Shown here: positions 1-64,000 of the stretch, one piece after another
Layout: every line of letters begins with the position of its first letter
Numbering within the stretch: position 1 is the stretch's first letter
Origin: Candidatus Poribacteria bacterium
Lineage (GTDB): Bacteria; Poribacteria; WGA-4E; JAJDTR01
Direction of reading: 5' to 3'
Assembly (NCBI GenBank): GCA_965222225.1
Contig: CBDCTK010000002.1
Coordinates: forward strand, 1,408,001 to 1,472,000
Length of the DNA stretch: 64,000 nucleotides
The notes under the pieces: model-generated
Database searches by the model: none
What the model was told of the DNA's origin: nothing
The model's input: only the letters and a program-made list of their open reading frames with translations
Program-made: the position numbers and the translations under genes

Positions 1-639
1 GGAAAAATTCGTATGCCCGATGATATGACATGCGTGCTCATCCTTGGGATAAAACCGTCTTTCGTGGATTTGGTATTTTAAGCCGCGAATTGGTTGTACT
101 ACCGATTGAATGTCAGCTAGACGGTCATACGACAAATCTCGCGCCAACCAGATAAATTGTCGCTTGTTCCTTTGAAGTGAGGCAAGGATTTCGGACTCTG
201 GTACCTCAAGTATGGGAGCAAGCTGAGCTGAGATTTTGTGGGCATCAGCGTTAAAGAATCTCGGGTCGGCCCATACTGAAATGAGATCTAGATTGAGAGC
301 AAGTAAATTGTGATGACGGTCAAAGATTCTGCCTCTTGCAGCTTTCGGAATTTGGATTTGCCGCTGCCCCTTAGATCGCATAGACAATTCATCGCTGTGC
401 AACAATTGGACCAGGATGAGCCTTCCAATCAGTAGACCAAATCCTATTTGCAAAGCGATGAACAGTGTGGCGATACGCGTCCGAGATATGCGGACGATTT
501 TTTCCTCGTACTCATCAGAGTCCCATTCGCGCGTCAAGGGGTCTTGTCTTTGAAATACTCTATTTACAAACCTGCGTATCCGCGATTTGATTTCCTCATT
601 GTGGTGTTTGCCAACGAATCGATTTCTCAACTCTTTCAA
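1..639 (-). CDS. ftsI: penicillin-binding protein (FtsI/PBP3-like), N-terminal part, runs off the window edge
   Basis: Translated by hand (absent from the ORF track): TM helix IATLFIALQIGFGLLIGRL, then AARGRIFDRHHNLLA...VWADP, the class B PBP dimerisation motif. Lies downstream of rsmH-ftsL. TTG start at 639 after GGAGAGG is tentative. Confidence 0.85.
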   Translation of the reverse strand, partial: MKELRNRFVGKHHNEEIKSRIRRFVNRVFQRQDPLTREWDSDEYEEKIVRISRTRIATLFIALQIGFGLLIGRLILVQLLHSDELSMRSKGQRQIQIPKAARGRIFDRHHNLLALNLDLISVWADPRFFNADAHKISAQLAPILEVPESEILASLQRNKRQFIWLARDLSYDRLADIQSVVQPIRGLKYQIHERRFYPKDEHACHIIGHTNFS

Positions 640-655
640 TCCTCTCCATTTATAG

Positions 656-958
656 CTATTCTTCTAAATTACGGACCGGTGGTGATGGTTGAACCATCTG
701 AAGTTCTCGAGCGAACGCGTGAATGCGTTTGGCGGAAGTAAGTCTTGCCTCCTCCAGTTGCAATATGCGAATTTCGTTAATTAGCTGGTTTTTCTCTGTC
801 CTAACATCCTCGCGAATTTGCAGAGCAATCCTATTCTGCTCGGAGGAAAACCAGGCAGTTGCAAAGGCGATGCAGACAAAACAGAACAGGAGAAAATATG
901 CGAGAAGGGGGAGTTTTCCCGCCGATTTTGGTTTTTGATGATCCATTCTATCAAGCAT
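656..958 (-). CDS. ftsL: cell division protein FtsL
   Basis: 100 aa, single TM then coiled coil ending LEEARLTSAKRIHAFARELQM; between rsmH and ftsI. Confidence 0.85.
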   Translation of the reverse strand: MLDRMDHQKPKSAGKLPLLAYFLLFCFVCIAFATAWFSSEQNRIALQIREDVRTEKNQLINEIRILQLEEARLTSAKRIHAFARELQMVQPSPPVRNLEE

Positions 959-1074
959 AGTGCTGCATTTGCATCGGTTGGAAATAGTATCTTATATGAG
1001 TTTCGGATTTTGTTTCTTTAAGTCGCTGAGTATCGCACAACCTCATTCAAGCAGAAAAACGATTAATTTCGTTC

Positions 1075-2055
1075 TCAAGATTCACGGATTTTGACTGCGA
1101 CGCGTAATTTTGCGCTTCGAGATCGAGGATTGCGCTGAACCTCCTCTGCTGTTGGAGATATAGGCCGTTTCGTTAATATCTCAAGGGAGGGAACATGTTG
1201 ACAAACACATCTAGGCATACGAGGTGGGCAAATACAAATGCGAGATAGAGCACGAAATCGTTGCTTGACAATTCGATCCTCAAGCGAATGAAAAGATATA
1301 ACACAGATTCGGGCCCCAGGTTTCAGAACCGATACCGCCGCATTTAAGCCTGCATCAAGGTTTCTCAATTCATTATTGACGTAGATTCGGAGCGCTTGAA
1401 AAATCCTCGTTGCGGGGTGGATTCGTCCACGATTAAGCTTTTTGGGCATTGCCTTCTGCACTATGTCGGCGAGCTGAAGTGTCGTGGTGATGCGCTGAAT
1501 ATTTCGGAATCGGCTAATCTGATGTGCAATTCTTTTTGACCAACGTTCTTCACCAAATTGAGCAAAAATGTCGGAAAGCACATCTTCGCGATAGTCGTTA
1601 ATGACCTCTGTGGCAGAGAGCGATTGTTTTCTGTCCATGCGCATGTCCAACTTTCCCGCTTGAGAAAAGCTAAATCCCCTAGACGGTGTACCAAGTTGCA
1701 AAGATGAAACCCCCAAATCAAGCAAAACGCCATCTACTTGCGTGACTGAATGGGCAGCTAGTAACTCGTTCAAATTAGCAAAATTTCCTTGAACTAATGC
1801 GCACCGTTCTCTGTACCCACGTAATTTTTCCTCCGCAATAGCGAGTGCCTCTAAATCTAAGTCAATTCCGATGAGCTGACCACTTGGTGCGGATGCTTCT
1901 AATATCTCGGTGGCATGCCCCCCCAAGCCGATAGTCCCATCAACGTAAACCCCAGTATTCTTAGGCACCAAAAAGCTGGCAACTTCACGCGCAAGTACCG
2001 GGGTGTGTTTTACGTGTTTTGTCTCGTAGTTAGCCAATTTTTCATCTGTTTCCAT
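1075..2055 (-). CDS. rsmH: 16S rRNA C1402 N4-methyltransferase RsmH (MraW)
   Basis: HTPVL, DGTIGLGGH, DLGVSS, HPATRIFQALRI, FHSLEDR, NPRSRSAKLR motifs; start codon uncertain. Confidence 0.97.
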   Translation of the reverse strand: METDEKLANYETKHVKHTPVLAREVASFLVPKNTGVYVDGTIGLGGHATEILEASAPSGQLIGIDLDLEALAIAEEKLRGYRERCALVQGNFANLNELLAAHSVTQVDGVLLDLGVSSLQLGTPSRGFSFSQAGKLDMRMDRKQSLSATEVINDYREDVLSDIFAQFGEERWSKRIAHQISRFRNIQRITTTLQLADIVQKAMPKKLNRGRIHPATRIFQALRIYVNNELRNLDAGLNAAVSVLKPGARICVISFHSLEDRIVKQRFRALSRICICPPRMPRCVCQHVPSLEILTKRPISPTAEEVQRNPRSRSAKLRVAVKIRES

Positions 2056-2135
2056 TTTTCTTGTCAACCCATTACCCTTCATGATGAGTTTCCAATACAT
2101 CGTTAAAACCGACTTGGATACCACAAATTGAGGGC

Positions 2136-2163
2136 ATTATAACGTTAAGACATATAGTGTCAA
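2136..2163 (-). promoter_or_regulatory. sigma70 promoter of the dcw cluster
   Basis: TTGACA-N16-TATAAT, perfect consensus hexamers, on the minus strand upstream of rsmH. Confidence 0.75.
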
Positions 2164-2318
2164 GCGGAAACGAAGTCCATGCGGATTCGAGATGGAGGTA
2201 ACTGATACAGTTACGTCTAAATTTGAACGCAATCTCGTCAAGATTACTCACATCCAAAAGAAAAAATACCGCTTTACAATTCACTCCACATGGGTTAAAC
2301 TTACTTCTCTGGAGGACT

Positions 2319-2954
2319 ATGATTATGGGAAAAACACTGGACCTCGGCAGAAGAATTGAAATCGTTCCAATGGACGTACGTTTCCATGACATTACCGTTG
2401 CTCTCAATTGTCAACTGCACAATGAAGTCCCTACATTTGTGGTTCATACCTATAGCCGTATCGAAGGTTTCAAGGATCGTATTGCATCAATTGTAAATGC
2501 GATGCAAGTCTTGGGCGGCATGGAGTTGACCTCAGACGGACGACTCCAGTTCTCATGTGAGGGGGGTCATGAACTAGCTTGTAGACGAGTTTTCTTGGAA
2601 GCGTGCAAATTTAGTTCGAACGAACCAATTGAACCGCGTCCTTTGGGTATCTTAGACAAAAAATCTGGGCTAAATATCACCATCACCAGCGCTGGCGCTG
2701 GCGTTTACGATGTTGGCGCCGACGGGGACGCCAAAAGCAAGGAAAGGCGAATATCGGCGATTGCTGGCGGTTTGATTAAGCTGGGACAGATGGTGGACGA
2801 GAGGGTAGATCAGGTTTCTTTTGCCTGCGGACAGCCCCATGACGCCCTAGTCGGTTTGTTGCTGGTTCGCGCACCGAATGTACGAGCTATCATGCGCGAG
2901 CAAGAGACGGCGTCCTCACGTGGGGTGCTTTCGGCTCCAAGCCAACAAGAATGA
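2319..2954 (+). CDS. hypothetical protein
   Basis: Long ORF, GGAGG RBS directly before ATG 2319; no family recognised. Confidence 0.7.
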   Translation: MIMGKTLDLGRRIEIVPMDVRFHDITVALNCQLHNEVPTFVVHTYSRIEGFKDRIASIVNAMQVLGGMELTSDGRLQFSCEGGHELACRRVFLEACKFSSNEPIEPRPLGILDKKSGLNITITSAGAGVYDVGADGDAKSKERRISAIAGGLIKLGQMVDERVDQVSFACGQPHDALVGLLLVRAPNVRAIMREQETASSRGVLSAPSQQE

Positions 2955-2996
2955 ACCGAGGGAAAAACTGTAACCCCAAAACGTGAGGGCAATATT

Positions 2997-4046
2997 ATGA
3001 AAACACGGATAGTCGATCCGATGACCAGTCGCGAACGTGTCTTGGCGGCGTTACACCGCGATCCTGTAGATCGGACGCCGGTATGTAATCCCACTTCTGT
3101 TGCTACGGTGGAATTGATGGATCTCGTAGATGCCCCATTTCCGGATGCTAACCGAAAGCCCGAATTGATGGCGCGCCTGGCAGCCACGGGATATACCGAG
3201 TTGGGCTTTGATACGATTATGCCAGTCTTCACAATTATCCAAGAGTCGTCTGCTCTTGGCTGCAAAATTCAGTGGGAACAGAAAGATAATTGGCCCACAG
3301 TGAAAATGCGTGAGCCAATCTGGGAAGATGTTGATGATATTAAAATCCCGCCAGATTTCTTAACCCACCAAGATACCCAATGTGTTCTTGATGCAATCAG
3401 AATCCTTAAGAAGGAGTACGGCGATGAGGTCGCTATCATCGGTAAAACCATGGGACCTTGGTCGTTGGGCTACCACTGCTTCGGTGTAGAACCTTTCCTA
3501 CTATTGTCTCTGGATGATCCTGGCAAGACTAAGCTTGCGCTAGACAGGATGAAGGAAGCCACTGTAGAATTTGGGATAGCTCAAATAGAGGCCGGCGCTG
3601 ATGCGCTGACTTTGCCGGACCATGCGACTGGCGACTTGGTCAGTGGGGATTACTATAAGCGGTATCTGCGAGACCTGCACATTGAGTTCGTTGAACGCAT
3701 CCCCATCCCTCTGATTCTTCATATCTGTGGTCGTACGGTAGACCGGATGGAATACATCGCTCAGACCGGTATGGCCGCCTTCCATTACGACTCCAAGAAC
3801 AAGCCTGCCGAATCTATGGATGCGGTAACCAATCGAATCGCTCTCGTGGGAAACATAAATAATCCTGAGACACTATTTTCAAAGGAACCCGAGGATGTTC
3901 GTCAGGAGGTTCGCAGCAACCTTGATGCTAAAGTACAACTCGTTGGACCAGAATGTGCAATCCCGCTGCAGACAGCTATTGAGAACCTCAAGGCTATTCC
4001 TCAAGAAGTGCAGGATTGGCATCGCGAGCAAGCGGCGATTAACTAG
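2997..4046 (+). CDS. MtaA/CmuA-family methylcobamide methyltransferase (URO-D fold)
   Basis: MTSRERVLAAL..DRTPV N-terminus, GPWSL, AQIEAGAD, Zn ligands LHICG and PEC, LVGNI. Confidence 0.85.
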   Translation: MKTRIVDPMTSRERVLAALHRDPVDRTPVCNPTSVATVELMDLVDAPFPDANRKPELMARLAATGYTELGFDTIMPVFTIIQESSALGCKIQWEQKDNWPTVKMREPIWEDVDDIKIPPDFLTHQDTQCVLDAIRILKKEYGDEVAIIGKTMGPWSLGYHCFGVEPFLLLSLDDPGKTKLALDRMKEATVEFGIAQIEAGADALTLPDHATGDLVSGDYYKRYLRDLHIEFVERIPIPLILHICGRTVDRMEYIAQTGMAAFHYDSKNKPAESMDAVTNRIALVGNINNPETLFSKEPEDVRQEVRSNLDAKVQLVGPECAIPLQTAIENLKAIPQEVQDWHREQAAIN

Positions 4047-4183
4047 TCCCTTTTCAAATAAGCGCTTGCTAGATGAATGGATCCTTACCGATCGTCCAAA
4101 AGCTAACCAAATTGGGCCCCCTGGCGCGTTTGGCTTGGCACACTGTTCGTCAATCCCTTCAGACCTCGTAATCCTATTTTCGC

Positions 4184-4995
4184 ATGAAAAGACGAGGATA
4201 CCCGAAACCAGATACGTTGGTAATGCTACTCAAGCAGAGAAGAGATTTAACGTATCTCAAGGATGAAGGCTGGTATCGAATTCCGTTAAAAAGCGCTCCC
4301 AAGACTTTGCAAGATGTCGAATACCTAGCCTTCTACCAACCGAAGGGCTTTGGCGAGGATAGTTGGCGGGTACAATACTATGGCGAAAGGGCCGAACCAT
4401 ACAGGTTAAACGGATTGAGTTGCTTCCTCGTGAAGTTGCAGATCGTCAACGCTATGCCCTTTATTACCGTGTCGAAGTCGAAGACCTACAGCAGTTAGAC
4501 AAGCCAATTCTAAGTAAACGTGGACGTCGGATTCTTTTTGTTCAAACGACCTTGGAGAAACTATTCACCGCGACAGAGATTAACGACCTGTTTCACGGGA
4601 GCCCGTTAGAGAATGAACTATGGAAACATCTGAAGAAAGAGGGGATTCAAGCGGAAAGACAATACGAAGTGATAAAAGAGGAGGCCAGACGATACTTTCT
4701 CGACTTTCACTTGCCCTATCAGAAGCGGTACATCGCCGTCGAATGCGATGGGGGTACATGGCATAGTAATACAGAGAAAGCTGTCGAAAATAACGAGAGG
4801 CAGAACTACCTTGAGGCAAACGGCTGGCATGTGCTTCGCTATTCAACTAAGCAACTCCAGAATCCGATGGAACGCCTAAATCAGATTAAGAATGCAATTA
4901 ACAAACTCGACGGTTTGGTGGGAGCCGAACAGACAGACTGGTTCGAGACTCAGAATAGCAACGGCACTATGCAGTTGGGGCTGTTCAAGAAGTGA
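4184..4995 (+). pseudogene. DUF559/Vsr-like endonuclease domain protein, frameshifted near 4385-4395
   Basis: N-half GWYRIP..YLAFYQPK..VQYYG (ORF 4184) continues in the -1 frame to SPLENELW..QY..LDF..IAVECDG..WH..GWHVLRY (ORF 4363). Confidence 0.75.
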
Positions 4996-5022
4996 CTCCT
5001 CGAAATTGGGGAAGAAAGGTAG

Positions 5023-5982
5023 ATGAAAGCGACTTCATCCATGTTTTTCTTGGCCGCCTTCCTACTCGCACTACCGTTATTAAGTTGTACAAGCGAAAAC
5101 CCAATCCCTGAGAAGACCCCCTCCCTGTTTTTCCCGAACGCTCAGAACTTCGTTTTGAAGAACCTCACATTGCCCGCAGATAAGGTCTCCTCCATCGAAA
5201 GTGTCCTTGGGACAAAACTTAAACCTAGCGATCTCACGCCAACCTTCCACATTGCAACAAACTCCAATAAGAAGCCGTTAGGAGCGGTGGTGTTTCTGAG
5301 CGTTGATAGTCCTCGGGGCGAACTTACGGGAGGTATCGGCCTCAACATGCAGGGAAAAGTCGTACGCGTCGAGATTTCGAAGAGCACAGATGTAACTGGC
5401 ATCACGGACAGGGAATTCCTTGACCAGTTTACCGGCATGGGAATTGAGGACGCGTTTCAAGTCGGCGAAGATGTGAAACCTCTATCTGGACAGGAGGACG
5501 TTTCTAAATCGGTCACACTCCTGCCCCGGAAGGCACTTCTCATGACGTATGCCCTATACGCTAAGAAGCAGCAGCCAATTCCCGAATCTGCCGACGTGGC
5601 TGAAGAGTTTCCAGATGAACGTCATGAGCCGGAAACACTTATAGAACTAATGGAGATGATGAAGGAAGCATATATCGTAGTTCGTGAGTATTTCCAGTCT
5701 CCAACTGATCGAGCAGTCGCAGTGAAAGCGGCGAAGCAACTTGAAAACTACATACAGTACATAGATAATTTTGAGCCACCCAACAACCCGAACGAGACCG
5801 AAGAATATGCCTACTTCCAGGATCAAGTCTCAGAATCCCTTTCGCAGCTTGTTGATACTTTGGATAAAGAAGGGGCTTCCGATAACAGCAGACAGCAATG
5901 GGAAGGCGTCTTAGACTTGGTCGATAAAGCGCATTTGCGGTTCAGTATAGATGAAGTTGACCTAGACGAAGATTTGGAATAA
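5023..5982 (+). CDS. lipoprotein with degenerate FMN-binding (RnfG/NqrC-like) domain and C-terminal four-helix cytochrome b562-like domain
   Basis: Lipobox LLSC22; FLDQFTG..DVKPLSGQEDVSKSV resembles FMN_bind; LIELMEMM...DKAHLRF resembles b562 helices 1 and 4. Confidence 0.6.
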   Translation: MKATSSMFFLAAFLLALPLLSCTSENPIPEKTPSLFFPNAQNFVLKNLTLPADKVSSIESVLGTKLKPSDLTPTFHIATNSNKKPLGAVVFLSVDSPRGELTGGIGLNMQGKVVRVEISKSTDVTGITDREFLDQFTGMGIEDAFQVGEDVKPLSGQEDVSKSVTLLPRKALLMTYALYAKKQQPIPESADVAEEFPDERHEPETLIELMEMMKEAYIVVREYFQSPTDRAVAVKAAKQLENYIQYIDNFEPPNNPNETEEYAYFQDQVSESLSQLVDTLDKEGASDNSRQQWEGVLDLVDKAHLRFSIDEVDLDEDLE

Positions 5983-6020
5983 CGGTGGAAGTGCATGTAG
6001 GCTACTAGGAGAAGCCCAAA

Positions 6021-6509
6021 ATGAACCTTCGCGCAGAGAATCTTGCCTCCCCCAAACGACGCTCGTTTTTGAAGGCTAGTCTACTTTTCATCGGCGGCCT
6101 TATCAGTGCGGTTGTCGCGGTACCGCTTTTCGGCTTCGCAATCTTGCCCGCCTTAAAGAAAGCACCCAAGAAGTACGTGGTTCTGGGAATTGTTGACCTC
6201 CTCAAGGGAAGCCAATACAAAAAAGTGAATTACACATTTCAATCTAAAGACGGATGGATACAAACCAACAAAAAGCGTTCTGTCTACGTAACCGATGCAG
6301 GAAAAGGAAACTTTGTCGTCTTTTCTAGGGTCTGTACCCACCTCAATTGCCTTGTTCGATGGGAAGAATCAAAGCGGCAGTTCCTTTGCCCGTGTCACGG
6401 TGGTGTGTTTGACGAAGAAGGGAATGTCGTGGCAGGACCGCCACCACGTTCCTTAGAAAGGTTGTCCGTTAAGGTAGAAGACGGTGTTTTATATGTTAAG
6501 GAGATTTAA
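6021..6509 (+). CDS. qcrA: Rieske 2Fe-2S subunit of a quinol-oxidising Rieske/cyt b complex
   Basis: Tat motif KRRSFLK plus TM; CTHLNC and CPCHGG boxes; GPPPRSL. Confidence 0.93.
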   Translation: MNLRAENLASPKRRSFLKASLLFIGGLISAVVAVPLFGFAILPALKKAPKKYVVLGIVDLLKGSQYKKVNYTFQSKDGWIQTNKKRSVYVTDAGKGNFVVFSRVCTHLNCLVRWEESKRQFLCPCHGGVFDEEGNVVAGPPPRSLERLSVKVEDGVLYVKEI

Positions 6510-6512
6510 CGA

Positions 6513-7664
6513 TTGAAGGAGAGAATAGCCGAATTTTTCGCTGCGCGCATCCCGTTACGCTCAATAGAAGCACACTTCAAAAAGCCGCTACCGAAGCATA
6601 TCAACTGGCTGTTCTCACTTGGAGCTATGGCGCTGTTTTTGTTGATACTGCAAGCCGCAACCGGAGCGTTCTTGGCAATATACTATTCCCCGTCTCCGGA
6701 CCATGCCTACAACTCTCTGAACTACATCAGCAAGGAAGTTCCTTTCGGCGGCTTCGTGCGCGGGCTACACCATTGGGGTGCCAGCGCCATGGTAATCGTA
6801 GTGTTTTTGCACCTGCTGCGCGTCGTAGTTTACGACTCCTACAAATCGCCGCGTGAATTAACATGGTTTGTTGGCGTATTGCTGCTGCTGATTGTGTTGG
6901 GATTCGGATTCACCGGTTACCTCCTACCATGGGATCAGAAGGCTTACTGGGCTACTGTGGTGGGCGCAAAGATCGCAAGCACCGTACCTTTCATTGGTGA
7001 TGCTATTGGCAGAATCCTGAGAGGAGGTGAGGAGGTAGGTGCGGTAACGCTGGCTCGCTTCTATGCCATCCACACCATTTGGCTACCGTGGATTGCATTT
7101 GGACTGGTTGGTTTACATCTCTTCTTTGTACGCTATCTCGGGTCGTCCGGGCTCCCGCAAAATACATCAGAGGACATAAATGCAGGCAAGCCTTTCTACC
7201 CCGACCAACTCTTTGAAGATGGCGTGGCGATTCTCGTCTTGTTCAGCATTCTCGTGGTCATGGCGTTGTTCCTTCCAGTGCCCACTGAAGAGATTGCTAA
7301 TCCGACAGATGCCTCGTACGATCCGCGTCCGGAGTGGTATTTCCTTTTCCTGTTTCAACTGCTCAAATACTTCGAAGGACCGCTTGAAGTAATCGGGACT
7401 TTTGTAATTCCTACTGTTGCAATTCTTTTTCTCTTCTTGGTTCCTTTTCTTAGCGCAAAAGAGAGATTGCCACTTCGCAAGCGTCCCCTCGCTCTGACCA
7501 TTACCAGTATATCGGTCTTGTCACTGATTTCGCTTACAATTCTTGGAATTCGGTCGCCGAGATTGAATTCCAACTCTACCACAGTTACTGAGGCCGAACA
7601 ATCGGAAGCACCTAGCTCGGCTGACACAGAGGTATTTGATTTCGGCTTAGAAGAGGACAATTAG
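6513..7664 (+). CDS. qcrB: cytochrome b (fused b6 plus subunit IV type)
   Basis: Four heme His (RGLHHWGAS..FLHL, YAIH..GLHL), GYLLPWDQKAYWA, PEWY. Confidence 0.95.
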   Translation: MKERIAEFFAARIPLRSIEAHFKKPLPKHINWLFSLGAMALFLLILQAATGAFLAIYYSPSPDHAYNSLNYISKEVPFGGFVRGLHHWGASAMVIVVFLHLLRVVVYDSYKSPRELTWFVGVLLLLIVLGFGFTGYLLPWDQKAYWATVVGAKIASTVPFIGDAIGRILRGGEEVGAVTLARFYAIHTIWLPWIAFGLVGLHLFFVRYLGSSGLPQNTSEDINAGKPFYPDQLFEDGVAILVLFSILVVMALFLPVPTEEIANPTDASYDPRPEWYFLFLFQLLKYFEGPLEVIGTFVIPTVAILFLFLVPFLSAKERLPLRKRPLALTITSISVLSLISLTILGIRSPRLNSNSTTVTEAEQSEAPSSADTEVFDFGLEEDN

Positions 7665-8377
7665 ATGCCACAGAATCTATTCGCTATCTCGGTCAATGCC
7701 ACCTTTTCAAGCGGAAGTCATCGTCGAGAAATAACCATCGGCTGAGCTGATTGAATAACACACACTCCGTTACCAGTCGGACTAGATATTTGTCCTTCGA
7801 TTATTACAACCACCGCCCCCTATTTTACAATTTCTAACAGCGATCGAACCCCGCTCTTAGATGACTGTTTCAGGTCTAATTATGCCACCTTTTGGGATAA
7901 TGACAATTCCGTCACGGATATAATAGTCATCCCTATCAAAGTCACTTTTCTGTTCAGTGTTCGCAATAATTGAATCTTCGCCGATGCGCGCATTCTTGTC
8001 GATGATTGCTCCTCGGATCAAGCAACCCCTCCCAAGACCAATATTCGGGATGCCGACTTTCTGATTATGTTCTTTCTGCTCGTCCGTCTCATAGAAATCT
8101 GCTCCCATCAGGATAGACTGGTAGACACGAGTTCGCCCTGAGATTACTGTGCGGATTCCAACAATTGAGCGATCAATTTCAGAATCGTCTATAATCGAGC
8201 CTTCTGAAAGGATTGAGGACCGGACGCTACTATTATTTACTTTGGGACTTAGTAGTTAACTGCTTTTTGGTCGATTTGCTTGCTTTTCTCTTCTTAATGT
8301 ACAATCATTTTAGACAGTGTTCGGAATCTTGATTCACACTAAAATACATCTCTATAAGAGAGAAATGGAGGCATATC

Positions 8378-8500
8378 ATGTTGACCAAGCGTTTGTACAT
8401 GCTCGCGGGAGCATTGCGGGTTATCTGCGGGATTTTAATTTCCAACACTATGGGATTTTCAGCACACCATGATGTTGTCGTTGACAGAATATACCGATAG
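8378..8500 (+). CDS. putative 40-aa hydrophobic passenger peptide inside IS1595
   Basis: GGAGG RBS before ATG; MLTKRLYMLAGALRVICGILISNTMGFSAHHDVVVDRIYR; candidate TTGATT-N18-TATAAG upstream; convergent with the transposase. Confidence 0.4.
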   Translation: MLTKRLYMLAGALRVICGILISNTMGFSAHHDVVVDRIYR

Positions 8501-8518
8501 CCAAACAATTCATGTGGC

Positions 8519-9373
8519 TCAGGTGAAGCATTCATCAAAAAATCTTATGAAAATCTCATCATCTTTTCTGCGATTATATTTCCAGCAAGACTCCATGATA
8601 TACAGTGGCAGCCACTTCTTGCTGTAGTGATGATGCGTTCCGTAGAATGACCTCTTGACACAAGCCCAAAACGACTCGATGGTGTTGGTGTGAGTTACGC
8701 CGTCCTCAGAAACATATCTCTCTTGGTGATGGATAACATGTCTTTCGATATCTTCGTCCAGACTATTGTAAGAGCGAAATTCATCAGTCATAAGAATAGA
8801 CTCATCGGGTGAGACATTGCTAAGGATGAATTCTCTGATATTTTCACCAGATAGAACCTTCATGAATTTAGCAACCACCCGACCGCCTCTCTCGACTACG
8901 CCGATGACGGGAGATTTATTTGTGCCTCTACCTCTCTTAGATTTTGCTCTGGGTTTGCCGCCGACATAGGTTTCGTCCGCTTCAACTATCCCTTTCAGCA
9001 ATTCATCACTATCACTCATTTTCTCACGGAGGCGCATTGCCATATACCAAGCGGACTTTTGATTCATGTCCAAGTCACGAGCAAGCTGACAACTCGATAT
9101 GCTTTTCTTGGCATTGGAAAGAATTGAGATAGCCAAAAACCATTTCTGGAGAGGTATCTTGGTACCATGGAAGATGGTTCCTGCTGTAGCCGAAAAGCTA
9201 GATTCACAATCGTAGCAATTCCAACCAGTAGTAATGTCGTTTTTGTTCTTGCGTCCAACTTTTTCACTGCCACAGTGGATACAGCAAACACCGTCCTTCC
9301 AACGTTTTTCCTCTATAAATCTGAGACAAGATTCTTGATTTGGAAACTCTTTCATAAGATTCAAAATGTCCAT
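8519..9373 (-). CDS. IS1595-family transposase
   Basis: Zn ribbon CIHC..CYDC, HTH, catalytic VEADETY / MTDE / HTNTIESFW. Confidence 0.96.
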   Translation of the reverse strand: MDILNLMKEFPNQESCLRFIEEKRWKDGVCCIHCGSEKVGRKNKNDITTGWNCYDCESSFSATAGTIFHGTKIPLQKWFLAISILSNAKKSISSCQLARDLDMNQKSAWYMAMRLREKMSDSDELLKGIVEADETYVGGKPRAKSKRGRGTNKSPVIGVVERGGRVVAKFMKVLSGENIREFILSNVSPDESILMTDEFRSYNSLDEDIERHVIHHQERYVSEDGVTHTNTIESFWACVKRSFYGTHHHYSKKWLPLYIMESCWKYNRRKDDEIFIRFFDECFT

Positions 9374-10541
9374 AGCAAACTCCTACGAGAAGAATAGTCA
9401 CTATGGACATCTACGTGTGACGAAAAGATTTACGACAGGGTACCAAGTTTTATGTTTGTCGTCAGTCTAAAAGCTACAAGCTACTAATTCCGTTTACTTT
9501 TGTGCTTGGAAGATGACGACGGTGAGTGTATATCGGCGTACGTTCGTCGTAAAAGTTAAACCTCGGCGAAACATCTGCGAGTCCTATATTTGCCTGATAG
9601 AAAGCCTGAATGGTCCCGATGTCCTCCCAATAACCGTCGAAGAAGTAGGCGAACACGCGGTGCGTATGGATGCAGTTCGGAATAATATCCACGCCAAAAT
9701 CGACGTGCGATTCATTCGAAAGCGCTTGCTCCAAGAGTGCCCGATTGAAGATGTAGATGCCCATTGAAGCAATGTGCTGTCTGCCGCACGGATCGATGTC
9801 TCTTGAAATGAAAGTGTTTTCTGGAACTGCTAACCGCTGGAGTTCTTCCTCAGTCTGCGGCTTTTCCACAAAATCGGTGACTCGTCCGTCATTATCGGTT
9901 TGCAAAATACCGAAACCGCTGGTATTTTCCTTATAGACTGGAATAACGGAGATTGTGATATCCGCCTTCGATTCGACATGAACGTCTAACATTTTGCGGT
10001 AGTCCATTCGGTAAAGATGGTCGCCGGCTAGGATAAGTACATATTCGTCCGTGAATCTTGGGCTAATGATGTACGATTCGTTTTGTCGAACTGCATCCGC
10101 CGTGCCCTGATACCACGCCTCACCTTCAACCGTTTGTTGGGCAGCCAATACCTGTACAAATCCGCGACGATAAGAATCAAATCGGTAGGTTTGGGCAATA
10201 TGACGATTCAACGAAACCGAATTAAACTGAGTAAGAATGAAAATCCGCTCCATTCCAGAAACTAGGCAATTGCTGACTGGAATATCTACAAGTCTGAATT
10301 TGCCCGCGATTGGCACACTCGGTTTGGCTCGCTCCCTCGTCAGAGGAAATAGTCGTGTTCCTCTACCGCCGCCTAGAATGACTGCAATTACCTTATCTTC
10401 GTTCATTTACTATGCCGTTTTCCCGTTGAGCGCCGGTGTGCAGAGATCTCTTGTCCATGGCTTGAGAACCGTGCGTTTGCCGCAAACTCAGTCATTGAGC
10501 CCCTCCCACTCCTAGATAGAAATTAATTTCTCCTTCATTCT

Positions 10542-11129
10542 CTACAGCGTCCCTTTCGTCGAGAGTACCCCGCTCACACGAGTATCCATAATTGTAGCGA
10601 GATCGAGCGCCTTTGCAAATGCCTTGAAGATCGCTTCGATAATATGGTGATGGTTCGTTCCGTAAGGAACATTGATGTGAAGCGTTGTTCCGCTGTGATT
10701 GACGAATCCGTGGAAAAATTCTTCTACCAGTTCAACATCGAAATCACCCACTTTGGCGTGACGAAGTGGGGTATCGTGACGAAAAAATGGGCGTCCGCAT
10801 AGGTCTAAACTGATATGCGCAAGCGCTTCATACATTGGCACGGAAGAATTCCCGAAGCGACACATACCAGCTTTATCGCCCACGGCTCGGTTAAATGCTT
10901 CTCCCAAACAGATGCCCACATCCTCCACAGTGTGATGGGCATCCACGTGGAGATCACCAGTGGCATTCACCGTAAGATCGAAAAAGCCGTGTTTGGCAAA
11001 GAGTTCAAGCATGTGGTCCAAGAAGCCTACCCCAGTCTCGATTTGGGATTTGCCGGTGCCATCAACGTTCAACTTCAGTTCGATTTGTGTCTCCCGCGTT
11101 TTACGCGAGATTTCAACTTCCCGTTTCAC
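10542..11129 (-). CDS. hisB: imidazoleglycerol-phosphate dehydratase
   Basis: RKTRETQI, GFLDHML, DAHHTVEDVG, NHHHIIEAIFKA, STKG; GGAGG RBS. Confidence 0.98.
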   Translation of the reverse strand: MKREVEISRKTRETQIELKLNVDGTGKSQIETGVGFLDHMLELFAKHGFFDLTVNATGDLHVDAHHTVEDVGICLGEAFNRAVGDKAGMCRFGNSSVPMYEALAHISLDLCGRPFFRHDTPLRHAKVGDFDVELVEEFFHGFVNHSGTTLHINVPYGTNHHHIIEAIFKAFAKALDLATIMDTRVSGVLSTKGTL

Positions 11130-11260
11130 AATAGGTCCTCCTTGCAGTTATAATCGAAATCGGACGTTTCCTCCTTGGAAGTAAGTGCAGCACAAGGGCA
11201 CAGCGCATTCAAGTCCAAATCACCGCTAGAATTGCGGCTAGGATTGGAATATGATATACT

Positions 11261-11288
11261 TCAATTGTTGTCAATTGACAACAATTGA
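11261..11288. promoter_or_regulatory. perfect 28-bp palindrome, probable operator between divergent hisB and VWA gene
   Basis: TCAATTGTTGTCAATTGACAACAATTGA equals its own reverse complement and contains TTGACA on both strands. Confidence 0.6.
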
Positions 11289-11396
11289 CTGCAACAGTTC
11301 TGTTAGTGGTCTTCAATGAATCTAACGCACATCTCATGACTCCAGCAGATACCTCATACACCATAAATCGACACAAATAACGGGGAAATAGGACCA

Positions 11397-12818
11397 ATGG
11401 AATACTCGCGAACTTTGACGAGGCGGATTGCTTGGACGTTAATAACGGTCTGGTTGAGCATTGATGTGACAGCCGCGGTAGAGGTCTCCGCACAAGCTCG
11501 GAGGATTCGACGTCAGCGAGTAGTAATGCCTCAACAGCGCCAAGAAAAAGTCAATACAGATACAACGATAGATTTGAAAACAAATATCCTTGAGATTGCT
11601 CAGCGAGTGAGCGATCAATCCCAGAATTCGATGGTAGATTTTCTGTTCGTCATTGATGGCAGCCGGGGTATGATGGACGGAATCTCTGTAATTCAAAAAA
11701 CTCTCATTGGCATGGCTAACGTATTTGAGGAAGAGTTGATTAACTATCAATTCGCCCAAGTCTCGTTCGAGAAAGTCGCCGGCGTACCAAAAACCAGCAT
11801 TCAATCATTCGAGAACGATCTGGTTGCCAGTCAAGCGTGGTTTCGTGAATTGCAAATGTCGCGGGGTGCCGAGACCGGTTATGGACTTGATGCAATTCTA
11901 CAATCGATAAGGGAGACCAACTTTCGACCGGAAGCGTTGAAACATTTACTGGTTGTAACCAATTCACATTTGCAGACCGCCTGGACCGCAGAAAAGGCGA
12001 ATGACAAAGTCGTGAAGGAAATTGTAAACCTGTGCAAACAGGACAATATACATGTCAACATCATCGGGGTGAGCGAAAGCGCACAGATACAGTTGACAGC
12101 TAAGACGGGCGGCAAATTTTACGCTATCTCTGGCAGTGGTCAGAAGGGCGTAAAATTTGTTAACTCAGGTGACCTAGACAAGTCGATTCTCAAAATTGAA
12201 GGTGTTTTCAAGCTTACTGCCCAGCATATTTCCGCGACAGTAAAGCAACCAGCCGACATTGTTTTTATGTTTGACTCAAGTTTAAGTATGGCGGCTAAAG
12301 CTAACAAAATCAAAACAGACAGAATTTGTGCCGGCATTGATGAAATGGCGAACATCTTGAAATCAGCGGGAATCAATTACCGATTTGGCGCTATCCGTTT
12401 TTGGTCAGCAATCGGTAGCGGCGAAAGCGTCGTAGTGCTTACCAAACCGCCATTGAACACCGATCAAGTTAAGCGCCTTTATCGCGCGCCTAAGCAAGGC
12501 GACAAACATCTCCTCGGGGCAGTGATAAAGGGTGTGCCCAAAATCAAAACCCCTACAGATCGCCAGCTTGTCCTCGTGATTGTTACAGATGGCTCGACTG
12601 GGCACCGCGCGGAAAAAGGGTATACCGTCAATCAAGCCATCGGCGTTTGTCGGAGGGCTGGCGCGCAAGTGAATGTCATCGGAGAATCTTCAATGAGTAT
12701 TCATTCCTATAAGGGGCGCTTTGGCGGCCGCGCTACATCCCCTTCGGTTGTTTTTCAGAAACGGGTTGCTGAAATAACAAACGGCGTACATTACGTTATG
12801 CCCAGAGCCTCTAACTAG
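11397..12818 (+). CDS. secreted tandem von Willebrand factor A domain protein
   Basis: Signal-like N-terminus; two MIDAS-type motifs DFLFVIDGSRGM and DIVFMFDSSLSM; IVTDG. Confidence 0.8.
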   Translation: MEYSRTLTRRIAWTLITVWLSIDVTAAVEVSAQARRIRRQRVVMPQQRQEKVNTDTTIDLKTNILEIAQRVSDQSQNSMVDFLFVIDGSRGMMDGISVIQKTLIGMANVFEEELINYQFAQVSFEKVAGVPKTSIQSFENDLVASQAWFRELQMSRGAETGYGLDAILQSIRETNFRPEALKHLLVVTNSHLQTAWTAEKANDKVVKEIVNLCKQDNIHVNIIGVSESAQIQLTAKTGGKFYAISGSGQKGVKFVNSGDLDKSILKIEGVFKLTAQHISATVKQPADIVFMFDSSLSMAAKANKIKTDRICAGIDEMANILKSAGINYRFGAIRFWSAIGSGESVVVLTKPPLNTDQVKRLYRAPKQGDKHLLGAVIKGVPKIKTPTDRQLVLVIVTDGSTGHRAEKGYTVNQAIGVCRRAGAQVNVIGESSMSIHSYKGRFGGRATSPSVVFQKRVAEITNGVHYVMPRASN

Positions 12819-13153
12819 TTCCTCAAACTGGCAGACGTTAGTTTGTAATTCTAGGCTCTGCTCAGCAATCTCTTGCTTGCCTGGTATCTCCAATCGTCCT
12901 CCGTGATTGTTGTCATAAATTCAAGCGTGACGAGGCCGGCACTCAGTGAATTAAATCCGATAGCGAATGCCATTGCGGGGTAAACCAAAATCTGAAAACC
13001 ACTCTGCACTTCTCGCCTCCTACCGAAACCGGCAACCTGATTTGTTATCTGCTCCAGTTTCACGATTTATGCCTTCCCCGACTGCAGGATTGCCTAATCT
13101 CTCGACTAATTTACGCCGTAAGCCGATTGGCCTCCTCAGGAAACGGATGTGAG

Positions 13154-13242
13154 GTTGGCTTTGAATCCGTATCGCTTGAATCCAGCCTACGCAACGGCAG
13201 CGTTCAGTGGATTCTAGGTTGGACATACTTATCCCGCCCAAC
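13154..13242. repeat. two decayed GTAG-type REP-like hairpins in opposite orientation
   Basis: Minus: GTAGGCTGGATT..AAAGCCAAC (13154-13190); plus: TAGGTTGGAC..GCCCAAC (13215-13242). Confidence 0.4.
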
Positions 13243-13513
13243 TTTCCTACCTGCGTCACGTTTCCCCGAGTCGTTCCAATCTTTCAGGTCATTCGTTCGC
13301 ACAGTCCCCAGAATGAATGCGATCGACATAGGAATAGTATCTGCCGAATTTCTTCCCTAACCGTCCTTCTTTACTGACGAGTTAGCCTATCGGCGCTTTT
13401 GCGAATGGCTGCCCCTCGCACCAAGCAGGGCAGGAAATCAATCAGTTTGGATTTGGTATTCCAGACCTAGCGGAGAAGTTCCGATGGAATGAGAAAGCCT
13501 GAAACCAAAAACC

Positions 13514-14470
13514 TCAATTTTCTAGGTCTTCCTCGATCTTTCTTGCGTACATCGCGATGAGCGCAAAGCAAGTTGTTTGTAGGTTTGCCACTGGTTCTTG
13601 CAATTCAATGGGAGTATCACTGATAAAGCCGCCATCTTCCTGTTGGACGGTTGTCAGATATCCGAGTGTAACACGATCTGAATTCAGCGGATCTCTTCCG
13701 GCGGCTAACGCCATCACGGCATAGGCTGAAATCTCGGGATCGCTCTTCTCTCCTTTCGTCCTGCCGAAACCGCCATCCTCATTTTGCATTTGTTTCAGCC
13801 ATACTATTTGAGCATCAATGTCATAGACTGCCGCCAACCCTTGCAATACCCAAGATGTGACAAGTACATCCGAGCGGCTACCGCGTTTCAACGACCAGCC
13901 GCCATCCACATTGATTTCCTCGGCGAGCCAATCAGCGCCTCTTGAGACGGGCGAAAAGCTTGCTTTGAAATCCATCCGTTTTAGCCCAGCTAATACGGCG
14001 GCGGTGTTCAGTGGATTGCCAGGTTTATGCATTTCTCTCGCCCAACTACCATTCTCGTTCTGTGCGTCCCTGATCCATTTCAATCCTGCGAATCTTGTCT
14101 CTGAATCATCCGTCTTAGCTTGAGCAAGCGTGACTAGTGCAAAGATTGTATGCGCTGTATTACCATTCCAACTCCCATCTTGCTTTTGTTGGCGCGTCAG
14201 ATACCTCACACCCCGACGAATAACGGTTGAGCCTGTGCCCCAGCCCTTGAACATTAGCGCTTGCATAGCGAAAGAGGTGACTTCAACATCGCTTTCTACT
14301 CCCGGTACGAGAGGCCAGCCGCCATCTTCGTTTTGAGCGGAATGGATGTATGATTCGGCGCGTTCAATGGTCTCGAATAGAGTCGAACCAACCAGACGCT
14401 CTCCAGGGGAAAGGATTAGACAAATAAGCAATATCCCCAACAATAGAAACCTAGATTGATACCTTCGCAT
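13514..14470 (-). CDS. secreted prenyltransferase/squalene-cyclase (QW) repeat protein
   Basis: Signal peptide; six QxxDG(G/S)W/F repeats (QNEDGGW, QKQDGSW, QNENGSW, NVDGGW, QNEDGGF, QQEDGGF). Confidence 0.85.
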   Translation of the reverse strand: MRRYQSRFLLLGILLICLILSPGERLVGSTLFETIERAESYIHSAQNEDGGWPLVPGVESDVEVTSFAMQALMFKGWGTGSTVIRRGVRYLTRQQKQDGSWNGNTAHTIFALVTLAQAKTDDSETRFAGLKWIRDAQNENGSWAREMHKPGNPLNTAAVLAGLKRMDFKASFSPVSRGADWLAEEINVDGGWSLKRGSRSDVLVTSWVLQGLAAVYDIDAQIVWLKQMQNEDGGFGRTKGEKSDPEISAYAVMALAAGRDPLNSDRVTLGYLTTVQQEDGGFISDTPIELQEPVANLQTTCFALIAMYARKIEEDLEN

Positions 14471-14535
14471 GCTATCTTCTCCTTAAATTTGGGACAATCT
14501 TTCCTTGCCAAGTCGGAGGTCACGGATTTATGCTT

Positions 14536-15153
14536 TCACGGCTTAAGTTGCTGATCTACCAGACCAAAGACCGTTTCTAGAACATCCCTATCGAACTTCC
14601 CCAATGGATGAATCAACCGTATTCTGCCCAAGCGGTCTATGAAAACCATTGTACACCCTTCGGAGGAAATGCAGTATTGCCTTGTCACTTTTCCATTCCA
14701 GTCGAGAAGAATGCTCGCAAATAGGGTATTATCACCAGCTTCACGAAGTTTCGCCTTAATCTTTCCCTTCATATACCATCGCGCAAGAAGAGGTAAGTTT
14801 GAGGCGTTGAGGATGGGGAGGATATACGAGTCACCTGCATACCGTTTCCTGAAGAGTGTAAACCATTCCTCGCTTTGAATATTACCTTTCCTGTCACACC
14901 CCAAGAGTATTACATTTTGTTCCCTAAATTGGTTTAACCGAAATTTGACATCGTACTGATTCTGAAGCGTAAAGTCGGGAGCGATTGAACCAAGAGAAGA
15001 AGTGACGAGTGAAGGCTTTCTACAGGCAGGAAAGATGAAACAACCGACTATTAGCAGATATACGACATGTGGGCGGTAAGTAATGGATAACAGGCAATAA
15101 AATAACTGGCATTCTGAGAGCACATTACTTTTGGTTTGTTTCATCGCAAGCAA
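14536..15153 (-). CDS. redoxin/thioredoxin-fold membrane or lipoprotein
   Basis: GSIAPDFTLQNQ, ILLDWNG, FIDRLGRIR; no CxxC. Confidence 0.65.
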   Translation of the reverse strand: MLAMKQTKSNVLSECQLFYCLLSITYRPHVVYLLIVGCFIFPACRKPSLVTSSLGSIAPDFTLQNQYDVKFRLNQFREQNVILLGCDRKGNIQSEEWFTLFRKRYAGDSYILPILNASNLPLLARWYMKGKIKAKLREAGDNTLFASILLDWNGKVTRQYCISSEGCTMVFIDRLGRIRLIHPLGKFDRDVLETVFGLVDQQLKP

Positions 15154-15158
15154 GTGCT

Positions 15159-16337
15159 TTAGTGAGACCAGATTGGTACCAAGACTTTCGTCAACTTCAC
15201 AAGACTTTCCAGATTATGAGCGGGTAGAAAATAATCAACATACGGCAAAGCGGTACGGATCCCTCGGCAAACGGGTTGATATCCGCTGCTACCAAGTAAC
15301 GGGTTGAGCCATATTAGCTTGTATGCGTGTCGATTCAGCATTTCCATTGATTGCTGTAACACATCTGCATCACCTTGATCCCAGCCATCACTGATTAGGA
15401 TGACAATGGATCGATTGGCTGTGAAGGAGCGCGCAAATTCGCGGTAAAAACCAATAATACTTTCTCCTATTTTCGTTCCACCCGACCAATCGGGCACTAC
15501 CTCTGCCATTTCACGGAGCCCTTCTTCGACGCCCTTGCGACGTAGGAGTCCGGTAATGTTCGTCAAACGTGTGCTAAACACCGCAACTTCAATCTCTTTA
15601 ATCTCCTGTTGCATACCATAGATGAATTGAATTAGGAATTTCGAGTAACAATCCATCGATCCGCTGACATCGCAGAGTAAGAGAATTTTGTTTTTCTTAA
15701 TCTTGCTACGCTTGTGAACGAGGGTTAGCAGTTCACCGCCGTAAGCGATATTTTTGCGCCAGCTTCGTCTGAAGTCAATAGTTTTCCCCTTGACTGCCAG
15801 TTCCTTGCGCCGACTTAATCTTGTGGCAAGCAACGCCGCAAATTTTGCAATCGCTTCGCGTGCTTTTTCAATTTCCTCCGGCGACAGCTTGCTGAAATCC
15901 TTCTGCGTGAGGACATCATCGGGGCTATAGGCAATTGTGTCGCCAGCTTCCTGCTCTTCGTTTTCCGCGCTGTTCAATTCCGACCACTCATTTACAGAAA
16001 AATCTCCACCGTCGTCCTGCACCATGTCAGCAAGTTCTTGAAGTGAGGATTCATCAGTTGATAGAGCATCATCATTGTCATCAATCCCTAACGGCTGAGG
16101 AGTCGGGCGAGGGTATTTCCAGAACAGGTTAAACGCTAAATCGAAAGTTTCACGATCGGACTCATTTGCTATCAGGTTTGTTCTGGCTGTATGATAAAAC
16201 TCGTCACGTTGTGCAATGTCGATGAGTTCCAAACTGCGGCAGAAACTAATCTGATTCGTCGTTGTAACGTTGATATCCATCTGTTTGAGCAGGTGGCAGA
16301 AGGCAGTGATTTCTCGAGAAAGTGTTCGTTGTCTCAT
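15159..16337 (-). CDS. coxE: CoxE-like VWA domain protein
   Basis: IDFRRSWR, LLCDVSGSM, FSTRLTNIT, WSGGTKIG, ISDGWD, WLNPL. Confidence 0.85.
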   Translation of the reverse strand: MRQRTLSREITAFCHLLKQMDINVTTTNQISFCRSLELIDIAQRDEFYHTARTNLIANESDRETFDLAFNLFWKYPRPTPQPLGIDDNDDALSTDESSLQELADMVQDDGGDFSVNEWSELNSAENEEQEAGDTIAYSPDDVLTQKDFSKLSPEEIEKAREAIAKFAALLATRLSRRKELAVKGKTIDFRRSWRKNIAYGGELLTLVHKRSKIKKNKILLLCDVSGSMDCYSKFLIQFIYGMQQEIKEIEVAVFSTRLTNITGLLRRKGVEEGLREMAEVVPDWSGGTKIGESIIGFYREFARSFTANRSIVILISDGWDQGDADVLQQSMEMLNRHAYKLIWLNPLLGSSGYQPVCRGIRTALPYVDYFLPAHNLESLVKLTKVLVPIWSH

Positions 16338-16359
16338 GGAATTACCCTTGCGAAGAGAG

Positions 16360-17286
16360 TCAATCCGCTTTCTCTGATTTATCATCAGAAGACGAATCCG
16401 CTAAGCGCTTCGCCCGAGCGATGAACTCATGTAGGTCGGATCCCTGGGCACGTTGAACGTCATCCTGATATTTGAAGAGGCAACCAAGTGTTTCATCAAC
16501 AACCTCCGGATCAAGTGCGTCTTTCCCCAGTGCAATAAGCGCTAGCCCCCAATCGAGTGTTTCTGCTATGCCCGGTTTCTTATAATAGTCGCCTTCCCGC
16601 CAAATCTGCATCATGTTGCACAACTGTCGCGCCAGCGAATCATTGATATGCGGGAGTTTGGTATTCACGATTGACAATTCCTTTTGAAGAGAAGGGTAAT
16701 CAATCCACTGATAAAGGCAGCGTCGCTTAAGGGCTTCGTGAACCTCTCGCGTACGATTCGACGTCAATACAACGTAAGGAATATGCTTCGCGCGAATCGT
16801 GCCAATCTCCGGTATCGTGATTTGGAAATCGGACAGAATCTCAAGCAAGAATGCCTCAAACTCGCTGTCGCTCCTATCCACTTCGTCAATAAGTAACACC
16901 GGAGGTACCCCACCATCGCTCTGAATCGCTTCAAGGAGTGGGCGCTTTAAGAGAAATGCTTCGTTAAAAATGCTAGCACCAATTTGGTCCTTATCAATCC
17001 CTTGCGCTTCGTCAATTCGCAACTGTAGAATCTGCTTGGTATAGTTCCACTCGTACAATGCGTTGTTTGCGTCGAGACCTTCATAGCACTGCAAACGGAT
17101 TAACTTACCACCTGTTATGTTCGCCAGAACTTTCGCAACCTCTGTCTTGCCAACCCCCGGTTCACCCTCAAGAAAAATTGGTTTGTTCAGGTTATGAGCT
17201 AAGTAGATAGTCGTCGCCAACGCTCGGTCGGTAATATATTCCCCCTTAGCGCACGCATTTTGAACTTTCTCAATTGATTCAAACAT
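16360..17286 (-). CDS. coxD: CoxD-like MoxR AAA+ ATPase
   Basis: Walker A GEPGVGKT, IRLQCYEG, LLIDEVD, TSNRTRE, KKPGIAETLDW. Confidence 0.88.
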   Translation of the reverse strand: MFESIEKVQNACAKGEYITDRALATTIYLAHNLNKPIFLEGEPGVGKTEVAKVLANITGGKLIRLQCYEGLDANNALYEWNYTKQILQLRIDEAQGIDKDQIGASIFNEAFLLKRPLLEAIQSDGGVPPVLLIDEVDRSDSEFEAFLLEILSDFQITIPEIGTIRAKHIPYVVLTSNRTREVHEALKRRCLYQWIDYPSLQKELSIVNTKLPHINDSLARQLCNMMQIWREGDYYKKPGIAETLDWGLALIALGKDALDPEVVDETLGCLFKYQDDVQRAQGSDLHEFIARAKRLADSSSDDKSEKAD

Positions 17287-17350
17287 TTTTACTTAACCTA
17301 GAGTTTAGTCCAACAAAATTCGCCTGTGACAAGTCGTGATGTCATCGAAT

Positions 17351-17965
17351 CTACTGCATCATTCTTTCGTCCTGCAGCGCTTCTTCATAATCTTTACGAT
17401 AATCAATGTCTTTCAGGACACGGTTTGTGTCAACGATGACGTATTGAATATCGTCAGCGTTTTTTTTGAAAAGCGATCTAATGCCACCGCTTTCCGCGTC
17501 GAGAGAGAGGATGTCAGAAGCGTAGCGCCGATTAAAAATGGCAGGATGTCCGCGACGATAGTTGTAACTTGGCAGCGCAATTCCTTTATCCGATTCTTTA
17601 TAGGCCTCAACGACGCAATTGATGAGGTCTGAAGTGATAAACGGCTGATCGACAAGCATCAGCGCAAACGCATCAGCGCAATCAGGTAACGCTTGGACCC
17701 CACATTGGGCGGAAGTCAGCATCCCTTCTTGATAGTTCGGGTTAAACACAACCTTGATTGGTTTGTGCCGAATCTTTTCATGCGCCTTCTCCGACTCGTG
17801 ACCGATTACGACGATGACCTCATCAAGCTTGGATCCGAGCATATTATCGATCATCGTTTCGATAATGGTACTGTCGCCGAAGGGAAGGAGTTGTTTTGGT
17901 TCCCCCATTCGGGTGGAAAGACCTGCCGCAAGGAGTATCCCGTGAATTTTAATAGTTGTTGGCAT
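17351..17965 (-). CDS. mocA: molybdenum cofactor cytidylyltransferase
   Basis: LLAAGLSTRMGEPKQLL, DQPF, GHPAIF, DID. Confidence 0.85.
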   Translation of the reverse strand: MPTTIKIHGILLAAGLSTRMGEPKQLLPFGDSTIIETMIDNMLGSKLDEVIVVIGHESEKAHEKIRHKPIKVVFNPNYQEGMLTSAQCGVQALPDCADAFALMLVDQPFITSDLINCVVEAYKESDKGIALPSYNYRRGHPAIFNRRYASDILSLDAESGGIRSLFKKNADDIQYVIVDTNRVLKDIDYRKDYEEALQDERMMQ

Positions 17966-18077
17966 AAAGCACGACTGAATCAGACATTCTCGGGTAACTT
18001 TATCACGAGAGATATGCGATGCTCTTATGTATGAATTCGGACAGTGAATCCCAACACAAAAGGACTAACTCTCAAAC

Positions 18078-18347
18078 CTAGAAGCGAATCTCAAAACCTG
18101 CGCATTCCTCACTACGCTCGAATTGATCGATTTGGACACGGTCAACTCTACCTGCAGGAGGCCCCTGTTCCAATAACATAAGGAACTCATCCAGCGCCAT
18201 CTTATCCCCAGCGGCGACGACCTCAACATCGCTGTTAGCTAGGTTTCTGGCGTAGCCACGAACCCCAATTTTCTCTGCACTTCGACGTGCAAAATCGCGG
18301 AAACCGACTCCCTGCACTCGGCCGCTAATAAGGATATGAATTTGCAT
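18078..18347 (-). CDS. acyP: acylphosphatase
   Basis: GRVQGVGFR, GYARNL, GPPAGRV. Confidence 0.95.
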   Translation of the reverse strand: MQIHILISGRVQGVGFRDFARRSAEKIGVRGYARNLANSDVEVVAAGDKMALDEFLMLLEQGPPAGRVDRVQIDQFERSEECAGFEIRF

Positions 18348-18570
18348 AGGCTAGTTAAACACATTCGCCAACTTCACCGCTGTTTTGCTCGGTAGAAGCT
18401 GCTTGGCGCTCTTTATGCTTGAGGTTTATTGAGTATATCACAAACTCGTCTGGGATTGCATGAAATTTCCCTCAACGGCAGAATGTCCGAGGTTGAGAAT
18501 CGTGACCATATCATGAAAGTGCTCTGAAACGCCAAGCTTTGCTCGTTTTACACTAGGTCGCGTAACACCT

Positions 18571-21267
18571 TTAGCAATCATCGTTAGTGTCGTCCAGCGG
18601 CCATAGAATTGCCAACGTCTCAATAATAAACAGTGTAAACGGAGCATTTAGCTCTTCAAAATTCTGTCTCACCAGCGCCTGGCCGCGTTCGACTGCCTCG
18701 CGAATCTCATCAGTCTGTGCAATCGCGGGCGATTCTACTTCGGTATATAACTGCCGAGGCAGGTTGAGTTGATTGAGATGTTCAAGCAGTTCCCAGTCCT
18801 TCAATAAGCGGCCGTCCTCACCAAATTCGACGCCGGCAGTGATTGACTGTATAACCCCTTCTTGGCTTGTGAGTCGATTCTGAATGCGATACACAACAAT
18901 CGGATAGGGGAGTAGTTCGTAGGATAAGGATGCAACTGAGGCGTCGTATTCCTTTGCCTGGCGGAGTGCCTGATTGACCAATTTATGTCCGACCCCCAGT
19001 ACAGTTCCATGCCTTTCTTGTCTGCGCGGCGTGCGATCAAAAACCGTGCCGCTATAAGATGATCGGATGCCAAACTCGCTGCGCCAAGCTTCGGGGGTCC
19101 TGAATCTAATCCCCTGGGGCTCCGCTTCGACTCTCCTGCCATTGAGTCTTAACATGGACAGAAAGAAGGGTTGTAGGTCTGGTAAGTCAAGTGGCGGTAT
19201 CTGCGAGGAAACTTGTTGAAAATCGAATTTGTCGCAGTTCCCGACGAGGTCTTTCACAACGTCAATGACATCTTCTCCACCAAATTGTGCCGTTTTTTCG
19301 TTAAACCAATTTGAAAGTGATTCCTCCGAAATATCAGAGGCACCGGAAAACAAGTCACGGAAAATAGCAGGCGAGGTCATGCCAAGAACCAACTGAAACA
19401 GGTCTTCAGGTTCATCCATCACCTGACCGAGAGCGAGTGTGATGTCCCGGATTTTGCTGTCGAGTATATTCCAGATTCTGGATTCAATCGTGTCGGGATT
19501 CCTGAGGGAAACCACTTCAACAGTGTGGGTTTGCCCGTAACGATTTAGGCGGCCAACCCGCTGGTGCAGACGCATTGGATTCCACGGCAGATCGATGTGA
19601 ATTAGCGTATGGCACCGCTCCTGCAGGTCGATACCCTCGCCTCCCGCCTCGGTAGAGACCATGTACCGCGCCTCCCCGGCGTTAAATTTCTTGGCAGCCG
19701 ATTCGCGCGTTTCGCGAAGCGTTTTAATTCGCCCGGCGCTATCAACCACCTCATCTGCCCGATCATCACCGTTGATAAAAGTTACACAACTGTCGCCAAA
19801 CCTCTGCATTAAGGATGATAGCATTAGAGATTGTGTTGCCTTGTATTCAGTGAACAAGAGAACAGGGCGATTCGGGTATTGATTTTCAACAAGGTCGATA
19901 ATTTTCTGAATTTTCGTCTCCGTCCCAACTCTCTCTGCTGCCGCGACAAGTTCACTGACACGAGATACTTCATCCTCCATCAGACGCAAGAATTCAGAAA
20001 GTTCGGCGATTTGCTCATCTAACCTACTGACTTCGTCGAGATTTCCTTCTTGTTCAGACAATCTGTGTGCCGATATGCGCGCGTTCAATTCCTGGAGTCT
20101 GTTTCTACTCTCGACGACACGGTCCAGCCTCTTCTTCAGCGCACGCCGAATTGCCGCCACGGAACTTGATGCCAGTTTCTGCATGGTAATCAATACCAAC
20201 TTCACCAGTCGTTCGTCATCAGATGGGAGCGTTGATGCGTAGGCTTTGCCGGTAGCAATGAATTCTGTGAGCATTGTATAGAATTCGGACTCTTCGTCAG
20301 AGTAACTGTAGGTCTCTGATTTCACAATAGGTTCGTGAAAGAGTCGTCTACCTTGTAGGTCGGTGACATTTTGTTTGTTGTTGCGAATCATCGCATCGCG
20401 AAGTTTCGGCAGATGTTCGTGAAGGGACTCATGTGGATTAAACTTGTCGGGATGGAGTAGTCGCAGCAGCGACAGGAAGCCGTAGTTTTTGCCGCGGTGG
20501 GGAGTGCCTGTGAAAAAAAGCATAGATTTGACATGTTGCTCGTCAACAAGCTGTTGCACGAGCTTGTAACCCAGCGTAGCACCGGATCTTTCATCGGCGT
20601 TCAGGTGATGCGCTTCATCGACAATCAGCAGGTCCCACGGATCGCTTTCGAAAAGTCGGTCATGCCGTCCGTTATGGTCAAGTCGTAACGTGTTCAGCGA
20701 GGCGATGACTTGGTCGTTAGCCTGCCAGAACCCCCCTTGTTCGGTGTCGGATTCCGCCGCATATCTTGTAATCCGAATATCAAACATTGTCCTCAGTCGG
20801 TATTGCCACTGTTCAACAAGTGAGGCAGGAGCAAGAATGAGTAGCCGCTTCACTCGTTCTTTGGCAAGTAATGGCCACAAAACGAGTCCTGCCTCAATTG
20901 TCTTGCCAAGCCCAACATCATCAGCGATTAGCCATCTCGTTGGCCATTCTTGCAGCACTCGGCGGCAGACCCACAGTTGATGGGGCAAGAGCACGATGCG
21001 AGACGGTGAAAACACACCCCAGGCATCGTTGATTGATTGGATTGCTTCGGCTTGAATGCGCGTAACGACTTTAAGCGGGGGGTGCCATTCGCTCAGGGAG
21101 ATTGCTTGCAACGGTGTGGAAACTGTTGATAGATCGGTTTTCTCGCACGACTCGATGCCACCTTCAAATCGAATGACTACGGTTTCACCCTCGTCTATCA
21201 GGACGCTGCCTCTGCCGAATTCTGGATGTTGAACTCTATCATCTGTTGCAAATTGGCTGTCATTCAT
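18571..21267 (-). CDS. SNF2-family helicase (DrmD/BrxHII/RapA-like)
   Basis: IADDVGLGKT, DEAHH, TGTP, STEAGGEGIDLQ, QRVGRLNRYGQ; ATG 21267 overlaps the upstream stop (ATGAATGA). Confidence 0.9.
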   Translation of the reverse strand: MNDSQFATDDRVQHPEFGRGSVLIDEGETVVIRFEGGIESCEKTDLSTVSTPLQAISLSEWHPPLKVVTRIQAEAIQSINDAWGVFSPSRIVLLPHQLWVCRRVLQEWPTRWLIADDVGLGKTIEAGLVLWPLLAKERVKRLLILAPASLVEQWQYRLRTMFDIRITRYAAESDTEQGGFWQANDQVIASLNTLRLDHNGRHDRLFESDPWDLLIVDEAHHLNADERSGATLGYKLVQQLVDEQHVKSMLFFTGTPHRGKNYGFLSLLRLLHPDKFNPHESLHEHLPKLRDAMIRNNKQNVTDLQGRRLFHEPIVKSETYSYSDEESEFYTMLTEFIATGKAYASTLPSDDERLVKLVLITMQKLASSSVAAIRRALKKRLDRVVESRNRLQELNARISAHRLSEQEGNLDEVSRLDEQIAELSEFLRLMEDEVSRVSELVAAAERVGTETKIQKIIDLVENQYPNRPVLLFTEYKATQSLMLSSLMQRFGDSCVTFINGDDRADEVVDSAGRIKTLRETRESAAKKFNAGEARYMVSTEAGGEGIDLQERCHTLIHIDLPWNPMRLHQRVGRLNRYGQTHTVEVVSLRNPDTIESRIWNILDSKIRDITLALGQVMDEPEDLFQLVLGMTSPAIFRDLFSGASDISEESLSNWFNEKTAQFGGEDVIDVVKDLVGNCDKFDFQQVSSQIPPLDLPDLQPFFLSMLRLNGRRVEAEPQGIRFRTPEAWRSEFGIRSSYSGTVFDRTPRRQERHGTVLGVGHKLVNQALRQAKEYDASVASLSYELLPYPIVVYRIQNRLTSQEGVIQSITAGVEFGEDGRLLKDWELLEHLNQLNLPRQLYTEVESPAIAQTDEIREAVERGQALVRQNFEELNAPFTLFIIETLAILWPLDDTNDDC

Positions 21268-24200
21268 TATTTTCCTCGATGCCTTCGTCTTGCGAGACAT
21301 TACTACCGAAGAACCTTTGTTGTAATTTTTGATTCCCAGCAATAATGAGAAATGGAATATCAAACGCACCTTTGAAGGTTGCTTCCTGCTCTCCAAGATG
21401 TTCACACAGGAATTCATAGATGGTGACAGATTGTTTCCAACGCTGAGGCGCATCTGAATCTAACCCTTGACAGCCGATTGAATTGAGGAGTTGACTTACC
21501 CTTCCTACCGGTGCATAGCAGTGAGGACGCACATGTTCCGATGAAAGAACTCCCAAACGCATCAGTTCTCGGACCACAAAGCAGGCACCGATGCCCAGTG
21601 TTCTATCAATCGAAGGCGCATCTAAATCGGAACCCTGGGATTGGGAACTATATTGCAGTCGCGTAATGTCTGTCAACGGAAAGTCATCGTTCAACCTATC
21701 GATTTGCGAAAACGCCTCGCCATAGTCCTCAAGCCAATATGCAAACTGAACTATACTCGCAAACTGGCGCATCCAATTGAAGAATTGGATAGTCTCTCCC
21801 GGCTGGTCCAAGAAATCCACAACAATCTCCACCCACGACTGGAGATTTTTCTGTGGATCGGCAACGATTTGTAACCACCTGTTTTGACGCCAAAGCGCGA
21901 TGAAAGATCGGTGTTGTTCAGGCTTCGCCCGTCCCATGGTATGCAACGCGCCGAGCATGAACAATGTCAGCCAGTTCTCGCGTGTCTGTGAGTCTTCCCA
22001 ATCTGGCTGATTCGACAACTGCAAGCGAAAATCGCCGTACACGGATTCCTCATATCGGCTAATATGGCTGCGTTCGTCCAGTATCCACCATTCGTAGATT
22101 CTGTGCAAAACAGTGGGGTCTGGAGGGCGAGGTTCATCGGCATCATTCCCATTGGGCGGGTAGATTGGTGGAGCGATACGTCGGAGTTCACCGAGAATAA
22201 TTGATTGATCGTATCGATCGAAATGGTCAGTCAGAAGTGGAGATGTGGCAAGATTACGTAACCAGGTACCCTCGATTCTTTCCAGTATTTCTGAGGAAAC
22301 TTCACGTCTCAATTGTCCCATAAGAAGGTATTTTAACACATTGAGGCGCGCTTGTTGGTGTAACGCCTCCACTGCCCACTCTGCCATTAACTCCGGCGGT
22401 GCATTGAGCCCTGATCGACAAGCTTTGAAGAATTCCAACGCGCTGCCGGTATAATCATCAGCAAGCAATCTATTATCCGGCGCAAACGCGGCACGACGCG
22501 GTTCATCCGGATTGTCCGCGCCCTCTCCTTTAACAAGTAGGTCAGCTGCAATATGAAATACCCCGTCGCTTCCTTGAAAGCGGACATTACTAAGAAGACC
22601 GACAAGCTCATCATATTCATCTCGCTGATTCCGGTTCCCACTATTTAAATCGTTCAGAAACTCCCGTGTAATTAATGCTCCCAATCGAGACGCTTGCAAA
22701 GCATCAACGCAAACGTCGGTTCCCAATTCCCACTGGACGAGATCGCATAATTTAACCTTCTGTAAATTTACCATTTCATGTGGCAGCAAATTCATCAGAA
22801 TGGAGGCAATTTGTTCGTCGGACACGACATGCCCCGGCTTAATCTGCTGTTGGAATTGAGACCATTGGGATGCTTGACAAAAAACCGATTCATCAGTGTC
22901 GAGTACGCCGACTGTTTTGAATTTAATCTCATCTCGCTTGGTTAAAGTCTTGTAATCGCCCCATAACCCGCTAGGTACTGCTGAGCGCTGCTGGAAAAGT
23001 CTTCCCATCCCGTGATTGCTACTGTTCCATAGAATTCGGCGTATGAGTTGGCTCGCATCTCCATCATTCGTTGGCCTTTCCGGCGTTACTTTGCTAAACA
23101 GACGCCACAACGAGTGCCAGAACTCGTACCGATCGGTGTCTACGGCAAGGTCCAAATTAGCGCAGAAATCATCCCAATCCCTGTCTGCCTCATTAAAAAG
23201 TTCAATCAATGAATCCCCTATTTCCCGTCCAATACTGTCTGCAACATCCCTGTTTTTCCGTGAATCTCGCGCTAACTGCGCACGTCCGACATCCAGATCG
23301 AAGCTTCCATTGACAATGAACCCAAAATCGCATTTCTCCTTGGTGGGGACAGTTACCCAAACAGTCGGAACCGATTTTTCTAACTTCACCACACCGTGAA
23401 CATCAAGGGCAACAAGCAAAGTGGCAACAAGCAAATCGCCTTGACTTGCGCGGAAGACCACAACAGTTTGGCGTCCCCATTGACCGTCGGACATTGGCTG
23501 AAGTTCACCCACGCAGATACGCTGGGACGGACCGAGTCGCTCTTCATTCCATTCCCAAGATCTAGGCTGCCCATTCTTAATCCACTCACATCTTCTTATC
23601 TTTCTCGCAAATACCGGAATGAAGTGTACCACATCCCAAAAATCCTTAAGAAATTCTTGTACGGAACACTCCTCCGCCTGTATGGAAATAATGGTGCCCT
23701 CTTTTCCATCATTTTGGCACGCTTCAATTTGGCGCTGCAATTCCCTTAGGGGTTCACCGGTCAACTGTTTGGGGAAAAACCCGCCCATCGCCTCAAACCC
23801 CAATTGGCCGCTCGCGACACGAGGCTTGCTAGTGACTAAGAATACACTCTTGAACCCCAATCCAAATTTACCAGTGACATTGCCGGGAGACTCTGTTTTA
23901 TCTGAGTTTGAGAGGATTAACATTTTCTCTAAATCCTTGTGGAAACCCCTTGCCCGACCATCAAGGTGTGCAGACCGAAATTTGTTGATAGGGCGTCCCC
24001 AGTGTATGAAAGCAATTTTGCCGTCCTCTTGCTGAATGACAAACCGGGTCGTATCAGTGTTTTCCGAGGGAGAGTCGCCGTACATTTCAAAAAGTTCAAC
24101 GACCGCGTCATCAGCGTTTTGGAAGATTTCAAAAGGAACGCATTGAGGCGTGTATTGATACTGCCATATTTTGCGGCGTACTGCGGTTAGCAGAGAGTGT

Positions 24201-27200
24201 TGAGCCGCTTCATCGCTCTGAATCAAGTTCTGCAACTCTTGCTGTTCCAGTTGCAGCTCCTCCACGGCCCCATCCACCCTGTCTGGATCACCCGTGTGTT
24301 CAGCCTCTCTTCTTAGCCGACGCGCTTCGTCCCACTTTTGCAAAGCTGTGGAAAGGCCGTCATCCACTCTGTGCATTTCCAACTGCTGCACGTAGAAAAA
24401 AGCATGGTCCAGCAATAAGTTCTGCGCGATTTTGATATCTAGCTGCTCGCTCTGTGCCAAATCATTGAAGACTTCGTCAAGATTCTGAATTGTCTGTTTA
24501 TACACTTTGTCGAGCAACATCCCAGCGCTGTTTTTGATGAAATCAAGAAGAAGATGGCGTTGCAATCGATCCGGTTGAACCAATCGCAACCCAATCCTGT
24601 TGACCCGATAATTCATTCCGGTTTTGTAGCGAAACTGCTCGTTCGCACTTCCGACAAATAAGCTGTCAAATTCCTTTTGTTCAATGCGAGCGTGGAACGA
24701 CAAACCCAAGAGATTTGTCACCTTAACGGTTCCATCTTCAAACACCTCAACCAGAAACCGCTGTTTCTTCAGGGTTTCATGAATATTCTCATTTGCTCCC
24801 ACCGCAGATGAGTAGGGAGTAATTTCCCAATAGCGATCGAGTTGTGAACGGAACCTGTCAACTGTGCGGTTGCCAAGATACTGCTCACTCAATTCTAGCA
24901 GTCTCGGATGATTGCCTAGCAGGGAGAGAAATCCGCCAATAACCTCGTTTGGCACTGTTCCCTCCCATGCATCGAAATACTGCTCTAAACGCGCGGCGCT
25001 TTCGTTAAACTTCTGTTCTTCATTACCTTGCAGGGGTAGCAACTCATGAGATTGCGTCCTGCCACGATTTCTGGATGCTTGTACTCGGTCTATGAGAACC
25101 TCACTCTGCTTTTCGTCGAGTAAGTCGTCGGGATGGATACCTTCCGAATCCAGACAGAGCTCGGCAGGCGATTTCCAGTTTCCATCACGGCTCAGGAGTC
25201 GTATCTGCTCGAATACTTTCCTGAATTCAGTTCCTTCTGTTGCAGCATTCAGATACTGATTAAAAATGTCGTGAATTCCATCTTTATTCTTCTTGGTGGA
25301 ATTCTTCTCGTGGCGTTCCGAGATGAACTTCAGAATCTCAACAGTGCGAGGGATTGGCAATTTCTGGCAAAGCCTCGGTAATAGATGTTCACGACAAACC
25401 TTGTCGTCAAAAGTTTCCAAGACGTGGCTAATCATTGAACATGCTGACATCAGTTGTGGAGGAGCTTGGCTAAAAGTAGCAATAAACACTTTGATGTCTA
25501 ACTTCTCTGAGTCAATATCACCAATGTGATATTCTTCGGCTTCCGCCATCATCTCCCCAAGCATTTCAAGGGCGTCATCCCTAGGGGGAATTATGCGCTG
25601 AACTTTTCTCTTGTACCCAGGGTGGGCGCGAAATTCCTCTGGGAGCATTGAAACATCAACAAATGAATCGCCGAACTGGGCAACAATTCGAGCAATTTCA
25701 TCCTCCATGTCTTTCAGGTAAATCACATCTTGAGGAGGACGCCCTGCATCAATGGGTAGCCATTTCACGGCTCTTAACTTCTGATTAAGTTCGGATGCGG
25801 CAAGGATGTTTTCTCGACAGTTGAGCGCATCAAGGATTAATCTCCAGTGCTGATGCGGATTCTCCGTCTCAAGTACGATACGGATTGCGGCTTCAGCATT
25901 CAGGAATTGATTGAGCAGTCGTTCCTGTTTCCAACTAATGGGTTTTGGCAAGCGCCGAAGAATGGTTATATTTTCTTTTGGAATTTCTTCTATGGGGAAA
26001 TCATCCTGCCAGTAGGATTGTTCGGGATTGATTCGCACCGGATTTCCGTTAACGTTATCGTAGATATTTAATCTCCTAAGAACCTCTATATTGTTCATCT
26101 CCCTCAGGATTTGCTGCCGCTCGTCAATACTGAATATCGTACAATCAACGCGTTCAGGTCCTACCTCCAGAATCAGTTTAGCAATGCCGTCCGCGCCAAA
26201 CTCATGGATGCCTAACGGCTGCCAGAATTGCGGAGCTATTCTATTTCCCAACACATTGTCTATGACTCGCCATTCCTCATCCCTTGTTCGCAAAACCTGA
26301 TGGGCTATTCTTGGCCAGAGTTCCTGCCCTGTACTCGCCTCCATAAATAGCGGCAAATTGTCATCGGACGGATGGGCATGGATGAGGTATCGCACTGTTT
26401 CTTTATGCTCGGGGATGCCTTCAATCTTTGGCAATAGTGCATTAAGCAAATTGACACGCTCGCTGGGACGATTCAACGCGGGTTTCGATTGCAGGACTTG
26501 CAGGCAGGCGCCTTCATTGCACGGCGTTATGTCGTCCAAACCGAGTGTTGTAAGTGTCTCCCTCTCAGTCGGAATTAGATATACGGATTCCCGGTGCAGG
26601 GCTTGTTGAAGATACTTTGCTTGGGTTGAGGTCGATCTGCCCGTAAATAGCATGCCTTCGTGTTTCAGTTCCCTGAGTTGGCTCAAGGAAATAGAGACGT
26701 CGCTCTCGCTTCTACAGTCGTAAGCCGTGAATATCATCAGTGAGTTGCATTGTTCACAAATCTTGTCCCAATGGCTGGCTTTGATGACCTGTTGGACGAG
26801 CGTCTGTTTTGGTCTCTCAAGTTCCCTATTTTCGCCCAAAGTGGGTACAAACTCTAGAATTTTCAGAGCGTCTTTGTTACATAGACTTTCAACCAACAGT
26901 TGGTGAGGTTCCTCAGGGATTAGGTCTTCGGGAACCAAGAGTACGCGCAGTTCCAACTGGAAAAGCCTTTGAAATACTTCCCCAGATAAATTTTTGGGGA
27001 GCGGAAAACACGAGCTGTTCCCTAGAAGTGCAAGATAATTCTTGATTTCAGACCGGTTGCCTCGTAATTGTCCAAGATCGACCGTAGCGAAGGCTTGCGA
27101 AATCAACTGTTGAAGCACATCAAAGACACCAGATCTCGCATCCTCTGTACAGTCCTTCAGAAATTCCACGAGATATTTCAACATCCCTCGACTTCCAAAT

Positions 27201-28867
27201 ACGGTTTGAACTGGGACAGCATGCAGCATTTGCGCTAGTAATTCTGCGTGCCATTTGGAAGCCTCTTTTTGTGCTGTTAACCGTGGGTCGCCGTGAAATA
27301 CAATCACATGCTGGCTTGCTAGTTCCCTGAGATTCGGAAAGACTTCATTAGGGCGATTTGGAGCGCTGTTCGGCGGCGGCGGAATCTCAAGAATTTCTTC
27401 GTTTGGATTATCCAGTCGTTCCCATGCAGCACTGGAAGCATTTAATCTCCGAACCCACTGCGTGTTTCGGCAAATAAATTTACGAAACTTCCTAAAAGTA
27501 TTAGACTGTGCCAATGTTTCCGTCAGCCTACGCACCTTCTCGGCCGAGAAATTTCCTTTTTTCGCAAATCGGTTTAATGCGGGAATGACCAATGGCAATG
27601 TACCGGAAACGTACAGTTCATAGTTCCACTTTAGTCTAACATGGGTCTCGTTATTGACGGCGTCGGCGATTTCATCTTTAGGAATTTCAATGTCTGTTCG
27701 TCCCGCGTTGGGGAAGAAATACCCATGAAGCATAAGCGTAAAGTCCGATTTACCTTCACACGGTTGAGTTTCCTTTGGATCGCCGACGGGTAGAAATACC
27801 GCCTGCTGAATTCGCAGCGACCCTCTACTTTCTGCAGGTTTCTCCACAAAATAAGCAGCGCAGTGGGCATCGGCTTTCTCTTTGTTTTCTTGTTCTGCTC
27901 CGGATTCGCGATCCGTTGTGATGACTGTGGGCCAATAATTCGACTGGAGCAATCTGCAAAAGATGGGTAAATCTGCCATCATTTCAAATCCGATATACCG
28001 AACATTGATGGGCTCTGCGCAGGCTGTCACATTCATAGTACCTTGCATTGGGAGTTGTTCGCCGTGAGCAATCGTAGGAGTGTTCTGCTCAGAACCGCGA
28101 TACCGGCATCGAGTGGCTCCTTGGTCTAGATTTACTTGGAACAGCATTTCCAAGCTTCCATCCCTCCCGGTATTCCAAGCAGATACGGTCTCGAGGTTGC
28201 GCAGCAGTGGGAGGATTTCACTGATTTCAACTGCCAGATCCGATGGAAAAACTGACTCAAGCCCCTCACTCTCCTCACCTGGATAATTCTTGATGATGGA
28301 AGCCACCTTTTCGCAATGACGTTCTTGTCGGAGCGGCATCCATAAACAGAGCCAATGTGAAAAATTAGGTAATTCTAACGAACTTAAGCAGCCAATGATT
28401 GCTTGCCGCGTTTCGCGGGCGATTGATGATTTCTCATCCCATTCCCAATCCTCGTGAATTGGAGGCGTGTTGTCATACCACGGGTTCAGAATTAAAAAAG
28501 TGTCCTGCCCGGACCAGCAATAAAAAAATGCCTCACACAAGTGAAAGACGCTTTTCAAACCTAGTCCAAATTTTCCGATGGCGGCTCGATCCGACGCCTT
28601 GGCGCTAATCCCAATGCGCCTAATTCCATCTTGGTCTTTAGACGTAAATTCCCCGTCATTCACAACGAATAGCGCAGGACCAATAAGTAATGGGTGGGCA
28701 TTATCTGGAAAGCCTGGAAACCAACCGGTGTGCAGGCAAGATGCATTGGCGTCGTCTGCATTTTGCAACAACTCCTTAACAATCGGAAACCCTTCTTGAT
28801 ATCTATCACGTAGATCTCTGCGAATCTGGTCTATATCTGACAGTGGCGAATGCACAAATCCTTGCAA
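21260..28867 (-). CDS. giant protein (2535 aa) with two sacsin-type GHKL ATPase modules
   Basis: KELLQNADDA..NDG..GKFGLGLKSVF near the N-terminus; FEIFQNADDA..HWG..GKFGLGFKSVF near aa 1580; GGAGG before the TTG start. Confidence 0.88.
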   Translation of the reverse strand: MQGFVHSPLSDIDQIRRDLRDRYQEGFPIVKELLQNADDANASCLHTGWFPGFPDNAHPLLIGPALFVVNDGEFTSKDQDGIRRIGISAKASDRAAIGKFGLGLKSVFHLCEAFFYCWSGQDTFLILNPWYDNTPPIHEDWEWDEKSSIARETRQAIIGCLSSLELPNFSHWLCLWMPLRQERHCEKVASIIKNYPGEESEGLESVFPSDLAVEISEILPLLRNLETVSAWNTGRDGSLEMLFQVNLDQGATRCRYRGSEQNTPTIAHGEQLPMQGTMNVTACAEPINVRYIGFEMMADLPIFCRLLQSNYWPTVITTDRESGAEQENKEKADAHCAAYFVEKPAESRGSLRIQQAVFLPVGDPKETQPCEGKSDFTLMLHGYFFPNAGRTDIEIPKDEIADAVNNETHVRLKWNYELYVSGTLPLVIPALNRFAKKGNFSAEKVRRLTETLAQSNTFRKFRKFICRNTQWVRRLNASSAAWERLDNPNEEILEIPPPPNSAPNRPNEVFPNLRELASQHVIVFHGDPRLTAQKEASKWHAELLAQMLHAVPVQTVFGSRGMLKYLVEFLKDCTEDARSGVFDVLQQLISQAFATVDLGQLRGNRSEIKNYLALLGNSSCFPLPKNLSGEVFQRLFQLELRVLLVPEDLIPEEPHQLLVESLCNKDALKILEFVPTLGENRELERPKQTLVQQVIKASHWDKICEQCNSLMIFTAYDCRSESDVSISLSQLRELKHEGMLFTGRSTSTQAKYLQQALHRESVYLIPTERETLTTLGLDDITPCNEGACLQVLQSKPALNRPSERVNLLNALLPKIEGIPEHKETVRYLIHAHPSDDNLPLFMEASTGQELWPRIAHQVLRTRDEEWRVIDNVLGNRIAPQFWQPLGIHEFGADGIAKLILEVGPERVDCTIFSIDERQQILREMNNIEVLRRLNIYDNVNGNPVRINPEQSYWQDDFPIEEIPKENITILRRLPKPISWKQERLLNQFLNAEAAIRIVLETENPHQHWRLILDALNCRENILAASELNQKLRAVKWLPIDAGRPPQDVIYLKDMEDEIARIVAQFGDSFVDVSMLPEEFRAHPGYKRKVQRIIPPRDDALEMLGEMMAEAEEYHIGDIDSEKLDIKVFIATFSQAPPQLMSACSMISHVLETFDDKVCREHLLPRLCQKLPIPRTVEILKFISERHEKNSTKKNKDGIHDIFNQYLNAATEGTEFRKVFEQIRLLSRDGNWKSPAELCLDSEGIHPDDLLDEKQSEVLIDRVQASRNRGRTQSHELLPLQGNEEQKFNESAARLEQYFDAWEGTVPNEVIGGFLSLLGNHPRLLELSEQYLGNRTVDRFRSQLDRYWEITPYSSAVGANENIHETLKKQRFLVEVFEDGTVKVTNLLGLSFHARIEQKEFDSLFVGSANEQFRYKTGMNYRVNRIGLRLVQPDRLQRHLLLDFIKNSAGMLLDKVYKQTIQNLDEVFNDLAQSEQLDIKIAQNLLLDHAFFYVQQLEMHRVDDGLSTALQKWDEARRLRREAEHTGDPDRVDGAVEELQLEQQELQNLIQSDEAAQHSLLTAVRRKIWQYQYTPQCVPFEIFQNADDAVVELFEMYGDSPSENTDTTRFVIQQEDGKIAFIHWGRPINKFRSAHLDGRARGFHKDLEKMLILSNSDKTESPGNVTGKFGLGFKSVFLVTSKPRVASGQLGFEAMGGFFPKQLTGEPLRELQRQIEACQNDGKEGTIISIQAEECSVQEFLKDFWDVVHFIPVFARKIRRCEWIKNGQPRSWEWNEERLGPSQRICVGELQPMSDGQWGRQTVVVFRASQGDLLVATLLVALDVHGVVKLEKSVPTVWVTVPTKEKCDFGFIVNGSFDLDVGRAQLARDSRKNRDVADSIGREIGDSLIELFNEADRDWDDFCANLDLAVDTDRYEFWHSLWRLFSKVTPERPTNDGDASQLIRRILWNSSNHGMGRLFQQRSAVPSGLWGDYKTLTKRDEIKFKTVGVLDTDESVFCQASQWSQFQQQIKPGHVVSDEQIASILMNLLPHEMVNLQKVKLCDLVQWELGTDVCVDALQASRLGALITREFLNDLNSGNRNQRDEYDELVGLLSNVRFQGSDGVFHIAADLLVKGEGADNPDEPRRAAFAPDNRLLADDYTGSALEFFKACRSGLNAPPELMAEWAVEALHQQARLNVLKYLLMGQLRREVSSEILERIEGTWLRNLATSPLLTDHFDRYDQSIILGELRRIAPPIYPPNGNDADEPRPPDPTVLHRIYEWWILDERSHISRYEESVYGDFRLQLSNQPDWEDSQTRENWLTLFMLGALHTMGRAKPEQHRSFIALWRQNRWLQIVADPQKNLQSWVEIVVDFLDQPGETIQFFNWMRQFASIVQFAYWLEDYGEAFSQIDRLNDDFPLTDITRLQYSSQSQGSDLDAPSIDRTLGIGACFVVRELMRLGVLSSEHVRPHCYAPVGRVSQLLNSIGCQGLDSDAPQRWKQSVTIYEFLCEHLGEQEATFKGAFDIPFLIIAGNQKLQQRFFGSNVSQDEGIEENNE

Positions 28868-29036
28868 GAGTTATTCCTCCTCATCGAACGATGAAATACC
28901 GACCGAATTGAAACTCGAGTCTCAAATCAATACTAACTGGAGCTTAACTTCACTACGAGCAATGACCCATGGTGCTCTTCCTTTCGTGGCGAATTCAGAA
29001 CAGAATCATGCCAGTCCGCATACATGTTCATTCCAT

Positions 29037-31280
29037 CTATCTCATAATTACCATTTTCTTCGATGCACGATAATCTCCCGCCTGAAAATGGTAATAGTAA
29101 GTGCCGTTGGCTACCGGTTCTCCCTCATCGTTTTTGCCATCCCAATACACAGCAGAACCACGAGTGGTGTATTCGCCACGGTTTCGAGCGTCCGCCTGAA
29201 GTGTTCGGATACGGTTGCCATCAACACTGTGAATTGAGATTTTCACATCCGTGTTGTCAATAAGTTGATAAGGTATCCACGTCTCAGATTTGAAGGGATT
29301 TGGAAAGTTGGCAAATACTTCTGTGCTGTCCACTATCGGGTCAGCTACTTCGGTAGGTTCGGAAGTGGTTTCGGAACTTGATAATGAAAATGTATAGGAG
29401 TAAAAGCCTGAAGTGCCAGCAGCGATCAGTTGATTCATCTGCCCGGGAATTAGACCGATTGCGGAGAAATTCAGGTTTTTGAGACCGTTGTTCATTTCAA
29501 CCCAATTATCTCCCGAATCGGCAGAATAGTAAATGCCGCCGCCGCCGGTTGCAACGAATAGATAATTAGGATCCCACGGGGCAATCACAAGATCAAGAAT
29601 CTTATGTTCACCAAGACCCCGATTAATCTGCTGCCAAGACTCACCGCCGTCCAAACTCCTGTAAATACCGCTCCCATGCGTGCCCACATAAACACAATCC
29701 GAACAAGTTGGATCGGTTGCCAGAGCTAGTACTGCGTGCTCCAACTCAAGCACCACCTCCCAAGTCACTCCCCCGTCAAGCGTGCGTAGAACAGCGAGCC
29801 CCTCATAGGCATATGCCGTTATCCCCCAGGTTCCGACATAGATGATATCAGGATTTTGAGGATTGACAGCGATTTCCCAAATCGCATAGCGATTCAGTCC
29901 AGTTGGCTGCCAACTTTCCCCAGCGTCCTCACTGCGGTAAAGTCCAATATATTCAGTGCCCGCATATATTCGGTTCTGATTTGTCGGATCAATCAATAGG
30001 CTAGTGACAATTCCGGCATCAAGTCCCTGATTAATCGCACGCCACGTCCTACCGGAGTCCTCACTTAAGAAAATACCCGCCCCGTCCGAGGCTGCATAAA
30101 TTCGATTCGGATGGCCTGGCGAAATAGCCAGGTCAATTGTCGTCTTATTGGTTATTCCCGAATCTGACAGATGCCAATTCCTTCCTTCGTCTCTTGTGAC
30201 ATATAACCCAGCCCCCCAAGTGGTTGCAACCATCATGCGCGAATCTGCCGGGTTTATGGCGAAACTGCTGATATTGATATTGGTCAACCCCTCATTCCAC
30301 AGGATCCACGCGTCAGATATCGTTTTGCGAAACACGCCCGCACCCCAGGTGCCCACCAAAAGGCCCGTCGCCAACGGCTCAATCGAGCGAACATCGAACT
30401 GTAAAAGCGCGAATTCGCTTTCCCAAGTATTTCCACGGTCACGGCTAATGAAAAATCCTGCGCGCGCGCCGGCGTATACGAGGTCCGGGTTTCGAGGGTC
30501 AACCTCAAGGACTCGGATGGAGCCGTAAGGGTATGTCTTGGGTATTCCAGAATTAATCGGCTCCCAACTTTCACCCATATCACGGCTACGAAAAATGCCA
30601 TGATCGTATGTCCCCGCGTACCACATATCTGTCATAGGCTGATACGCTAGACAACGAATCTTCCTTGAGGAAATCCCAGAATTAACCGGGGTCCAGCGTG
30701 TGCCTCCGTCCTCACTCTTAAACACACCTCCTCCCGTGGTCGCCGCGAAGATGATATTTTCATGCTCAGAATGGAACTCAACAGTGCGAATTAGAGTGGC
30801 GTTTTCAAGCCCTTGATTCCTGAGTTCCCAGGTCACCCCTCGATCACGGCTGATTGCGATCTCATTGTAGTATGCTACTAAACATATCAAATTAGGGAAC
30901 TTGGGGTGCCACTCTATGTCAAGTATGCTGTCTTTGGTAAATCGATTCGTCTTTGCCCACGTGAGCCCAGCGTTGTGACTGACATGTAACCCGTTTGATT
31001 GCAGCCCCGCAAAGATTGTACCAGGCACTTGCGGGTGAATTGCCAACGCATTAACAGTGAGATTCCGTAAACCAATCTGTTTCCAGTTTGCACAGGCTAC
31101 TTCCCGCCGGAAGACACCATCTCCTCGTGTACCAGCATAGACATAAAGGTCGTTTGAAACCATCGCCCTGACAACACCGCCATATATTGGTCCAAGCGGT
31201 GCCCAACGGTCAATGTCCGCGTAAGCACTGGCCATAAATCCGAACAAAATTCCAATTACAAAACCAAATCCCCTTCTCAT
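29037..31280 (-). CDS. secreted BNR/VPS10-type beta-propeller protein with C-terminal FlgD-Ig/secretion-tail domain
   Basis: Signal peptide; many SxDxGxxW Asp-boxes; ANFPNPFKSETWIPYQL..WDGKNDEGEPVANGTYYY. Confidence 0.88.
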   Translation of the reverse strand: MRRGFGFVIGILFGFMASAYADIDRWAPLGPIYGGVVRAMVSNDLYVYAGTRGDGVFRREVACANWKQIGLRNLTVNALAIHPQVPGTIFAGLQSNGLHVSHNAGLTWAKTNRFTKDSILDIEWHPKFPNLICLVAYYNEIAISRDRGVTWELRNQGLENATLIRTVEFHSEHENIIFAATTGGGVFKSEDGGTRWTPVNSGISSRKIRCLAYQPMTDMWYAGTYDHGIFRSRDMGESWEPINSGIPKTYPYGSIRVLEVDPRNPDLVYAGARAGFFISRDRGNTWESEFALLQFDVRSIEPLATGLLVGTWGAGVFRKTISDAWILWNEGLTNINISSFAINPADSRMMVATTWGAGLYVTRDEGRNWHLSDSGITNKTTIDLAISPGHPNRIYAASDGAGIFLSEDSGRTWRAINQGLDAGIVTSLLIDPTNQNRIYAGTEYIGLYRSEDAGESWQPTGLNRYAIWEIAVNPQNPDIIYVGTWGITAYAYEGLAVLRTLDGGVTWEVVLELEHAVLALATDPTCSDCVYVGTHGSGIYRSLDGGESWQQINRGLGEHKILDLVIAPWDPNYLFVATGGGGIYYSADSGDNWVEMNNGLKNLNFSAIGLIPGQMNQLIAAGTSGFYSYTFSLSSSETTSEPTEVADPIVDSTEVFANFPNPFKSETWIPYQLIDNTDVKISIHSVDGNRIRTLQADARNRGEYTTRGSAVYWDGKNDEGEPVANGTYYYHFQAGDYRASKKMVIMR

Positions 31281-31562
31281 TTCCTTGTCTCCGGTTCTCT
31301 AAATCTCAAGATTGGATATTCAAGATAGATATGTATAAACGCGTAAGTAGCATAGTGAGATTCCTCCTGTTACTCTTTTGCTAGCCAATCAACACACAAG
31401 GAGCGGCAAGATAGAATTCTTTAAATATTCTGCCACAACTCCCAATGTTAAGCAAGGTAAAGTCGTATCTTGCTTTTGGCTTGACGTAAATGCTTTAGGT
31501 TTGTTATCCTTAATTTAGGAAATTATCGATGCTGGCAATGCTTCATAATGGGGGAGATACGG

Positions 31563-31868
31563 ATGCCAAACTACGTAACGGTTGCCAAAATCTCTGATAT
31601 TCGATCAGGACGCGGTAAAGCATTCACGTTCAAAGGGCGCCGAATTGCGGTCTTCAACGATGACGGAGATTTCTGCGCTTTGAGCAATATTTGCGCCCAT
31701 GCAATGGGATCACTTGGAAGGGGTCGAGTTAGAAATGGGGTAGTCGTTTGTCCAATTCACGGCTATACATACGACGCCAAGACGGGTGTGTGTCAAACTG
31801 ATGCACGATTGCGAGTCGAAGCGTATGAGGTCATGGTCGAAGATGGTGAAGTCAAAATTATGGAGTAA
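31563..31868 (+). CDS. Rieske-type ferredoxin (NirD/dioxygenase ferredoxin-like)
   Basis: CAH..CPIHG motifs, about 100 aa. Confidence 0.88.
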   Translation: MPNYVTVAKISDIRSGRGKAFTFKGRRIAVFNDDGDFCALSNICAHAMGSLGRGRVRNGVVVCPIHGYTYDAKTGVCQTDARLRVEAYEVMVEDGEVKIME

Positions 31869-31877
31869 GAAAAAGGT

Positions 31878-32292
31878 GGCTCTTCAGAGTTAAGTGTGGA
31901 AATGGAATTAACTTAGGACTTACGAAGTGACGCATCCAAAGGATTGTAGGAGCAATCTCCGAATCGCCACCTCCTATCGCGAGCAAAACTCGCTCCTACA
32001 GAAGACACGCAATAAAGGGATTTCTATCGCAGTCGCTATTCGCTCCCTTGATCGCGACTACAAACCGAATAGTGTAAATCCTATATGCATAATTCTTGGT
32101 TGAAATGACTATATCTGTTCCAATCTCGGCAGAAACCACTCGGTAGTTGGAAGTGTCAAGCAGTTGTGTCAAGAGCGCATACATCGGAGCCTCCAGAACC
32201 ATATTGGGTATCATTGCAATCAACTTGGACTCATAAGGGCAAACGCGCGTTCCCGTAGCAAGTTTCATTCCCACACTTAACCCTGAAGACCC
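31878..32292. mobile_element. non-autonomous MITE-like element (415 bp)
   Basis: 27-bp TIRs with 24/27 identity (GGCTCTTCAGAGTTAAGTGTGGAAATG vs GGGTCTTCAGGGTTAAGTGTGGGAATG); flanking 8-bp near-duplication AAAAAGGT/AAAAAAGT; no transposase. Confidence 0.75.
31945..32062. repeat. GTAG-type REP doublet plus a third REP-like hairpin nested in the MITE
   Basis: TGTAGGAGC...GCTCCTACA inverted pair (31945-32000), one arm GTAGGAGCGAGTTTTGCTCGCGAT; minus-strand GTAGTCGCGAT..ATAGCGACTGC. Confidence 0.7.
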
Positions 32293-32322
32293 AAAAAAGT
32301 ATAGTCACGGTTTAACGGGCAA

Positions 32323-33966
32323 ATGATGAAACGTCAACTTTTATTCATCGTAATCATTACTGGATACGTGTCGGTTGCCATTCTACCGACATGTGCCCGG
32401 CCTACGAATACTTCAGCCCACTGGTTGCTTGCAGATACCAACCCTGATGCCCGTTCACGTGCGGATTTTGAGGCATTCATTGACCTCTTGGTTGCTCGCG
32501 GAAACGTACCTTCCAATCGGATACAGCACATTGAGGCAGAGCAATGCACCAAGGCAGGGATTTACAAAGCAATTCGGAACCTCGCTTCTCGTATGCAACA
32601 TGGAGAACGGTTCATCTTCTTCTATCGTGGAGGAGTGACCAAACCGCCTAGAACAAACTCGATATATCTATTATCCCACGGCGCCGGATCAGCGAACTTA
32701 GCGGAAGCCGTGCAGGATACAGAATTGAACCGTTGGTTTCGTGAAGCTGGCGCTAAACATGTAACCGTTCTCTTTGACGGCTACACCAACGATCAGAGCA
32801 TCTATGCCTACCTTGCCAACCGTGAACTGCTTGGCGTGGCAGCGCTTGTATCAATTAAGTCTGCCAAAAAAGATGAAGACTCCCTGCTTCGGTCGGTGTT
32901 GTCGGCACTCAACATTGATGCGAGTGATATTGACGACAATCGGAAAATTGCTATTGGTGAACTCCACGAGTATGTTGTCACAATAACGCCACCACAGGAA
33001 AGCATTGTTGTGCCAACCGGGCCCGTGGAGACACCCATTCTTAAACTCCCCCCGATGCTCAAAATCACTACTGTTCCGGAGGGAGCGTCGGTATTTCTAA
33101 ATGGCGAAGATATAGGCGCAACCCCTCAGCGCGTGATTGATAACCTAAAGAGGGGAAACTACGAAATTCGGGTTAAGAAGCAAGGTTATTTCATTCCACC
33201 GACGCGCTCTACGGAAGTTGGCATGAACCAAGGGGAAGCTGTTGAAGTTTCTTGGGCACTAAAACCAATCACGGTGTATGGAAAAATCAATCTTCCCGGG
33301 AGTAAGGTACTAGAACAGATAACCGTATGGATTGAGGATACAATTCACAAACAGACAATAGGCTTGGACGGAAATTATTGTTTTGGGGATTGGGACGCTG
33401 ATGATTTACTGTCGGTTGGAAAAACGTATACGCTAAAGTCGGAGGCAGCAGAGATTTACCACGCTGAAACCACTTTTACCTTTGAAGGACATGATGCGAT
33501 TGAACGCAATCTGACTCTTGCCGAAAAAACGTGGTTTCAAGTCGCTCAGGAACGATTCGATCAAAAGGATAATGAGGGAGCAATTGCAGCGTTTCAAAAC
33601 GGCATTGAAATTACGACCGAGTTTCCGCCACTATCTCCAGAGTTGACAGTGCTGCTTTTCAACTCGTTCTCAGCTGCCGTTGACAGCATGAATATAGAAA
33701 ATATCGCCTACCTAGTCGCCACGGCGCAATTGTCAGATAGATTTGGAGATAAAGAATCTTCCAAAATCTACTGGAACCGAGTCAAGTCGCAAGCAAATAA
33801 AGGAACGGTTGAATACGACCTAGCGTCGAAACGATTGCGAGAGTTAAATTTGACCCATTATATCCTCAACGGGGCGCTCATTGTTCTTCTGGTTGTTGTG
33901 CTAATCTCCGGTGGGTATACCGCGAGAAAATATTTGGCGAGAAAAAAAGCGGGGAATGACTCATAG
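32323..33966 (+). CDS. exported, C-terminally anchored PEGA-domain protein with inactive caspase-like domain
   Basis: Signal peptide; FFYRGG and LFDGY at caspase His/Cys positions; DIDDNRKIAIGELHEYV; PEGASVFLNG..GATP; C-terminal TM plus basic tail. Confidence 0.7.
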   Translation: MMKRQLLFIVIITGYVSVAILPTCARPTNTSAHWLLADTNPDARSRADFEAFIDLLVARGNVPSNRIQHIEAEQCTKAGIYKAIRNLASRMQHGERFIFFYRGGVTKPPRTNSIYLLSHGAGSANLAEAVQDTELNRWFREAGAKHVTVLFDGYTNDQSIYAYLANRELLGVAALVSIKSAKKDEDSLLRSVLSALNIDASDIDDNRKIAIGELHEYVVTITPPQESIVVPTGPVETPILKLPPMLKITTVPEGASVFLNGEDIGATPQRVIDNLKRGNYEIRVKKQGYFIPPTRSTEVGMNQGEAVEVSWALKPITVYGKINLPGSKVLEQITVWIEDTIHKQTIGLDGNYCFGDWDADDLLSVGKTYTLKSEAAEIYHAETTFTFEGHDAIERNLTLAEKTWFQVAQERFDQKDNEGAIAAFQNGIEITTEFPPLSPELTVLLFNSFSAAVDSMNIENIAYLVATAQLSDRFGDKESSKIYWNRVKSQANKGTVEYDLASKRLRELNLTHYILNGALIVLLVVVLISGGYTARKYLARKKAGNDS

Positions 33967-34034
33967 CGCGTTTTAGAGATTTGTGCGGACATGCACGTTT
34001 CCTCATATCTCTTGCGTTTTACGGGAGTTAACGA

Positions 34035-35075
34035 ATGTTCTTCTTCAAGTTCTTGAGACGAAAGCAGTACCAACAATTGCTTGACGTACCAAGACGTCTT
34101 CGACAGCAGTGTAGGCAGTTTGAAATGAACGCCAAACTCCTTGAAAAAGAGAAAAAGGATCTAAAGGAGGAATACCGGAGAGAGCGGGCGGATCTTGATG
34201 CGCGATTGAAAAAACTGCGGCATCAAGCACAGGATTATGAATCGCTTCAAGTAAGATTCCAGAAGTTGAAAGACGACGTAGAAACCCAAATTGCGGAGGG
34301 AATTGACACAGAAATCAAGAAATTGGGACTTAGCCCAGCCCAAGTCGAGACGCTTTGGGCAGATAGAAAAGATCTCATTGAGTTGTACCTCAAGAAACTT
34401 TACTCGCTCGCGAAAAAGTTTGCCATGTCGAACAAAGAGATGAGAAAAAACCGAGGTTTATTCCTGTTACTCGTCGATCAACGTAACATGGCGAGTGATA
34501 ATTTCTCGGAATTCCACGACGGTCAGACAGAAAACCTCACACAGGAAAAATACAAGAAGATTGATGGAATACCTCATATCTTCTCTTCCAATATTGATGA
34601 AGTTCTTGATTATATGGGTGAGAAAGTTGCGATACAGGATGAGAGCGGGGAGATTACCGGCTATGAAGAGCGCGATGGCGCTTTGCTAATCAATTTAAAG
34701 GGATTAGCTTTCCGATCGTGCATTATGGTGGAAGGAGTTCGTACACATCAAGTGTACGAGAAAGTCGAGGCGTTGCAAAAGGGAAGCGCTAAGCACAATG
34801 CAGGTATCTATGCATCATCATTGGACGAAGTTTTGGCGGCGATTATAGTCAGCGAGGAAAACAGTGAAGTTGTTTTATTTCGAGATGGGCAATTTGTTAA
34901 GAGTTTTGATCCCTTCACGGATACAGAAACGTTAAGACATCAGCAACTTACCCACGTTCAACTTCAAAAGGAAATCGGCTCGGCAGAGGTTAGAGCGCTA
35001 CCGGAGGTCAGCGTTGTCCAAAATGTTGAAGTGGAAAGAGAAGATTCCTATGTTTCCGCACCCCCTGCAGGTTAA
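34035..35075 (+). CDS. coiled-coil protein with DisA_N (diadenylate cyclase-like) domain
   Basis: RDGALLI, GSAKHNAG (canonical GTRHRA), IIVSEE. Confidence 0.75.
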   Translation: MFFFKFLRRKQYQQLLDVPRRLRQQCRQFEMNAKLLEKEKKDLKEEYRRERADLDARLKKLRHQAQDYESLQVRFQKLKDDVETQIAEGIDTEIKKLGLSPAQVETLWADRKDLIELYLKKLYSLAKKFAMSNKEMRKNRGLFLLLVDQRNMASDNFSEFHDGQTENLTQEKYKKIDGIPHIFSSNIDEVLDYMGEKVAIQDESGEITGYEERDGALLINLKGLAFRSCIMVEGVRTHQVYEKVEALQKGSAKHNAGIYASSLDEVLAAIIVSEENSEVVLFRDGQFVKSFDPFTDTETLRHQQLTHVQLQKEIGSAEVRALPEVSVVQNVEVEREDSYVSAPPAG

Positions 35076-35201
35076 AGAAAACATGCAACGTGGCTACAAA
35101 TAGTAATCAAGCGTGGCTTTCGAAAGGAAAAGAGGAAGGGCTGAAAGCCATACTTCCCTTTTCCATCCTTCCTCACGGCAGTACATTTCTCCCTTAAGAT
35201 G

Positions 35202-36722
35202 CTACACTTCGTAGCGCAAATGAACAACTTTGTTAATCGCGTCAATGTACGCCTTTGCGCTAGCTTCAATGATGTCCGTACTTGCACCGTAACCGACAAT
35301 TGAATGCTGATTGTCCTGAACCCTGATTGTCACCTCTCCCATAGCATCTTTCCCCTCCGTCACGGACCTAATACTGTAATCTGCAAGAACAAGAGGAATC
35401 TTAGCGACGCGATCAATCGCTTTATAGGCTGCGTCGACAGGCCCGTCGCCCGTTGATGCTTCTTCAATGAGGCCCTCCTCCGTTAATATACCCACGGTAG
35501 TTGTAGGTGAAATCTTCGTTCCGCAAACGACTTGGATATATTCAAGTTGGAAAGTTTCCGGAATTGAGCGAACCTCGTCGCGCATGATTGCATCAAGATC
35601 GGCGTCGTGGACCGCCTTCTTCTTGTCTGCGATTTCAAGGAAGCGTTCATAGATTTTATCGAGTTTTTCCTGTGTGAGATTGTAGCCAAGCACGCTTAAA
35701 CGGTGTCTCAGCGCGTTCCGACCGGATCGTGGACTGAGGATGATCTGGCTCTCTTGCCAACCCACATCTTCGGGATCGATAATCTCAAACGTATCCCGCT
35801 GCTTTATCACGCCATCTTGATGAATACCCGAGCTATGTGCAAAGGCGTTGGCACCGACGATGGCTTTGTTTGGCTGAACCGGAATACCCATGGTTCGGCT
35901 GACTCGGCGGCTTATCGGCACAATCTCCTTCGGTTCGATGCCAGTATGGTACCCCTCGAAATAATCGTTGCGCGTTCGAATTGCCATCACAATCTCTTCC
36001 AACGAAGTATTTCCTGCCCGCTCCCCAAGCCCGTTAACGGTGCACTCGACCTGACGTGCTCCGTTTTTGATTGCTTCCAAACTGTTCGCCACGGCAAGAC
36101 CAAGATCATTGTGGCAGTGGACGCTAATGACCGTGTCACCGATATTCGCAATACTAACAAATATCTTGGCAATCAACTTCCCGAAATCTGACGGCATTGC
36201 GTACCCTACGGTATCAGGAATATTGATGATGGTTGCCCCGGCGTCAATTGCCGCCTCAATCACCTTGAACAGATAACTAGGTTCCGTCCGTGCGGCGTCC
36301 ATTGGTGAAAATTCAACGGTTTCACATAGGCTCCTTGCATAAGTCACGGCATCAACCGTTCGCTTCAGTATTGTCTCACGATCGGAGCGAGTAATTCCCG
36401 CGACGTGAATATCCGATGTGCCGACAAAGGTATGGATACGAGGCTTTTTGGCATCCTTGATCGCACCCCACGCCGCAGTGATGTCTTTCTCAACGATTCG
36501 TGAAAGCGCGCATATTTCTGGGCCTTCTACTTCGTTCGCAATGCGTTCCACCGCATCGAAGTCACCAGGTGATGAGACTGGGAAGCCGGCTTCGATAATA
36601 TCAACATTCAACTTAGCCAGATGTTGGGCAATTTCTAACTTCTCTTCGAGATTCAACGCGGCGCCCGGGGTCTGCTCGGCATCACGAAGGGTTGTATCAA
36701 AAATGTAAACTTGCTCAGACAT
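35202..36722 (-). CDS. leuA: 2-isopropylmalate synthase
   Basis: IFDTTLRD, HCHND, GERAGN, HSSGIHQDG, GDGPVDA regulatory domain; alternative in-frame start at 36833. Confidence 0.97.
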   Translation of the reverse strand: MSEQVYIFDTTLRDAEQTPGAALNLEEKLEIAQHLAKLNVDIIEAGFPVSSPGDFDAVERIANEVEGPEICALSRIVEKDITAAWGAIKDAKKPRIHTFVGTSDIHVAGITRSDRETILKRTVDAVTYARSLCETVEFSPMDAARTEPSYLFKVIEAAIDAGATIINIPDTVGYAMPSDFGKLIAKIFVSIANIGDTVISVHCHNDLGLAVANSLEAIKNGARQVECTVNGLGERAGNTSLEEIVMAIRTRNDYFEGYHTGIEPKEIVPISRRVSRTMGIPVQPNKAIVGANAFAHSSGIHQDGVIKQRDTFEIIDPEDVGWQESQIILSPRSGRNALRHRLSVLGYNLTQEKLDKIYERFLEIADKKKAVHDADLDAIMRDEVRSIPETFQLEYIQVVCGTKISPTTTVGILTEEGLIEEASTGDGPVDAAYKAIDRVAKIPLVLADYSIRSVTEGKDAMGEVTIRVQDNQHSIVGYGASTDIIEASAKAYIDAINKVVHLRYEV

Positions 36723-36898
36723 TGTGTTATTCTCCTTTTCGGTAGTTTCCACAATTTCGGTCCGTTGTTTCAAGGACGTGAGATTGCGTTCAGCGTCGCG
36801 CAAATCCGATTCTTCGGTCGTCTTCAACCCCATCTACATCACCTCCTTCGCGGATTCAAATCCGCCTTGATTAGGTATCGAACTCCATGCTTTATTCT

Positions 36899-37915
36899 CT
36901 AGACTTCCCGACCTATCGCGCCGGCGATTGATTTAAGGTCGAGCATGAGTTGATCGAATTGATCGGGAAATAGCGACTGCACCCCATCGCCGGTCATCGA
37001 ACTGTCTGGGTCGTGATGAACTTCCAGAAGTAGTCCATCCGCTCCTGCGGCAATAGCCGCTTTCGACATTGGTGTAACAAGGCTCCGGATACCTGTTCCA
37101 TGACTTGGATCTACGACGATAGGCAGATGGCTCAACTCCTTAATCACTGGCACCGCGTTTAGGTCAAGCGTGTTCCGTGTGTGCGTCTCAAAGGTACGAA
37201 TTCCGCGTTCGCACAGAATCACGTTTGGGTTACCTTCGGAAAGGATATATTCGGCTGCGAGCAACCATTCCTCAATCGTTGCCGCAAATCCACGTTTTAG
37301 AACTACGGGCTTGCCCGATCTCCCTACCTCGCGCAGAAGATAGAAGTTCTGCATATTCCGTGTCCCAAGTTGAAAAATATCTGTGTACCTGCCAACGAGC
37401 TCGACATCGTGTGGCGTCATGACTTCCGTGATAATTCCAAGCCCCGTTACCCGCCTTGCCTCCGCGAGCATCTTGAGAGCAGGCTCGCCATGGCCCTGGA
37501 AATTGTAGGGGCCTGTGCGTGGTTTGAATGCGCCACCTCGAATGAAGGTCGCACCCGATTTCGCAATTTCTTCTGCAATTGTGACAATCTGCTCGGTATT
37601 CTCAACTGCGCACGGTCCTGCCATAACGATAAGCTTTTTACCACCTATCTTCGTGCCGTTGGCTTCAACAGTCGTTGGTTCACCACGAAATTGACGGCTC
37701 GCCAACTTGTATGGTGCGCTTATCGGCATCGTGCTTTCGACCCCCGACATTGATTCAATTGGCATGTCACCAAGTCGTGTTTTATCACCAATGACTCCAA
37801 TAACAGTACGTTCTTCGCCGATAGACGGTTGCGCTTTCACGCCGGCAGCCTCGATTCGTTTAATAATATGGTCTATCTGTTCTTGCGATGCCCCAAGTTC
37901 CATAATAATCACCAT
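36899..37915 (-). CDS. aroF: DAHP synthase type I-beta with N-terminal regulatory domain
   Basis: [38 protein letters not shown]. Confidence 0.95.
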
Positions 37916-37958
37916 GGTCGCTGTCTCCCTATCGGATTTCCACTTCTCTTCCATATAC

Positions 37959-38000
37959 AAAAAAAGCCCACCATCGACTCTTGTGTCAATGATGGGCTTT
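37959..38000 (-). terminator. attenuator terminator upstream of aroF
   Basis: AAAGCCCATCATTGAC-loop-GTCGATGGTGGGC followed by T7. Confidence 0.85.
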
Positions 38001-38024
38001 GTTAATCAATTAGTGTAGATAATT

Positions 38025-38177
38025 CTATGAAATCATTACTATCGACACCAGCCCATCATCGGAGCGCAAATACAACAAGAATGCATAAAGCACCCAAGCA
38101 TAGACACAACAATAATATACGACATCGTAGCTGTCGAACTGATTTGCTAGGCTGGTATGTAGATGCGGAAGGCACAT
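38025..38177 (-). CDS. aroF-leuA leader peptide (50 aa, Tyr/aromatic/Leu/Val-rich)
   Basis: MCLPHLHTSLANQFDSYDVVYYCCVYAWVLYAFLLYLRSDDGLVSIVMIS; contains antiterminator GATGATGGGCT complementary to the terminator 5' arm. Confidence 0.7.
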   Translation of the reverse strand: MCLPHLHTSLANQFDSYDVVYYCCVYAWVLYAFLLYLRSDDGLVSIVMIS

Positions 38178-38221
38178 AAGTCTCGGTTATTGAATCACAA
38201 GTTTACCAATTTCCACCTTGT

Positions 38222-38250
38222 AGTGTAACAAACATGTTTGTAAATGTCAA
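38222..38250 (-). promoter_or_regulatory. sigma70 promoter of the aroF leader
   Basis: TTGACA-N17-TACACT. Confidence 0.7.
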
Positions 38251-38255
38251 GTTTA

Positions 38256-39491
38256 TTATTCGATTACAACGCGGCGAAAGCGTTTTTTTCCATGACGAAG
38301 CAACAGGGTACCGTCATCAAGATGTTTCTCTGTTACAATCGAATCTGACTCCTTCACCTGCTTACCATTCAGGTACGCACCTCCCTGTTGAATTAGGCGA
38401 CGGACGGCGCTCTTGGAACCACCCAAGCCAACTTCACAGAACAGATTTACGATGGGGATTCCGCCTGTGAGCCTATCAGCGTTGATGGTTGTCGTTGGAA
38501 TCGCCGACAAATCAATGCCCTCATCTCCAAAAGCAGCACGCGAAGCATTGCGTGCGTTCTCGGCTTCAGTTTCCCCGTGAGCGAGTTTGGTAACCTCATA
38601 GGCAAGTACCTCTTTTGCCTCTCGAACCGATTCGCTCTTTAATTTCCCTAATCGTATAACTTCATCCATAGGCAAAAGGGTAAAACACGCCAGAAACCGC
38701 TGTACATCACGGTCATTGATGTTAACCCAGTATTGGTAAAATTCGTAAGGAGATGTGCGGCTAGTGTCGAGCCAGACCGCGCCACCTGCCGTTTTACCCA
38801 TCTTTTCGCCACTCGCAGTGGTAAGTAGTGGGAACGTCACCGCATGTACAGTCTTCCTCTCAACGCGACGAACCAGGTCAACGCCCGCCAGTATGTTTCC
38901 CCACTGATCATCGCCGCCAAGTTGGAGTACGCAGCCATGCTGTCGAAAGAGGTGAAGGAAGTCGTAAGCTTGCAGGAGCTGGTAGTTGAATTCGATAAAT
39001 GATAGCCCCCCTTCGCGTTCAAGGCGCTGTCGGTAAGCTTCTGCCCTAATCATCTCATTGACGCGGAAGTGTCGTCCAATGTCGCGCAGAAATTCAATGT
39101 AACTAAGTGGAAGTAGCCAATCCGCGTTGTTCAGGAATATACCGCTTGCATCGCTAAAATCGAGATAGCGCTTTAGTTGGGAGAGGATTTCCATCCCGTT
39201 GGATTCAATCGTTTCACGCGAAATCATCTGGCGCATTGTAGTTTTACCGCTAGGATCGCCTATCATCGTGGTTCCGCCCCCAATGATAGCAATTGGGGTA
39301 TGTCCTGATCGTTGAAGGTGCACCATTGCCATAATGGGAACAAGACTCCCCACATGGAAGCTGTCGGCGGTCGGATCAAATCCGACGTAGTAGGTAATCT
39401 TCTCTACGGACAACAGCCGTGTGATTTCATCCGCATTGGTACATTGTTGTATGAATCCTCGCTCTTTCAAGGTTTCAAAGACATTCTCCAC
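38256..39491 (-). CDS. tyrS: tyrosine--tRNA ligase
   Basis: YVGFDPTADSFHVG, QLGGDDQWGNI, KMGKT, S4 domain; GTG start after GAGGTG. Confidence 0.98.
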   Translation of the reverse strand: MENVFETLKERGFIQQCTNADEITRLLSVEKITYYVGFDPTADSFHVGSLVPIMAMVHLQRSGHTPIAIIGGGTTMIGDPSGKTTMRQMISRETIESNGMEILSQLKRYLDFSDASGIFLNNADWLLPLSYIEFLRDIGRHFRVNEMIRAEAYRQRLEREGGLSFIEFNYQLLQAYDFLHLFRQHGCVLQLGGDDQWGNILAGVDLVRRVERKTVHAVTFPLLTTASGEKMGKTAGGAVWLDTSRTSPYEFYQYWVNINDRDVQRFLACFTLLPMDEVIRLGKLKSESVREAKEVLAYEVTKLAHGETEAENARNASRAAFGDEGIDLSAIPTTTINADRLTGGIPIVNLFCEVGLGGSKSAVRRLIQQGGAYLNGKQVKESDSIVTEKHLDDGTLLLRHGKKRFRRVVIE

Positions 39492-39531
39492 TAGACAACA
39501 CCTCACTATGTAAAATATTTGACCCGCCAAC

Positions 39532-39570
39532 AAAAAAGCCCATCATCGACTATGTCTTTCGATGATGGGC
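39532..39570 (-). terminator. attenuator terminator upstream of tyrS
   Basis: GCCCATCATCGA-loop-TCGATGATGGGC followed by T6. Confidence 0.85.
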
Positions 39571-39596
39571 GATTGGTGAATGCTTGTTAGGAACCT

Positions 39597-39737
39597 TTAA
39601 GATACTTTTTCAGTTGCCACCAGCCCATCACTACACCACCCGTAGAATATATACAAATATCTCACGGCATTAATTCGCGCATGACGGTTAAGGATTCCGT
39701 CTATGCTAATGATGGGGTACGAATCAATTTTTCTCAT
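39597..39737 (-). CDS. tyrS leader peptide (46 aa)
   Basis: MRKIDSYPIISIDGILNRHARINAVRYLYIFYGWCSDGLVATEKVS; Tyr cluster just before antiterminator TGATGGGC. Confidence 0.7.
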   Translation of the reverse strand: MRKIDSYPIISIDGILNRHARINAVRYLYIFYGWCSDGLVATEKVS

Positions 39738-39769
39738 AATCAAACAGAGTCCGTATGAATTGCAACTAA

Positions 39770-39799
39770 ATCATAACTGATGATTCTTTGAGATGTCAA
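39770..39799 (-). promoter_or_regulatory. sigma70 promoter of the tyrS leader
   Basis: TTGACA-N18-TATGAT. Confidence 0.65.
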
Positions 39800-39966
39800 G
39801 CAAATCTTGTTCCAATTCCCCCCACTTTCCGATTCCATTTGCCCCCATGCACACATCAATGCAGGGATAAATGAGCGAACAACATTTGCCGAGGAACTAG
39901 CTGGGAAAATGGCAAGTTTGAACGATCGGGAGAGGGCGTCCGGCAGGCTTTGATGTACAATTCAGT

Positions 39967-39995
39967 TTGACAGAATTCATGGGAAATAATACCAT
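39967..39995 (+). promoter_or_regulatory. sigma70 promoter of the methionine gamma-lyase-like gene
   Basis: TTGACA-N17-TACCAT. Confidence 0.6.
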
Positions 39996-40052
39996 AGCTT
40001 GCAATCTGAAGGAGGAAATAGATACCTTCTCTATCAGGAAAAGGAGATAACC

Positions 40053-41278
40053 ATGACAGTTAAACCACATCGCTACGGGTATGCAACGAAAGCTATACAC
40101 GCTGGCGAGGAATCTCTTCCAAGGACGGGGCCACTAATTCCGCCAATCTACCAGAATAGCACATTCCGATTTGCAACAGCAGATGAATGTGTAATTGGAT
40201 TTACCGAAAAAAGCGCTGACTATGTTTATACCCGCTGGGGAAATCCCACTCAATCGGTGCTAGAGGCTAAGATTACCGCGCTTGAAGGAAGTGAGGACGC
40301 CTTAGCAACGGCGTCGGGCATGGCACTATAAGTACGGCACTACTCACACTGCTTGAGCGTGGAGATCACGTCGTAGCGATGGACTCGCTCTATTCGGCAT
40401 CACACAACGTCCTCAATGAGGATTTGCCTCGAATGGGAATCGAAACAACTTTTGTGGACGGAACAAAGGTAAACGAAATTGAGCACGCGATACGTGCCAA
40501 CACTAAGGCAGTTTATATTGAAAGTCCGGCGAATCCGACGCTGAAGCTCGTTGACATCCGTGCTTGTGCGGAAATCGCGCGGAGCCATAGTACAACGACA
40601 ATTATCGTCAATACATTTGCCTCACCATGTGGGCAACAGCCCATAGCCCTCGGAATTGATATTGTCCTTCATAGCATGACTAAATATCTGAGTGGAAACG
40701 GTACGGTTATTGCCGGAATCATTGCGGCTTCGGCAAAATTCGTCGAACGCGCGAAGACACAGGTGTTGCGAAATGTCGGTGGGATAATCAGTCCATTTAA
40801 CGCCTGGTTAACACTTCACGGTATTGCAACGCTTCCATTGCGTTTTGCGCGACACTGTGAAAATGCTTATCAAGTCGCAACTTTTTTGGAAAGCCATCCC
40901 GCTATCGAATGGGTGCGCTATCCGGGCCTTCCTAGCCATCCGCAGCGTCAGCTCGCCAAACGGCAGATGCAATCTTTTGGAGGGATGGTTGCCTTCGAAC
41001 TCAACGATGGGATAGAAGCCGGCAGACTGCTTGTAAACAGCATTCAGCTATGCTCGCTGGCAGTGAGTCTAGGCGATGTACGCACACTAATCTGTCACTC
41101 CGCTTCAACCACACATTTGCATGTATCCGCAGACGTACGGAAACGCTCGGGTATCACGGATGGATTGGTGTGTCTTTCCGTTGGCTTGGAGGATGCCGAG
41201 GACATAATCGCAGATCTCGATCAGGCATTATCCTCGACAACGGTGCGACTTGACAAGAGATTCAATACACCCCGATAA
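40053..41278 (+). pseudogene. megL: methionine gamma-lyase / trans-sulfuration PLP enzyme, frameshifted at about 40326
   Basis: YTRWGNPT, ATASGMA then continuation ISTALL in the -1 frame; ESPANP, HSMTKY, SLGDVRTL. Confidence 0.8.
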
Positions 41279-41283
41279 TTACA

Positions 41284-42522
41284 TCAAAACTCATTAGCTT
41301 GAAGGTTCTGAATGTAGTTTTCGTTGATATTGTTCGATGGGTGAGTTGGGTTTTGGTGAGGTTCGGCAAACTCTTTGATTAAGCGTTGATACGCCTCAAT
41401 CGCGAGATTTATCTCTTCGCGTTTTTCGTATATGTATCCAATCCAATACTGAGCCTGTCGTCGCGTATCGTAATCAAAAGAAGAATTATCTGCAACCCTC
41501 CTATAGGCTTCAATCGCCCCGTCCGCGTCACCCTTGGTATAGTAGATTTGAGCTACAAAAAACTGCGAATTAGACGCATTCTCGTTGTCTGGATATTTGT
41601 TAATCGCCTCTTCAAGCTGATCAATCGCTTCATCGTATTGCTCCATCTGTTGATACGCCCAACCAATATAAAAATGAGAGTCTTGGGCCACTTTCGCACC
41701 TGAATCATTTTGGATAACACGATTATAGCTCTCAATTGCTTCATCGAATCTCCCTTCGGCAAAGTAAGTTTGCCCAATTCCAAACTGGGCGAGTGGAGTC
41801 AACTCTTCATGCCCTGAATTGACTACCTTTTCAAATTCAACACGAGCATCTCGATACTTCCTTTGCTCGGTGTAAATCATGCCCGTATAGTACATGACGC
41901 TGTGAATAAGATCGCTATCCCTAAATTCCTCCGCCAATTCATCAAACGCTTGCAGAGTACGATTTAACAGACCTTTTCCATAATAACACATCGCCCGAGT
42001 AAACCGCGCGTGATCCACAAGTTTACTACCGGGATAGTCCCTAATCAACCGATCAAAGAGAACCAAGGCACGATCGTAGTAAGTATCGGCAGATTCCAAC
42101 ACATCTGTCTCCTTCACTCCATCGCCCATTTTATAATTCGCAATAGCGATTGTATATAAAGCATCATCCGTCCATTCGCTGTCCGGATAGTTGTTAATTA
42201 GACGACGAAATAGCGCAAACACCTCTTCATCTGTCCTTGCAACCCGTGAAGCGAGTTGATAGATTGCATCATCCGCCCAGCGACTGTCAGGATATTTTTC
42301 GAACACTTGGCGATATAATGCCCTCACTTTACGGACGCGATTCTGATCCTCGTCTTCGAGGGTCACGGGCGGGTTATTTGCCGTTCGTGCTTTCTGCCAA
42401 GTTTCCTCGGCTTTCTCATAATATCGTGCGTAATCCATGTCTGAATTTGTCGATTTGCCAATCCAGAAACCAGCGACCAGTGCCACAATCACAAGAATCT
42501 CCGTGACAATAAATTTCCTCAT
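41284..42522 (-). CDS. membrane-anchored TPR protein
   Basis: N-terminal TM; repeated YPDS..ADDA.Y TPR units. Confidence 0.85.
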   Translation of the reverse strand: MRKFIVTEILVIVALVAGFWIGKSTNSDMDYARYYEKAEETWQKARTANNPPVTLEDEDQNRVRKVRALYRQVFEKYPDSRWADDAIYQLASRVARTDEEVFALFRRLINNYPDSEWTDDALYTIAIANYKMGDGVKETDVLESADTYYDRALVLFDRLIRDYPGSKLVDHARFTRAMCYYGKGLLNRTLQAFDELAEEFRDSDLIHSVMYYTGMIYTEQRKYRDARVEFEKVVNSGHEELTPLAQFGIGQTYFAEGRFDEAIESYNRVIQNDSGAKVAQDSHFYIGWAYQQMEQYDEAIDQLEEAINKYPDNENASNSQFFVAQIYYTKGDADGAIEAYRRVADNSSFDYDTRRQAQYWIGYIYEKREEINLAIEAYQRLIKEFAEPHQNPTHPSNNINENYIQNLQANEF

Positions 42523-42923
42523 GTTCTACTCCTACTTTCATTACGGTTGGATATGCTTTAACGGACATCAAAAGCCACGTTTACAAGCGTACTTCTTCAT
42601 CGTTGAAGATACGTATCAACTGTCCAATATGACTAACGGTCTGACGAGTTGTATCACTTCTAGACGGAAATAAACCTGATTACTCCGTGGATTCCATATT
42701 GTTAATTTCACAAACCAAGCGAATTTTAGTTCCCAGAATCGAACTCCGCACTACTTGTATCCAGATTGTATCCAGAATTGCTGCATAGAACCGCTTGCGT
42801 GAGAGATTTCTCTGGATGGAATCATCATGGTGTGCTAAAATCGCGTTTTGCATACGGCGTCGGTTCCACACTAGACTGCGGCTATCGAGAAATAACATCC
42901 TTCTCTAGATTTCATCTTTTTTA

Positions 42924-43766
42924 ATGACAAGATACAAAATAATTGCACTAGATATTGATGGAACACTTCTAAACTCGTGCGGACGAGTTACCGAGAGGAC
43001 CAATAAAACAATCCACCGTGCTGCTGAAGAAGGCGTAGTCATTCTAGTTGTAACGGGGCGACGATTCTTTACAGCAAAACAACGAGTTCTGCAGCTTGAA
43101 CTGCCAAACATGCTGCTTGCAGTGCATAATGGCGCTATTCTCAAGCAACTTAGTGGTGAGTTGCTTTATCATCGTTTGCTTCCTCGCGAGACAGCTCAAC
43201 AGGTGGTTGAAGTCGCTAATGAAATGGGGCTATGTCCGGTAGTTTTTGCCGGGATCGATGATGAGGCAGCCGTTCTGATCGAAGATTACGGGGACAGGCT
43301 TGATTCGTGGGAAAGGGGTTACCTCCGGGAAAACCGGCGATTTCTACGAGAAGTTGACAATCTGTCTAAAAATTTGCCTGACGACGTCATTGAAGTCATC
43401 TGCGTCGTCCCGACGGCTGACTTGCATCGGCTCGCCGAGATTTTTGAAGAACAACTGAACGGTCGGGTGAAATCGATTGTTGTTACCACGACGGATTGGC
43501 AACGCGCTTTTATCGGACTTACTAGCCCAGATGTAAGTAAACGCGAACCTCTTCGCTTTCTTGCTGAGGAAGGAAAGATAGACCGGACGAAGATTATTGC
43601 CATCGGAGACAATTATAACGACTTGGAGATGTTAGAATTCGCCGGCGTAGGGGTTGTGATGGAGAACGCCGTTCCGGCACTGAAACAGATGGGATTCCAT
43701 GTGACAGCATCAAACAACGAAGATGGTGTCGCCAAAGCCCTAGAAAAATTTGTGTTTGAACGCTAA
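42924..43766 (+). CDS. Cof-type HAD-IIB hydrolase
   Basis: DIDGTLL, TGR, HNGA, IGDNYNDLEML. Confidence 0.93.
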   Translation: MTRYKIIALDIDGTLLNSCGRVTERTNKTIHRAAEEGVVILVVTGRRFFTAKQRVLQLELPNMLLAVHNGAILKQLSGELLYHRLLPRETAQQVVEVANEMGLCPVVFAGIDDEAAVLIEDYGDRLDSWERGYLRENRRFLREVDNLSKNLPDDVIEVICVVPTADLHRLAEIFEEQLNGRVKSIVVTTTDWQRAFIGLTSPDVSKREPLRFLAEEGKIDRTKIIAIGDNYNDLEMLEFAGVGVVMENAVPALKQMGFHVTASNNEDGVAKALEKFVFER

Positions 43767-43928
43767 TTTCTCAACAAGATCTATCGAAACGAAAAACATT
43801 GGTAATTAGATGGTCAGGATTGTGTTATCTCAAACGTCTAATGGTGCACAGCCTATAAATCCAAGGCGCTCACGCCACTGATTCGTCCTTGTACCTAAAG
43901 GTAGCAGAAATCGGAATCAGGAGAGGAA

Positions 43929-45029
43929 ATGCCTGCTAGAACTCTACATAAATTTCATTTTGGACTGTATAGCAACACCGTTATTGATTGGCTGTGGCAC
44001 TTATTCGTGAGAAATAGATTACGCTTAACAGCTTACACAATAGTTTGGATTTTCTCCGTAACCGGAACTTGGGCTGCGGTGGGCAATGAAGAAAGAATTG
44101 ACTACGTAGTCGCCGTCGTTAATGACCAAGCCGTCACATGGACTGATCTCCGGAGCGCGTTGGTTGTCCGCGCTTTCGTTGACCCCTTAGTTTCATTATT
44201 GCCACCGCTTCTTGACGAACTCAAAAATCCGTCAGACGAAGCCCAGCGAACTATTATAGATATTCTCATTGACCGAACACTTATGTTACAGGAAGCAGAA
44301 CGTTTGGGAATTCCCCTGGCACGTTGGCATGACAAAGTTGCTACCGACATGGAGAGGATCAAGATGTCTTACCCGTCCGAGCTAGGCTTCTTTGAAACAT
44401 TAAAGCTAAGCGGACTAGAATATGCCGAACTGGAAGAATGGATGAGAGCGGGGCTGATGATTGACGACCTGATTTTCCGAAAATTCATCAAAGGAATACG
44501 TGGGGAAAAGATCGAACAAGAATCACTACAACATTTTGAACAACACAAATCTGAATATTCTGAGGCTGCACGGGTCAGGTTCACATATGTGCTTATTCCC
44601 TTGAGGTCCGACGCTTCTCTTCAGGAGGAGACTCAAGCCGGACGCTCTGCCGAAGCGATTTATTTCCGTCTGAGAAACGGTATGTCAATCCAAGAGATTC
44701 AACAATTCGCGCAAGATTCCGCGCAAATCAAGCCCGATACGAGGACAGAATATATAGATTCCAAACTGGGAATGACAATTGCGGCACTGAAGACGAATAG
44801 GTGGAGTTCCCCTATCCGCACGTCTAGTGGCTACCTTATCGTCAATTCGCTAGGTGTAGAAAAACGCCGCCAGCAAGCCTACACTGAAGTCAAAGACGAG
44901 ATTAAGAGGATGCTAGTTGGCGAACAAATGGAGAAATGGCTAGCACAGCAGAAGGAAATCGGGAATTGTCGTATATTGGTTCCGTCGTTAGCCCAGACAA
45001 AGAAGCATAGTCCACGTAATAAGCCCTGA
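43929..45029 (+). CDS. SurA-like periplasmic chaperone/PPIase
   Basis: IDYVVAVVNDQAVT, LIDRTLMLQEAERLG, SSPIRTSSGYLI; start uncertain. Confidence 0.75.
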   Translation: MPARTLHKFHFGLYSNTVIDWLWHLFVRNRLRLTAYTIVWIFSVTGTWAAVGNEERIDYVVAVVNDQAVTWTDLRSALVVRAFVDPLVSLLPPLLDELKNPSDEAQRTIIDILIDRTLMLQEAERLGIPLARWHDKVATDMERIKMSYPSELGFFETLKLSGLEYAELEEWMRAGLMIDDLIFRKFIKGIRGEKIEQESLQHFEQHKSEYSEAARVRFTYVLIPLRSDASLQEETQAGRSAEAIYFRLRNGMSIQEIQQFAQDSAQIKPDTRTEYIDSKLGMTIAALKTNRWSSPIRTSSGYLIVNSLGVEKRRQQAYTEVKDEIKRMLVGEQMEKWLAQQKEIGNCRILVPSLAQTKKHSPRNKP

Positions 45030-45045
45030 TACTTCGTCTAATGTC

Positions 45046-45867
45046 ATGCACGGTGTTGAAAAGCTATTCAATCACCCCAAGCCCATTATCGGTGTCGTTC
45101 ACTTACTTCCTTTAATCGGCAGTCCGAAGTCGACAGTTGGACTCGCCGACATTCGTTCTCGGGCGCTGTCTGATGCAGGAACTCTCATCAATAATGGCGT
45201 TGACGGGATTATCATTGAAAACTATGGTGATGTGCCCTTTTTCCCGGATCAAGTGGAATCTCACACTGTCGCGTCAATGACAATCATTGCGCACGAGATT
45301 CGCGAACACTACCCGAAGACACCAATCGGAATCAACGTGCTTCGGAATGATGCAAGGTCGGCAATGGCAATCGCGACGGTTACTCAGTCGAATTTTATCC
45401 GCACCAATGTCCACACCGGAGGAATGCTTACAGATCAGGGGATTCTACAAGGAAAAGCGCACGAGACACTTCGCTATCGCACAACACTCAATAGCGAGGT
45501 GAAAATATTTGCTGACATTGCGGTAAAACACGCTGCCCCGATTGCAGACATCGATTTGGGAATCAGTGCGGAGGACACCTACTATCGCGGACTCGCTGAC
45601 GCGCTGATTATCACCGGATTGGGAACAGGTAAGCAGACTTGCTACAACCATTTACGGCAGGTAAAAAACACTGTTCCCCAAGCATGCGTTTTCGCCGGAA
45701 GCGGCGTTGCCGCGGATACGATTGCCAACCTATTACAATGTGCCGATGGCGTCATTGTTGGTACATGGCTGAAACGCGAAGGAATAACTACAAATGAGGT
45801 GGATGAGAACCGCGTGCGAAATCTAATTAAAGCTCGAGATGAAAATTTACTTACCATGACACGGTGA
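45046..45867 (+). CDS. BtpA/SgcQ family protein
   Basis: IIGVVHL, IIENYGDVPF, GINVLRND, VKHA, ADGVIVGT. Confidence 0.92.
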   Translation: MHGVEKLFNHPKPIIGVVHLLPLIGSPKSTVGLADIRSRALSDAGTLINNGVDGIIIENYGDVPFFPDQVESHTVASMTIIAHEIREHYPKTPIGINVLRNDARSAMAIATVTQSNFIRTNVHTGGMLTDQGILQGKAHETLRYRTTLNSEVKIFADIAVKHAAPIADIDLGISAEDTYYRGLADALIITGLGTGKQTCYNHLRQVKNTVPQACVFAGSGVAADTIANLLQCADGVIVGTWLKREGITTNEVDENRVRNLIKARDENLLTMTR

Positions 45868-46041
45868 TGACAATTATGTAGTATCATTATGTCCGCAGTA
45901 GCAGTATAGGAAACCTATCTTGAAAAGATAATTGGCACCTGAGTGTACGTCAAGATTCAATCGCCTGCCATTTGAAGTTAATTTAAGAGTAGGAATCAAA
46001 TATGTTCTTAGGACGAAATATAGGTTGGCTTTCCCGATAAC

Positions 46042-46069
46042 TGTAAACTATTAAGGTTAAATATCGTTT
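46042..46069 (+). promoter_or_regulatory. putative autoregulatory ECF-sigma promoter
   Basis: TGTAAAC-N16-CGTTT about 40 nt upstream of the ECF sigma gene; matches the AAC/CGT ECF pattern. Confidence 0.5.
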
Positions 46070-46107
46070 GAAATTCCGTGTAATCCTAATGTTGGATTGG
46101 ATTCTTT

Positions 46108-46689
46108 ATGGACACGATTGTTGAAGATGAAATGTTGGTTGCGCAATTCCAAGCTGGCCGTCATCACGCATTCGATGAATTAATGAAGCGGCATAAGCAC
46201 AAAATTAATGCTTACTTACTGAGATCGGTAAGGAACTGCGAGGACGCCGAAGAATTGACAATTGAAGTCTTTTTCAAGGCTTATCGTGCTCTTGATGGCT
46301 GGCAGCCGCAAGCTCGATTTTCAACATGGCTCTACAAAATCGCTCATAATTTGTCAATCGACCACCATCGCGCAAAATCTCGAAGGCTAACTTATTCCTT
46401 GGATGACGAAGAGTTGGCGATTGAAGAACCCATAGCCTCCGATCTAGGAAGCGATCCGGCATGGCAGTTGGAAGAAAAGGATCGAAATTGCGTTATCCGC
46501 GCCGCAGTCGATCAGCTTTCTCCAAACCAAAAAGTAGTTTTTATGTTAAATCGATATGAAGGTATGCAGATTAAGGAAATCACAGAGGTTCTTGGTATGG
46601 CGGAAGGCACTGTGAAAGTTCACCTGCATCGAGCAATGAAGAAATTGCAAATTCTGCTTCAACCCTTCTGGGAAAGAAATGAAATCTGA
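46108..46689 (+). CDS. ECF RNA polymerase sigma factor
   Basis: AEEL..EVF.KAY, FSTWLYKIAHN, GTVKVHLHRA. Confidence 0.93.
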   Translation: MDTIVEDEMLVAQFQAGRHHAFDELMKRHKHKINAYLLRSVRNCEDAEELTIEVFFKAYRALDGWQPQARFSTWLYKIAHNLSIDHHRAKSRRLTYSLDDEELAIEEPIASDLGSDPAWQLEEKDRNCVIRAAVDQLSPNQKVVFMLNRYEGMQIKEITEVLGMAEGTVKVHLHRAMKKLQILLQPFWERNEI

Positions 46690-47356
46690 GGCTTGGAATC
46701 CGTTAATGTCGACCTGCAAGCAATATGAAGCATTTCACATAGACTATGTGTGCCATCTCCTTGACGACGCACAGATTTCGGAGCTCAACGCACATCTGCG
46801 TGATTGCGCGAATTGTAGAAAAGAAGTCAAAGCGTTGAAAGAGGTATTGAAACTTACGGACAAGGCAGAGACTGAAATATCATCAACGGCGTGGGAACTT
46901 AAAGATGTCGAAATGGAAGTTTACAGACGTCTAGCGGCAGAAAATGAACAGGCAAGCGGCAGTTCCTTGTTTTTACGTGTGCGCCATCTGCTTCCATTTA
47001 GATTCCTGATGCAAACGGAACGCTTTTCCTTGTATGGCTTTCGTTCCACTAGTGTGCGTCAACTTTGGCGCGGAATGTTAACCGGTTGTGCCTTGGTAGT
47101 GGTGTTGTTGATTTCCGTCGTCTCGTTCGATGGTGACCAATCAACAAAAATGCCAGTGGTCAAAATCGATGTTTCACTCTCACACGAGCAACTTGAACAG
47201 TATCGCTCGCAAGGCATACGTCGGAGTCTGCAGGATGTACTTGTCAGTATGCATCTGACAAACGATGAATGGGAGACAGCCGGCAGGGCACGCATGTTGA
47301 ATGAACAAGCTCAAGGAACACCTTACGAGAACATTACAATTAGCAGTTTCAGATGA
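46679..47356 (+). CDS. zinc-binding (ZAS) transmembrane anti-sigma factor
   Basis: HLRDCANC motif, TM helix, overlaps the sigma stop. Confidence 0.85.
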   Translation: MKSEAWNPLMSTCKQYEAFHIDYVCHLLDDAQISELNAHLRDCANCRKEVKALKEVLKLTDKAETEISSTAWELKDVEMEVYRRLAAENEQASGSSLFLRVRHLLPFRFLMQTERFSLYGFRSTSVRQLWRGMLTGCALVVVLLISVVSFDGDQSTKMPVVKIDVSLSHEQLEQYRSQGIRRSLQDVLVSMHLTNDEWETAGRARMLNEQAQGTPYENITISSFR

Positions 47357-47482
47357 CTTCGGTAATGTTTGATGAAGATTTACCTCATGACAAGGCTCAC
47401 GAACAACCAAGAGAGTAAGGATTGGAATGGAAGGAGGAATTATATTGAGGAATATTGTGCTGGATTGGGCTGGCATCTAAGC

Positions 47483-49453
47483 ATGAATTCTAGCCGACGT
47501 ATACAGCTATTGATAGTAAGCGTTTTGTTGTTGAACTATACTATCTTTTCGATTGCTGAAACACAAATCGTTAATGTATCCACGTTGATTGATGCGGGCA
47601 AATACAATCAAGCAACGCAAACGTTGCACGAACTGGAAAATTCAACGAAGGACGTTGACCAACTCAGTTGGATTAATCATCAGTTAGGTGAAATCCATTA
47701 CAACTATACCCGTGAGTATCCGAATGCATTGAATGCTTATAACCAGGTCATTCAACTAAAGGCAAAGACTCCAGCGGCAGTGGACTTGTTTCTTGCCTAT
47801 ATCAAAAAGGGCGATGTCTACTGCCGAATGGGGCAATGCGATGATGCAATTCGTACCTACCAGACGCTTGTAAATCAATTTCCGTCTACCCATTTTGCGC
47901 ACAAAACTGGTTTACAAAAGATACGCGATATTCAGACTGCGCTTGAAACCTTGGAGGCACAACACGAAGTTATACGCTTATATTCCGGTACACCGACGGC
48001 AGTTGAAGCTTTATTCCAAATCGCGGAAGTATATCGCAGTCACTATCAACTAAATCAGCCCGAACAAGCGATTGCGCAATACGAAATTATTTTGAAGGAA
48101 TATCCGGACGCCAAAAATGCGCCTGAAGCACAGTGGCGCATCGGAAATTTGTGGCATGTGGTTCTGAATGAACCCGAGTTTGCCATCGCAGCGTATCGAG
48201 AAGTTCCCACAAACTATCCGACAAGCAATTTTGCTGCGGATGCCCTTTACCAAATTGCGCGCATCAATGAAAAAAAAGGCCAGTATCAAGAAGCCGTATC
48301 CATTCTAGAAGCACTTACCGAGAAATACCCTGATTTCTGGAATACTCACGCTGCATTTTATTGGTTGGGCGTTTGTCACGAAAAATCCAAGGACTACCGT
48401 AGGGCGCTCCAAGCCTATCGGACCTTTCTGCACGTCTACCTTCCGACTCTTGAACCTGCTTACTTTGGTCAAATCGGCAGACACAATCAAAGCCACGTTC
48501 AAATTGAGACCGCAATACAAGGAAAGATTGAACTCCTTGAAACTGAACTGCCACGGGTTGAATGGGACAAAATCAACAAGCTGATTAGCCATTCACACTA
48601 TGTCAGGGCACTACACCTCGCACAGCAACTGATTGCTGATGTGCCGCAGAGCGAGTACGCAAAGAAAGCGCAGGACCAACTTAGTTCAATAACGTCATAT
48701 GCTTCCATTCAGAAGCTGCAAAATCGTATCAGCGAATTTCCAAAATCGCCAGCGATGGCTCATGGTAAATTTCGAATAGGGACAACCTATGAACGTGGAT
48801 TGCAAGAATATCATCTCGCAATTACAGTTTATCGCGAGCTAATTGATGAATATCCGGAATCGCCTTGGGCTGCAGAAGCTCTGTATCGTATCGGATTAAT
48901 TTATCTGGAACACCTTGATAATACGGAAATGGCAATCCAAAGTCATCAAGGATTGATTGAAAGATACCCATCATCGTCGCATACGATGATGGCTAATTTT
49001 CAATTGGGCGAGATTTATCGGACACTGCAGCGGTATGATGAAGCCTTACGGGCCTATCAGACCACGATTACTTACCCTGAGCGCGATTCATACCTCGCCG
49101 AAGGCTACAAGGACAGTTTTGCGGATCGAGCACGGTTCCGGATTGGGCGGATTCATTACGAAGATGGTCGATACAATGACGCGAGACTCACGTTTGAAGA
49201 GTTCATCAACAGTCGACCTCGATCGCCACGCCTAGCGGCAGCCCATGTTTACGTTGCCCTGACAAACCAAAAACAAGGGGATCAATCGCGTGCTTCCCAG
49301 GCATATGACAGAGCCATCCAGCTAATCGACAACAGCCACATCCAAGCTGAAATGGTGATTAATGAAGCATCAAGTTTCGGATTTCAAGGCACAGACCGAG
49401 CGGATGTTCTCCGAAGGCTTAACGAACTCCGTAAACGCGTGGAGACTAAATAG
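47483..49453 (+). CDS. exported TPR protein
   Basis: Signal peptide then many YP-S/TPR repeats; start uncertain (ORF opens at 47369). Confidence 0.85.
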   Translation: MNSSRRIQLLIVSVLLLNYTIFSIAETQIVNVSTLIDAGKYNQATQTLHELENSTKDVDQLSWINHQLGEIHYNYTREYPNALNAYNQVIQLKAKTPAAVDLFLAYIKKGDVYCRMGQCDDAIRTYQTLVNQFPSTHFAHKTGLQKIRDIQTALETLEAQHEVIRLYSGTPTAVEALFQIAEVYRSHYQLNQPEQAIAQYEIILKEYPDAKNAPEAQWRIGNLWHVVLNEPEFAIAAYREVPTNYPTSNFAADALYQIARINEKKGQYQEAVSILEALTEKYPDFWNTHAAFYWLGVCHEKSKDYRRALQAYRTFLHVYLPTLEPAYFGQIGRHNQSHVQIETAIQGKIELLETELPRVEWDKINKLISHSHYVRALHLAQQLIADVPQSEYAKKAQDQLSSITSYASIQKLQNRISEFPKSPAMAHGKFRIGTTYERGLQEYHLAITVYRELIDEYPESPWAAEALYRIGLIYLEHLDNTEMAIQSHQGLIERYPSSSHTMMANFQLGEIYRTLQRYDEALRAYQTTITYPERDSYLAEGYKDSFADRARFRIGRIHYEDGRYNDARLTFEEFINSRPRSPRLAAAHVYVALTNQKQGDQSRASQAYDRAIQLIDNSHIQAEMVINEASSFGFQGTDRADVLRRLNELRKRVETK

Positions 49454-49552
49454 AATATGCATTCCGCTAGCCAACAAACATTGGATTGTTAACCATGGGA
49501 CATGTGTAATCCACCTCTTTTCTCGGTTACTCAGATATCGTCACTAGTATAG

Positions 49553-49581
49553 TTGACTTTGGGATTTATACATGATATAAT
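49553..49581 (+). promoter_or_regulatory. sigma70 promoter of groEL
   Basis: TTGACT-N17-TATAAT with extended TG. Confidence 0.75.
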
Positions 49582-49591
49582 TCCGCGCATG

Positions 49592-49618
49592 TTAGCACTC
49601 AATACTTGAGAGTGCTAA
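49592..49618 (+). promoter_or_regulatory. CIRCE element (HrcA operator)
   Basis: Perfect TTAGCACTC-N9-GAGTGCTAA upstream of groEL. Confidence 0.97.
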
Positions 49619-49698
49619 CAACAAGCGTCTATCCTTAATCTCTATATTTAATATGCTCCGATAGACCGATTCAAACACAGAAAATGAGGAGAACTTGA

Positions 49699-51330
49699 AT
49701 GGCAGCAAAGAAGTTGATATTTAATCAAGAGGCAAGGGCAGCGCTCAAGCGAGGTGCTGATAAGCTGGCTGACGCCGTAAAAGTGACTTTGGGCCCGCGC
49801 GGTAGAAATGTCGTGATTCAAAAATCGTTCGGGGTTCCAGTTATTACAAGCGATGGAGTGACTGTTGCAAAAGAGATTGAACTTCCGGATGAATATGAAA
49901 ACATGGGGGCTCAACTTCTAGAATTAATAGCGACGAAGACAAATGACGTTGCTGGCGACGGTACTACCACTGCGACTTTACTTGGACAAGGGATTGTTGA
50001 TGAAGGACTCAAAAACGTAACAGCTGGTAGGGATCCGATGCAATTAAAAATTGGCATCGATAAAGCTGTTGATGTGGTCGTTGATGCCATCGGCGAACAG
50101 AGTCAAGCCGTTAGCAGTCACGACGAAATTGCACAGGTGGCAGCAATCGCTGCTAACGATCGAGCACACAACAGTGAGATTGGTACCTTGATTGCTGACG
50201 CCATGGACAAGGTTGGAAAAGATGGCGTCATTACCGTTGAGGAAGGGAAAAGCGCTGATACGAATGTCGATACCGTTGAAGGAATGCAATTCGATCGTGG
50301 ATATCTTTCTCCTAACTTCACAACCAACCCTGAAACGACTGTTGTTGAATTCGAAAATCCGCTGATTTTAATCAATACTGGAAAGATTAGCGCAATAGCT
50401 GAGCTTGCCCCACTCTTAGAGAAGACATCTCAACTGAGGCGACCGTTGCTAATCATCGCTGAAGATGTGGAAGGCGAAGCATTGGCTACGCTGGTTGTAA
50501 ATAAGTTGCGCGGTGCCCTCCAAGTCGCCGCCGTGAAAGCACCCGGATTCGGAGACCGTCGCAAAGAGATGCTTGAAGATATTAGCATTCTCACAGGAGG
50601 TCAGGTTGTTTCAGAGGATCGTGGCATTCGGCTTGAAAATGTTGTTGTCGGTATGCTAGGTAGCGCCCGAAGAGTAATTGTTGATAAAGATAACACCACA
50701 ATAGTCGATGGTGCCGGTTCAAACGAGGAGGTCGAAAATCGAATTGCTCAGATTCGCCACCAAATCGAGGGGACGACCTCAGATTATGACCGCGAAAAAT
50801 TAGAAGAACGACTTGCCAAACTTGCGGGTGGAGTTGCTGTTATAAACGTCGGAGCTGCCACCGAAGTGGAAATGAAGGAACGGAAGGCGCGGTTTGAAGA
50901 TGCTCTGTCGGCTACTCGCGCGGCAATTGAGGAAGGTATCGTGCCCGGCGGTGGTGTCGCACTGTTGAGGGCCGGTGCCGCATTGGACAATTTCCATCTT
51001 GACGGGGATCAGGAGGTTGGTGTTAACATCATTCGTCAAATTCTATCAACCCCTAGCCGGTTAATTGCCGAAAACGCCGGATTAGAAGGCTCAGTGGTCG
51101 TTGCTAAAATCCAAGACGGAGAAGGCGCCTACGGACTAAATGCGGAAACTGGAGAGTACGAAGACCTTCTTCAAGTAGGGATTGTAGACCCGACAAAGGT
51201 CGTTCGATCTGCGCTCCAAAATGCATCAAGTGTTGCTGGTCTGCTGCTGACGACAGAAACTCTCGTTACGGAAGTTGAGGAGAAGCCAAAACCTGATGCC
51301 CACGGTCACCATCACCATCATCACCACTAA
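49699..51330 (+). CDS. groL: chaperonin GroEL with His-rich C-terminus
   Basis: [33 protein letters not shown]; ends HGHHHHHHH. Confidence 0.98.
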
Positions 51331-51500
51331 TCCAAGTTTGCCTTGATTATGACTAACTTTTGAAGGTGGCGGTTTTGCATCGCAAGGTGCGAATACAGAA
51401 CGAGCACCTACTATAGTTCCGTTGAAATTCGGACGTGACAAGGCAGATTTCATTTGGGCTGATGAATATTTAAGAGAAACCAAGCCCATTGTCGAAAATG

Positions 51501-51546
51501 AAAAGCCACGCTAATTCAGCACTCGCATAGCGTGGCTTTTTATTTT
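51501..51546 (+). terminator. intrinsic (possibly bidirectional) terminator
   Basis: AAAAGCCACGCTA-loop-TAGCGTGGCTTTT followed by TATTTT, between convergent genes. Confidence 0.75.
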
Positions 51547-51663
51547 GCGTGGGTAGACCTCTCTCGCGGAGAAAAACGCCTCTAAACCATGCACAGCGTG
51601 CATGGGATTCTGGTTGATAATTATCTAACCGCGATCCGCACACCGTTTCTAAATTCACACACG

Positions 51664-52206
51664 TTAGAAACGGGGGAGCATGTTATTATCCCACTCGCAA
51701 TCAAGACAGAACGCTTCGCGCGGACCAAGATATTGGATATCTTTGCTTCCGCATGCTGGACACACTTCAACTCTCTCAGATTTTTCTCGCTTCACCTCTA
51801 TTTGGAAAATGTTTAGGTAGTACATTTTAATTTCCCCTTCATAGCGGTGGCCCAGAGGGCAACGGACCTTGTTCGTAGCACGGGACTCGAGTCGTTCAAT
51901 CATTTCTCGGAGGAATGGAATGCGTCGACCACAAATGGGACACCGGTCAGGAAAGAGTTCTTTTGCCGTAATTACATCGGTATTCTCATCTCGAATTAAG
52001 ATTGGAATTGAAAAGTGATGTTCAAGTACCAGTCGTGTATCGTTCTCCGTATCTCCTTCTGCTATATCCTGCTCCGAAACGATTTTTTTATAGGTTTTAG
52101 GACTAAGTACGATCTCTGTCGACACCATCGCTCCTCTCAAACTGAGCATTATACTGCTTATTCGATCCACTATCGACAATTTGATTGGCTCTCTCTCCTT
52201 CCGCAA
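51664..52206 (-). CDS. hypothetical double zinc-ribbon protein
   Basis: CPIC..CPLGH and CPAC..CLDC; GGAGGG before the TTG start. Confidence 0.7.
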   Translation of the reverse strand: MRKEREPIKLSIVDRISSIMLSLRGAMVSTEIVLSPKTYKKIVSEQDIAEGDTENDTRLVLEHHFSIPILIRDENTDVITAKELFPDRCPICGRRIPFLREMIERLESRATNKVRCPLGHRYEGEIKMYYLNIFQIEVKREKSERVEVCPACGSKDIQYLGPREAFCLDCEWDNNMLPRF

Positions 52207-52564
52207 TTCTCGCCCTCCAATCTCGAAAACACACCTTGGTATTTTAGACTATAAGCCAAAGTTGTCATGATATCCGCGTAGAATAGGTCGATTCAATAAA
52301 TATTTACCAGTAGCACATCTTACTTGCCACAACGCTTGGCCGGCTTTTCAACGTAGATTATCTGCAAATTCTACAGCAGGCGATTTTTCCTGTCAACCAC
52401 TATTTTCGAGATTACGGCTCATGTCCATGAGGCAGGATCTGCCTTTCACGTGTTCCTCTTGCCGCGTTCAGAAGACGCCGACTGTCTGCTCGCACCGTGC
52501 CATCGTGGTCGGGATGAATCCGAGGTCCAAGGGTTTCTTGAGCTAAGTTCTTACAGGATTGAAG

Positions 52565-52594
52565 TTGACGGCTTTTCAGACGGTACGGTATAAT
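52565..52594 (+). promoter_or_regulatory. sigma70 promoter
   Basis: TTGACG-N18-TATAAT upstream of 52638. Confidence 0.6.
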
Positions 52595-52637
52595 TCGGCA
52601 AGCTCTTAAAAGCCTATTAGGCGAAGAAGGAATTTGA

Positions 52638-54917
52638 ATGCGATTCACTTACTTTTGGCCATGGTGGGGGGTTATCCTCGGACTTGCAATCATGGCTGGC
52701 GTTACGGTGTATGCCTACCTCCGTCTGAAACGTCCTATCAGTTGGAGGCCTAAATCGCTCCTCATTGCCTTACGGATTTTAGCCATATCAGTGTTGTTGT
52801 TCTGCCTGTTGGAGCCAGTGCTTGTCGAGAAGATGGACATCACTCCCCCGATAAATCTCCCCATTCTTGCTGATACCTCCCGAAGTATGGAACTTCGAGA
52901 TGTCGAATTCAATGGCGAACCATCAAGCCGCTTAACACTTGCAAACCACCTTCTGTTTGATTCATCAAGCCAGTTCTTGCCGAGTCTCAATAAACGCTTT
53001 GAAACCCACCTCTACCGATTTGACGAACAATCACAACAGATTTCAGGACAACTGAATCCCTTAGAAATCAGAGGCAATCTGACGGATATTGCCGCTTCTA
53101 TCCAGACCGCCATACGAGAATGGCGAGGACAGCAGACCGCCGGTGTAGTGCTAATTACTGATGGTGCTCACAATGCCTCGACATTTCCGCTGGAAGATGT
53201 GTTGCGGTTGCAAATCCCTATCTACCCAATCGGCATTGGAGCCCCGGAACCTCCGAGGGATCTCAAAATCGTAAAAATAGAAGTAAATCCCGTTGTTTAT
53301 GTGGAGCATGAGGTCCCAGTCTATATCACCATACAATCTAACGGCTATTCTGGTAATCGAGTGCGTTTGTCATTGAGGCGGGCAGAGAATTCTGAAAACG
53401 AGGGAAGTATTGTTAACGCTACCTCGGTTACCTTAACTGATGATCCCGCTCAAGTTGTTGAATTCACCTTGATTCCCAAATCTGAGGGTAGTTTCCAATA
53501 TGTCGCTTCGTTGCCAACCCTTGAAGGTGAAATTTCGTCTGAAAACAACAGAAAGGTATTCCTGCTCAAAGTTGTCAATACAAAACTGCGTGTCCTTTAT
53601 ATTGACGGGCGCCCTCGCTGGGACTATGTTTTTTTGAAGCGGGCGCTAGAACGTGATCCGGATATTGATTCGACATGCGTTATTCTATCGGGCAAAAGAC
53701 AGCACCAATTGCGTGATACGCTGTTAAGCACTACGAATGGTTACTATCCACAAAACAAAGAGTTGAATGAAGTTCGTCAATTTCCAGATACACTTCAAGA
53801 ATTGATGGCCTATGATGTGTTAATTGTGGGAGATGTACTCTCAAACGCATTGAATGCGATACAACAAGCCGCTGTTGTCGATTTCGTTGAGAATCATGGA
53901 AAAGCAATCATCTTTCTTGGAGGACAGCGTTCACTCGGTATTAACGGGTTAATAAAGACATCACTTGCAGGTCTCCTTCCGGTTGTGCTTTCTTCGAACG
54001 GTTGCATCGCAAAAAATGAAGATTTCAACCTTGGACTCACTCCAAGTGGATTATACCATCCAATAACACGCCTCGCTAATACGAAGGCAAACAATGAGGC
54101 AATCTGGAGAAATTTACCACCGCTATCACGGTGGCTCGGCGGCTTGCAACTTCGAGGCGGTGCAACTGAACTTGCGGTTTATCGGCGGGACACACCGAGC
54201 CAACCTATACCAATCATTATTTTCCAGCGTTCTGGCTTGGGAAAAAGCCTCTTGATTGCGGCTGAAGGCGTTTGGAACTGGAGATTCGGTGTGTGGAGTT
54301 TCAAAAACGAAGACAACACATATCCCCGATTCTGGGCACAGTCAATTCGTTGGATGGCGACACGAGGAGAGGAAAAACAGATTAGCGTTACAACAAACTT
54401 GCCCACTTACTCAGTAGGCGACATTGTTGAAATTACAGTCTTCGCGTATGATGAAAGTTTTCAACCCCTCAACAATGCGGTGATTGATATTGAAGTTTTC
54501 CCTCCCAGCGATCAGCCCTTTCAACTCCATGCCAGTGCCAACTCCGCAAATACGGGTGCCTACACGGCGCGGTTCAATTCGGATAGCCAAGGTAACTATT
54601 ATATCAAAGCTTCAGGGAGACAGGGTGAAGTTGTGCTCGGAGAGGATTCAACCGAGATTTTTGTTCAACTGCAATTGGCAGAATTAGAAAATCCACAACT
54701 TGATGAATCTCTGCTAAAACAGTTAGCCGCCAAAACGGGAGGTGCTTACCTCCCGTTTGCCGAAGCCTCCACTTTGCCCGAGAAGATTAATGCTCGACAA
54801 CACCCTATCTTTGCGACTGAAGAACGAGATTTGTGGGATACTCCGCTAGTGCTGATTTGCGTCGTTGTGTTGCTCGGGTTGGAATGGTTCTTACGCAAGC
54901 GAAGAGGCTTGGTATAA
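52638..54917 (+). CDS. membrane protein with VWA and glutamine-amidotransferase-like domains
   Basis: Two N-terminal TMs, DTSRSM, LITDGAHN, VLYIDGRPRW, C-terminal TM EWFLRKRRGL. Confidence 0.8.
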   Translation: MRFTYFWPWWGVILGLAIMAGVTVYAYLRLKRPISWRPKSLLIALRILAISVLLFCLLEPVLVEKMDITPPINLPILADTSRSMELRDVEFNGEPSSRLTLANHLLFDSSSQFLPSLNKRFETHLYRFDEQSQQISGQLNPLEIRGNLTDIAASIQTAIREWRGQQTAGVVLITDGAHNASTFPLEDVLRLQIPIYPIGIGAPEPPRDLKIVKIEVNPVVYVEHEVPVYITIQSNGYSGNRVRLSLRRAENSENEGSIVNATSVTLTDDPAQVVEFTLIPKSEGSFQYVASLPTLEGEISSENNRKVFLLKVVNTKLRVLYIDGRPRWDYVFLKRALERDPDIDSTCVILSGKRQHQLRDTLLSTTNGYYPQNKELNEVRQFPDTLQELMAYDVLIVGDVLSNALNAIQQAAVVDFVENHGKAIIFLGGQRSLGINGLIKTSLAGLLPVVLSSNGCIAKNEDFNLGLTPSGLYHPITRLANTKANNEAIWRNLPPLSRWLGGLQLRGGATELAVYRRDTPSQPIPIIIFQRSGLGKSLLIAAEGVWNWRFGVWSFKNEDNTYPRFWAQSIRWMATRGEEKQISVTTNLPTYSVGDIVEITVFAYDESFQPLNNAVIDIEVFPPSDQPFQLHASANSANTGAYTARFNSDSQGNYYIKASGRQGEVVLGEDSTEIFVQLQLAELENPQLDESLLKQLAAKTGGAYLPFAEASTLPEKINARQHPIFATEERDLWDTPLVLICVVVLLGLEWFLRKRRGLV

Positions 54918-54961
54918 GGTCAATGTGACACTCTTTTACATCGGGACCAGCATGAAGATTT

Positions 54962-55666
54962 ATGATTAGACAACGATGGACGTGGTTTGATTCCGTTCCG
55001 CCTAAGTTTCTCCCGCTTCTGGTCCTGCTGTCCGTAGGTTTTCTGATGTTCGGTTTAGCCTATGGCGTCGGAGATAAGTTTGTCATTGCGCAAGTCCACT
55101 ACAGTGGCGGCGGCGATTGGTACGGAGATCGGACCGCTATTCCCAACTGGTTAAAGTTACTTCGTAGGAGGACCGACGTTGAGACAGCCGACGACCGGGT
55201 AATTGTGAAGCTCACAGATCGAGAGTTGTACCAGTATCCGATGCTTTATATCGTTGGACACGGCGAAATTCGGCTTTCAGAAAAGGAAGTCCAGGCGCTA
55301 CGGTTCTATCTGACACATGGCGGTTTCCTGTTTGTAAATGATGACTACGGTCTGGACAAGAGTTTCCATCGCGAAATGCGGCGTGTATTTCTTAATCAAG
55401 AGCTCCAACCTATACCAAATTCTCACCTAATCTACCACTGTTTTTACGATCTTCCCGGGTTGCCCAAAATCCACGAACATGATGGTGAACCTCCACAAGG
55501 TTTCGGGTTATTCCACGAAGGACGGATGGTAGTCTATTACGTCTATAGCTCCGACATCGGAGATGGGCTGGAAGATCCGGAAGTCCATCCGAACGATACT
55601 TCCGAAGTACGGGAACTCGCCGCAAAGATGGCAGTAAATATCGCGGTATTTACGTTAACCCACTAA
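54962..55666 (+). CDS. DUF4159 domain protein
   Basis: GGGDWY, YPMLY, GGFLFVNDDYG, HLIYHCFY, MAVNIAVFTLTH. Confidence 0.88.
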   Translation: MIRQRWTWFDSVPPKFLPLLVLLSVGFLMFGLAYGVGDKFVIAQVHYSGGGDWYGDRTAIPNWLKLLRRRTDVETADDRVIVKLTDRELYQYPMLYIVGHGEIRLSEKEVQALRFYLTHGGFLFVNDDYGLDKSFHREMRRVFLNQELQPIPNSHLIYHCFYDLPGLPKIHEHDGEPPQGFGLFHEGRMVVYYVYSSDIGDGLEDPEVHPNDTSEVRELAAKMAVNIAVFTLTH

Positions 55667-55835
55667 GATATTATTTGGGACACGCAAACCTAGAAAATAA
55701 CCACCTTGAATGAGCAATCAGGAAAGCAAGTACATTAAAAGATAACAAAACCGAAATTCGCCGTAAACTGCGAACCTAAATGAACAGAATAAATCCGCAT
55801 TTATTATTTCGGTCTACGCTAATGGAGATTTCACC

Positions 55836-58800
55836 ATGCAAAATCGGCACAGCGAACAATCCTATCAGACAATTGTCAATCGTCTTCGCTCTCTGGGCGT
55901 ACAATGGCGTATGCTGCACATATTTCAAGGCTTACTCCTCTGCTCGGGAGTAATTGCAGTCGCCCTTTCAGTTGTCCTTGTGATTGACCAACTTCTGCCG
56001 ATACCTCGTTTAATCCGCATGTGGCTCGTGCTATTGGTAATCGGAATTGGTGCCTACACAATTATCTTCAATTTCATCCGTCCCGTTTTTGGAAGACTTA
56101 CAATCAATCGCGTGGCAGCCTACATCGAGCGAAGTTACCCTGGGTTTGAGAATAGAATCTTGAGTGCCATTCAACTTCAACCGGAGATAGCTCACAATCG
56201 TTTCGGATATGCCTTGGAATTCATCAATAGGTTAACTGAACAGGCGCGTCAATCTATTGAAGAAATCAAGGCAAAGCGGGTTTTCGAAAAGGAGTTTCTG
56301 AGTCTAAAGAGATACGGCGGATTCACTGTCTGTGCCATCGCGTTGTTTGTTGCCATAAATCTCGTTTTCTCATCAGCAATGATCGACTTCGTTGCAGCAT
56401 TCGACGAAATCCCCAAAACCGTCCAAGAATTACTAACGGTTCAAATCAATGAAGTCAAGCCCGGAAATACGCGAATCGAATCAGGTGCGGACGTGACCAT
56501 CTTGGCTGAAGTTACCGGGCACTTCAATACGCCGGTGCATTTGTATTACCGTGTCGGGGGACCAGATTTAACGAATGAACCTATGGATTCATCAGAGTCT
56601 GATTGGAAATCAGTTTTGATGACGAGAAGCGACACACAGATAGCCTATCGCGTGACTGTTGAAAATATCACACACTCTACAGAATACTACGTCCAAGCAA
56701 AAGAGACGCAGTCGGATCGCTATAAAATTACAGTCACACGCGAACCGATTCTTAGCCGGTTTCAGTTGAAACTCAATTTTCCCAATTATACCCAACTTTC
56801 TCCGGCAACATTGGAGGAAAACCTCGGCGACGTTTCCGCTCTAACCGGCACGGAGGTCCAGTTTGAAGGAGAGGGGAACAAACCGCTCTCTTCCGGCAAC
56901 AAGCTCGTCTTTGACGAATCGGAATCCGTGACATTAAGAACCACAGAGCAGCTCAAGTTAGCCGGGAGTTTCATAATTCAAACAAGCGAAAAATATCATA
57001 TCGAGCTATTCGACACTCACGGTATGACGAACTCAAGTCCGATTGTTTACACGATCAACGCCGTGCTTGACACTGAACCAATGGTTGAGATAATCGAACC
57101 GGACAGAGATGTCGTGCTTGATGATGCGATGATTGTGCGATTGAAGATTAATGCCGAAGATGATTACGGGCTAGAGCAACTTCGTTTAGTGTACAAAGTT
57201 GAAGGAAAGGACGAGGAACCGGTAGTGATTCTACTGAAACAATGGAGGACACAGCAAACAGAGGCATATATCGAGTTCTCGTGGGATACGGATCCAATCG
57301 GTCTCTTCCCCGAAGATGTAGTTTCCTACCACGTGGAAGCGATTGATACTGATAATGTGACGGGCCCAAATATTGGAAAATCGGATACCAACACTCTTCG
57401 CTTCCCGTCGCTTGATGAACTCTATGCGGCGATTGAATCAAGCCAGGAAGGTGAACAAGCGGGGCTTGAGGCGCTGTTTGAAGAACAAACTGAAGCAATC
57501 GGAATCGTAGATGAGCTGTTGGACAAAATCCGAAAGAATCAGGAATTGACGGCAAAAGACGAACAACTGATGAAGCAAGTGCTTGAAACACAACGCCAAA
57601 TCAAACAGACAGCGGAAGAACTCGTGGACAATATGGAGAAAACCGCTGAACAGATGCAAACCAACGAACTGTTTGAGTTGGAAACCGTTCAGAAATATCA
57701 GGAATTGCAGGAGCTGATGGAGCAAGCTCTTTCCGAGGAACATAAAGAACTTTTGCGCAAGTTGTCAGAGGCACTGGAACAACAGCAGTTATCAGATCAA
57801 GAAAGAGAGCTGATGGATGCAAATTTCAGCCAGGAACAGTTTCTCCAGCAATTAGATCAGTTGAAAGAATTATATAAACAGATGATTCTTCAAAACCAAC
57901 TGGAGGCGGTGACAAAGCAGACGAAGGAATTGGCTGAGCGTCAGCAAGGGTTGATGGAACAGGCGGAAGAATATCACGCTCAATCCAACCAGAAAGAAGC
58001 AAGTCAACCCACTGGGAGCCAGCAAGCTCTAGATCAACACGGTGATGAACTCGCCAAGCAGGAAGAACGCATTGCCGATGGAATGGATGGACTTCACAAC
58101 GACTTGGACGAACTTGGTCGAGAAATGTCAAAACACGACAATCTCCAGAGAGTGGCTGATGAAATTAACCGACTCAATCAATTCGCGAGAAATGAAAACG
58201 TCGTCCCCAACCTGAAAGAGGCTAGTACACAGATGCAGCATTCTCAGCTTGAGCGGGCAATGCAGCCGGGGCAGCAGGCGCAGAATACGATGAGCGACCT
58301 CGCCAAAGGATTGGAGAATGCACTCGAATTCATGGAGGGATCAAATGCGGATGAAACGCTGACCGCCCTCAGAGAGGCTGTGAGGAGCGGAGTTTATCTA
58401 TCCGAAGTACACGAGGATGTGATAAAGGATACAAACGAGATTTTGCAATCGGGCCACGGGCAATATATTGATGGAGAAATCAAACGGTTACAAGCCCTCG
58501 CAGCAAAAGAGTTGAGCACCGCAACAGGAATCGATCAACTTGCGAGTCGGCTCTGGGAACTTGGCAAACAGCAGATGCAGATTGATCCGAAAGTGGTATG
58601 GCGCCTCAATGAAGCAAGTGATGCGTTGAGTCGCGCTGCAAGTGCATTGGAAGATAGGAAAGCAAATCTGGCTACCACTATCCAAAAGCAGGGACTCGCA
58701 GATCTGAATAGAGCGGTTGTGGAACTCCTCGGCTCCATGAATCAGATGAATCAACAAATGAGTATGGCAGGAATGGAGAACATGCTTGAACAACTCCAGC

Positions 58801-59348
58801 AGCTCGCGCAAAACCAAGGGCAGTTAAACGAGATGACCCAGAATCTCAGTGAACAGATGCGGCAACAGGGGCGAACTCCCGGGCTTGAGCAGATGTTGAA
58901 GCGGATGGGCTACGAACAGCAATTGATTCGCGAAGCAACGGAGCGGCTCTCGAATATGATGGAACAGTTTTCACAGGCGCTCGGAGACTTGAGGGTGGTC
59001 GCGGAGGAGATGAAAAAGGTTGAGACGGAACTTGAGGAAGGAAATATCAATCAGAAAATATTGGAGAAGCAGCGGCAGATTCTCACACGTATGCTCGAAA
59101 GTGCGAAGTCGCTCCAGAAACGTGACGTGAGCAAGAAGCGCCAAAGCGCGGTAGCTGAGACGTCGATAAATCCCGCTAGGGACGCGTCGTCGCTGGATCC
59201 AAAACTCCTAAGAAAGGTTCAACAAGTCGAATTAAATCTTAGATCTGGCGGAGTCGAATCCCTTCCATTTGAATACCGAGAGCAGATTGAACGGTATTTC
59301 AAAGCACTGTCTCTGCAGACACGAGGGTCAGGTACATCCGGGGAGTAA
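55836..59348 (+). CDS. DUF4175-like membrane-anchored Ig plus long coiled-coil protein
   Basis: Three TMs, DDYGL, Q/E-rich coiled coils, EYREQIERYFKAL terminus. Confidence 0.8.
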   Translation: MQNRHSEQSYQTIVNRLRSLGVQWRMLHIFQGLLLCSGVIAVALSVVLVIDQLLPIPRLIRMWLVLLVIGIGAYTIIFNFIRPVFGRLTINRVAAYIERSYPGFENRILSAIQLQPEIAHNRFGYALEFINRLTEQARQSIEEIKAKRVFEKEFLSLKRYGGFTVCAIALFVAINLVFSSAMIDFVAAFDEIPKTVQELLTVQINEVKPGNTRIESGADVTILAEVTGHFNTPVHLYYRVGGPDLTNEPMDSSESDWKSVLMTRSDTQIAYRVTVENITHSTEYYVQAKETQSDRYKITVTREPILSRFQLKLNFPNYTQLSPATLEENLGDVSALTGTEVQFEGEGNKPLSSGNKLVFDESESVTLRTTEQLKLAGSFIIQTSEKYHIELFDTHGMTNSSPIVYTINAVLDTEPMVEIIEPDRDVVLDDAMIVRLKINAEDDYGLEQLRLVYKVEGKDEEPVVILLKQWRTQQTEAYIEFSWDTDPIGLFPEDVVSYHVEAIDTDNVTGPNIGKSDTNTLRFPSLDELYAAIESSQEGEQAGLEALFEEQTEAIGIVDELLDKIRKNQELTAKDEQLMKQVLETQRQIKQTAEELVDNMEKTAEQMQTNELFELETVQKYQELQELMEQALSEEHKELLRKLSEALEQQQLSDQERELMDANFSQEQFLQQLDQLKELYKQMILQNQLEAVTKQTKELAERQQGLMEQAEEYHAQSNQKEASQPTGSQQALDQHGDELAKQEERIADGMDGLHNDLDELGREMSKHDNLQRVADEINRLNQFARNENVVPNLKEASTQMQHSQLERAMQPGQQAQNTMSDLAKGLENALEFMEGSNADETLTALREAVRSGVYLSEVHEDVIKDTNEILQSGHGQYIDGEIKRLQALAAKELSTATGIDQLASRLWELGKQQMQIDPKVVWRLNEASDALSRAASALEDRKANLATTIQKQGLADLNRAVVELLGSMNQMNQQMSMAGMENMLEQLQQLAQNQGQLNEMTQNLSEQMRQQGRTPGLEQMLKRMGYEQQLIREATERLSNMMEQFSQALGDLRVVAEEMKKVETELEEGNINQKILEKQRQILTRMLESAKSLQKRDVSKKRQSAVAETSINPARDASSLDPKLLRKVQQVELNLRSGGVESLPFEYREQIERYFKALSLQTRGSGTSGE

Positions 59349-59396
59349 AGTGTCTCCGACAAGGAAACTGAATTACTGTTCGCAATAGGGCGGCTG

Positions 59397-60241
59397 TTAG
59401 GGTAAGTATTCCGAATTGTCAGTAATACGACCACGCGTTACCGCGTATACAATCATGTTGGTGCCGAACATCATGACCCCGGGCGAATAGTGCATACTTC
59501 TGCCTGTGAAGTAATCCCAATAACCTTCCGACTTATCACCACTGCGAGTCTGCCGTTGATAGATATACCTTCTAGCGGACCAATCATTGGTATCATACCT
59601 ACGGGCGCGCCACCTATGTGATAAAAACAGCGATAAATCTCGTGGTCTTCGGATATCGGCTCAACTGGGTATGTGGGTAACAGTTCTTCTAGCATCCTTC
59701 GTATCGATTGATAAAATTCACCTTCCGTGTTAGAACTATCGTCAACGAATAGAAACCCGCCCTTCTCAACGAGATACCGCCGCAGATTTTCGCGTTCTGC
59801 TACGGACAGATAGACCGCCGTATCCTTACTACCACTATCCAGTAAGAGCATGGGTTGATTGAACAGCCCGTCGGAATCAACTTTCTCCGCAGGGATGTCG
59901 CGAGGGGGTGACAAGTAGACCGATTTCACTGTCGTTCGTCGAGGGATAAAGCGAACTTGCAAGCGACTTCTCTTGTTTACCCATTTTTCCAGAGCTGCCG
60001 GTTTTCCCTGAGACCAGAACGATCCATCGCTATAGAAAACCCCGGCGATGTGGACGTGCCCGCTTATGTTACCGTCATTGCCGTGAATGACAGCCCCACT
60101 TCCGTCAGTGTCGAGTTGCGTTCCTTCTGCAGCGTTCTTAACGATCTGTGCGTTATAGCTGCAAGCCATGAGTAAGGTGAGAAGAACAGATGCGACGCTG
60201 AGTTTGGGGATGATAGCCATATTGAGTTCCGCAGTTGTCAT
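59397..60241 (-). pseudogene. DUF4159 lipoprotein with a frameshift near 59525
   Basis: Lipobox LMAC, GGFLFVDD, HEIYRCFY; the family-type C-terminus FGTNMIVYAVT lies in the shifted frame ending at 59397. Confidence 0.7.
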
Positions 60242-60592
60242 GCTCGTTTCCCTCCATTAACTGCTTGGTGGTTTAGTCGGTTGCATCGTTTACCCGCTGC
60301 CGGCAACATTTGGATCTGACATTTCACCATCGCTACGGAGCAAGTTGCGTGCAACGCTTTGGGAAAAACCGGGAAACAGCGCGAAATAGCGGACACGTTT
60401 CACGAATCGCTTGCGAGATGCACAGCGTGAGTTATTCCGGACTTTAAACTGCACCAAACAGGGCAATCAAATTGCACCAAACAAAACAATCTGTCGAAGC
60501 CCTCGCCTAGTTCACCGTCCAACACGCCGCTATAACCAAACCGCGTTGGGAAACCCAACCCCTGCGAATTCCCATATGTACCAGCCCCAATC

Positions 60593-60617
60593 GTAGGGGC
60601 GAAAGGTAACCTCGCCC
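60593..60617 (+). repeat. GTAG-type REP-like hairpin
   Basis: GTAGGGGCGA-AAGGTAACC-TCGCCC. Confidence 0.5.
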
Positions 60618-60650
60618 AATACCTCGGGACAACTAACCCAAACTAAGTCT

Positions 60651-62888
60651 TTACTCCCCGCTCACTTTATCATCGCCAGTGTTCTTGGTTTTAGGCACCA
60701 GTAACTCGTGTAAATTAGTCTCGGACGGGTAAAGCTTCCTGTAGACGTAGTAGCTATCGATGACTTTTTTAATATGGCGGCGCGTTTCATCGATTGCGAT
60801 ATCCTCAATGAACTCATCCAAATCCGCCAATCCTCTTTCTTTCACCCAACGGCTCATCCGTCCCGGCCCACCATTGTATGCCCCAGTCACCAATGCATGA
60901 TTGTCTTGAAAGCGACTCATCAAGAATTTCATGTATTTCGTGCCCATCTCAATGTTCACGCCAGGATTCAATAGCATATTCTTCTTGAACGGGCGAATCT
61001 TGAGTTGACGCGCAAGTTCACGTCCGGTTTGGGGCATAATTTGCATTAAGCCTATTGCCCCAGCCCATGAAACTGCTTCAGCGCCGAACCGGCTCTCCTC
61101 CAGAATCATCGCCGCTATGAACAGAGGATCCATCTCATATTTCTTGGAATATTTATTGATAGTGTCATGATAGTAGATTGGGTAAAGCAACCGATACAGT
61201 TCCAGCGGTATCGCCTGATTTTCATCACGTATAGACGCCAGGGCGGATAACTGTTGCGCAAAATCGTAGGCCTCACTGAATCTCCGTTTCTTCTGGTAGC
61301 ATAAAATTAAGTTGTAGTAATTGGCGTTTCGATCTCCGCGCATCGATTTGATTTCCCCGCTTATCTCCGTAATAGCGTCATCGTAGAACCTGAGCTGCAT
61401 CAATTTATTAACACGTTCGGATTGGTTCAATCCAGCTTGTTTCCATTTTGAGTGATTAGGAACAGCATTCACACGAATAGAGACGGGGGCGACCTCCGCG
61501 TTCTCTATCCTTTCACCCATTTGACGAAGCACCGCCTCAGCCCGACTACCATAATACCAATGGTGCGCCCCGTGAACTTCGCGATATATCCTTTTCGCTG
61601 TTTCATGTTGATTCTTGCATTCGTAACACTTCGCCGTCCAAAAATGCGCAGCCATGGCGAGACGGTTTCCTGGGAAGAGACGCATCAACGAGGAAAAGGT
61701 CTCAATACTCTCGTCGAACCGCTTATGCTTGAAGTGAATCCATCCGATACGCCAATAAGCATCGGAGGCGAATCGGCTACTCGGGTATTTCAATGTCAAT
61801 TGACGATACGACTTGAGCGCTTCGTCGAAATGTTCCTCGTTTTCCTGCACCCATCCAAGATCAAAGAGCGCCTTATGCGCCAAGTCACTCCAACTGTAAT
61901 CCTTTACGAAAGCCTTCAACCGCTTTTGCGCGATATGGGGCTGTTTCTTGCGACGGTAGCAAATTGTGGTTTGGTACAACGCTCGGGTTAGGTAGTCGCT
62001 CGTCGGATAAAGCGTGACGACCGTGTTGTACTCGCGAATTGCGAGATCGTATTTGCGTCGGCGGTGATAGGCGCGACCGGTGAAGTAAACTGCTTGGCCG
62101 GTGAGTTTGTCGCCTTTTTTTGGAGAAACCGTGCGAAGCAATGCGATTGCATCCGTAAACCTTCCGTGGTTGTAAAGCACTATGCCGTGTGTTACACGTT
62201 GGCTACGGGTAACCTTCAATCTTGGGTGGGCTTTTGCCAACCTTTGAATCTCCCTGAGAGCATCTCGTGCAACCCCATCCGACTTGTCGGCATCAATGAG
62301 ACGTTGATAAGCGCGCAGAGCATTTTCCCACTTCCCCAAGCCTTCGTAGGCTTGCGCTTGCAGATAAGTCGCTCTTCTCACATAATCGCTCTGTTCATTC
62401 GCGATTAACTGAGAAGTAAATTCAATAGCGTTCGCATGTTTGTATTGCTTCAGATACACTTTCGCGATTTCATATTTTGCCATGAAAACGTGGTGGCTCT
62501 GTGGATATTGCTCAATCAACCGCTGATACCAAGCAACTGCCTTCGCATGATTCTCACGCTTCTGATGGATTTGTGCCAAGCGATAGATAGCGTAATCAGC
62601 GAGAATATAACTCGGTGAAACAGCCTTCTCATAATGTTTGGCAGCCTGATTCCACTTATTTAGTTTTTCATAACAGTACCCAAGTGTGTGATGGATCTCG
62701 TGCGTGTTTAATTTTGGAGCGGGGGTGCGCACCAACGACTCCAAGTGCTTGGCAGCAGATGTAAATTTTTCTTTCTCCATCAACACAAGTGCCTCGTTTA
62801 GTAGAGGATTCCCAAACACAGGCAATTCTAAACAGAAATAGACAGCGAGACTGATTAACAGAGAACAGAGGAAACGCGAATGTTTCAT
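60651..62888 (-). CDS. slt: TPR-containing soluble lytic murein transglycosylase
   Basis: Signal peptide, TPRs, EESRF, AIGLMQIMP, AYNGGPG, ETRRHI. Confidence 0.9.
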   Translation of the reverse strand: MKHSRFLCSLLISLAVYFCLELPVFGNPLLNEALVLMEKEKFTSAAKHLESLVRTPAPKLNTHEIHHTLGYCYEKLNKWNQAAKHYEKAVSPSYILADYAIYRLAQIHQKRENHAKAVAWYQRLIEQYPQSHHVFMAKYEIAKVYLKQYKHANAIEFTSQLIANEQSDYVRRATYLQAQAYEGLGKWENALRAYQRLIDADKSDGVARDALREIQRLAKAHPRLKVTRSQRVTHGIVLYNHGRFTDAIALLRTVSPKKGDKLTGQAVYFTGRAYHRRRKYDLAIREYNTVVTLYPTSDYLTRALYQTTICYRRKKQPHIAQKRLKAFVKDYSWSDLAHKALFDLGWVQENEEHFDEALKSYRQLTLKYPSSRFASDAYWRIGWIHFKHKRFDESIETFSSLMRLFPGNRLAMAAHFWTAKCYECKNQHETAKRIYREVHGAHHWYYGSRAEAVLRQMGERIENAEVAPVSIRVNAVPNHSKWKQAGLNQSERVNKLMQLRFYDDAITEISGEIKSMRGDRNANYYNLILCYQKKRRFSEAYDFAQQLSALASIRDENQAIPLELYRLLYPIYYHDTINKYSKKYEMDPLFIAAMILEESRFGAEAVSWAGAIGLMQIMPQTGRELARQLKIRPFKKNMLLNPGVNIEMGTKYMKFLMSRFQDNHALVTGAYNGGPGRMSRWVKERGLADLDEFIEDIAIDETRRHIKKVIDSYYVYRKLYPSETNLHELLVPKTKNTGDDKVSGE

Positions 62889-62940
62889 GGTTTTATTTTG
62901 AAATGGAGGGATCAAATAAGATTAAGCGAGTGTACAACGA

Positions 62941-63044
62941 GCGATCAAAGGAACGGATAGTGACTGCGATAGAGATTTCATAGAAATTCCTCCGCCGTGC
63001 CGTAATCTGCATAAGGGGTACGGCATACGGAGTATGCCTACTAC
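62941..63044. repeat. REP-like cluster upstream of slt
   Basis: 62941-62976 matches the reverse complement of 32020-32055 at 31/36; minus-strand GTAGGCATAC-TCC-GTATGCC at 63022-63041. Confidence 0.6.
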
Positions 63045-63243
63045 TAGCATCTTGTGCTAACATTCATTCAGAATATGTGTAAATCTGAACATGAATGACT
63101 ATAAATGTAGGGACTTAGTAGTTAACTGCTTTTTGGTCGATTTGCTTGCTTTTCTCTTCTTAATGTACAATAACTTTAGACAGTGTTCGGAATCTTGATT
63201 CACACTAAAATACATCTCTATAAGAGAGAAATGGAGGCATATC

Positions 63244-63366
63244 ATGTTGACCAAGCGTTTGTACATGCTCGCGGGAGCATTGCGGGTTATCTGCGGGATT
63301 TTAATTTCCAACACTATGGGATTTTCAGCACACCATGATGTTGTCGTTGACAGAATATACCGATAG
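63244..63366 (+). CDS. second copy of the putative 40-aa IS passenger peptide
   Basis: Same sequence as 8378-8500. Confidence 0.4.
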   Translation: MLTKRLYMLAGALRVICGILISNTMGFSAHHDVVVDRIYR

Positions 63367-63384
63367 CCAAACAATTCATGTGGC

Positions 63385-64000
63385 TCAGGTGAAGCATTCA
63401 TCAAAAAATCTTATGAAAATCTCATCATCTTTTCTGCGATTATATTTCCAGCAAGACTCCATGATATACAGTGGCAGCCACTTCTTGCTGTAGTGATGAT
63501 GCGTTCCGTAGAATGACCTCTTGACACAAGCCCAAAACGACTCGATGGTGTTGGTGTGAGTTACGCCGTCCTCAGAAACATATCTCTCTTGGTGATGGAT
63601 AACATGTCTTTCGATATCTTCGTCCAGACTATTGTAAGAGCGAAATTCATCAGTCATAAGAATAGACTCATCGGGTGAGACATTGCTAAGGATGAATTCT
63701 CTGATATTTTCACCAGATAGAACCTTCATGAATTTAGCAACCACCCGACCGCCTCTCTCGACTACGCCGATGACGGGAGATTTATTTGTGCCTCTACCTC
63801 TCTTAGATTTTGCTCTGGGTTTGCCGCCGACATAGGTTTCGTCCGCTTCAACTATCCCTTTCAGCAATTCATCACTATCACTCATTTTCTCACGGAGGCG
63901 CATTGCCATATACCAAGCGGACTTTTGATTCATGTCCAAGTCACGAGCAAGCTGACAACTCGATATGCTTTTCTTGGCATTGGAAAGAATTGAGATAGCC
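63385..64000 (-). CDS. IS1595-family transposase, C-terminal part (5' end outside the window)
   Basis: Matches the C-terminal part of 8519-9373. Confidence 0.95.
   Translation of the reverse strand, partial: AISILSNAKKSISSCQLARDLDMNQKSAWYMAMRLREKMSDSDELLKGIVEADETYVGGKPRAKSKRGRGTNKSPVIGVVERGGRVVAKFMKVLSGENIREFILSNVSPDESILMTDEFRSYNSLDEDIERHVIHHQERYVSEDGVTHTNTIESFWACVKRSFYGTHHHYSKKWLPLYIMESCWKYNRRKDDEIFIRFFDECFT

Follow-up and report, generated by a model that had tools for sequence, protein, structure and literature searches.

Within the window (the whole stretch analysed, 64,000 nucleotides of a Candidatus Poribacteria metagenome-assembled genome), the minus strand encodes tyrS, aroF and leuA, and both tyrS and aroF are preceded by a leader region of one common architecture comprising a promoter, a short open reading frame, a stop codon and a terminator (Table 1). 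All of these elements, which had been described in a first-pass annotation of the region, are present on the minus strand. That annotation had viewed tyrS against a Firmicutes background, to which the host does not belong. It had also called the two leaders tyrosine-rich; Tyr clusters are found in both, but the aroF leader is rich in Tyr, Phe and Trp and in Leu as well. The tyrS leader peptide reads MRKIDSYPIISIDGILNRHARINAVRYLYIFYGWCSDGLVATEKVS and the aroF-leuA leader peptide MCLPHLHTSLANQFDSYDVVYYCCVYAWVLYAFLLYLRSDDGLVSIVMIS. The DGLV tetrapeptide noted earlier does occur in both, with the C-terminal ends corrected to DGLVATEKVS and stop (tyrS) and DDGLVSIVMIS and stop (aroF). Shine–Dalgarno-like sequences are weak ahead of both leader frames. 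The tyrS leader promoter is kept in upstream regions of genus g1 when relatives are compared, and the aroF leader promoter overlaps the 3' end of tyrS. Both terminator hairpins are GC-rich (−21 to −26 kcal/mol) and end in T6–T7; that of tyrS (−21.3 kcal/mol) consists of segment C, a 9-nt loop, segment D and T6, and that of aroF (38000–37963) has 16 pairs followed by T7. No terminator-like sites were predicted in the stretch between aroF and leuA.

Table 1. Features of the tyrS and aroF-leuA leader regions (window coordinates; functional roles of segments A–D are predicted).
Feature	Position	Strand	Details
tyrS leader promoter	39770..39799	-	Consensus scan 11/12: −35 TTGACA 39799-39794, 18-nt spacer, −10 TATGAT to 39770
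tyrS leader ORF	39597..39743	-	Start TTG 39743 or ATG 39737; TAA 39599-39597; 48 or 46 aa
tyrS segment A (CCCATCATT)	39708..39716	-	Candidate anti-antiterminator, pairing with B; full-length MFE fold
tyrS control codons	39642..39659	-	TAT 39659, TAT 39653, TAC 39644; ORF reading
tyrS segment B (AGTGATGGGC + TGGTG)	39618..39632	-	Antiterminator 5' arm; contains shared 13-mer at 39630-39618
tyrS segment C (GCCCATCATCGA)	39559..39570	-	Common to antiterminator and terminator; near-invariant in 34 modules
tyrS segment D (TCGATGATGGGC, 39549-39538) + T6	39532..39549	-	Terminator 3' arm and U-tract
tyrS (tyrosine--tRNA ligase)	38256..39491	-	TIGR00234, 404.7 bits
aroF leader promoter	38222..38250	-	10/12: TTGACA 38250-38245, 17-nt spacer, TG-TACACT to 38222, extended −10 TG
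aroF-leuA leader ORF	38025..38177	-	50 aa, 6 Tyr
aroF segment A (ACCAGCC)	38150..38156	-	Pairs with GGCTGGT of B in MFE fold
aroF control-codon region	38070..38129	-	Tyr 17, 21, 22, 26, 31, 36 plus Phe, Trp and Leu codons
aroF segment B (GATGATGGGC + TGGTG)	38046..38060	-	Shared 13-mer at 38058-38046
aroF segment C (GCCCATCATTGA)	37986..37997	-	Near-invariant in 34 modules
aroF segment D (TCGATGGTGGGC) + T7	37959..37977	-	Terminator 3' arm; hairpin −25.6 kcal/mol
aroF (type I-beta DAHP synthase)	36899..37915	-	NF006421, 477.6 bits
leuA (2-isopropylmalate synthase)	35202..36722	-	Directly downstream of aroF

Assembled metatranscriptome contigs from two studies, which cannot show 3' ends or transcript levels and may include DNA carry-over, extend over both leaders and continue past each terminator into aroF and tyrS. 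Run X1 has contig breaks at 38166/38225, next to the predicted aroF promoter, and its contig depth is higher downstream. With DNA carry-over again possible, these contigs are not counted as evidence.

The two leaders share an identical 13-mer, TGATGGGCTGGTG, with which the terminator 5' arm can pair. It occurs exactly twice in the window, and by simple arithmetic over 128,000 positions a second exact copy would arise by chance with a probability of about 0.002. When up to two mismatches are allowed, three occurrences are found against 1.33 expected, and 12 of 100 shuffles reach three, so that this looser count is not unusual. One further exact copy exists genome-wide (C2:5081729), in coding-looking sequence without a terminator.

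The antiterminator/terminator cassette as a whole is present in four copies in this genome (G000), ahead of aroF, tyrS, leuS and ileS. R1, a covariance model built from the cassette, matched 58 of 61 relatives. It also matched all five genomes of families f5, f6, f7, f9 and f11, and none of the four genomes of family f8. Among 40 R1 matches examined, 19 lie upstream of ileS, ten upstream of leuS and six upstream of aroFGH-type DAHP synthase genes, the other five being weak or odd. The proposed search upstream of amino-acid and aminoacyl-tRNA synthetase genes thus located the cassette at aroF-leuA, tyrS, ileS and leuS, and the module that had been called lineage-specific is phylum-wide; the description holds for the tyrS copy, which is confined to genus g1 except for a deviant version in g2. 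In the tyrS leader of g2 the cassette is present, but the homologous frame lacks Tyr codons and runs through the terminator. Conservation of the leader frame and its Tyr codons, a check suggested with the original claim, was found in nine of the ten genus-g1 genomes with a tyrS ortholog, the upstream region of the tenth (G008) being different. The frame with its R-Y-L-Y-x-x-Y cluster is open in 9/9 g1 leaders, one of which (G007) has a 15-nt deletion that preserves the reading frame; the start codon is not kept in two of the nine (G003 and G007). Homologues of the aroF leader ORF are present in families f1, f2, f3, f4 and f7. A maximum-likelihood tree of 34 modules places those of tyrS in a clade of their own (93/96) and those of g1 aroF in another (97/94); since the deeper nodes are weak (40/8), the tree singles out no donor of the tyrS copy. 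A cassette-like bidirectional terminator at hisS in genome G013 was rejected as a member, no His-rich ORF or clear segment B being seen there.

The codon content of the leader frames follows the downstream gene. Counted as means over the last 25 residues of rule-chosen ORFs, aro leaders (n = 59) contain 3.4 Tyr, 2.2 Phe, 1.1 Trp, 5.0 Leu and 0.5 Ile, tyrS leaders (n = 10) 2.4 Tyr, leuS leaders (n = 11) 5.6 Leu and 0.4 Tyr, and ileS leaders (n = 20) 5.2 Ile and 0.2 Tyr, while the same count over the proteome gives a background of 0.79 Tyr, 1.03 Phe, 0.38 Trp, 2.38 Leu and 1.58 Ile. The class-specific enrichment is thus two- to fourfold. It is weakest in tyrS (2–4 Tyr), where at least three Tyr fall in the last 25 residues in only five of ten leaders, and is modest for tyrS taken alone. 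At least four Phe, Tyr or Trp residues are found in this interval in 57/59 aro leaders. By the objective ORF rule, six of the 20 ileS leaders have fewer than three Ile (g2, f4g5 L184, f4g7 L185 and L188, f4g8 L187 and f3g4 L194). Runs of control codons recur across the leaders (IIII, YLYLYLYLY and LLRLRL): ileS leaders end in LIIIIP and stop, leuS leaders contain LNLTLLRLCLALALL and aro leaders contain YLYLYLYLY. Among 12 leaders of genus g9 the control residues are kept through synonymous changes (TAT/TAC for Tyr, CTN/TTR for Leu).

The position of the codons is also regular. The last Tyr codon begins 12–13 nt upstream of segment B in the tyrS leader and 12 nt ahead of it in the aroF leader (38072–38070); the last aromatic codon begins exactly 12 nt upstream of B in 21 of 26 aro leaders scored, and the last control codon 8–15 nt upstream in 15 of 19 ileS leaders. 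The stop codon of the leader ORF falls within or after B. The geometry of stalling and masking takes the size of the ribosome footprint from general knowledge. The codons of segment B are GAT-GGK-GGG in tyrS, aro and ileS leaders, whereas leuS leaders read it in another frame, as GTG-ATG-GGC; the segment is therefore conserved as RNA and not as peptide.

These frames could instead encode functional small hydrophobic proteins, rich in the residues in question as membrane-like peptides are, with the hairpins acting as ordinary partial terminators; a motif W-[AV]-L-[FY]-x-L-x-L-Y ... GG shared by aro peptides of different families would fit such a role. Substitutions by codon position (24/26/23 in aro_g1 and 25/24/19 in tyrS), however, give no third-position excess, few columns vary synonymously only, and the codon-position test thus found no protein-like selection on the leader peptides. 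This result, which is expected for leader peptides, counts against a functional small protein and not against translation. The peptides have no Pfam or NCBIfam match, their composition changes according to the gene that follows, close relatives differ by four codons in where the frame stops, and the ORF always ends in or just past the antiterminator arm. Small proteins are accordingly a highly improbable explanation of the leader frames.

Folding of the leaders is compatible with mutually exclusive structures. The minimum free-energy (MFE) fold of the full-length tyrS, aroF and leuS leaders combines A:B pairing with the terminator; in that of ileS, B and the Ile-codon region form a local hairpin next to the terminator. 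For a transcript that stops after C, with a ribosome occupying the last control codon, the free RNA folds into B:C with −14.8 to −25.8 kcal/mol (−22.5 kcal/mol for tyrS, where B:C is the MFE fold with the ribosome on the last Tyr codon, and −25.8 kcal/mol for aroF). With the ribosome at the stop codon, the terminator alone remains in the fold. Once D is present, the terminator is always the MFE structure at equilibrium, even with B free, so equilibrium folding that includes D cannot separate the two states and only the truncated-transcript folds can; the switch is therefore assumed to be kinetic.

Across 34 modules, C:D is 98.8% paired and B:C 84.4%. The tyrS A:B pairing is found in 96.3% of cells over nine sequences (35–62% in slid controls), with zero compensatory changes, and B:C is 100% paired in the same nine. 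Segment A of aroF is kept in g1, but its pairing register is different in f3, which makes the case for it weaker. In leuS, pairing reaches 93.9% for A:B, which has one compensatory pair, and 97% for B:C. On the covariation check proposed in the first-pass annotation, the tyrS modules show zero covariation, with shuffle controls uninformative, and B:C over the 34 modules is no higher than in shuffles. The near-invariance of the cassette makes covariation scarce. The putative mutually exclusive antiterminator B:C (84–100% paired) shows almost no covariation, and it is conservation that argues for it. In family f2 the architecture is retained although the sequences of B, C and D differ, and in f4g5 a variant C (GCCCGTCATCGA) is matched by a changed D (TCGATGACGGGC), suggesting that further compensatory pairs may exist.

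Taken together, the tyrS and aroF-leuA leaders are probably (at roughly 85%) classical ribosome-stalling transcription attenuators that use one reusable cassette retuned by codon swaps. Transcription would start at a strong σ70-type promoter, and a ribosome would translate the leader ORF of 46–50 codons, in which the control codons (Tyr for tyrS; Tyr, Phe, Trp and probably Leu for aroF-leuA) end about 12 nt ahead of B. If the cognate charged tRNA were scarce, the ribosome would stall on these codons and leave B free to pair with C once C is transcribed; this antiterminator would block C:D, and RNA polymerase would enter the gene. If charged tRNA were plentiful, the ribosome would reach the stop codon and mask B, so that C:D would form and the U-tract would terminate transcription. 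Without translation, A:B would pair and termination would be expected as well. Translation of the leaders, stalling and amino-acid-dependent read-through are inferred here from sequence. The stalling interpretation offered originally is supported by the kept frames, the match between codons and genes and the lack of an Rfam family, and the idea of a duplicated module retuned through its codons gains from the same predicted cassette being found with Ile runs at ileS and Leu runs at leuS, here and across the phylum.

Over 34 modules, which represent four operon classes and several families, segment C (GCCCATCATYGA) is near-invariant, and the cassette is recognizable phylum-wide. This near-invariance over four operon classes and the whole phylum is greater than pairing alone would require. 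Such conservation could reflect a factor acting in trans, such as an antiterminator protein binding B/C in the manner of a BglG/SacY-type RAT or TRAP system, which would control or co-control all cassette leaders, the ORFs being secondary. A common factor cannot, however, explain ORF codons that track the gene (Ile with ileS, Leu with leuS, Tyr with tyrS and aromatic residues with DAHP synthase), and the f2 leaders keep the same architecture with other segment sequences. Moreover, C has to pair with both B and D, and B is coding; this triple constraint can explain the slow change of C. No candidate protein was identified, and control by such a factor is considered unlikely.

The regulated genes (tyrS, ileS, leuS and aro) are typical T-box targets, and GGGCUGGUG superficially resembles the sequence GGGUGGUACC of this genome's own T-boxes, so that a divergent tRNA-sensing riboswitch, with the UGGU after GGGC as acceptor-binding bulge, might be envisaged. 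The T-box model RF00230 is nevertheless unmatched in the window (gathering score), in 37800–40100 (E ≤ 10) and in the ileS and leuS leaders (E ≤ 1), although it finds the two true T-boxes of the genome at 104.7 and 93.5 bits; the genome-wide scan returned only these, at ilvB and pheS, plus one 16-bit match elsewhere. The nucleotides after GGGC, where UGGN would be expected, vary freely among orthologs (CTAGCG, CTGACG, CCGGCG and CTGATG in tyrS; CAGGTA, CGCAAG and CAACAA in aro), and the control residues form in-frame runs in place of a single specifier codon. The cassette leaders thus share with T-boxes the classes of regulated gene and the antiterminator/terminator output, but they do not match the model, lack a conserved UGGN bulge and gave no sign of a Stem I or specifier loop, and their sensing is proposed to occur through translated codon runs. 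The absence of a T-box noted at first therefore stands; the riboswitch reading is largely refuted and is regarded as very improbable.

A noisy de novo genome scan for terminators combined with enriched ORFs recovered the leaders of aroF and ileS and drew attention to trpS. The ORF that it ranked first, Cys-rich and located at C2:871468, falls within a coding region and was dropped.

The attenuation mechanism proposed for the tyrS and aroF-leuA leaders has well known counterparts. Rfam contains leader families named Trp_leader, Phe_leader, Leu_leader, His_leader and Thr_leader, which belong to the same mechanism class, but their models do not match the Poribacteria leaders; none of the 4227 models of Rfam 15 matched these leaders even at permissive E-values. 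In Escherichia coli pheM-pheST, a short ORF rich in cognate codons and an antiterminator/terminator switch precede a synthetase gene. The Poribacteria leaders share this arrangement, but differ in amino acid, phylum and sequence, are much longer (46–50 codons), have an ORF that runs through the antiterminator 5' arm, and use one cassette for four operons. The E. coli ilvGMEDA (Ile/Leu/Val) and thr (Thr/Ile) leaders are multivalent attenuators, and the aro-leuA leaders likewise mix control codons (Tyr/Phe/Trp with Leu, as in YLYLYLYLY), although the genes controlled here are from unrelated pathways, the aromatic and the leucine entry steps. The Leu codons of the aro-leuA leader may have a regulatory role.

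In the accessible portion of Seliverstov et al. (2005; PMC1262725), pheST is the gamma-proteobacterial example of an attenuated synthetase operon, and classical attenuators are predicted before leuS and trpS in Streptomyces. These resemble the present leaders in having predicted Leu- or Trp-codon ORFs and alternative hairpins before synthetase genes outside the Proteobacteria, but they are from Actinobacteria, and that portion of the paper describes no cassette shared between operons. It gives a translational T-box for actinobacterial ileS and mentions tyrS only through a cited reference. Lopatovskaya et al. (2010, Mol Biol 44:128), as cited in PMC4833913, may cover synthetase attenuators in other phyla. 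The literature searched yielded no description of attenuators in Poribacteria or of leader-peptide control of tyrS or ileS. Because leader-peptide attenuation of synthetase genes is known (pheST) or, in the accessible part of PMC1262725, predicted (trpS and leuS in Streptomyces), the cassette is, as far as its sequence indicates, a new family of a known mechanism. The suggestion of an undescribed cis-regulatory family accordingly holds for the sequence family, which has no Rfam match, but not for the mechanism, which is familiar also for synthetase genes.

The leuA gene adjoins the DAHP synthase gene in every family compared, and the order leader–DAHP synthase–leuA persists where the DAHP synthase has been replaced by another class. 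This persistence suggests that the supplies of aromatic amino acids and leucine are functionally coupled. More speculatively, the cassette might be a portable, phylum-wide plug-in attenuator whose specificity is set only by the codons about 12 nt ahead of B and which has been recruited repeatedly (by ileS, leuS, tyrS and two non-homologous DAHP synthases that both retain leuA); this wider proposal is tentative and, on balance, doubtful. Were it correct, the alternating Tyr and Leu codons would make the aro-leuA leader a bivalent sensor, responsive to aromatic amino acids as well as to leucine, and the near-invariance of C might also reflect a partner, be it a protein or a contact with the ribosome or polymerase.

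For the organism, these results indicate that one genome mixes canonical T-boxes (ilvB and pheS) with predicted leader-peptide attenuators (tyrS, ileS, leuS, aroF-leuA and a separate one for trpS), offering a view of how synthetase genes and the entry steps of aromatic and leucine synthesis may be regulated in an uncultured sponge-associated phylum. The cassette constitutes an RNA family that is detectable by a covariance model and missing from Rfam, and its inclusion could improve the annotation of Poribacteria genomes. As a probable natural case of modular re-use, in which one antiterminator/terminator cassette is kept and the codons are swapped, it bears on the evolution of cis-regulators and on the design of synthetic attenuators.

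Each element claimed for the tyrS and aroF leaders in the first-pass annotation (promoter, ORF with Tyr codons, 13-mer, stop codon, terminator and T-run) is found in both, and that description is therefore accurate. Near-consensus promoters precede leader ORFs of 46/48 (tyrS) and 50 (aroF) residues with clustered Tyr codons, and the 13-mer TGATGGGCTGGTG has only two exact, identical copies in the 64 kb window, one per leader. It is followed in both by a stop codon, a hairpin and 6-7 T, with the hairpin 5' arm, GCCCATCAT(C/T)GA, pairing by complementarity with the TGATGGGC of the 13-mer.

Coordinates of the features discussed. Bare numbers are window positions; G000 is the genome of the window, other G numbers are related genomes, C numbers precede contig coordinates and L numbers are individual fetched loci.
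Feature	Coordinates	Strand	Remark
tyrS	38256-39491	minus	
aroF	36899-37915	minus	type I-beta DAHP synthase
leuA	36722 or 36833 to 35202	minus	3' of aroF
tyrS leader promoter	39799-39770	minus	TTGACA-18-TATGAT
aroF leader promoter	38250-38222	minus	TTGACA-17-TG-TACACT
13-mer, tyrS leader	39630-39618	minus	
13-mer, aroF leader	38058-38046	minus	
Split PLP enzyme	39999-41278	plus	two ORFs
T-box L001	G000:C2:20296-20548	plus	canonical; one of the pair preceding ilvB and pheS
T-box L002	G000:C2:3750317-3750570	minus	canonical; one of the pair preceding ilvB and pheS
trpS leader	G000:C2:~1009240-1009640	minus	outside the window
L179	G039:C1:1723477-1724451		weak extra cassette copy
L182	G035:C1:6117848-6118822		weak extra cassette copy
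L183	G013:C326:14745-15707		5' of hisS
L192	G005:C1:2469870-2470836		5' of thrC-like gene

A search of the entire genome with the terminator motif identified four copies of this cassette, adding leuS and ileS to the two known loci. The ileS leader ORF ends in SLIIIIP and a stop (ATT ATC ATT ATA CCG TAG) immediately 5' of CAC-GATGGTGGGC, and the leuS leader peptide ends in NVLSELLRLPCVMGGGVLRRR. Trained on 34 modules, a covariance model produced matches in 58 of 61 relatives, typically 2-6 per genome, and in all five genomes from families f5, f6, f7, f9 and f11, with none in the four f8 genomes. The 40 matches fetched for gene context precede ileS (19), leuS (10) or an aroFGH-type DAHP synthase gene (six), and five are weak or odd: one lies at the 3' end of a gene, two are copies preceding a cupin-like gene, one is a bidirectional terminator beside hisS and one, weak, precedes a thrC-like gene. 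This last, L192 (33.6 bits), is a terminator directly 5' of the thrC-like gene. Some 6 kb separates L179 and L182 (47-56 bits, genus g6) from the aroG leader downstream of them; both are similar to the 3' half of aro leaders and show no obvious control-codon ORF, and the gene 3' of them begins MWKSFKVKVEPL. At L183, a symmetric cassette-like terminator (GCCCATCACCGA...TCGATGATGGGC) just 5' of hisS and ∼1.5 kb from the aroF leader, neither a His-rich ORF nor a clear segment B was seen upstream of hisS; it may be a bidirectional terminator or a degenerate cassette copy.

The cassette comprises four segments: A, a candidate anti-antiterminator; B, the antiterminator 5' arm; C, common to antiterminator and terminator; and D, the terminator 3' arm. 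Over the 34 modules the terminator (C:D) is 98.8% paired and the antiterminator (B:C) 84.4%, with a 9 bp core above 90%; B:C pairing reaches 97% in 11 leuS leaders and 100% in nine tyrS leaders. A:B is 93.9% paired in leuS, with one compensatory change from C-G to U-A, and 96.3% paired in tyrS, with no compensatory changes. Since the cassette is almost invariant, covariation is scarce and shuffle controls say little. The architecture is kept in family f2 with segments B, C and D altered in sequence (GGTGGTGA / TCACCACC and CCCAGCGTCGA / TCGATGTTGGG), and in f4 genus g5 segments C and D become GCCCGTCATCGA and TCGATGACGGGC.

The full-length minimum free-energy fold of the tyrS, aroF and leuS leaders of the window's genome comprises A:B and the terminator, and that of the ileS leader comprises the terminator and a local hairpin of B with the Ile-codon region. 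When a ribosome occupies the last control codon (masking 12 nt) and the transcript stops after C, the predicted fold is B:C (tyrS −22.5, aroF −25.8, leuS −14.8 and ileS −22.3 kcal/mol); a ribosome on the stop codon masks B and leaves the terminator alone. The terminator is the minimum whenever D is present, and the switch must therefore be decided kinetically, as it is in classical attenuators. Of the 26 scorable aro leaders, 21 have a spacing of exactly 12 nt from the start of the last aromatic codon to B (33 others, mostly f2-type, were skipped), and in 15 of 19 ileS leaders the last control codon begins 8-15 nt before B.

For each leader, the ORF taken was the longest one starting with ATG, GTG or TTG whose stop falls within the 95 nt leading up to segment C.

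Mean residue counts over the last 25 residues of leader ORFs chosen by this rule, and leaders reaching a threshold in those residues. The leaders are drawn from kin genomes and so are not independent; the pattern recurs in many genera.
Set	Y	F	W	L	I	Leaders at threshold
aro (n=59)	3.4	2.2	1.1	5.0	0.5	57/59 with at least 4 F/Y/W
tyrS (n=10)	2.4	1.1	0.6	2.9	0.9	only 5/10 with at least 3 Tyr
leuS (n=11)	0.4	0.7	0.2	5.6	0.6	9/11 with at least 5 Leu
ileS (n=20)	0.2	0.5	0.1	2.0	5.2	13/20 with at least 5 Ile
Background (ORFs ≥ 300 aa, this genome)	0.79	1.03	0.38	2.38	1.58	

The proposal that the module was retuned by changing its control codons is supported, with Ile codons before ileS, Leu before leuS, aromatic codons before DAHP synthase and Tyr before tyrS. 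The threshold misses are in part an artefact of the longest-ORF rule and in part real deviants (genus g2, some ileS leaders of f4 and, in G027, a leader truncated at its 5' end). Leu is in two-fold excess in aro leaders and often alternates with Tyr there, which suggests bivalent control by aromatic residues and leucine. In 12 aro leaders of genus g9 the run Y-L-Y-L-Y-L-Y-L-Y is constant through interchange of TAT/TAC for Tyr and CTN/TTR for Leu, which points to selection on the amino acid decoded. Overall, leader substitutions show no concentration at third codon positions, a pattern consistent with leader peptides and evidence against a functional small protein; the four leader peptides matched no Pfam or NCBIfam family. 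Segment B reads GAT-GGK-GGG in tyrS, aro and ileS leaders but GTG-ATG-GGC in leuS, so that it is conserved as RNA and not as peptide.

The aroF leader is far older than the tyrS leader. A homologous ORF and terminator precede aroF in families f1, f2, f3, f4 and f7 (for example, ORFs with FVFYLYLYLYLYGNDRW at the end in f2 g9, LGLFFLYFFYYSDCGRKW in f4 g7 and KFYYSYIYALKLYLGLYFYTQRWW in f7); no leader was found upstream of aroF in f5 and f11 or of a 58% identical aroF paralog in f3 g6. In all families compared, leuA is the gene directly 3' of DAHP synthase, 36-237 nt beyond aroF-type genes, and no terminator-like site was predicted in the aroF-leuA interval of the window. At six f3 loci (L166, L169, L170, L173, L176 and L193; genera g4, g6 and g11) the gene behind a homologous aromatic leader and cassette is instead a DAHP synthase of the aroFGH type (class I-alpha; TIGR00034, 258.9 bits), followed by leuA in g4 and g11 and, after ∼1 kb of extra sequence, in g6. 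In these genera, the aroF-type enzyme has thus been displaced by a non-orthologous DAHP synthase with the leader retained; because leader and leuA flank the aroFGH-type gene too, the gene order has outlived a swap of enzyme class. G041 carries the leader and aroFGH-type gene in two near-identical copies.

TyrS orthologs are present in 33 of 61 related genomes. The Tyr codons and frame ascribed to the tyrS leader are kept in nine of the ten genomes of the window's genus, g1, but not in the deviant copy of sister genus g2, where the cassette is kept and the homologous frame, devoid of Tyr codons, extends through the terminator. All nine g1 leaders have an open frame with A-V-R-Y-L-Y-x-x-Y, preserved in G007 through a 15 nt deletion; G003 and G007 have a different start codon, and the stop shifts by four codons between close relatives. 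The region upstream of tyrS in the tenth genome, G008, is unrelated to the other g1 leaders, and none of the 19 f2 tyrS loci examined has the leader, a short 5' UTR standing in its place.

No Rfam 15 family has a match at any point of the window at the gathering score, and no relevant match was found at E ≤ 10 in 37800-40100. A T-box reading through the UGGU after GGGC was rejected, as this motif is not kept among orthologs (CTAGCG, CTGACG, CCGGCG, CTGATG). The earlier statement that no T-box is visible here agrees with these scans and with the variable UGGU. Elsewhere in the same genome, the T-box model finds two genuine T-boxes (104.7 and 93.5 bits), before ilvB and pheS, so that T-boxes and leader-peptide attenuators coexist in one Poribacteria genome at amino-acid and aminoacyl-tRNA synthetase genes. 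The host is not a Firmicute; the closest named relatives at the aroF locus (91-93% protein identity) are Candidatus Poribacteria bacterium.

A strong promoter (TTGACA...TATAAT) lies upstream of trpS, together with an ORF of 30 codons, MSYFSCTVISVPFYTWPWHYGCGVEVRLED, that contains two Trp codons (FYTWPWHYG); the terminator after it, GCCGCAGG...CCCGCGGC-T6, is unrelated in sequence to the common cassette. With a Trp-codon ORF and a terminator, this leader would be a fifth use of attenuation logic in this genome. Near the tyrS locus, a PLP enzyme of Cys/Met metabolism, from the methionine gamma-lyase / cystathionine gamma-synthase family, is apparently split: the ORF at 40379-41278 aligns only from profile position ∼110 and the N-terminal part is a separate ORF ending at 40331. 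The cause is either a frameshift, which would make it a pseudogene, or an indel in the assembly.

pheST is a known case of classical attenuation, and trpS and leuS of Streptomyces are predicted ones (PMC1262725). Literature searches found no paper on attenuators in Poribacteria and no description of tyrS or ileS leader peptides. Leader-peptide attenuation is a textbook mechanism, to which the cassette adds a new sequence family; the putative functional steps would be leader translation, ribosome stalling and regulated read-through. The four operon classes, matching codons and alternative pairings support and extend the original attenuation reading at the level of sequence. What stands out is the modular reuse of one cassette in four operon classes across the whole phylum and the placing of tyrS and ileS under putative leader-peptide control.
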